A DNA stretch of 37,614 bases from Octopus bimaculoides. Lineage: Eukaryota. Made by a program: the position numbers and the translations under genes. Below, piece by piece: positions 1 through 37,614 of the stretch. The stretch covers positions 39,953,246 to 39,990,859 of the forward strand of contig NC_068984.1 of NCBI RefSeq assembly GCF_001194135.2. Reading direction: 5' to 3'. The stretch's first letter is position 1; each line of letters opens with the position of its first letter. Under the pieces are notes generated by a model. It was not told the DNA's origin. It did not search any database and was given only the letters and a program-made list of their open reading frames with translations.

Positions 1-241
1 GCTTGTGCGGGTGGCACATAAAAGACACCATTTCGAGCGTGGCCGTTTTCGTGCGGGTGACACGTAAAAGCACCCACTACACTCTCTGAGTGGTTGGCGT
101 TAGGAAGGGCATCCAGCTGTAGAAACTCTGCCAAATCAGACTGGAGCCTGGTGTTGCCATCCGGTTTCACCAGTCCTCAGTCAAATCGTCCAACCCATGC
201 TAGCATGGAAAGCGGACGTTAAACGATGATGATGATGATGA
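1..241 (+). mobile_element. 3' end of RTE-clade LINE (3' UTR plus (GAT)n tail), cut by the window start
   Basis: Same sequence as the 3' end that follows the RTE reverse-transcriptase C-terminus at 3770-4546; ends GGACGTTAAACGATGATGATG. Confidence 0.85.
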
Positions 242-371
242 TACCTGTATACTAATTTTCATTGAAAACTGATGATTCACTGTATCAACTTCCTTACATT
301 TGTACATTTGTTCAGGTTTATCTATCTATTTGTCTAATATATAGATATATATATACACACACACATATATT

Positions 372-383
372 GTGTGTGTGTAT

Positions 384-455
<72 letters not shown>
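372..455. repeat. (TG)n microsatellite
   Basis: Direct reading; explains the VCVC/THTH ORFs in the track. Confidence 0.95.
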
Positions 456-730
456 AACCTGAAAAAATGCTTAAATTCAAGAAACTCTATACAGCTGTTA
501 CAGTGACTCAACAATTTCCTATGAATATATATTTGCGCATGTATATGTGGACACTGGATGCACAGTTTTATTCTTTCACGTATAAAAAAACAATTTAAGC
601 ACTTAATATACATTGGTAGGAAAGAAAATACTGTGGGGTTTATATATGTATTACATGTAGCAGTTACACCCTTAACATCCATCCATATTACAGATTAAAA
701 TGGTGATATGAATTCAAAATTGTTGTTTAG

Positions 731-793
731 ATACAAGTCAATCTTGAGTAGATCGATCATCAGATGTATTCCTGTTGTAACTATCCTATTGAG
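731..793 (+). CDS. Internal coding exon of an unidentified plus-strand gene (xYKSILSRSIIRCIPVVTILL-R)
   Basis: TTTAG acceptor at 726-730 and GTATTT donor at 794; 63 nt, phase 2 to phase 2; joins exon 1311-1348 in frame. Confidence 0.6.
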
Positions 794-845
794 GTATTTA
801 GGACTTTATTATTTAATGTATCCTTTTTGTTTTTGAATTGGATAG

Positions 846-1158
846 AGCATCAGGCTCACAATCATGAAGGAGTAAGTTTGATTCCCGGGCTGGGCTGTGT
901 GCTGTGTTCTTGAACAAGACACTTTATTTCATGTTGCTTCAGTTCACTCAGCTGTAGAAATGAGTTCTGATGTCACTGGTGCCAAGCTGTATTGACCTTT
1001 GCCTTTCCCTTGGATAACATCAGCAGCATGGAAAGGAGAGGCTAGTATGCATGAGAAACTGCTGGTCTTCCATAAACAACCTTGCCCAGACTTGTGCCTC
1101 GGAGGGTAACTTTCTAGGTGCAATCCCATTGGTCATTCATGACCAAAGGGGGTCTTTT
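846..1158 (+). mobile_element. tRNA-headed SINE with CORE-like central domain
   Basis: B-box-like GTTTGATTCCC followed by TTGAACAAGACACTTTATTTCATGTTGCTTCAGTTCACTCAGCTG; the same central motif recurs at about 1850 and 22130. Confidence 0.7.
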
Positions 1159-1310
1159 TCTATAATTTGAGGGCGAATGAAGAGCTTGCATAGCAACTTG
1201 ATTTTAATGATGGAATTACAAAATATATTTGTGTTTATAGTTATCTTTCAGTCTTAATATATACAACTATAGATCTTCATGGTAGAAGTCTGGATAAGTT
1301 TTATTTATAG

Positions 1311-1348
1311 AGCTGAGAGAATCCAGGTGTTCCTTTACATAACTCATG
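1311..1348 (+). CDS. Penultimate coding exon of the unidentified gene (AERIQVFLYITH-D)
   Basis: TTTATTTATAG acceptor and GTATGG donor at 1349; 38 nt, phase 2 to phase 1; in frame with both neighbouring exons. Confidence 0.62.
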
Positions 1349-1493
1349 GTATGGCTTTATGGTTGAGAAATTTTCCTTCACAGCCATGTGGTTTCAGGTT
1401 TGATCAAATCTGTGGCACTTTTAGTAAGTGTCTTCTTCTGTCTTAGCTTTTGTGAACAAAATTTGGCTGATGGAAACCATGCATAAGCCCACC

Positions 1494-1591
1494 AAACACA
1501 CACACACACACACACACANNNNNNNNNNNNNNNNNNNNNNNNNNNNNNNNNNNNNNNNNNNNNNNNNATATATATATATATATATATATAT
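1494..1591. repeat. (CA)n/(TA)n microsatellite spanning an N-gap
   Basis: Direct reading. Confidence 0.9.
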
Positions 1592-1759
1592 AAAATACAA
1601 AATGGGACAAGAACGCAAAACATCCAGACAGTTAGATGATACAAAAAGGGGCAACAAAACATCCAGATAGACAACACAAAGAAAACAAGGACAGGTCATT
1701 CAAAGTTTTCTTTCTTCAGTTGAGTTCCAGATTATCTTTGCATATGTTTGTATATGTGT

Positions 1760-2094
1760 GGAGGTGTTTATATCAATGTGGTTTAGTGTTTTGGCTATTT
1801 GGCTCACATTCGTAAGATTGTGAGTTCAATTCCCAACAGTGTGTTGTGTCCTTGAGCAAGACACTTTATTTCATGTTGCTCCAGTCTACTCAGCAAGCAA
1901 AAATGAATTATACCTGTAATTCAAATGGCTAAACTTGTTGCATTCTGTGTCATGCTGAATCTCCCTGAGAACTACATTATAGGTACCCATATTTGTGGAG
2001 TGCTCAGCCACTTGCACATTAATTTCACAAGCAGGCTGTTCAATTGATTGGATCAACTGGAATACTTGTCATTGTAACCAATGGAGTGCTAGTT
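1760..2094 (+). mobile_element. tRNA-headed CORE-like SINE (same family as 36141-36513)
   Basis: Shares the body TGAATCTCCCTGAGAACTAC...GTGGAGTGCTCAGCCACTTGCA...GATCAACTGGAA with 36141-36513. Confidence 0.8.
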
Positions 2095-2155
2095 TTTGGG
2101 GGTTTTTTCCAGTTAACAAAGACATGTGTATTGAACAGAGATACCCTGTAGTATT

Positions 2156-2445
2156 TATGAGGGCCGGCTGAATAGTTCATAAGCTGACCAAGATGCTCTC
2201 ATGGAATATGACCAAATGAGGTTTATTTTTCAACATAGTTTTCCTTGCAGTCCATCGGTGTTGCAGTGCTTGCATCCCATTGGTGAAGAAGCTTTCATCC
2301 AGTTGGTCAAAAAAGTCATTAACAACAAATATTACGTCATCACTCTGATACTGGTTCCTAGCCAAGTGTTTTTTCACGTTGGGGAACAGGCGATAGTCAG
2401 ATGGGGCCAAATCAGTAGAATAAGGAGGGTAAATCAACCCTCCTT
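2156..2445 (-). mobile_element. Mariner transposon 3' fragment with one TIR
   Basis: ORF 2177-2437 carries YPPYSTDLAPSDYRLF (mariner YSPDLAPxD motif); TA plus TIR-like TATGAGGGCCGGCTGAATAGTTC at 2156. Confidence 0.85.
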
Positions 2446-2805
2446 ATTTATATGTCTGCCTGAGTTGTCTCCTCTGATGTCAATGTCTACTTTGCATTTT
2501 GTATCAAACAAGACCAATGAAATAAGTATTAGACAAAAGACCAGGATTAATATATTTGAGTAAAACCTTTAAAAATAGTAACCCAGTGTGACTACCAATG
2601 AAAGATGACAACAAAAGATGGGAGCTGGTAGATTTTTATTACTATATAAGAAATAACAATGAAGAATATTATTTATTTTTCCTGAGCAGAGATAAAATAG
2701 TTAAAACGATAAGGCATTAAATTAATTGCTTATGATTTGAAATCCAATAAAGGACTTTCATGTTTGGTCAAACTATTTTCTTTTAAATTACTTAAATTCT
2801 CTTAG

Positions 2806-2900
2806 ATGTTGAAGATAGGTTCCAGATTCTTGCATATATCATCTCTGATAGGCTGACAAACAAGGCACCGAAAGTTTATCCTTCATCTGTGTGGCTTTAA
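2806..2900 (+). CDS. Terminal coding exon of the unidentified gene (VEDRFQILAYIISDRLTNKAPKVYPSSVWL*)
   Basis: AAATTCTCTTAG acceptor; phase 1 matches the previous exon; TAA stop at 2898-2900. Confidence 0.62.
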
Positions 2901-3329
2901 AAGTTTTCTTTAACACTTGTAAGATGAAGCTACTTGATATTTCTACAAGGAAGATGATGGCACCATTTGGACAAGAAACAGAAAAGAGTTTGTAGAGAAT
3001 ATTTGAATTGTAAAAACTTCAAAATCTTTTTTGTTTTCGAAGAAGTCAACTTGTTTGTCTTTTTGGTGCAACAATGGCAAACTGACAGATTGTCTTAGGT
3101 CTCATTTAAAAGTCAAGTAAACATTAATTGTATTGCCAATTAACCAAGTCAGTTTCCTTTTCAGTTTTTATTTACCATAAAACACACATTATTGAGATAT
3201 CCATGTGACTGGACTGATGTATATTACCAGCATTTTATGACTTTATGTCAGTGAGAGCTATTCTTATCAGCTGTGGTAAGACTGAAATCAGGATGCAAAA
3301 GCTTTATGGGTATTTTGTAACAATGAGAA

Positions 3330-3545
3330 AGAAAAAGAAAACCGAGTACAAATGGAAGAAGAAATTAAGTTGGTATGGTAAACCCCTGCTCCACCACACA
3401 TAGCAACCAGAAGTAGACCAAGAATAAGATGGTTGGATAATCTCAGTTGGTCACACTTGGGAATCCAGTTAGAAAGTGTAATGATAGTTGTTTCTGAAAG
3501 GACCCTATGGAGGAGGTGCTCAAGGACTCTACCCCCACGACCTTT
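3330..3545 (+). mobile_element. Old degenerate LINE RT C-terminal fragment (RTE-like)
   Basis: Conceptual translation shows KLSWYG...RSRPRIRWLDN...RTLWRR, resembling RTE C-terminal motifs; frameshifted. Confidence 0.45.
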
Positions 3546-3769
3546 CTCATCAATATGTCTAGTATAAAAACATCTGGAAGTCATAGACAAGCAAGATAAC
3601 TCATGCCAGGTCCTGTTGCAGGAGTGGTAGACATTAATGTTTCGTCATCTTTGTGACTTACCAATACCATGTACCCAAAACTAGGCCAGACAAGCTAAAT
3701 CACTTGTTATGACTATATGCAAAATGGTGTGAGAACCCTGTATTGGTATATTCCAATGTTTTATACCAC

Positions 3770-4546
3770 AGAAAAAATTCAAAAAGTATCTTGAGAGAAA
3801 AGCTGAACATTAGAAGCATCAGTTGTGGCGTGCAAGAGAGACGATTGCGCTGGTATGGACATGTGGTGAGAATGGAGGAGGATAGCTGCGTGAAAAAGTG
3901 CCACACCCTAACAGTTGAGGGAACCCGTGGAAGAGGTAGGCCCAGGAAGACCTGGGCTGAGGTGGTGAGGCAAGACCTTCGTACATTGGGCCTCACCGAG
4001 GCGATGACTACTGACCGAGACCTTTGGAAATGTGCTGTGCGTGAGAAGACCNNNNNNNNNNNNNNNNNNNNNNNNNNNNNNNNNNNNNNNNNNNNNNNNN
4101 NNNNNNNNNNNNNNNNNNNNNNNNNNNNNNNNNNNNNNNNNNNNNNNNNNNNNNNNNNNNNNNNNNNNNNNNNNNNNNNNNNNNNNNNNNNNNNNNNNNN
4201 NNNNNNNNNNNNNNNNNNNNNNNNNNNNNNNNNNNNNNNNNNNNNNNNNNNNNNNNNNNNNNNNNNNNNNNNNNNNNNNNNNNNNNNNNNNNNNNNNNNN
4301 NNNNNNNNNNNNNNNNNNNNNNNNNNNNNNNNNNNNNNNNNNNNNGCGTGGCCGTTTTCGTGCGGGTGACACGTAAAAGCACCCACTACACTCTCTGAGT
4401 GGTTGGCGTTAGGAAGGGCATCCAGCTGTAGAAACTCTGCCAAATCAGACTGGAGCCTGGTGTTGCCATCCGGTTTCACCAGTCCTCAGTCAAATCGTCC
4501 AACCCATGCTAGCATGGAAAGCGGACGTTAAACGATGATGATGATG
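3770..4546 (+). mobile_element. 5'-truncated young RTE-clade LINE (RT C-terminus, N-gap 4052-4345, 3' UTR, (GAT)n tail)
   Basis: ERRLRWYGHVVRMEEDSCVKKC...GTRGRGRPRKTWAEVVRQDL...DRDLWK is the typical RTE C-terminus. Confidence 0.88.
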
Positions 4547-5094
4547 AATGAGAAGCAGTCCAAGGAATATAAACAATATCAAATATACATACCCAAGGTA
4601 TGTGTATTGCCATTTCATGGCAGGCTGTGATTTATAGGCAAGCGAGAAAATTTCCATGTCAATATGCCTGATGTAAAAACACCTAGAAGTCATAGACAAA
4701 TGAGATAACTTATGCCAGGGTTCTGGCCATGAACTGACAATACACATACCTTGTGTATGTGTGTTTGATGTTGCTATTTTTCTTCAGGCTGCTTCTCATT
4801 CATATTTGAAATTTTTCTATGGCCTAAACCTAATATTAAAAACTAACTTAAAATATTCAGTATAGATGTATTTAAACCAGCTTTTAAAATATAATAAACC
4901 ACATATTTTGTCTTTTCAGATCATTGAATGTGAATAATATGTATATAAAAAGCATAAATGCTGATGTAAATTGAAATAAGTCTCCATGGACTCTCCCATC
5001 ATCAGATGACATATCAGGGTTCTGCAATATCTTGCTGAACAAATACGCAGTAAATTTGTTATAGTCATTAAATGTTCGTGTTCTCATAAGCTCA

Positions 5095-5240
5095 CTCTCT
5101 CATCCAATCGACATTATCTGTACAGGTGCACAACATATCACATGTCAGATGATGAAAAGATTGCAGAGCAATGTGAAATGAAGTGCTTTGCTCAAAAACA
5201 CTGAACATCCGGTTTGGGAATCAAAACTACAATCTTGCAA
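5095..5240 (-). mobile_element. tRNA-headed SINE 5' fragment
   Basis: Reverse complement gives a tRNA-like head followed by the TTGAGCAAAGCACTTCATTTCACATTGCTC central motif. Confidence 0.6.
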
Positions 5241-5456
5241 TCATGAGAACAACACCCTAACCGCCAAACCATGCACCTTCACTATAAGTACAGAAACAGT
5301 AAACATTATTAATAGATTCTACAGTGACCTCTTCTTAATATTGGCTCCAAGACATTTATTTTTCACTTGGAATATGTATTTTTGTTCAAGTCAACCAGAA
5401 CTTTTGTATGTGCTTAACCTCAACAGCATATAGACTTACTTTTGAAAAATATTGTA

Positions 5457-5883
5457 GGCACAGGGCAAGACTGTGTGGTAAGAAGTTTGCTTCCCAACTA
5501 CATGGTTCTGGGTTCAATCCCATTGCATGGCAGCTTGAACAAGCGTCTTCTACTATAGTTCCGGGCCAATCAAAGCCTTGTGAGTGTAATTGGTGATGGA
5601 AACTGAAAGAAGCTGTCATATATGTATATATGCGTGTGTGTGTTATTGTCTCCTTGCCTTGATATTGTGAGGTAGTTGTAAATGAATATCACCATCATGC
5701 AAGCAGCATCCATAATTTCCAATCTTCTATGAAAACATATCTGGTCATAGGGAAATATTACCTTGCTTGGAAACAGGTAAGGCTTGGCAATAAGAAGGGC
5801 ATCTGACCACAGAAAATCTGTCTCAACAAATTCTGTTCAACCCATGTGAGCATGGAGAAATGGACATTAAAACCTTGATGATT
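5457..5883 (+). mobile_element. SINE family B (tRNA head, internal (TG)n, RTE-type tail)
   Basis: GTGGTAAGAAGTTTGCTTCCCAAC head; GGAAACTGAAAGAAGC; tail AAGGGCATC...CCCATG...GGACATTAAAA homologous to the RTE 3' end. Confidence 0.8.
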
Positions 5884-7680
5884 ATATCTCGAACAAAATC
5901 TCATACATTTACTTAAGTCATGTGATTTACTTAAAAACTCTTTTAAAAGTTTCTCTCACTCATCCAGTTTCGATAACTTTACATGGTGATGAAAAGGTGT
6001 TTGATACACTTTCATTGTCATATAAAGATGGATATTGTTTCAATCAAAATCTGTTTTTAAAATTTATGAAAATTTAAAGCATTTTTATTAATGTAGGCTA
6101 CTGTTAATCTTGATGACAGAGTTTTTAGTTCTAAGCAAAGGAAATGTTAAAGTTCATGCTTTTTCATAAATAGATGTTTATAAAGTTAGTTCAAAGCAGT
6201 TATTGAATTTATTGTACCATCCTCATTTTAATATTGAATTGAAAGTGGTACTAAGTATGAGAGCTTTAATACAATAATATGCTTTGACGGAAAACAAAAT
6301 ACAAAGGATATAGTTGTATGAAACTTGTACTCCTTAGGACTACGTCCAGTGTTTTAATGGCTGCTATGAATCATTATAAAACAGCAAAATGAGGAGTACA
6401 AAGAGGTAAAAAATGGAAGAGCGCTGAAGATAATGTTTGACAATATCTTTTTCTTTTTCTTATGACCTGAATTCAAACCCTATTAAGATTAACTTTGTGT
6501 TTCATGCATTCAAAGTTGCTAAAATAGAAGTACCAGATACAAATATGTGACACTTTGCCAATGCAAAAAATATCAGTAGAACACAACAGAGTGAAAGATC
6601 CTTTCATATGTATGGTCTGATTCTAATAGAATAAACTGAATTATATGGAAAAAACAAAAAACGAGCATGACTAAGATAAAGATAAAAGCTATGTTGTTTT
6701 CAATGATTTCGAGAAAGAATAGGAAGAAACTAATGATTGCACAGGTGACATATGACATTTTAACTAGACAGACAATGGCAAAACCTTTCAGTACATTGTT
6801 TAGTCCAAAGTACGATAATGATTCAGTCGAGGAAATAGATAAGTTCTGGTACATAGACAACCAGTCAATTTCAGAGTAGATTTGGTGTTGACTGAACATT
6901 TGCAGACCTTCTGACATGATATAGAATCTAGGTGTTTTTCTTAAAATATTTCACAATACACGCTGCAAAAGTGTTGTTATTTTAAAGGAAGGAGAAAATA
7001 TAACAGATAAGAAAAGAGATTACTGTGATCTGACTGACATATAATGAAAATCTGAAAAATAGACTGAGTTTAAGTAAATCAGATATGAAGGAAAGATTGG
7101 TATGTGTTTTTTGACCAAATAACTCATGAGAGCTGACAGTAATTATACAATAGTAAATATATGAAAGATTTTAAAACATCTTCATTGACCTAAGAGAGAT
7201 TAAAGGGTTTAAAAAGATTGACCTATGCCATGACAAACGAGACTGAACTTATTGATTTGTGTTAATCTATATGAACAATGAATGTTGCATGTATCAACAT
7301 TGATGTCGATAAAAATCTATTACATTCTATTACACTCTATTACATTAGCATTGAATCATATAGTACAATTTTAAAGATATTTAGTAATACTATTTATACT
7401 TTTTCATTTTATTTTTATTGATCAAGGGAATATACTTGAAGCAGCCTTACGATAAGCAAGTTATGTAGAAACTCAGGGTAAAAGATTAGTTTTAAAATTA
7501 GTTTAATCATATTACTGAAATTTGTGATGAAAATTTAGAGTTAGTATTTTTAGTATTAGTAATAACTGATAATATTTTCAAAGAATAAGTATATGAAATT
7601 CTGTATTTTTTAATCTTAGAACTTGAAATCAAATGAAGGATGGATTGTGTCGGAATATTTAATTATATTTGCACTTAATA

Positions 7681-8120
7681 GGTACAGGCATGCTGAGTGA
7701 TAAGAAGTTTGCTTCTCTGCCACATGGTTTCAGATTCAGACTCACTGCATGACACTTAAAGCAAGTGTCTTCTCCTATAACCCTGGACCAACTAAAGCTT
7801 TGTTAGTAGATTTGGTTGACAGAAACTGAAGGAAGCCTGTCATATCTGTATATACATGTATGTGTATTTGTTACTGTCTCCTTGTTTTGATATTAAGTGA
7901 TAGCTGTAAATAAATGTCACTGTCATACAGGCAGTGTCTTTCATTTTCAATCTTCTGTGAAAACATGTCTGGCCATGGGGAAATATTACCTTACTTGGAA
8001 ATAGGTGAGGGTTGGTGACAGGAAGGGTATCTGGCTGTAAAAAATCTGTCTCAACAAATTATGTCTGACTCATGTGCATATGGAAAAGGGAAAATTAAAT
8101 CAATGATGATGACGATGATT
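7681..8120 (+). mobile_element. SINE family B full-length copy
   Basis: Collinear with 5457-5883 and 36699-37139; (GAT)n tail. Confidence 0.8.
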
Positions 8121-8294
8121 AACTTGTAGATATATGAAGAAGTTGACAGCATTCCTTTTTTTTTAATTAAATTTTACACTAATCTATTTATTTATTTGCA
8201 ATACTAGGATAATGTTTCAGAAACTCTTTTATAAAACATTCTGATCAACAGTATTTAATTTCCAGCAAAATAAACTAAGTACTATTATAATGTA

Positions 8295-8730
8295 AAGATA
8301 AACCCTCAAGGACCTCCTAAGGTCTTGGAGGGTCCAATACCTAACTTAGGGATTGAATGCTACACCAATCACCAGACTGGACACCACTGCATAATACTAA
8401 AGATCCTGCTTTCTCCATCCAATGTAACAACTTAAGGCTCAAAGGCTCACAACTTTCAATACCTTGCCAAAAGACCTCAAAGAGTTACAAAGTGTAGATA
8501 TGGATGTGTTCAAAGAACAATTAGACAAATCTTTATCTGATATATCAGATGATCCCACATTATGACTAGAAATGCAGACAAGAGCAGCTCTGTTCAGTTC
8601 ACTACTTCATCAGGACTGATTCCAGAAACAAGACTGGGAAATGAATCTAAAATAACCAAGCATTAGCACTAATGGTAACCAGCATGATCACAGTCCCTGG
8701 CTGAACCCAATCATAAAATAATAGAATAAA
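8295..8730 (+). mobile_element. CR1/L2-group LINE 3' fragment
   Basis: Translates to ...GSQLFNTLPKDLKELQSVDMDVFKEQLDKSLSDISDDP, matching the C-terminal LFNxLP...FKxxLD pattern of CR1-group RTs; A-rich tail. Confidence 0.7.
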
Positions 8731-9438
8731 CTCATTGACTTAAAGTATAAATTCAGTGAATACTACAGAGTTGTGGCTATGCAATGAGGAAAATATTTCA
8801 GTCATAAAAATACTATTTTGTCAATGAAACAACAATATTTCAACTGATTATTGTAGACTGATGTACTAATGAGAACAACTAATGTTGAACATATAAGACT
8901 TACAATAAAGGATTTCTAGTTGAAAACTTTGCAACTATTTTAGGTTGATGTATGGACATGGAGAAAAATATTTTTAAAACATCAATTAGGACTGATAGCT
9001 AGACTGTAGCTAAGAAAAGAAAAAAGAGAAAAACAGAAATAAAAGAAACATAGTAAAATCCCTTGCCCCAGTACAAAATAATTACTGTTGTGCAACTTGA
9101 ACTATTTGACCATCCCACTCAAATACCGCACTCTAAATTGTTCTTAATGAAGTTGTCACATTGTAAATAACAACTAGCTATGTGTTTGTGTATATGTTGT
9201 TTATAAATGTATGTATGTGTTGTGTGTGTGTGCTTGTGTATAAATGTGTGTATGTATGTGGTGTGTGTGTGTCGTGTCAATTTTGTAAGCCATTAATTTC
9301 ATAATCCTGATACTGATTTTATACATACTGCCTACAAATATACATCAAATGCACACAGAATGATAATAGACATATTAAATATATATACAGTAATCTATAT
9401 GCACACATTTATAGATATACTGTGCACTGTTTAATGAG

Positions 9439-9480
9439 ATTTGACGAGGAAGACCAATAGAATGGTCTTCCTCATCAAAT
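9439..9480. repeat. 18-bp-arm inverted repeat (hairpin)
   Basis: ATTTGACGAGGAAGACCA-atagaa-TGGTCTTCCTCATCAAAT; one mismatch. Confidence 0.9.
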
Positions 9481-9529
9481 GGGAAGTAAATAGTAAAACA
9501 ACACAAAATTAAACATATATATATATACA

Positions 9530-9735
9530 CAAACTGGCAGAATTGTTTCTATGCCAGGCAAAATGCTAAGAGGCATTTTCTGCAGTTCTTTATGTTCCGA
9601 GTTCAAATGCAGCTGAAGTCAACTCTATCTTTCATCCTTTTGGGGTTGATAAAATATATACCAACTGAGCACTGTGATCAATGTAATTGACTTCCCCTTC
9701 CCCTCAAAATTGTTAGTGTTGTGCTAAAATTAGAA
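9530..9735 (+). mobile_element. SINE family C, plus-strand copy
   Basis: GGCAGAATTG...TTCCGAGTTCAAAT...TTTCATCCTTTTGGGGTTGATAAAA; reverse complement of the copies in the 10668-14434 array. Confidence 0.75.
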
Positions 9736-9739
9736 TATG

Positions 9740-9795
9740 AATGTGTGTATATGTGTGTGTGTGTGTGTGTATCTATGTATATATATGTATGTATG

Positions 9796-9843
<48 letters not shown>

Positions 9844-10014
9844 ACATACATATATATGTATATTCACATATACATGTTTTCTGTAATATACATACATTAT
9901 ATATATATATATATATTACTATATATATATTACATATATGTAATTATGTGTGTGTGTGTATATATATATATAGAGAATATATATATAGAATATATATAGT
10001 ATATATATAGAGAG

Positions 10015-10086
<72 letters not shown>

Positions 10087-10150
10087 AGGGGGAGAAAGCT
10101 ACAAACAGAGGACACACACACACACACACACATATACATATGTATGTATG
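9740..10150. repeat. Compound microsatellite (TG)n/(TA)n/(GA)n/(CA)n
   Basis: Direct reading; source of the IYIY/CVCV ORFs. Confidence 0.95.
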
Positions 10151-10909
10151 TTCCCAACCGTTAAAAATTGATTCACAGACTTCAACATTGCTCTAATGCT
10201 TTGAGTTAAACATCTGCTTCTAGAGAATCTGCATAACAGAAACAGATAACATAACATGTGCATGAATAAAATAAACAAATATTATTATAGAAATTTTTAA
10301 AAAATTCCCTTCTGCCCCAACAAAGAGCTTCACTCAAAATATCAAATTCTGGACCTTCAGACTTATTCGAATTTTCTGACACTACCTACCACTAGTTCCC
10401 CCTAGCCCCAACTCAGACTCTGGTTTCCATAATTTCCTAAGAGTTATTATGGGCTATAATTAATTAAATATCTAATATAAACAGAAACTGGATGGAATAA
10501 GATAACGGCTGAGAAATAAAAGTATGAAAGTCTATATACAAGAATGAGTGAAGTTATGGATTAGAGATATTCTGCAGAATTAGACTGCAACACTTATTTG
10601 CTGTGAAATTAATTCAAATACTACTACCAATGAAATCTGCACCTGCGGTCGGCTTCACTGGGGCTCAAATAATAATAATTATAATAGTAAAATTAATTCT
10701 TCTTTCTGTAGGAACGAAACCTGAAATTTTGAGGGGAGGGGCCAGTCAATTACATTGACCCCAGTGCTTAGTTGGCACTTATTTTACTGACCCAGAAGCA
10801 TGAAAGGCAAAATTGAACTTGGTGAAAATAGAACTTTGACCATAAAGCTGGAAGAAATGCTGTTGAGCATTTTGAGCTGTATGGTAACAATTCAGCTAGT
10901 GCACTACCT

Positions 10910-10946
<37 letters not shown>

Positions 10947-11392
10947 TAATAGTAGTAATAGTAGTTTCAAATTTTGGTATAAGGCCAGCAATTTTAGGGG
11001 TAGGTATAAGTTGATTACTTTGCCTTCAGTGTTCAACTGACCCTGAAAGGAAGAAAGGCAAAGTTGACCTCAACAGAATTTGAACCCAGAATGAAAAGAC
11101 ATGGCAAATGCCATGAAGCATTTTGTCTGATGTGCTAATGGTTCTGCCAGCTCACCACCTTATATGATAATAATAATAATCCTTTCCATTATTGGCACAA
11201 GGCTTGAAATTTGAGGGAGGGTGATAGTCAATTACATCAAGTCCAGTACTCAACTGGTACTTATTTTATTGACCCCAAAAAGATGAAAGGCAAAGTCGAC
11301 CTCAGCAAAATTTGAACTCAGGACATAAAGACTGATGAAATGCTGCTAAGCAGTTTGCCTGGTGTGCTAATGGTTCTGCTAGCTTGCTGTCT

Positions 11393-11445
<53 letters not shown>

Positions 11446-11744
11446 GATGATGATAATTCTTTTTACTATAGGCACAAGGTCTGAAATTTTCATGGGAGGG
11501 GGTTGGTCAATTATATCAACTCCAGTGCTTGACTGATACTTTGTTTTATTGACCTTGAAAGGATAAAAAAGCATAGTTGGGCATGGTGGGACTTGAGCTC
11601 AGAATGTAAAGCTGCAATAAATGCTACTAAATATTTTGTGTGGTGTGCTAATGATTCTACCAACTTACTACCCTACCCTTAATAATAATAATAATAATAA
11701 TAATAATGATGATGATGATGATGATGATGATGATAATAATAATA

Positions 11745-11986
11745 ATAGAGTCAAAATTAAAAGAAGAGTGCCATTTGTTATCTTGTGAACAATATCTCGA
11801 CATCTCACGTGTCTTCGACTGGTTCAAAAAATAAATTTGTCAATCTACTTCATTTTGGTTAATATAGAAAGGATTGAGGTAACTCCTCCTGAAGACATAG
11901 AGTCAAAATTAAAAGAAGAGTGCCATTTGTTATCTTGTGAACAATATTTCGACATCTCGCGTGTCTTCGACTGGTTCAAAAAATAA
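11745..11986. repeat. 90-bp direct duplication (11745-11834 and 11897-11986)
   Basis: ATAGAGTCAAAATTAAAAGAAGAGTGCC...GGTTCAAAAAATAA; two mismatches; period 152 bp. Confidence 0.9.
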
Positions 11987-12018
11987 TTATGATGATAATA
12001 ATCATCATCATAATAATT

Positions 12019-12392
12019 ATAAGAGCACTCAGAGAGTACAAACACCCACCAAGGCAACACGAATGTCCTCTCAATGATTAGCCAGAGATGATTTTTAAAA
12101 TGAGAATATCTGAAATAAACTCGACTGCTCTCACAAACAAGAGTACAAAAATGAACCTGAGCGCTCTCAAAAATTAAGTAAAAAAAAAATTGGAAAAATA
12201 ATCCAGAATCCTTGTTTGGTACCAGATTGATCCCAAAATCTAATCGGGTTATGTCAGTCACAAGGCCAAACATCCCTAAAAGTTTCATCCGAACCCATCC
12301 TACAGTTCTTGAGATATCTTGTCCACGGACAAACAAACAGACAAATATGACTGAAAACAATACATCTGCCTTCGCTAAAGCAGAGGTAATAA
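12019..12392 (-). mobile_element. Non-autonomous Helentron-type element (HINE/DINE-1-like)
   Basis: The minus strand starts ATTACCTCTGC...GGCAGATGT...TTTGTCTGTTTGTTTGTCCGTGG...GGATGAAACTTT and ends GCCTTGGTGGGTGTTTGTACTCTCTGAGTGCTCTT. Both ends match recalled HINE termini. Confidence 0.7.
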
Positions 12393-13200
12393 TAGCAATA
12401 ATAGTAGAAGTAGTTTCAAGTTTTGATATGAAGCCAGCAGATTAAGGGGAAAAGGATGTCAATTACACCAAACCCTGTGCTCAGTTTGTACCTATTTTAT
12501 TGCCTCCAAAATGTTGGAAAAGCAAAGTCAATCTTAAATGTAAAGAGCTGGAAGAAATGCCACTAAGCCTGACATGCTAACAACTTTGCCAAGTCACCAC
12601 TGTTATAAGGCTTCAAATTTTGATACAAGGCCAGCAGTTTTAGGGAGAGGGGATTAGTTGATTACATTGTCACTAATACTGAACTTGTACTTCATTTTAT
12701 CAGCCCTGGAGGGATGAAAGGCAAAGTTGACCTCAGTGGGATTTGAACTCAGAATGTAAAGAGCTAAGCATTTTGTCTAATATGCTATTGATTCTGCCAG
12801 CTTGCTGTCTTAAGATCATAGACTTTGCTATGTCATATGACTTGGATGCTTAGTATCATGGAAGAGATCCTGAGACTCTTCACAACAGGTTATCTACTCT
12901 AACAGAATTAGCCAGAGCAAGAGAAACTGAGAGCTCTGAGAAGTGCAATGTACAATAATAATAATAATAATAATGATTTCAAATTTTGGCACAAGGCCAG
13001 CAAGTTCAGGGAAGATGTGTCGATCACATTGACCCCAGTGCTCAACTGGTACTTATTTTATCGACCCCAAAAAGATGAAAAGCAAAGACAACCCTGATGG
13101 CATTTGAACTTAGAACATATAGACAAAATGCTGCTTGGCATTTTGCCCAGTGTGCTAATGGTTTTGCCAGCTCATTGCCTTAACAATAACAATAATAATA

Positions 13201-14222
13201 TAAATGGATGCAGCAGACTGACACCAATAAAATACTTGCAAATAATATGACAAGGCAGCTCAATACATACACTGGTCAAAATGCTGCATGTACAACATCC
13301 CTCACAAAAATAGCAGGTGGGAACACAAACCACAAGTTGCCTAGGATGCTGAGGTTAACATCCTCTGGAATTTCAGTGTTCAGACTGATTGAGAAAACAG
13401 GAAAGCTAACGAGATCTCATTGTGAAAAATTATATTGAAAAAACTTATCTTCTGATTGATTTTGCAGTCCCAGTTGATGAAAACACATCTCTAAAAACAT
13501 TTGAGAAAGTGAGCAAATATGAGGATCTGGAGACTGAAAGCAGAATATCTCAAAACACCATTACCTATTATTATTATTGGGGTACTTGGAATGATATCAA
13601 GAGGAGCAAACAAATATGTAGACCAAATCCCTGGCAGCCCCAAAATAAGTGAATTGCAAAAGATCATACTTATGGGTACATCACGTATCTATACTATAAA
13701 AGGCAGATTTTCTGTGTGTGTGTGTATGTTTAAAATTCATACATTTACACAATTCCAACAAAGCAGCGCAAAAAGTTGTTTTGCACAAGCATTTCTATAG
13801 CCAATTAGACGGATGAAATTTACGTACGCTTAATAATGTTAAGCAAAACAGCCTTCAGACTTTCCCTATTAATTTCATCGTCTTTTGAATTATGAACATA
13901 TTTACGCCATAAGGGTTTTTTCGTTGTAAGGCTTTCTTTTTTAGTTGATTTTCACCTAGCAAGACTTATTGTAGATGGCGTAATAAGTCACACCCGGACA
14001 ACGTTGGGTTATACAGCTAGTTCTACATAAATTCCTCTGCATGTAAATGCAACCTTACTCATTCTGTCTTTTTTTTTTCTCCCACAGACATCAGTGTTTA
14101 AGTTACATAGCATCTCACCTGCAAGCATCTTTTGATGCAAAACTTTGTCCCTTGATGTCTCTGATTGAGACTTGGGTGTAACTCATAAATTAAAGCAAAA
14201 CCAAAACAATAATAATAATAAT
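13201..14222 (+). mobile_element. 5'-truncated R4/Dong-like non-LTR retrotransposon (restriction-like endonuclease domain, 3' UTR, (AAT)n tail), interrupted by a Helitron
   Basis: KTYLLIDFAVPVDENTSLKTFEKVSKYEDL...PIIIIGVLGMI...IPGSPKISELQKIILMGTSR matches the REL C-terminus of R4-clade ORFs; (AAT)n on both flanks. Confidence 0.75.
13688..14020 (+). mobile_element. Complete non-autonomous Helitron (333 bp)
   Basis: A|TCTATACTATAAAA 5' end; subterminal hairpin CCCGGACAACGTTGGG (13993-14008); CTAG|T 3' end; no TSD. Removing it restores the host ORF end MGTSRILHKFLCM*. Confidence 0.9.
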
Positions 14223-14989
14223 ACTTTCAAATTTTGGCACAAGGCCAGCAACTTCGGGGAAGGGGTTAGTCGATTACATCGACCCCAGTGTTCAACTGGT
14301 ACTTGTTTTATTGACCCAGAAGGATGTAAGGTAAAAATCGACCTTAGCAGAATTGGAGCTCAAAACGTAAAGACAGACAAAATGCCACTAAGCATTTTGT
14401 CCAGCATATTAACGATTCTGCCAGCTTACTACCTTAATAATGATAATAATAATAATAATGCTTTCTAATAATAATAATAATAATAATGCTTTCTAATAAT
14501 AATAATAATAATCAGAAAGACAATACCCATGAATAGGTTGTTACAACCTTGAGACAGTGTTGATACGTTATACCTACCATGGAAGTGTTGGAGAATAAAT
14601 GAATGATGACAAATTTAATGAAAGGGAAAAGTAATCATGTGTGTAAATTTACCAGCTGTCAACCAAGTATGTCCCAAATTCTCTTATTTCCCACTTGTAC
14701 ACAAGGCACCAGACTCTGATGAACAAACAAGCCAATAACTTTACCACAGAAAACCCTAACCCTCTTCCTGTAAGTTCAAAAAACCTTTAGGGCAGCAACC
14801 ATAAATATAGGTACAATGGATCTGTACTGTGTGCCACAGTTAACATGGAAGAGATGCTCAACCAAATTCCTCACAAGTTTATTTATAAGCAACTCAAATA
14901 GAAATATTTATCTAGATATACACCCCAAAGGTAGAGCCTGTCACAAGAACAGGACCACTTCTATGAGACTCATCTGCAGATTTCCTCAT

Positions 14990-15480
14990 CAACAGCTGAC
15001 AGTGACCATTTAATCATGGCTGGTGACTTCAATGGACATGTTGGCAAACACATTGATGGCTTCTGCAACACACATGACAGTTATGATTATGGCTTGAGAA
15101 ATGAGGAGGGTGTAGGCTCTTGGTGTTCTGTGATGCAACTGGCTTAACAATTTGCAACACTCTCTTTAAGAAACTGACCAACCACCTCATCATCTACCAC
15201 TCTGGCAAATACACAAATCAGATAAATTACATTCTTTCTAAGAAATGGAACAGAAGGGCTATTGTAAATACCAAAACATTTCCTAGTGAAGAATGTACTA
15301 CACAACATAGGTTAGTAACTCCATACTTGGATCTAGGCAGACACAGAAATGAAAGGTGGTATGAAGAAAGATCTGGAAACTAAAACATCCTGGGATTGGG
15401 AATAGATTTAGATAAATTCTAGAAAGAGTTGGATACCTGTAGCACAGATGACAATTGGGAATTTTTATGAAACAACTTGC
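14990..15480 (+). mobile_element. RTE LINE apurinic-endonuclease domain fossil
   Basis: DHLIMAGDFNGHVGK...GLRNEEG...CNTLFKK...QINYIL...PSEECTTQHRLV, with frameshifts. Confidence 0.85.
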
Positions 15481-15489
15481 TTAAAACAA

Positions 15490-15695
15490 GTATGCTCGTG
15501 ATTGTGGTGTTATTCATTTCCAATCTTCTGTGAAAATGTGCCTTTCCATGGGGAAATATTACTTTGTTTGCAGACAGGTGGAGGTTGGTGAAGGATGTAC
15601 ATCCAACTGTAGGAAATCATCCTTAATGGACTATGTCTGATCTGACCCATGTAAACAAGGAAAAGTGGATATTAAAACAATGACAATGATGATGA
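15490..15695 (+). mobile_element. SINE family B 3' half
   Basis: CCAATCTTCTGTGAAAA...GGGGAAATATTAC...GGATATTAAAACAATGAC. Confidence 0.7.
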
Positions 15696-15696
15696 T

Positions 15697-15940
15697 CTAT
15701 TACTCTTTCATTGGATTCAGTCATTGTACTGTGGTCATACTGAAGCAATGCCTTCTAGAGTACAGTTGTTGAGATTGACTCCCAGTAAATATTTTAATGA
15801 ACAGACCATATTTTATGGATTATAGAAGGACAAAAGTTAAAGTGAACTCAGGCAGAATTTGAATTTATAAGATAAAGGCAGACAAGCAAAAACAATATAG
15901 CATTTCTGTGTAATATTCTACCAATTGTGCCATGTACCCA
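15697..15940 (-). mobile_element. Degenerate SINE with family C head/body and CR1-type tail
   Basis: TTCAGTCATTGTACTGTGGTCATACTG (tail as in 23680-23740) is joined to GCAGAATTTGAA...GCATTT (family C body). Confidence 0.5.
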
Positions 15941-16023
15941 CCACACACAGACACATTCACCTATATGCACACATTTCTTTTTGTAAAGATGAAATGATGA
16001 GAGTCATCACAATTTATATATAA

Positions 16024-16284
16024 NNNNNNNNNNNNNNNNNNNNNNNNNNNNNNNNNNNNNNNNNNNNNNNNNNNNNNNNNNNNNNNNNNNNNNNNNNNNN
16101 NNNNNNNNNNNNNNNNNNNNNNNNNNNNNNNNNNNNNNNNNNNNNNNNNNNNNNNNNNNNNNNNNNNNNNNNNNNNNNNNNNNNNNNNNNNNNNNNNNNN
16201 NNNNNNNNNNNNNNNNNNNNNNNNNNNNNNNNNNNNNNNNNNNNNNNNNNNNNNNNNNNNNNNNNNNNNNNNNNNNNNNNNNNN
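16024..16284. other. Assembly gap flanked by an identical 53-bp sequence (15971-16023 = 16285-16337)
   Basis: Direct reading; typical of overlapping contig ends. Confidence 0.85.
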
Positions 16285-16376
16285 ACATTTCTTTTTGTAA
16301 AGATGAAATGATGAGAGTCATCACAATTTATATATAACACTTTTTCAAGTAAATTACAAGATTGTTTTTTTTTCTG

Positions 16377-16650
16377 CATCATCATCATCATCATCGTTTA
16401 ACGTCCGCTTTCCATGCTAGCATGGGTTGGACGATTTGACTGAGGACTGGTGAAACCGGATGGCAACACCAGGCTCCAGTCTGATTTGGCAGAGTTTCTA
16501 CAGCTGGATGCCCTTCCTAACGCCAACCACTCAGAGAGTGTAGTGGGTGCTTTTACGTGTCACCCGCACGAAAACGGCCACGCTCGAAATGGTGTCTTTT
16601 ATGTGCCACCCGCACAAGCCAGTCCAGGGGCACTGGCAACGATCTCGCTC
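16377..16650 (-). mobile_element. RTE LINE 3' end, young copy
   Basis: 16377-16619 is the reverse complement of about 1-240, with no mismatch found by eye. Confidence 0.88.
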
Positions 16651-16776
16651 GCAAGAAATAACCAAATAAATTATACTGAATATTATATTTCAAACCAATA
16701 GGAATGATATCACACAGCTTACTTGAGAGAGAAATAGATAGAAAAAGAAATTGAAAAAGTATTACAATTTACTTAT

Positions 16777-17066
16777 CATCATCATTGTTTACGGTCCGCT
16801 TTCCATGCTAGCATGGGTTGGACGATTTGACTGAGGACTGGTGAAACCAGATGGCTACACCAGGCTCCAGTCTGATTTGGCAGAGTTTCTACAGCTGGAT
16901 GCCCTTCCTAACGCCAACCACTCCGAGAGTGTAGTGGGTGCTTTTTACATGCCACCGGCACGAAGGCCAGTCAGGCGGTACTGGCAACAGCCACGCTCAA
17001 AATGATGTATTTTATGTGTCACCCACACAAGAGCCAGTCCAGGGGCACTGGCAACGATCTCACTCG
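16777..17066 (-). mobile_element. RTE LINE 3' end, second adjacent copy (related subfamily)
   Basis: Same tail with a few substitutions; two approximately 65-bp UTR repeat units. Confidence 0.85.
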
Positions 17067-17131
17067 AAAATCCTTACACATGTCAGCAATTAAAAATAAC
17101 ATAAAACACAGATGTAATAAATTAAATTCTA

Positions 17132-17137
17132 TTTATT
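17132..17137 (-). promoter_or_regulatory. Probable polyadenylation signal (AATAAA) of MRPL45
   Basis: TTTATT on the plus strand, about 45 nt downstream of the MRPL45 stop codon. Confidence 0.55.
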
Positions 17138-17179
17138 AAACCATAAAAAAAAGTTGTCAATAATTGAAAGTCTATCAGA

Positions 17180-17449
17180 TTAGGTAGTTGCATGTTGACG
17201 CTGATTTTCTTTAGTATCATCTTCATTGTTTTCTACATCCTCTTCAATGGGATCAAATTTAGGCAATTGATATGTTCGAAGGATAGGGTCTCTAGGTGGC
17301 ATCCATTCCGGATTTATCTTCCCGTGAATTCTCCACTGGCCATATATGTTTGATATATGATTTTCAAATACAACATATTCCAAAACATCTTTTATGAGAT
17401 TTTCACTACCATACATTAGACGACCAAATCGGTCATAAATCGCCAGGCA
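17180..17449 (-). CDS. MRPL45: MRPL45 last coding exon (mitochondrial ribosomal protein L45, Tim44-like domain)
   Basis: [49 protein letters not shown] closely matches the recalled human [32 protein letters not shown]...YGSWRMHTKIVPPW; TTTCAG acceptor, phase 0; TAA stop. Confidence 0.95.
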
Positions 17450-17604
17450 CTGAAACGAAAACAAATTTTAAAACTGAAGCCAAGATAATTGCAGCAAAAA
17501 AAAAAAAAGATTTATTGTAGATACTGGATATGTGCATGATAAGACTTATTTTAAGAAGTAGAGCTGAAAAACTTCCATATTACTTACAACTGTAATACAT
17601 GAAC

Positions 17605-17634
17605 ACGCATACACACACGCACACACACACACAC

Positions 17635-17669
<35 letters not shown>
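17605..17669. repeat. (CA)n microsatellite
   Basis: Direct reading. Confidence 0.95.
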
Positions 17670-17673
<4 letters not shown>

Positions 17674-17770
17674 TTATAGGTCTTCTGTCTGTCTGAAGAT
17701 TAATATTCCAGTGTTTTAATCAACTAAGCTATCTATTCACTGAATTATAGTATAAAGTGGTACAGTATTC

Positions 17771-17965
17771 TTAACCCTTTAGCATTCAGATTCCTCAATC
17801 ACATGTAATGCTTATTTATTAACATCATGCATTATCATAATTTGATAATTTATTTTCAGAATGACATTGTAGTGTAGGTGTTAGAGGCTGGATCTGGCTG
17901 GTTTGAACATAAAACATGTAGAATATTTGGGCTGGATATGGCTAGTTTAAATGCTAAAGGGTTAA
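17771..17965. mobile_element. piggyBac-type MITE
   Basis: TTAA|CCCTTTAGCATT ... AATGCTAAAGGG|TTAA: TIRs plus TTAA target duplication. Confidence 0.85.
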
Positions 17966-18194
17966 TGTAATCCTTAGGGAGAATCAGCAGGACACAGTGA
18001 GTGCATGTGTGTGTGGGTAAACCATTTGAATTAGAGGTACAATCCATCTAATCGGTTTTTAAAGTTTCTTTCTACTATATTTCAATCACAGTACTAGGAT
18101 GACCTGAGGTTATTGCAGTGAAAATTTCATAATGGTGAAAAGAATTTCTTAAATACTCAATCATGCCTTTGCTCACACATATCCATATTGTATA

Positions 18195-18948
18195 TATTAG
18201 GTCATCCTATAAATAATGTGCTTTTTTTCAAGTGCATGAACTAAAACTTGGAGGGGGATGGGATAAACTACCTGCATCAACTTACTATAAAAAGCAAGTA
18301 GTAATTTTACCTTGTACTAATTCTTAGTGCAAGTTTTGAAGAGTGCAGTTCGATTTTAACAGCTATTTTTTTAAAGCTATAATAGAAGTGACAAAGGAGA
18401 ATATTTAGTATATTTTGCTTTATGAGTTCAATAAAGGCAACAACGCAACAGAAAGTGCGAGGAATATTAATGCAGTATATGGGGATCGGACAAGCATAAG
18501 CCAGTGTCAATGGTGGTTCCAGAAATTCTGAGCCTCGTCCTGGAAGGTCTGTAGAACTTGACGACGATGTCCTGCAAACTCTGGTGGAAAAAAATCCCAT
18601 TGTAACTGTTGAGGAACAAGCAGAGAAGCTTGGATTTGGTCATTCAACTATTCATCAACACTTGCATGCCATTGAAAAAGTCAGCAAATTGGGTCAATGG
18701 GTTCCTCACAAACTTTCCGAGTCTAATCGCAGGCAGAAAGTGAATGTGTGTTATTCTTTGCTATCATGTCTCACGAATGAACCTTTTTTTTAGACTGAAT
18801 AGTGACTGTAATGAGTAATGGGTTCTCTATAAAAATGTCAAGTGCCGAAGACAGTGGGTAGGGAAAAGAGAAACATTGGCACCCCAGGCTGAAGAAAGTC
18901 TTCACCCATGCAAGGTGTTATTATCTGTTTGGTGGGATATGAAAGGTA
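18195..18948 (+). mobile_element. Mariner transposon 5' part, degenerate transposase
   Basis: TIR TATTAGGTCATCC; HTH region, LGQWVPHKL motif and LLSVWWDMKG; homologous to 27689-28770. Confidence 0.85.
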
Positions 18949-19930
18949 TTAATGTTTGAAAATGAGATATAGTTTATCATTGAAAGGCTTGTAAAACCTT
19001 CTAAAAAATTTTTTTGAGAAAATGTTTTTAATTTAATATTGTCCCTTCTCAGTAACTTTCTTCACATGATTTATTTGGACCTGTATAATTTGCAAAACTA
19101 ATTCATTAATTATAAAACAATCAGATCAACCACAGCAGATAGAGCCAATAGGATTAATGCTTCAGTGCTGGTAAATGATAGTAGTCTGTATCTCTGGTAG
19201 AGATACTTAACTCTCAGACACCAAAACCATCTCACTATAAATAGAAACCATATGAAGGTACAAGTCATTGCTGTCAGCAGTGTGGATATTGCCAAATTGA
19301 TGAATGTCGTACCCAATTATGTTCTTTAACTAGCTTCACTTGATAGCTAACAGCTTTCCCCAAGTCACTCAATAAAAAAACACTTATCATCATCTTTTGT
19401 GGTGGTCGAATGAACTCTAAAACATATTGGCATCAAGAATTGTTAAGTACTAATTACCACAGAAAAAAAAGTGACGCATGAGAGGGAAGAAACTGCAAAG
19501 AGCTGAAGTTATATGCAGACAGCAACTGAGTAATTTCCCTGGTTTATTTTTTAATATGGTAGTATACATGCTTACACATATTCATTATGGTAAATCTACT
19601 TAATGTTTATCTTCACTACTTTGACAAGTAGAGTGAGGGTTCTGCTTAACTGAGGAGGTCTAATAAACTTGAAATATGCTGGAAGTTTTCTCCTGTACTT
19701 GATGAAATGATTAAAATAACATTACTCTTTATGCTAATGTCTTTTGTTTACCATATAATTATTAAGTAGCATTCTGATGCTCAGTACATGTTAACAATTG
19801 ATTATATAATTAAGTTAGTAGAGACGGTCATAACAAAACAAGTCTTTGAAAGAGAGAGAGACAGACAGAGGCTTAGTCTTTTGCTAATGAACTGTTTCTT
19901 TATGTCTGATGATATGTATATGGGAATGAT

Positions 19931-19933
<3 letters not shown>

Positions 19934-19983
<50 letters not shown>

Positions 19984-19984
19984 A
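19934..19984. repeat. (TG)n(AG)n microsatellite
   Basis: Direct reading. Confidence 0.9.
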
Positions 19985-20466
19985 ATGGGAATAGTACCAG
20001 GACACCTACATAACCTGTTAGATGGTGAAATATGCAAAATCTCTGAGAAGGATTTTGTGTTCCTTCCAGTTTAATTGTGCAACACTAAATCTACTCTGAA
20101 TAGTTATGTGAAGTTTTCCATCTAGTTTATAATTATATCCAGAACTATGAGGGTCAAATAATGGGTTATGGCTTTGAAAACCATGTAAAAAGAAGTAAAT
20201 ACATGTTTCATGTTATCAAGTCATTATTTTTTCAATTAATTCTTTACTCAATTATAATTTCTATAGAAAGAAATTCTCACTAATTGCAATGTCATCTTAT
20301 GCTTATGCTACATTATCTTCTCTTAAAAGTTTAATTGTAAAATTTATTAACGATACCCAAACATCTCAGAAAATATCTATGGATGTAAGAATGAAGAATA
20401 TATCTATAATATGCCATATAGTTCTGGAATAGCTAACAATTTACTAAAAACTGAAAACATGGGTAT

Positions 20467-20675
20467 CTAACCCTTTAACATTCAGATTACTCTGTTAGAT
20501 GGAACGCTTATTTATTCATGCATTATCTCATAGCTTTGAGATTCTGATAATGTGATTGTTTATTTTTAGAAGGGCATTACAGGGTAGGTAGGAGAGACTG
20601 GTGCTGGCTGGTGTGAACATAACACAGGTAGACTATCTGAACCAGATGTAGCCAGTTTAAATGCTTAAGAGTTAA
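20467..20675. mobile_element. piggyBac-type MITE, older copy of the 17771-17965 family
   Basis: CTAACCCTTTAACATTCAGATT ... AAATGCTTAAGAGTTAA; internal homology to the first copy. Confidence 0.75.
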
Positions 20676-21166
20676 GGTAAACCACAATTACCAGTGTTAA
20701 AATCTAGGATATCAATGTTGGAAATTAACAATCAACTCGAGTAATTGTGCAAATTTTTCTTGTGTAATATTCTTAACTTGTAGATTCCAATCACTCTCTC
20801 TCTTTCTCTCTCTCTCTCACACACACATTGAATTTTGAATTATAAGCAGCTCTATTAATGTAAACATTATTGATGTCACATACTGTCTGTGATTGTTTAT
20901 GTACTTATTAGCTGCAGAGGGAAAAGTCCCTTCAAGATACAAAGTGTGTGTGTATATAATTTTAATAAAATGCATTATTACATTAATCTTATGTTTAAGT
21001 ACATCTTGTGGCATTTAAAGTAAAAATAGGGATAGTCATTTTGAAAGTAACAAATACAATACATTTAACTAAAAAATCTTAAACATAGGCATCTATAAGT
21101 ACCAAACCAATACTTTAAAATAAATAATGTATAAGACAAATACCATTAAAAATTCAGAATACTGAC

Positions 21167-21316
21167 CTGTTGGGTGTGTAAGCGGATTGTAATCTGAGCA
21201 TAAAGGTTTTCTTTACTTAATAATTCTGTGACACGAACATGAACTACACGAGGAGGTTCAAGGGAACCAACAAATTTCCAGCGACAAGTTTTCAGATCAA
21301 GTCCATGTGTTAATTC
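21167..21316 (-). CDS. MRPL45: MRPL45 internal exon (150 nt)
   Basis: ELTHGLDLKTCRWKFVGSLEPPRVVHVRVTELLSKENLYAQITIRLHTQQ; TTCAG acceptor and GTCAGT donor; phase 0/0. Confidence 0.95.
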
Positions 21317-22054
21317 CTGAATAGAGAACGTAAGTAACCATGTAAATAAAATAAATTATCACTCTATAGAGTCAATAACAATACAAGTATCAATTGAAAC
21401 CCAGAGCTGTGGGTGGCTCTATATGCACAGAAATAGATGCAATCTCTTCCCACCATCTTTCTTGGTCACTAGCCCATCTCATGTTTGCCATCATCTTCCT
21501 CCCTATTCATTCCTTGATGCTGCTCAGCTATCCCCATTTTAGACTTCTTTTATCTCTTTTACTTAGAGTTTGTGAATATTCACTAGAGGAGTCTACAAGT
21601 CACACTGAAAGCAACTTGTTTAGGAGAGTAATAACTCTAATTAAGAATTAATGCAGAGTAGAGATGATACTTTTGTTCTTCAGCAGACTTCTTTAGTGCT
21701 AGTGGCATGAAAAAAATGCACTCAGTCCATGTCATAAAATTGCTGGTAATAAGAAGAGTATCCATTTGTAAAAAAAAGAACCCATAAAACACACACAAAA
21801 CAATAAAGCTAGCCTGTTTCCTTTGTTAATACGTATGCCAGATAATGAAGGATTGTGTAGATAACAAACTGCTATGAAACCCAATCAACCCATGTTGGTA
21901 TGGAAAAATGGTTGTAAGATGACAACGACAATGATGATGATGATGATGATGAAAGAAAAATACAATCATCAATTTCTGTGGTGTTTTCAATAGGGATTTC
22001 AGATCACAGATATATTTTAAAATGCTTAATCTATAGCAAAACAGTGAAGGCACA

Positions 22055-22320
22055 TGGCATAGAGGTTAGGGTGTTTGGTTTATGAACATAATATTGTGGG
22101 TTAAATTCCTTGACAGGACAACATGTTGTGTCCTTGAGCAAGGCACTTCATTTCACATTCCTCCAGTCTCTTCAACTGAAAATAAGTACCAACCAAGTGC
22201 TGGTGCAGCTCTCTCACCCTCCAGCTGCCATGTTGAATGTAGTACTGGGTCAAAAGATGGGAAAGTCAAGAGGGTGTCTATGCCTGCTCATGACTACATA
22301 AGTACTCAAAACAATTAATT
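22055..22320 (+). mobile_element. tRNA-headed CORE-like SINE, degenerate
   Basis: GAGGTTAGGGTGTTTGG head; GTGTCCTTGAGCAAGGCACTTCATTTCACATT. Confidence 0.65.
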
Positions 22321-22489
22321 AATCCACACTCATTTGTGAGTGATAGCTGGCTCTTTATGTGCAGAGTAACTTGAAAAATTCAGTTTCATATGAAAAAGCA
22401 ATTTTTATTGCCTATAGTGAATATTCAGCTCACTTGATGGACTTAATAATTTCTATTAGCTAGGCGATCTAGTTAATACCTCCAAGACC

Positions 22490-22756
22490 ATTGGTGATAT
22501 GCCATGCTTGAGAAGAGCCATCAAGCCAAATGAAATCATACTTGTTGCTGATGCCTGTGTCATGTAACTGGCATCTGTGCCGGTGATACATAAAAAGCAC
22601 TCTTTACACTCTTGGAATGGTTGGCATTAGGAAGGGCATCCAGCTATAGAAACCATGCCATATCAGACAGGAACTTGGTGCAGCTCTCCAGCATACCAGT
22701 TTCAGTCAAACCGTTTAACCCATGTCAGCATGGAAAGCAAGCGCTAAATGATGATG
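22490..22756 (+). mobile_element. Older RTE-type 3' tail
   Basis: GGTTGGCATTAGGAAGGGCATCCAGCTATAGAAAC...AACCCATGTCAGCATGGAAAGC...GATGATG. Confidence 0.7.
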
Positions 22757-23679
22757 TGGCTGTAGTGAAAGGATAGGGAAACAGTTTAACAAGCTGCTGC
22801 CAACAAAAGATTTTTTTTCTTTTTGAGCAAAGGTAGTCTATAAGAAGAATATTGTTAATAGGTATCATGGAATGCAAAGTGCATGTAAGTGGAAGCATGG
22901 TTATGTGGTTAAGAATTTCTACGTTTGATCTCACTGCTCAGCCTATTAGACAAGCCATTTCTACCATAGCCTTGGGTTGACCCACATCTAATTAGTGGAA
23001 TTTGGTAGCCAGAAATTTTACATAATCCTGTTGTATATATCAGTGGCATAGATTTAGTGTACCACCTGGGGCATACAAATAGATAATTTTTCAATAGGGT
23101 ATTTACTGTCTGATAAACTGGTAGGTACTTGTAGGGTCTATAAAAACTTTTTTTTACGAGTACTTCTAAAGATAAGTCCTTTACTGGTAATCAAACAACC
23201 AGGTATGGATTCATTTCATTTTTGGTTTGGCTTTGGCAAAAACTTTAATGATTTATTTTCACATCATATCAGGACATTTTTAATACTTTTTCTGTTTTTG
23301 GTTTTATTTTATTTTTAATTAAATAATTTATATCTACAAAACATCATGAAATTATTTTGAAGGTGTAACTATTGCTTATTCTCAAAGACTTCAATAATTT
23401 TTCACTATATAATTTACTTATGCAGCATCTTAGCTTTATCTAATTTGGCTTTTAAATAATTTAATAAAACACACACAAACATTAAAGTGACATAAAAATT
23501 CATGCCTGCTGAAATCATTATTTTAAAAAATATAATTTTATTATCATATTGCATTTCAAATTTAATCTCAGTGTAGCACTTTGGGCAAGTGCCTTCTACT
23601 ATAGTCCCAAGCTGACCAAACCCTTGTGAGTGGATTTGATAGATGGAAACTGAAAGAAGCCTGCTGTGTATATCTATTA

Positions 23680-24060
23680 TCTTTTATCTTTTCCTTGTTT
23701 CAGTCATTGGACTGCATCCTTGCTGGGGCACTATCTTGGAGTGTTTAGTTGACCAAATCAATCCCAGTACTTATTTTTAAAGCACTTATTTTATCAATCT
23801 CCATTGCTGAACCACTAAGTTACAGGGCTGTAAACAAACCAACACTGGTTGCCAAGTGGTTGTGGGTGACAAATACATATAAAAAGACACACACACACAT
23901 AGATATACACATATATACATATATGTGACAAGTTTTTCTCACTTTATGTTTACCAAATCTCCTCACAAGTATTTGATTGACCCAGGGTAATAATGGAAGA
24001 CTGAACCCAGGACCATGTTGTTGGTAAGTAAACTTCTTACCACATAGCCATACCTGCACT
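23680..24060 (-). mobile_element. SINE family D (family B-type head, CR1-type tail)
   Basis: The minus strand begins with the GTGGTAAGAAGTTTACTTACC head; (TG)n-like middle; ends CCCCAGCAAGGATGCAGTCCAATGACTGAAAA plus A-rich tail. Confidence 0.7.
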
Positions 24061-24073
24061 TCAAAAAGTCAAA

Positions 24074-24135
24074 GGCTGCCCACGGGACTCAAACCCACAT
24101 CTCCTGTAAAGATGTTTTAGCCTTGGACCAAAGCC
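24074..24135 (-). pseudogene. Degenerate tRNA-like sequence or isolated SINE head
   Basis: Minus strand TGGTCCAAGGCTAAAACA (A-box-like) and GGTTTGAGTCCCGTGGGCAGCC (B-box/T-arm), followed by T-runs; no intact cloverleaf. Confidence 0.3.
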
Positions 24136-24138
24136 ATC

Positions 24139-24169
<31 letters not shown>

Positions 24170-24172
<3 letters not shown>

Positions 24173-24416
24173 AACACGCACACATACATGCATGCGTGCA
24201 CTTGGGTGTCTTGACATCACATGATGGTTGTAAAATGAGTATCACCATCATACAAGTTTATTTCCAGTCTTCATGTCTGGCCATGGGAAATATTACCTTG
24301 CTTGGAAACAAAGGAAGGTTGGTGACAAGAAGGGCATTCTGCTGTAGAAAATCTACCTCAATAAAATCTGACCAATCCAAGCATGGAAAAGTGGATATTA
24401 AAAAATCATGATGATG
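24170..24416 (+). mobile_element. SINE family B 3' half
   Basis: ATGTCTGGCCATGGGAAATATTACCTTGCTTGGAAAC...GTGGATATTAAAAAATCATGATGATG. Confidence 0.75.
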
Positions 24417-24739
24417 AAATAGAGATTGTTAGAAAATCTAGGATAAATTTTTTAGACATCAAATTCAAATCCCAAACTCACAAGCTGGATACAAATTTAT
24501 AGTTATATCTCATACTATTTTTGGAGCATACAAGCTGATACTGATGATTATTATAAATTGATTTATTGTAGTTCAATAATGATTTTGTGCTGTATCCAAG
24601 AGCTTATAATCAGCATCTTTTGTGGTTTGTTTTCTTTGCCACTATTATGTAGTAAAATTTTATGGATAAACTTTTTGTAAAAAATTTATAGTAATGGAAT
24701 AATAGAGTAATTATGTCAGACCAAAAATAGAAAATACCG

Positions 24740-25965
24740 ATGATAAAAAAAAGACTAATAGATGGAGATGTATGTTTTTGTTGAAGACATAGTAGGCTTT
24801 ACTATAGTGCTTAAAATTTTGTGAAAGATTTTCCAACAATAAAAAGTAACTAAGAATAACATTTTATGAATAAAAACTCTTCTTTTGCTGAAAAATAACC
24901 AGTTAGTGGCAAATGCAGAAGAGTGATCTTTGAACAGGAGAAGAAATAAAAAAAAAGTTGAGATAATTTTGGGAAATTTTTTACGACTCAAAATTGATTA
25001 CTTTTGCTAGTTTTATCGTATCAAAGACAATTGTATGTTATGGGAAACACTTTCATAACAAAGAAATGTTCTTAAATATTGCTGACTATTTATTTTCCAA
25101 CTTTAATGACAAAAATGATATGATAATTAGTATCAAAGAAATGCCTTTCTTGGTAAGATCAATCAAAGAGCAACAGATATGATATAAAATATTACTGAAC
25201 AATAAATTAAAAACATGAATTCTGTTCTAGTATATGTAATTATATGTGATGTAAATAACATTTAACAGAATGCATTTTTAATGTAGAAATACTAATTCTT
25301 AAAAATTTCTCAAAAAGAAGTGAATGAATTGATACTATTTAAAGGCCAGACAAAAGGCAAAGATATCTGCCAAGTGTTTTAAATTGGTTGAAAGAGAAAA
25401 AAGAAACAATAGATAGAGCACCAATTATGAAAAGGATAATAAAAACATTTGTGACTTCACTGATGAATTTACTTAATCAAAAGTTGCTTTCCTTTCACTG
25501 TATTATTTTACCAAGAAGTACTCTGCACTTAAAATTTCTTCAATCTTGCTGACAAAATTGTAAACAAGATAATGGCAAGAAGTCTAAATCACTGACAATT
25601 CTGTGCATTATTAGGGGAGGTTGATAGCAGTTATTCAGATTTATTGCTACATAATAACATCTGAAGGTTTTCTTAAGGTGATGATGCTTGCGAAAAAATT
25701 TACAGCTTGCACAGAATACATAAAACAATCCCTGTAAACCACTTAATGGTAATGCTAAATGCTTTCCTGAACTGAAAATGTCTGGTTAGCAGGAAAATTT
25801 GCATTTTATGGTAGATCAAAATTTGTCATTTGAATTTGTTTTGCAAAAACCTCCAGGGAAAAGAAAATACATCTCGTTAGTTGCTAGAAGTTTTAGCCTT
25901 TGAGTGCAAATTAACAGTTTTGAGAGACACTGAAAATGGTGAACTGACACATTTTTTTTTGGTCA
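24740..25965 (+). mobile_element. hAT (Charlie/SPIN, GTF2IRD2-like) transposase fossil
   Basis: Fragments EMFLNIADYLFSNFNDKNDMIISIKEMP, IVNKIMARSLNH*QFCALLGEVDSSYSDLLLH and NLQGKE...AFECKL...GELTHF match recalled hAT transposase blocks; many stops. Confidence 0.75.
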
Positions 25966-26479
25966 CTTTATTGGCCATTTTTCCATGCTTGCATGGGTTG
26001 GATGGAATTTATGGAGGCAAATTTTCTACGGACAGATACATTCCTACAGAATATTGTTGGAAATGAATAACAGTGACAGTCATTTATAACCATCAAATGA
26101 TGTCAAGACAAGGAGACATAAATACACACACACACACACAGTTATACATACAAACTTATTAGCAGTTCAAATATGCTTCAGGCATATTCAAACTTGTAAG
26201 AAAGTCATATGTGTAATTTGCCATGGACAAAATTTCTTGCTTTAGACATAGATGTAAACACACAGACTCATCTATATATGTATGTAAAAGTGCAAATATG
26301 TACACACACACACATTTATATACTCCACTTCCTCTAACACCCATCACTTCTCTATCCACAGCACTACTTGGCTGCTGTAATTGCTTGAGAGCAGAACTAG
26401 CAAAAGCTACATCTCTCACCATTTATTATTTCTTGTCCCAGTTACCCCTACCCCCACCCCTTCAATCTTGCATTCTCAT

Positions 26480-26950
26480 CATCATTCCTTCCCACACTAT
26501 TTTCACAGATTGACTTGTTTCTCTGCTGTCAGTTATCTATCCTTCTCCTCTGTCGTACTTCATCTTAGCACCTTCTCATATCTGTCATCATGCCCCACTC
26601 ACTTTAGCCATCCTTATGTACTCTTACATGTCCCTCCCCATCACTCCTACACCTTGCACATCACCTCCCTACCATCTGTTCTATCTTCCACCCTAAGTTA
26701 CCTCTGTTTCTCTCACCTTAACCCCTCTTTATATTGGTATTTTCCCATCAACTGCACCTCCACCTTTGTTCATCACTTGCTACATTCATGTCTACCACCA
26801 TTTCCAACCATCTCCCCTCACATTCTTATGAAACTACTCCCCTCCCTCCACTGCCAATCCACTGCATGTATTCTCTCTTATGCTCACCTTGTACTTGAGG
26901 GTGAGCATAAGTCTCTTTTCTTCTTTTCAGCTACTCTTACCTAACCTTAT
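26480..26950 (-). mobile_element. Possible highly degenerate LINE RT fragment
   Basis: Minus-strand GWLK*VGHDDR resembles the RLxWxGH motif; otherwise weak. Confidence 0.3.
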
Positions 26951-27119
26951 AAAATGCAGGTTAGTCATATATCTTCTTTAGAGCAAGATACCTGCACCAG
27001 TCCTTCTACCATAACATTAACATTTCAGCACCTGGCATAAAGCCACTGCTCCACTCTTAACTACTTCCCCCATTTAGTCAAGGGGGCTTCCTTTTCCCTT
27101 TTCTTGCTCTTACCCTGGT

Positions 27120-27333
27120 TCCCAAAGTACTTGGTGACCTCAGTAGTGCTGTAGTATGAGGAAATCACCCAGTACACACTGGAAAATGGTTGGTGTTAAA
27201 AAGGGCATCCAATCATAGAAACCATGCCAAAGTTGATATTGGAACTCAATGCAACTCTGTGAATTATCAGAGCCAGTCAAACAATACAACCCATGCCAGC
27301 ATGGAAAAACAGATGTTAAATGATGATGATGAT
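27120..27333 (+). mobile_element. Older RTE-type 3' tail
   Basis: GGTTGGTGTTAAAAAGGGCATCC...AACCCATGCCAGCATGGAAAAACAGATGTTAAATGATGATGATG. Confidence 0.7.
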
Positions 27334-27688
27334 ATAATGCAAATGGTTTCTCTCAAGCATCACTCAGGATGAGGAAGGGTGTGGACAGTAGAAAGCTATA
27401 ATGCATACACCTACGACACTTCATTAAGGACCTAAGCATCTGCAATTCAAATACATACAAGACTTAAACACTGAGAGACATTAACATCAAAAACACATTG
27501 AGATACACAAGCAAACACACACACATATACAGGCATATAGGTTTGAATTTGTAGAAATGCAAGCAAGTGAATTTTGTTTACTTTCAACATAAACCTACAT
27601 AAATTCTTCTAATTATTTCATGTAATTGCATGATTAATGAATAACATTTGTTTTCATAGATCCCTCCCTTTGAATATATTTATATATA

Positions 27689-28770
27689 TATTGGGTCATC
27701 CCATAAATAATGCATTTTTTTTCAATTTCATGAACTAAAAGTTGGATGGGTACAGGATAAACTATCTGCATCAACTTGCTATAAAAGCAAGTAGTAATTT
27801 TACCTTGTACTTATTCTTAGTGCAAATTTCGAAGAGTGCAGTTCGATTTTAACAGTTATATTTTCAAAGCTATAATAGAAGTGACAAAGGAGCATATTCA
27901 GCATATTTTGCTTTATGAGTTCAATAAAGATAACAATGCAATGGAAAGTGCGAGGAATATTAATGCAGTATATGGGGATCGGACAATAAGTGTAAGTCAG
28001 TGTCAACAGTGGTTCCAGAAAATCCAAGCCGGAAACTATAGCCTAGAAGACAAGCCTCATCCTGGAAGATCTGTAGAGCTTGACGAGGATGTCCTGCAAA
28101 CTCTGGAAGAACAAAATCCCATCGTAACTGTTGAGGAACTAGCAGAAAAGCTTGGATTTGGTCATTCAATCATTAATTGACACCTGTGTGCCATTGGAAA
28201 AGTCAGCAAATTGGGTCAATGGGTTCCTCACAAACTTTCCAAGTCCAATCGAATGCAGAGAATGAATTTGTGCTCTTCTTTGCTGTCACATCTCACGAAC
28301 GACCTTCTTTTTGGACCAAATAGTGACTGGTGACAATGTGTTCTCTATAAAAATGTCAAGTGCTAAAGACAGTGAGTAGGGAAAGGAGAAACACCAGCAC
28401 CCCAAGCTAAAGAAGGTCTTCACCCACATAAGGTGTTGTTATCTGTTTGGTGGGATATGAAAAGATGAAAGGTTTAGTCCACTTTGAATTTTTAGACCCA
28501 AACCAAATTATAAAGGAGATCTACTGCATGCAGCTTGTGCAGCTTAACTTAGCGCTAGAAGAAAAACAACCATCTTTGGTTTCAAGACAAGAGGTGTTCT
28601 TTCATTAGGATAATATTCAGCCACATACAGCAAGGATGACGTTGCAAAGGCTGGAACAGTTTGAACAAGAAACGATACTCCACCCACTATATTTGTTGGA
28701 CATTGCTCCATCTGATTATCATTTATTCCGTAGTCTTCAAAATCATTTGGACAGAAAAAATATGAATTCT
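27689..28770 (+). mobile_element. Near-full-length degenerate mariner (DD34D) transposon
   Basis: TIR TATTGGGTCATCCCATAAATAATGC; WVPHKL, IVTGD, HxDN and DIAPSDYHLFRSLQN motifs; stops and frameshifts; right end missing. Confidence 0.9.
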
Positions 28771-29279
28771 GTTTACAACTATCATCTGATGTTAAGACAA
28801 AGACACACAAATACATTATACAGCTGTTCTCTAGAAAGACTGACTCTCAAGTTTGGAGATAGTTAAAAGATTTTTAACTTTGGTCCAAAAATCCAAAGAA
28901 AGCATGAATTTCATCATCTTTTGTTTCTTTGGTATCTCTGATAGGGTTTGACAACATTACCCTTACTCCTCCTATCTGAGATCAATTGTTACACAAGTGC
29001 AGGGCCTCCAGAATTCTCTAATGAATCATTGTGTATTTTACCAGATAATAATGCTGAGATACATCTATTGGGCTTGATGCTTGAAATCTTCAGCAAGAGC
29101 TTAACTTGAGCCAAAACAGAAGCAGATTGAATGGTTCGCAACATTTAACAGTGTGAAGAAAAAAAACTCTAAGAATCTTTGTAGGTTGTTTGATATGCAG
29201 AAACTTCTGGCTTTAGTATATCCTACTCAGTAACATTTTCAAGCAATCCAAGTATAATGTATGTCTTTGTCAAGTGGTG

Positions 29280-30200
29280 CAAATTTGGCCACTAACTCTA
29301 TTTGAAGATAATGAAATTGAAAAGTTTTACTGTACAAGGCTACAGAAAGAAGCATTCTTGTTGATTGACATGTACAATATATTCCCTTCCAATGACACTG
29401 CCAAAACTTGTCAAGCTTATCTTTAACAGGGATACTTTGCATTCTTTGTTTGTTTGCATTTCTTCTTGGTCCATGTACAACAGGATAAAATCTGATGGTA
29501 TGGTAACATTTCCACAAAAGGATCATACTGGAATATCTTGAAAAAGTTGTAAGCATGGTATCCTTTGAATTATGTGCAGCTATGCAGCAGTTGCGTGAGT
29601 GAAGTAATCCTATTATCCAATTTTCCAGTGGACAGCATATTGAATGCTGTGATATCTTCATGAATGGTAAAGTCAAAGAAAAGCATCAGAAAACCTTATA
29701 GTTGCTGGTGCATTCTCCTTCCTGGAATTGAGTAATATCTTCATTGCAGTTTTGCTGCATCAGAGCAAACAATACAGCATTAGATCTCTTGGTGATGTAT
29801 ATTTGATGGATTTTATTGAACTACTGAATGCAAAACTGATTTGTGCATTAGGGGTAGGTAACAAACAACTTTCTTTTGTCAATTTCATGCTACCTGTCCA
29901 AGATTTTAAAGCCTACATCCCTTGGTACCCTTTTTCTGTAAACAAGATAGCTTTGCTTGAGTCTCCTCAACAAATGGTCATGGAACCATGTGGATTTTAT
30001 CAATACTGAAGAACTCTTTCTCCTTGCAAAGCTCTGGCAGCAGATATGATGGAATCAATTTGATCAGAGTGAATCTTATTTGTAAACAAGATCAAAATAT
30101 GTGCATGTGGCAAATCCCCTTTTTTCATTGTATTACTGAAGGAAATATCATTTGTAGCTAATTTTTGTAAAAGACTACAATTTGTCTTCCCACTTAATTT
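29280..30200 (-). mobile_element. Helitron Rep(-helicase) fossil, internally deleted
   Basis: KGDLPHAHILILFTNKIHSDQIDSIISA (Rep HUH motif, 30099-30110) and NAQISFAFSSSIKSIKY (about 29793-29850); weaker helicase-like FCGNV...ILPVV at about 29480-29530. Confidence 0.7.
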
Positions 30201-30675
30201 AAAATCAGCCAGTATGAAATTATATGTATCTGCTTAATCAACACCAGCTCTTCATTAATCAAGAATTTAGCTGCTACTGATTTTTGAAGGAAGGGGAGAA
30301 AGATAAAGTAGAGAGATAAGATAAAGTGTGTGTGACAAAGAGAGAAGATGGGTGGCAGGAGGAAGGTAAAAATGATTTGATAATAGGGATGTAGTAAGAA
30401 TCAGAAGATAAAAAACAAAAGAAAAACAAATAGTGATAGAAAAAGTAAGACAGAAAGAGAAAGACTGAAAGTAGTAAAGCTTTCAATGAAGAGGCAGGAA
30501 GAGTAAAACAAAGGTTCAGTACTGGGGTGGCAGCAAGGAGTTGGTAATAGTTACATATAAAAGAAAGAGCGAAAGGGGAAAATGGATATAGCAACACAAA
30601 CTTTCTCAGATATATAATAAAAGGATAATATTCATAAACACTAAATATATATATTTAGGTTCGAAATTTCCCCAA

Positions 30676-30721
30676 GACACCTGATGAAGGCTGGAGGGTA
30701 TATCAGCTGAAACATTGTATT
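30676..30721 (+). ncRNA. Degenerate minimal hammerhead ribozyme motif (Penelope-like element remnant)
   Basis: GACAC-CTGATGA-A-GGCTG-gagggtatat-CAGCT-GAAAC-ATT-GTATT: core boxes and stem II present, stem I matches at 4 of 5 positions. Confidence 0.55.
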
Positions 30722-30829
30722 AACAATGAACAAGATGAGGACAAATATCCGTCAAATGTAAATAACATGTGTGTATATATATATATTATAATGGAGAAAG
30801 CTACTTATTAATTAGGTATGCAACAGTTA

Positions 30830-32260
30830 CTAAAAGAAAGCAATTATTAAAGGCTTGACAGTTTGGAAATTTTTTTTTATAAATTCATGTTCCAAGAAAT
30901 TTCCTGTAATTTCAATTTCTGAAGTTTACTGAATTTAAGTATACTACAAGTTTTTCCCACATTTAAATATTCGTTGCATTCACTGCAGAGTAGATTTTAA
31001 TGTTTAATAAACAATATTATTCATTTGCAACAGTCTCTCACTCTCTCTTGCCTCTATTTTCATTAATGATAATTCAATTCAATTCAATGTTTTCAGTTCA
31101 AGTTTTAATTCGCTATTTGCAAAACCCACAGTTTATTCTATACATGTAATGCAAAAAAAGAATTTATTGAATGAATGAATGCTATTAGACAAAATAGCTG
31201 TATAACTTTGAGGTTTATGATATTTTCAAGAATATCAATTTCCAGAGTTTATTAAATGAATATTTTTGATAAAATGACAATTTTTTAATATACTGGTATA
31301 TAATTTTAAAAAATAAATAAATTAAGGAGTGACTTTGTATGGCTGTTTGGAACACTATAAGCCTTACAATAATAACTATGTGATCGCTGCTATTTCTAGC
31401 ATGCTAAATGTATTTAAGTTACCTTGAAGTTTGTTTAAATCAGAGATTATTACAACTACAATAAATTACTGAAAGAAATATTTACTAAGCAAGTGAGATT
31501 TTTTTATAAATTGAAGTTTTCAGGAAAATTTACTCTCTGAACTTCCTTTTATTATTGAATTTAAGTATTCAGTACAACATAGTTTTTAATTAGCTTTTAT
31601 AGGTTTTTATAAATTCCTCTGTTAATATATATCAATAAAAAGGCAGTTTCAAAGAGCCTGTTATTATTTAATATCACAAATCTAAATATTTGTTGCCAAG
31701 CTTTACGTTCACTGCAGAGTAGGTTTTAACATTTGATAGACAGTATTATGTTCTGGTGAAATTTTCTGTTTCATTTGCAACACAGTCTCTCACTCTCTTT
31801 CCCCTGCCTCTAATTGTTTTCATTAATAATAATTTGCTTAACATATATTCATTGCAATTTTTTCATTTCAAGTTTTATTTCATTATTTCAGATGAGGAAA
31901 TGAGGTATTTTGTTGACTTAAATTTGCTGTGTAAATGTCCTCAGTTTATTGTTTATATAGACTGGAAAAAAATTATATTGGACAACTTATTAAAACTTAC
32001 CGAAGTTTCTAACTCATGTGACTTATTCCTTTCTGTAAACAAGATAGCTTTGCTTGAGTTTCCTCAACAAATAATCTAAGAACTATCAAGTGAGTTTGTT
32101 GCTATGGCTATTTGATACATTATAGGTATTAAAATATCTCTATTTGATTGCTACTACTTTTTTGCACACTAAACATAGTTGGACTATCTTGATGTTCGTT
32201 TAAAAAAGAGAGATTATGACTGTGATAAAATAACAAAAGCAATATTTACAAAGCAAGTGA
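30830..32260. repeat. Three diverged copies of an AT-rich unit (starts near 30830, 31440, 32190)
   Basis: Shared blocks: TTCACTGCAGAGTAG (about 30978 and 31708); TCATTTGCAAC...AGTCTCTCACTCTCT (about 31021 and 31790); AATATTTAC.AAGCAAGTGAG (about 31477 and 32241). Confidence 0.6.
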
Positions 32261-32629
32261 GCACTATTATACAAAGAATTGCTGGCAATTTTTCTGCTCT
32301 TAAAAGGATTTTATCCTTTATATATACTGTTCAGTATTTATGTGCTGAAAAAAATTTTTCAACATGTTCTATCATAAAAATTATTAGAATTGGGAATCAA
32401 ATGTGAAAATATCAAGTGGATAGCAGAAAACTGCCTGAAAACGCGGAGAAGATCAAACAGGGACAACTGACAAAGGGGTATACTCTTTATGTTGCATGTC
32501 TCGTTTTTCTGTTTGTTTTTTTCCTTGTTCGAAAAAAGTTCGTTTTCTATGTTTTCGTTTTTGTTTTCATTTCTCATTGTGTTTAATGTTTTTTTTGATG
32601 TCCTGTACCTATATATGCATATATTTATA

Positions 32630-32636
32630 TATTATT

Positions 32637-32701
<65 letters not shown>
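32630..32701. repeat. (TA)n microsatellite
   Basis: Direct reading. Confidence 0.95.
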
Positions 32702-32703
<2 letters not shown>

Positions 32704-32736
32704 TAATTAACTTGTTTATAAACGTGCTATACTTAC

Positions 32737-32791
32737 AGGATATGCTCTTTCTGTGACAAGCTCATGTAAACGGTTTTTATTTTTCTTGATG
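32737..32791 (-). CDS. MRPL45: MRPL45 small internal exon (55 nt)
   Basis: (D)IKKNKNRLHELVTERAYP versus recalled human DHDRLHTLVTEHCFP; polypyrimidine tract plus AAAG acceptor, GTAAGT donor; phase 2/0 fits both neighbours. Confidence 0.9.
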
Positions 32792-33354
32792 CTTTAATTA
32801 AAACAAAGAAAATAAAACAAAATATTAGTAACTAATATATATATATATATGTTTAAGTGAATATATTGATTTCTTTTCAATAGTGGCAGACATATTAGGC
32901 TGAACAATGCTTGGTTTATGGAGGAGTTCTCATTTTGTATTATAGTACTGGCTATTTTATTTTCCAAAGTTTCTAATATTGCTTTCTCTGACTTTCAGGG
33001 AACCGTTGTCACATATTATCAAATAATTTCAAAGTACACATATACTAAACTTGAATAAAATGTTCAATAGTTTGTTTTTTTATTTGCTTTCAATAAATAT
33101 GTTCATTCAAGCATTATAATATAATATTTTCCAAAAGTCTTCAAAGAAAATTAGCAACAAGAGACCATACTTTTTAAATGAAAATCTAAATGGCTCATTA
33201 AAACACATGTGGCTATTTTTTTTAGAAAAAAGCTACATCTTTTCTATATTTTTAAGAAATTCATGTAAAATACATTTTCAATGGTTTGGTTTTCATTTGT
33301 TCTCATGTACCATGTATGTATACACATACACATACATACATACATACATACATA

Positions 33355-34778
33355 CAGAGTGGAGCAGAGAGGATGGACGTTTTTGAAATGGCTATTGCTC
33401 AGCCCTAGTGGGAGGGACATATTTCTGACAGGTACCATTTGGTCTGTGGTGTCTTAGCATTTATTATTATTTTTCAGATGAAACCATAGCACTGTGGATG
33501 ATAGAGCATTGTGTGTTTGCCTATGACAGTTACATGAAGAATAATGAGTCTGTCACAGCAGTTCAGAGTGAGTTTCGGTGCCATTTCAACATTCACTGAA
33601 ATCAAGCTATTCCCACCTGTAACACAATCTTACATTAGGTGAATGCACTTCGTACACAAGGTACACTAATGAATAGGAGACCAGTGGGGCACTGTGAATG
33701 GTATGGACGCTGGAAAATGTGGAATGCGTCAGACAAGCTTTGATACAGAGTCCAAATTGCTCTGCTTGGAAGCATTCCACTGAACCTGGGATCAGTAATC
33801 GATCAGCAAGGAATATTTTGCACAAAGACCTGTATTTCCACCCTTACAAATTGGTCATTGAGCAACAGTTGAAACCATGGGATTATGCGCAGTGGCTTAA
33901 CTTCGCATGTCAGATGAGAGCAATTTTTGAGGCAAATGACAGCCTCATTTTGTTAATGAGTGATGAAGCTCATTTTCATTTCAACAGCATGGTGAATCAA
34001 CAGAACTGCTGAGAGAACTGCACAAAAGACTACTGCACAGCCTAAAGTGACGGTCTGGTGTGCTGTTGGAAAAGCTGCCGTCATTGGTCCTTACTTTTTT
34101 GAAGACAATAATAGAAATGCTGTTACTGAGAACTCTGAGTGTTACATTGAGATAATAAACAACTTAATGAAAATGAATGCCTATTCGACATGTGTGGCTT
34201 CAGCAGGATGGAGCAATGGTCCACACAGCCAGAGCATCAATGGATGTTCTTCACCTTCTCTTCGGTGACCACCTCATTTCCGGGTTTGCTGACATTCCTT
34301 GGCCCCTTCAGTCCCCCAATTTGTCCATGTGTGACTATTTCTTGTGGGGAAACCTCAAGACACATGTGTATGCACATAATCCCCATACACTGGATGATTT
34401 GAAGGAAGCTATTCGTGTGGAAGCTGTTAGTGCTGGAGAGTGTGGAGGCCAACTTCCAAAAACGCCTTCAGGAATGCAGCAATGAAAATGGACACCATAT
34501 GATGGATGTTGTTTTCCACACTTGCTTTTGACAAATGCTAATTCAATACAAATACATTGATGGCAATAAAATTTGTTTGCAGCTAAAATTAATGATTTTG
34601 TGAATTTTTCAAAAATGTCCATACTCTCCTCAATACAATCTTATTATTTTAATCTTTCTTCGGATCTTAGATTGAAACTGATAAATTCGAACAATTGGGT
34701 AAAATTGAATTTTCAGTTGAGAATAAGGCCTAATTTTTACATGGAGAGGATGGACGTTTTTCAAAAACATCCACCCTG
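33355..34778 (+). mobile_element. Tc1/mariner superfamily DD41D (rosa) transposon, degenerate
   Basis: TA|CAGAGTGG... and ...CCACCCTG|TA ends; MSDEAHF, QQDGA and WPLQSPNLSMCDYFLWG motifs; 41 residues counted between the second and third Asp. Confidence 0.85.
34633..34726. repeat. About 94-bp sequence repeated directly at 36026-36120
   Basis: ATACAATCTTATTATTTTAATCTTTCTTCGGATCTTAGA.TGAAACTGATAAATTCGAACAATTGGGTAAAA...TTTTCAGTTGAGAATAA; only a few differences. Confidence 0.9.
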
Positions 34779-35653
34779 TATAATCCAAGTTAAGATTAAT
34801 CTTATAAGCCTTTATTTCATATGTATTTACATTATCTTCTCCAAGAATGGTGCTTATAAATAATAAGAAATGTACCACCTGAAAAATAAAACTCACTACA
34901 ACATTCAAGATTTTATGTTCACTCAGAAGATCAAGCTGAAGCTAAAACTGAAATACCCACTGACTGCCATTTTTGTAAGAGTTTGGCTGTGAACATATAA
35001 GAAATTTCCAGGAAGAAAGTTTGAACAAAGTCTTTGCTATAAAATATGGAGAGGATTCAGTGAGTGCATTTACATAAGTGAGGATGGTATAGTGAGGGCA
35101 TCTTTAAACTTATATGAATGTATGTGTACATGTACATGCATAAACACACTAAAACCCCTCAGACTTGCAAGAATAGTTCAAACAAAAGATATATTTGTGC
35201 TCTTAAGAAAGGATTATAAGCTAATCACAGGTAAAGTGGTTTTTGTTATTGAAAATGTCTAGTCTTTATACTATAGATTTAGTTATAAAATGGATATGAG
35301 TTAACTTGAAAAATTAACACAAATTTCTTCACTTAGTTACTTACAGGGAATGTGCTGTACAAATGTGCACTCCTACCACTCCTAAGAAAAAACATTGTAA
35401 TTGGATAGTATGCGAAAGAATTCTTTTCCAAAGAGGATATGTTGAGTTTATGAGAGCAATATTGTGAGTCAATGGTGGTGCTTTGAACTATCTAGAGCAC
35501 TGTTTACAGAATTCTGGTTCAGAACTTGCAGGTTTTGAGGATTTTAGTAAAGTATAATACTTTCTGAGCATTAAGAAAGAATTAGAAAGAAACTAAAGAA
35601 AATAAAAAAAACAACAACAAAAATCCAGGTTTGAATAAACAAGTTTCACTTAC

Positions 35654-35805
35654 TCTTGTAATAGTGTCTGAGCTTCAATAACAATATCTTGTGCCTGTTG
35701 AGAAAAATCTTTAACATCAAATTCTTCTAAATATTTCTTGATTTTCCGTAAATCTAAAAACGATTTTCCTTTTTTCTCAAGTCCACTAAACCTTTGCTTT
35801 GCACC
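35654..35805 (-). CDS. MRPL45: MRPL45 internal exon (152 nt), the most 5' exon in the window
   Basis: GAKQRFSGLEKKGKSFLDLRKIKKYLEEFDVKDFSQQAQDIVIEAQTLLQ versus recalled human [37 protein letters not shown] acceptor and GTAAGT donor; phase 0/2. Confidence 0.92.
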
Positions 35806-35863
35806 CTGAAATGAAAAATTCTACATGTAGTAATGGTTTAAATCAAAAACAAATTGAACACTA

Positions 35864-35935
35864 TTAACCCTTTCGTTTACCATATTTCTGTTAAAACAAA
35901 CTGCCTTTGTTTTAATTAATTTAGAAAATGAAAAA
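35864..35935 (+). mobile_element. Truncated end of a second piggyBac-type MITE family
   Basis: TTAA|CCCTTTCGTTTACC terminus; partner TIR not found. Confidence 0.4.
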
Positions 35936-36140
35936 TGGCAGACATTGAAACAATGATGATTAAAGCAAAAGTCATTTCTCTAGAATCAAGAAGATTTGTT
36001 AATAACAATCAGAGATCACTAATCGATACAATCTTATTATTTTAATCTTTCTTCGGATCTTAGACTGAAACTGATAAATTCGAACAATTGGGTAAAAATT
36101 ATATTTTCAGTTGAGAATAAATACAGCTGTACCTGGTAAC

Positions 36141-36513
36141 CGTGGAGGCGCAATGGCCCAGTGGTTAGGGCAGCGGACTCATGGTCATAGGATCGCGGTT
36201 TTGATTCCCAGACCGGGTGTTGTGAGTGTTTATTGAGCGAAAACACCTAAAGCTCCACGAGGCTCCGGCAGGGGATGGTGGCGAACCCTGCTGTACTCTT
36301 TCACCACAACTTTCTCTCACTCTTACTTCCTATTTCTGTTGTGCCAGTTATTCAAAGGGTCAGCCTTGTCACACTGAATCTCTCCGAGAACTATGTTAAG
36401 GGTACACGTGTCTGTGGAGTGCTCAGCCACTTGCATGTTAATTTCACGAGCAGGCTGTTCCGTTGATCGGATCAACTGGAACCCTCGACGTTGTAAGCGA
36501 TGGAGTGTCAACA
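36141..36513 (+). mobile_element. Well-preserved tRNA-headed SINE
   Basis: GGAGGCGCAATGGCCCAGTGGTTAGGGCAGCGGACTC...GGTTTTGATTCCC (A and B boxes); body shared with 1760-2094; (CAA)n-like end. Confidence 0.85.
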
Positions 36514-36698
36514 ACTTGGTAATCAGAATTTTTGAAACAATTACATTTGACCTAATTTTTACACTGATGAGTGGAAAGTTATCACCATCAGAAATTTGCA
36601 TGTCTTTCTACACAAAAATGTATATAAAATCAGAAACATCATTCGTAATTCTAGTCTTGTTATGTTATAGGAGTGGAGTTTATATACATGATTCTATA

Positions 36699-37139
36699 GG
36701 CGCAGGCACAACTGTATGGTTAAGAAGTTTGCTTTCCAACCACATCATTCCAGTTACAGTTCCACTGCATGATACCTTCATAGTTCCAGACCAACCAAAG
36801 CCTTGTGTGTAGATTTGGTAAAGGGAAACTGAAGAAGCCTGTCGTATTTATTTATGTCTGTGAGAATGTATGTATGAATGTGTGTGTGTGTGACTTGGTG
36901 TTGCCTTGTCTTGACATTACATGATACATGTAAACAAGTGTCCCCATCATATAGCAGTGTCCTTCATTTCCAATCTTCTGTAAAATAACATGTCCGGCCA
37001 TTGAGAAAAATTACCTTACTGGGAAAAAGGTGAGGGTTGGCAATAGGAAGGCCATCTAGCCATAGAAAATCTGCTTCAATAAATTCTATCCAATGCATGA
37101 CAGCATGGAAAAGTGGACATTAAAATAACAATGATGATG
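36699..37139 (+). mobile_element. SINE family B full-length copy
   Basis: Collinear with 5457-5883 and 7681-8120. Confidence 0.8.
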
Positions 37140-37194
37140 TTTCTATTTAGTAATTTCTTAATGAAATTACTAAATAGGAGATATATATTATGTA

Positions 37195-37614
37195 TCATCA
37201 TCATCATTGCTAGCATGGGTTGGATGATTTGACTGAGGACTGGTGAACCAGATGGCTACACCAGGCTCCAATCTGATTTGGCAGAGTTTCTACAGCTGGA
37301 TGCCCTTCCTAACGCCAACCACTCCGAGAATGTAGTGGGTGCTTTTACGTGTCACAAGCCAGTCAGGCGGTACTGGCAACGGCCACGCTCAAAATGGTGT
37401 ATTTTACGTGCCACCTGCACAGGAGCCAGTCCAGTGGCACTGGCAATGACCTTGCTTGAATGTCTTTTCACATGGCACCGGCACAAGTGCCAGGAAGGCA
37501 ACGCTGGTAATGATCACGCTCAAATGGTGCTATTTACGTGCCACTGGCATGGAAGCCAGACAGCTGCTCTGGCAACGATCAGGCTCGGACGGTGTCTTAG
37601 TGCTCCACTGGTAC
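37195..37614 (-). mobile_element. RTE LINE 3' end with multi-unit 3' UTR minisatellite, cut by the window end
   Basis: (CAT)n tail then the RTE tail; at least four diverged units of about 60-66 bp from 37345. Confidence 0.85.

Follow-up and report, generated by a model that had tools for sequence, protein, structure and literature searches.

Within the whole stretch of DNA that we analysed (the window, 37,614 nt), nhmmer identified eight near-full-length copies (~205-215 bp) of a single SINE-like family between 10707 and 14436; every one of them is on the minus strand, as an earlier note on this DNA had described. The array probably arose by repeated, independent retrotransposition of this single family into one (ATT)n/(AAT)n locus over a long period, and the best explanation is that the insertion targets were pre-existing (ATT)n tracts, mostly the tails of earlier copies. 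The basis for this is the anatomy of the array, the non-random clustering, the independence of the copies, their mixed subfamilies and ages, and the single-polarity microsatellite lying on both sides of most copies; what we infer is that tail-target pairing was the cause, which LINE was the partner and in what order the insertions took place. The parts of the array (10668-14512), together with the other matches to the family in the window, are as follows.

10668-10690, minus strand: (ATT)n tail of copy A, the 3' boundary of the array with unique DNA beyond (TRF, sequence)
10691-10912, minus strand: copy A (nhmmer match 10707-10911), type-2 3' end ...CCTACAGAAAGAAGAATT
10913-10960, minus strand: 3' end of B to head of A, (ACT/ATT) then (ATT)10 (TRF)
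10961-11164, minus strand: copy B (nhmmer match 10966-11162), type-1 3' end ...CCAAAATTTGAA, private 16-bp deletion
11165-11180, minus strand: 3' end of C to head of B, short (ATT)4 ATC ATA
11181-11395, minus strand: copy C (nhmmer match 11184-11394), type-2 3' end ...CCAATAATGGAAAGG
11396-11457, minus strand: 3' end of D to head of C, (ATC)n then (ATT)12 (TRF)
11458-11679, minus strand: copy D (nhmmer match 11464-11675), type-2 3' end ...CCTATAGTAAAAAGA
11680-11747, minus strand: (ATT)n(ATC)9(ATT)8 directly upstream of the head of D (TRF)
11748-11981, no strand: foreign 235-bp insert within the microsatellite, with a 90-bp direct repeat (repeat span 11745-11986, 97.8% identity, period 152; self-BLAST)
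11982-12022, minus strand: remnant AAT/ATG-type microsatellite between two foreign inserts (TRF)
12023-12390, plus strand: fragment of another element, ending ...GCAGAGGTAATAAT, tail-to-tail with the tail of E; no Pfam match
12391-12414, minus strand: degenerate tail of E, ACT ACT TCT ACT ATT ATT GCT ATT ATT
12415-12606, minus strand: copy E (nhmmer match 12415-12600), type-1 3' end; two private deletions of 7 and 17 bp, the latter taking out the B-box-like region
12607-12812, minus strand: copy F (nhmmer match 12612-12812), type-1 3' end, private 15-bp deletion
12813-12953, no strand: 141 bp of non-SINE DNA from the head of F to the tail of G
12954-12977, minus strand: tail of copy G, ATC(ATT)7GT (TRF)
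12978-13182, minus strand: copy G, type-1 3' end, candidate 7-nt target duplication TTATTGT
13183-13203, minus strand: short imperfect ATT-like patch just upstream of the head of G, a candidate target site
13204-14207, no strand: about 1 kb of other, partly TE-like DNA from G to H
14208-14223, minus strand: tail of copy H, (ATT)5 (TRF)
14224-14437, minus strand: copy H (nhmmer match 14226-14436), type-1 3' end
14438-14512, minus strand: (ATT)n tract upstream of the head of H with two AGAAAGC(ATT)n units (TRF, motif search)
9531-9735, plus strand: copy X, the sole other full-length copy, outside the chain (nhmmer)
2471-2568, 6451-6538, 15764-15942 and 23738-23821: partial or distant SINE matches (nhmmer)

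The window is dense in many kinds of transposable element, and the array is located about 2.7 kb downstream of the final exon of a same-strand MRPL45-like gene. Two further candidate features gained no support: copy G lying inside an older element with rejoinable halves, where the joined flanks gave no continuous frame and no Pfam match, and a possible LINE endonuclease fragment at 14935-15380, suspected from a GDFNGHVG-like motif, which had no Pfam match.

The copies are 186-212 bp long and the element nominally about 210 bp. It has a head bearing motifs that resemble the A and B boxes, then a conserved core, and an (ATT)n tail after its 3' end; its consensus is non-coding, with stops in all frames. 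By eye, the consensus head carries TGGCAGAATCG, which agrees with the A box TRGCNNAGTGG at 9/11 positions, and copy F carries AGTTCAAATCC, which agrees with the B box GGTTCRANNCC at 10/11 positions and lies ~59 nt downstream of the A-box-like motif. ARAGORN gave a poor cloverleaf (undetermined anticodon, long extra arm), and this only with relaxed thresholds and a CpG-restored consensus. The genomic copies had no tRNA match in Rfam at E ≤ 10, and no tRNA or SINE-related family was found when 9-16.5 kb was searched against Rfam; sub-threshold miRNA-like matches on TA/TG microsatellites were treated as low-complexity artefacts. In copies A, B, C, D, E, G and H the 3' end runs into an (ATT)n tail or a degenerate ATT/ACT/ATC one; F and X lack such a tail, X also having a 5' truncation of ~9 nt. 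A candidate target-site duplication was seen at G (the 7-nt TTATTGT) and none for F or E; for copies inside the microsatellite any duplication would be indistinguishable from the repeat.

Over the whole 37.6 kb nhmmer reported 9 full and 4 partial or distant matches to the family, with 8 of the 9 full copies packed into 3.7 kb; elsewhere there is a single full copy (X), the rest being partial or distant, in line with the earlier description. That this clustering might be no greater than chance was not borne out within the window, where at least 8 of 9 starts inside 3730 bp had a simulated P = 6e-6 (P = 5.5e-4 with partial matches included). The placement of all eight array copies on one strand had P = 0.008, to which the shared orientation of G and H contributes weak evidence because non-microsatellite DNA separates these two from the chains; with about four independent groups P is ~0.125. 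Head-to-head spacings, taken from the nhmmer coordinates, are uneven (about 250, 230, 280, 925, 210, 370 and 1250 bp), and TRF found no SINE-length period.

The array is also where almost all of the AAT-class microsatellite of the window is found, with 234 bases inside the array versus 9 elsewhere; all perfect AAT tracts of at least 4 units lie within it apart from one 12-bp TAT tract. The tracts have a single polarity, as do 8/8 copies (234 bases vs 12 of opposite polarity). Copies A, B, C, D and H each have (ATT)n immediately upstream of the head, and G has an ATT-like patch there. Flanking by microsatellite at either end is seen for A, B, C, D and H and partly for G, but not for E, F and X. 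In members of the chain the repeat upstream of the head is also simply the tail of the neighbour. The earlier note had placed an AAT tract at most junctions: this was found at D|C (69 bp), C|B (21 bp) and B|A (54 bp), the only three junctions of pure microsatellite, but not at F|E, which is 11 bp without microsatellite, while the H|G, G|F and E|D intervals (1043, 165 and 739 bp) include non-SINE DNA. A search for the motif AGAAAGC(ATT)n gave 6 matches where 0.58 would be expected, and 5 of the 6 lie in the array. The repeated motif with (ATA)n at 14460-14512, previously read as tail-only insertions, is indeed present as two GCTTTC+(TAA)n units at 14461-14512 (TRF period 28, 2.7 copies, 97% matches), and these could be tail-only copies with extreme 5' truncation or else the product of a 28-bp local duplication.

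A different explanation for the clustering would be that copies accumulated without any tail targeting in an AT-rich, permissive or slowly purged region, their adjacency and common strand being coincidental or due to selection against antisense insertions near a gene. The abundance of many kinds of transposable element in the window would suit such a region, TE hotspots exist at the 100-kb scale in O. vulgaris (PMC13282606), and strand-biased retention is conceivable about 2.7 kb downstream of the same-strand MRPL45-like exon. However, random placement in 3.7 kb would almost never produce three junctions of 21-69 bp of pure microsatellite, a control SINE family with (GAT)n tails in the same window (at least 14 matches) is dispersed on both strands and unchained, and the ATT tracts on the head side are left unexplained, which makes regional accumulation unlikely.

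The eight copies are 59-77% identical in pairwise comparisons and every indel of at least 3 bp is private to its copy. Neighbours are no more alike than non-neighbours (adjacency permutation: P = 0.76), and the single clade which the earlier note had associated with local tandem duplication was not recovered, monophyly of A-H having a bootstrap of 0.05. Bootstraps for adjacent pairs were also low (A,B 0; B,C 0.002; E,F 0; C,D 0.11), the best-supported groups being non-adjacent: B with F (0.75) and A with the copy on L001, a contig of another species (0.69). The two 3'-end variants described earlier do exist, and both also occur outside this locus, in L001 and L003; they do not alternate, the types from A to H being 2, 1, 2, 2, 1, 1, 1 and 1.

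By Jukes-Cantor (JC) distance to the local consensus, the copies comprise an old class (A 0.27, D 0.25 and E 0.26) and a younger class (B 0.15, C 0.15, F 0.13, G 0.14 and H 0.13), although only nine copies underlie the consensus from which these ages are estimated, and the estimates carry a bias towards the majority type. Copy H, with a JC of 0.13 and 5/15 CpGs retained versus 0-2 in the other copies, is the youngest-looking. The younger B and C are positioned between the older D and A, which is expected if B and C landed in the tail of D.

Taken together, the tree, the adjacency permutation, the private indels, the mixed subfamilies and the differing ages make the rejection of simple tandem duplication well supported, as had been argued from the differences between copies. 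Tandem duplication could still be ancient, with unequal crossing-over or slippage acting at the DNA level on one or a few SINE-plus-microsatellite units that then diverged for a long time, as in a SINE-derived satellite. This would predict the co-orientation and the head-to-tail order, the copies are old enough (13-27% from the consensus) for some duplication signal to have eroded, and local duplication does occur here in the 28-bp AGAAAGC(ATT)n units (97%) and the 90-bp repeat at 11745-11986 (97.8%). Against it are the same lack of a clade or of any grouping of adjacent pairs, the private indels, the interleaving of two 3'-end subfamilies that are present at other loci too, the irregular spacing without a SINE-length TRF period, and neighbours that belong to differing divergence classes. 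Ancient duplication is therefore largely refuted, and we regard it as very improbable.

Some junctions might instead have been produced in one event, with the reverse transcriptase, on reaching the 5' end of one SINE RNA, switching to the 3' end of a second, so that a dimer or multimer was inserted. Only 11 bp, free of microsatellite, lie between F and E, the divergence of B (0.150) is close to that of C (0.146), and L003, a contig from a sister species, has adjacent co-oriented partial copies with no AAT repeats, all of which would fit. However, F and E are about twofold apart in divergence (JC 0.13 and 0.26), B and C have different 3'-end subfamilies, and D|C and B|A each join different age classes, so we consider template switching a doubtful source of these junctions. 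A misjoining of repeats or microsatellites in the draft assembly is less credible still: the window does contain N gaps that adjoin young repeats (1519-1567, 4052-4345 and 16024-16284), but 10668-14512 is free of them, the copies could not be confused in assembly because they are 23-41% different, and none of the junction microsatellites exceeds 69 bp.

Returning to insertion into earlier tails, we propose that the enzyme of a partner LINE would nick the target and the freed DNA 3' end would serve as primer for cDNA synthesis, with the SINE RNA's 3' tail as template. The nicked (AAT)n strand of an existing tail would pair with the (AUU)n end of the incoming SINE RNA, and the incoming copy would settle in or beside the tail of the older copy; the same orientation would follow from this pairing. 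Each event would add a tail and duplicate part of the target, and because of this the locus would gain target sequence with every insertion, a positive feedback. Later unrelated insertions and small deletions would then have split the chain into its present pieces. LINEs and SINEs commonly terminate in short tandem repeats, which are used when reverse transcription is initiated (PMC3747384), and target-primed reverse transcription involves pairing of the RNA tail with the target strand that has been nicked (PMC3812793); it is the workings of this process that suggest a tail could prime the next insertion. An endonuclease preference for (TAA/ATT)n would yield an identical picture.

The self-reinforcing landing pad proposed in the earlier note fits A-D and H well, given the (ATT)n on both sides, the uniform polarity and the younger B and C between D and A. 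It accounts only weakly for G, because G sits at a short ATT-like patch within other DNA, and the F-E junction is not explained by tail targeting since F has neither a tail microsatellite nor ATT on its head side.

Candidate LINE partners are the RTE and Dong-R4 elements of octopus. The full-length LINEs in the O. bimaculoides library are RTE and Dong, and the 3' UTR of octopus RTE-2_OV is mostly microsatellite (PMC9115989); in O. vulgaris the most recently active LINE insertions are Dong-R4 (PMC13282606), and (TAA)n is the specific insertion site of Dong elements, one of which comes from a snail (PMC3812793). The (ATT)n on the sense strand of the SINE may perhaps be the complement of the product of a Dong partner. 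No LINE 3' end resembling ...CCTTGTGCCAAAATTTGAA or ...AGAAAG(ATT)n was found in the window.

The array is a clear local example of known retroposon behaviour and not a new kind of element. Alu and L1 insertions prefer the A-rich tails of earlier Alu copies, the L1 endonuclease having a TTAAAA-like target. As with Alu in Alu tails, the tail of an earlier retroposon appears to be the preferred target, giving co-oriented head-to-tail pairs; unlike the poly(A) tail of Alu, the tail here is a trinucleotide repeat, (ATT)n, on a mollusc SINE with a putatively tRNA-like head, and the octopus chain is unusually long, with four copies directly joined and eight in 3.8 kb. Microsatellite-specific non-LTR retrotransposons include Waldo, Mino, Kibi and Koshi as well as Dong (R4 clade, (TAA)n), which is known from the mollusc Biomphalaria (PMC3812793); in octopus, Dong-R4 elements are numerous and have been active recently (PMC13282606). 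As for Dong, orientation is fixed relative to the repeat, and a microsatellite that may be the target flanks both sides (here of A, B, C, D and H). However, Dong-type elements are autonomous LINEs with a sequence-specific endonuclease, whereas the array consists of non-autonomous 210-bp SINEs of which F, and also X outside the array, are not in microsatellite.

Eel UnaL2/UnaSINE1 ((TGTAA)n) and RTE-clade LINEs likewise carry a short tandem repeat after the 3' end, which is involved in starting reverse transcription or in its slippage (PMC3747384), with every insertion seeding a new microsatellite (PMC2887409). Octopus RTE-2_OV shares the trait of a microsatellite 3' UTR (PMC9115989, where its repeat unit is not given), but chaining into earlier tails is neither defining for pairs of the UnaL2/UnaSINE1 and RTE types nor reported for them in the cited literature. 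Squamate SINE-derived satellites (sSats) are also made of head-to-tail SINE-related units, which are partial SINE monomers that were multiplied at the DNA level and tend to homogenise (PMC10702118). The octopus units differ in being full-length and irregularly spaced, in having 59-77% identity and mixed subfamilies, and in not being monophyletic. The octopus SINE families OK, OR1 and OR2 were reportedly described by Ohshima and Okada in 1994. tRNA-Core/tRNA-Deu SINEs have been annotated in octopus genomes (PMC8967140), and SINEs make up about 11.6% of the O. vulgaris genome (PMC13282606); these are abundant tRNA-related octopus SINEs, a group to which our family may belong.

As a single locus, the array is a clear illustration and falls short of a discovery. 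It is possible, though we hold this only tentatively, that the SINE family and its LINE partner form a dedicated octopod (ATT)n-homing system in which the family's own tail is the main supply of targets. In that case, insertion would be autocatalytic with co-oriented chains genome-wide, and much of the AAT-type microsatellite content, as well as part of the octopus-specific SINE expansion, would be explained. If chaining is general, it would provide a simple rule for the landing site and orientation of a major octopus SINE, bear on the debate over how SINE expansion has reshaped octopus genomes, and explain the origin and clustering of AAT microsatellites in them. It would also affect the design of AAT markers, because the flanks would be repetitive, and assembly, because chains break short-read contigs, and the chains would be ordered, datable insertion stacks offering presence/absence characters for octopod phylogeny.

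We also looked for relatives of the array elsewhere. Exact look-ups of two ORFs in or beside the array and a protein search with concatenated ORFs of the non-SINE segments gave no match, scanning metagenome and viral contig collections for exact DNA patterns turned up no more than chance partial matches, and a sequence-string search of a paper collection for the SINE family returned nothing relevant. A profile search with the open antisense frame of the SINE found two Logan ORFs only. An orthologous 1.6-kb contig from a related species (L009) was recognised by its MRPL45-like exon and stops about 1 kb before the array. Related SINE copies do occur in contigs of another species, and the contigs of the two Logan ORFs, L001-L005, carry diverged relatives of the family which are not orthologous to the array, L003 being the one with adjacent co-oriented partial copies.

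We searched the window with iterated nhmmer, seeded with the best-preserved copy, and found a family of approximately 210 bp with eight near-full-length copies (A-H) between 10707 and 14436, all eight on the minus strand, as the earlier note had described. The window is repeat-dense, AT-rich and eukaryotic, and no assembly gaps lie within the array. Octopus genomes are reportedly very SINE-rich (PMC13282606, PMC8967140). Four further matches in the window were partial or came from related families sharing the core.

Full-length copies of the family found by nhmmer
9531-9735, plus strand, copy X (the only full-length copy besides A-H)
10707-10911, minus strand, copy A
10966-11162, minus strand, copy B
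11184-11394, minus strand, copy C
11464-11675, minus strand, copy D
12415-12600, minus strand, copy E
12612-12812, minus strand, copy F
12978-13182, minus strand, copy G
14226-14436, minus strand, copy H

The clustering of A-H exceeds chance: when copies were placed randomly in the window, at least eight of nine full copies fell inside 3730 bp in 6e-6 of simulations, or 5.5e-4 when all 13 matches were counted. The occurrence of 8/8 copies on one strand had P = 0.008, and shared orientation by itself had P of approximately 0.125 when about four independent groups were counted, with G and H outside the chains. AAT-type microsatellite made up 234 bases in the array vs 9 elsewhere in the window, and the array tracts had uniform polarity, as expected for the tails of minus-strand copies. 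As an internal control we used another SINE-like family, whose tails are (GAT)n; at least 14 matches to it were found window-wide on both strands and not chained (90-242, 4399-4547, 16378-16530, 16775-16922 and no fewer than 10 other sites). Three of these copies were identical across approximately 150 bp and two of the three lay about 100 bp or less from N gaps, suggesting a very young subfamily which breaks the assembly.

The head of the A-H family starts with TAAGGTAGTGAGCTGGCAGAAT and contains an A-box-like motif (TGGCAGAATCG), with a B-box-like motif approximately 59 nt downstream (AGTTCAAATCC in copy F) and a conserved core 3' of the box motifs (…TTTGCCTTTCATCC…GGGTCGATAAAATAAGTACCAG…). 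A tRNA relationship of the head is weakly supported: ARAGORN folded the CpG-restored consensus into a poor cloverleaf at relaxed thresholds, and an Rfam search of the genomic copies gave no tRNA match. The family 3' end, which is followed by an (ATT)n tail, takes two forms: type 1 (…GCTGGCCTTGTGCCAAAATTTGAA) in B, E, F, G, H and X, and type 2 (…TTTCAGGCCTTGTGCC-TATAGTAGAAAG(A/G)) in A, C and D. For comparison we used a few short contigs of one sequencing series from a related cephalopod, recovered by ORF look-ups, a protein search with the open antisense frame of the SINE and DNA pattern scans. Both 3' ends were present there at unrelated loci (type 2 in contig L001, type 1 in contig L003), so the types are genuine subfamilies interleaved in the array; they do not alternate as previously described, since their order from A to H is 2,1,2,2,1,1,1,1. 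Weaker matches at 15764-15942 (minus), 23738-23821 (minus) and 2471-2568 (plus) have the family core (…GATAAAATAAGTAC…) with a different 3' part (…CAATGACTGAA…), which points to a SINE superfamily whose members have a central domain in common.

Junctions between neighbouring copies, in element orientation
H to G, 1043 bp, other DNA from the tail of H to an ATT-like patch at the head of G
G to F, 165 bp, tail of G and 141 bp of other DNA
F to E, 11 bp, GCCTTATAACA, without microsatellite
E to D, 739 bp, two inserts of foreign DNA, both bordered by AAT/ATG-type microsatellite
D to C, 69 bp, pure microsatellite
C to B, 21 bp, pure microsatellite
B to A, 54 bp, pure microsatellite

Based on these contents the array comprises a chain of four copies, a pair that abuts and two copies standing alone. 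An AAT tract had been claimed for most junctions; this holds for D/C, C/B and B/A, which are pure microsatellite, but not for F/E, which has none, while G/F, H/G and E/D include other DNA. The AAT/ATG microsatellite upstream of D is split by a 235-bp foreign insert containing a direct repeat of 90 bp (97.8% identity, spacing 152 bp, 11745-11986). This repeat is far younger than the adjacent SINE copies and has the appearance of a recent local duplication of 1.6 copies. At 12023-12390 (plus) lies a fragment of another element, without a match in a Pfam search, which terminates in ...GCCTTCGCTAAAGCAGAGGTAATAAT; this (TAA)-like end and the (ATT)n tail of E come together tail-to-tail in one microsatellite. 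Contig L003 contains three partial family copies at 370-815 which are adjacent and co-oriented with no AAT microsatellite between them, indicating that co-oriented adjacency also arises without a visible repeat.

We compared the copies to determine whether they had arisen by local duplication of one unit. Pairwise identity among A-H was 59-77%. Mean identity across all 28 pairs was 0.681; the seven neighbour pairs averaged 0.673 and the four directly joined pairs 0.660 (adjacency permutation: P = 0.76 and P = 0.83, respectively). Every indel of at least 3 bp was private to a single copy (B, 16 bp; E, 7 and 17 bp; F, 15 bp; G, 6 bp). In bootstrapped neighbour-joining trees of A-H, X and one L001 copy, the single clade with shared diagnostic mutations, which the earlier note had named as the sign of local duplication, did not emerge, A-H being monophyletic in 5% of replicates. 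Support for adjacent pairs was low (A,B 0; B,C 0.002; E,F 0; C,D 0.11), and the highest values were for the non-adjacent pair B and F (0.75) and for A with the L001 copy (0.69). As there is no clade, indels are private and neighbours are not extra-similar, local duplication of one unit is very unlikely, in agreement with the earlier note's argument against simple tandem duplication. The defining features of SINE-derived satellites (PMC10702118), for which the array was tested, were not found.

Non-CpG divergence from the local consensus (JC) fell into two classes, a younger one of B, C, F, G and H (about 0.13-0.15) and an older one of A, D, E and X (about 0.25-0.27), although these estimates are rough because the consensus was built from nine copies and is biased towards the majority type. 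Copy H kept 5/15 consensus CpGs and the others 0-2. Despite this, neighbouring copies differ in age, with younger B and C between older D and A, as predicted by insertion into the tail of D. Non-coding identity between contig L009, from a related species, and the window was 85-91%, implying a per-lineage divergence well under that of every A-H copy (at least 0.13 from consensus), and therefore most of the eight copies are probably older than this species split.

Target-primed reverse transcription is an established model (PMC3747384, PMC3812793). Under this model, nicking of the (AAT)n strand in an older tail would supply a primer that pairs with an incoming SINE RNA at its (AUU)n end, placing the new copy inside the old tail with its orientation forced to match. 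Each insertion would contribute a fresh tail and a duplicated target stretch, giving the self-reinforcing landing pad which the earlier note had proposed. This proposal fits A, B, C, D and H, which have (ATT)n on both head and tail sides with one common polarity; the head of G has a short, imperfect ATT patch. However, it leaves F (no microsatellite tail, no upstream ATT, directly abutting E) and X (no ATT tail) unexplained, and G and H are not part of chains. The F-E junction may reflect a deletion which removed a short repeat, or a template-switch dimer, although F and E differ twofold in age, which speaks against a single event.

A repeat-preferring endonuclease, rather than tail pairing, would lead to the same pattern; a preference of this kind is seen in Dong elements, which insert into (TAA)n and are present in a snail (PMC3812793). 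Candidates for the octopus LINE partner are RTE, whose 3' UTR in octopus is mostly microsatellite (PMC9115989), and Dong-R4, whose insertions are the most recently active among the LINE clades of O. vulgaris (PMC13282606).

Copy H, which looks youngest and is of type 1, is embedded in an (ATT)n tract holding two AGAAAGC(ATT)n units. The motif had 6 matches in the window vs 0.58 expected, 5/6 of them in the array. The units match the family's own 3' end and tail, the fit being slightly, though not decisively, closer to type 2 than to type 1. They may represent tail-only insertions with extreme 5' truncation, as had been proposed; they may equally be one unit duplicated locally, given a TRF period of 28 with 97% matches.

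The array behaves like known retroposons that insert into the tails of older ones, like non-LTR elements specific for microsatellites and like LINE/SINE pairs with repeat tails, and is a well-resolved local example of these known behaviours. It differs from SINE-derived satellites. In the papers that we read on octopus repeats, which deal with the abundance of SINEs, their waves of expansion and hotspots on a 100-kb scale, we found no fine-scale microsatellite-joined chains. The significance is modest unless chaining proves general for the family genome-wide.

The array lies approximately 2.7 kb downstream of an ORF resembling mitochondrial ribosomal protein L45 (MRPL45), on the same strand.

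17180-17464, minus strand, MRPL45-like C-terminal exon, Tim44-like part, ORF to stop codon (Pfam, protein search)

The best matches to this exon were molluscan, the top one being 87% identical and from related cephalopod reads. Through it we found L009, which is orthologous to the window from 19865 down to 15482 and ends approximately 1 kb before the array; a search for contigs neighbouring L009 found none. L009 lacks several window-specific insertions, so this locus lends itself to presence/absence comparison. These include two young (GAT)n-tailed copies (16380-16651 and 16778-17084), co-oriented, 125 bp apart and just downstream of the exon, which are, judged by this absence, lineage-specific insertions. 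A stretch of approximately 1.86 kb (17499-19362) is also missing from L009, at a site flanked by L009 496 and 500, and would be either an insertion in the window lineage or a deletion in the L009 lineage.

Other elements were also present in the window.

9741-10150, long TA/TG/AG/AC microsatellite block adjoining X
14935-15380, plus strand, ORFs directly right of the array
27836-28180, plus strand, mariner-type transposase remnant (HTH_48 (Mos1) domain, E 2.8e-19)
33698-34485, plus strand, ORFs resembling transposase fragments

Matches resembling mir-297/mir-466 in Rfam at 9741-10150 were sub-threshold and look like low-complexity artefacts, so were rejected. The ORFs beside the array carry a GDFNGHVG-like motif suggestive of a LINE endonuclease domain; Pfam assigned them no family and gave no match for the ORFs at 33.7-34.5 kb. 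Finally, GC skew was strongly negative (-0.45) at 26001-27000, overlapping both a C/T-rich low-complexity stretch and a 187-aa ORF rich in Ser/Leu/Pro/His.
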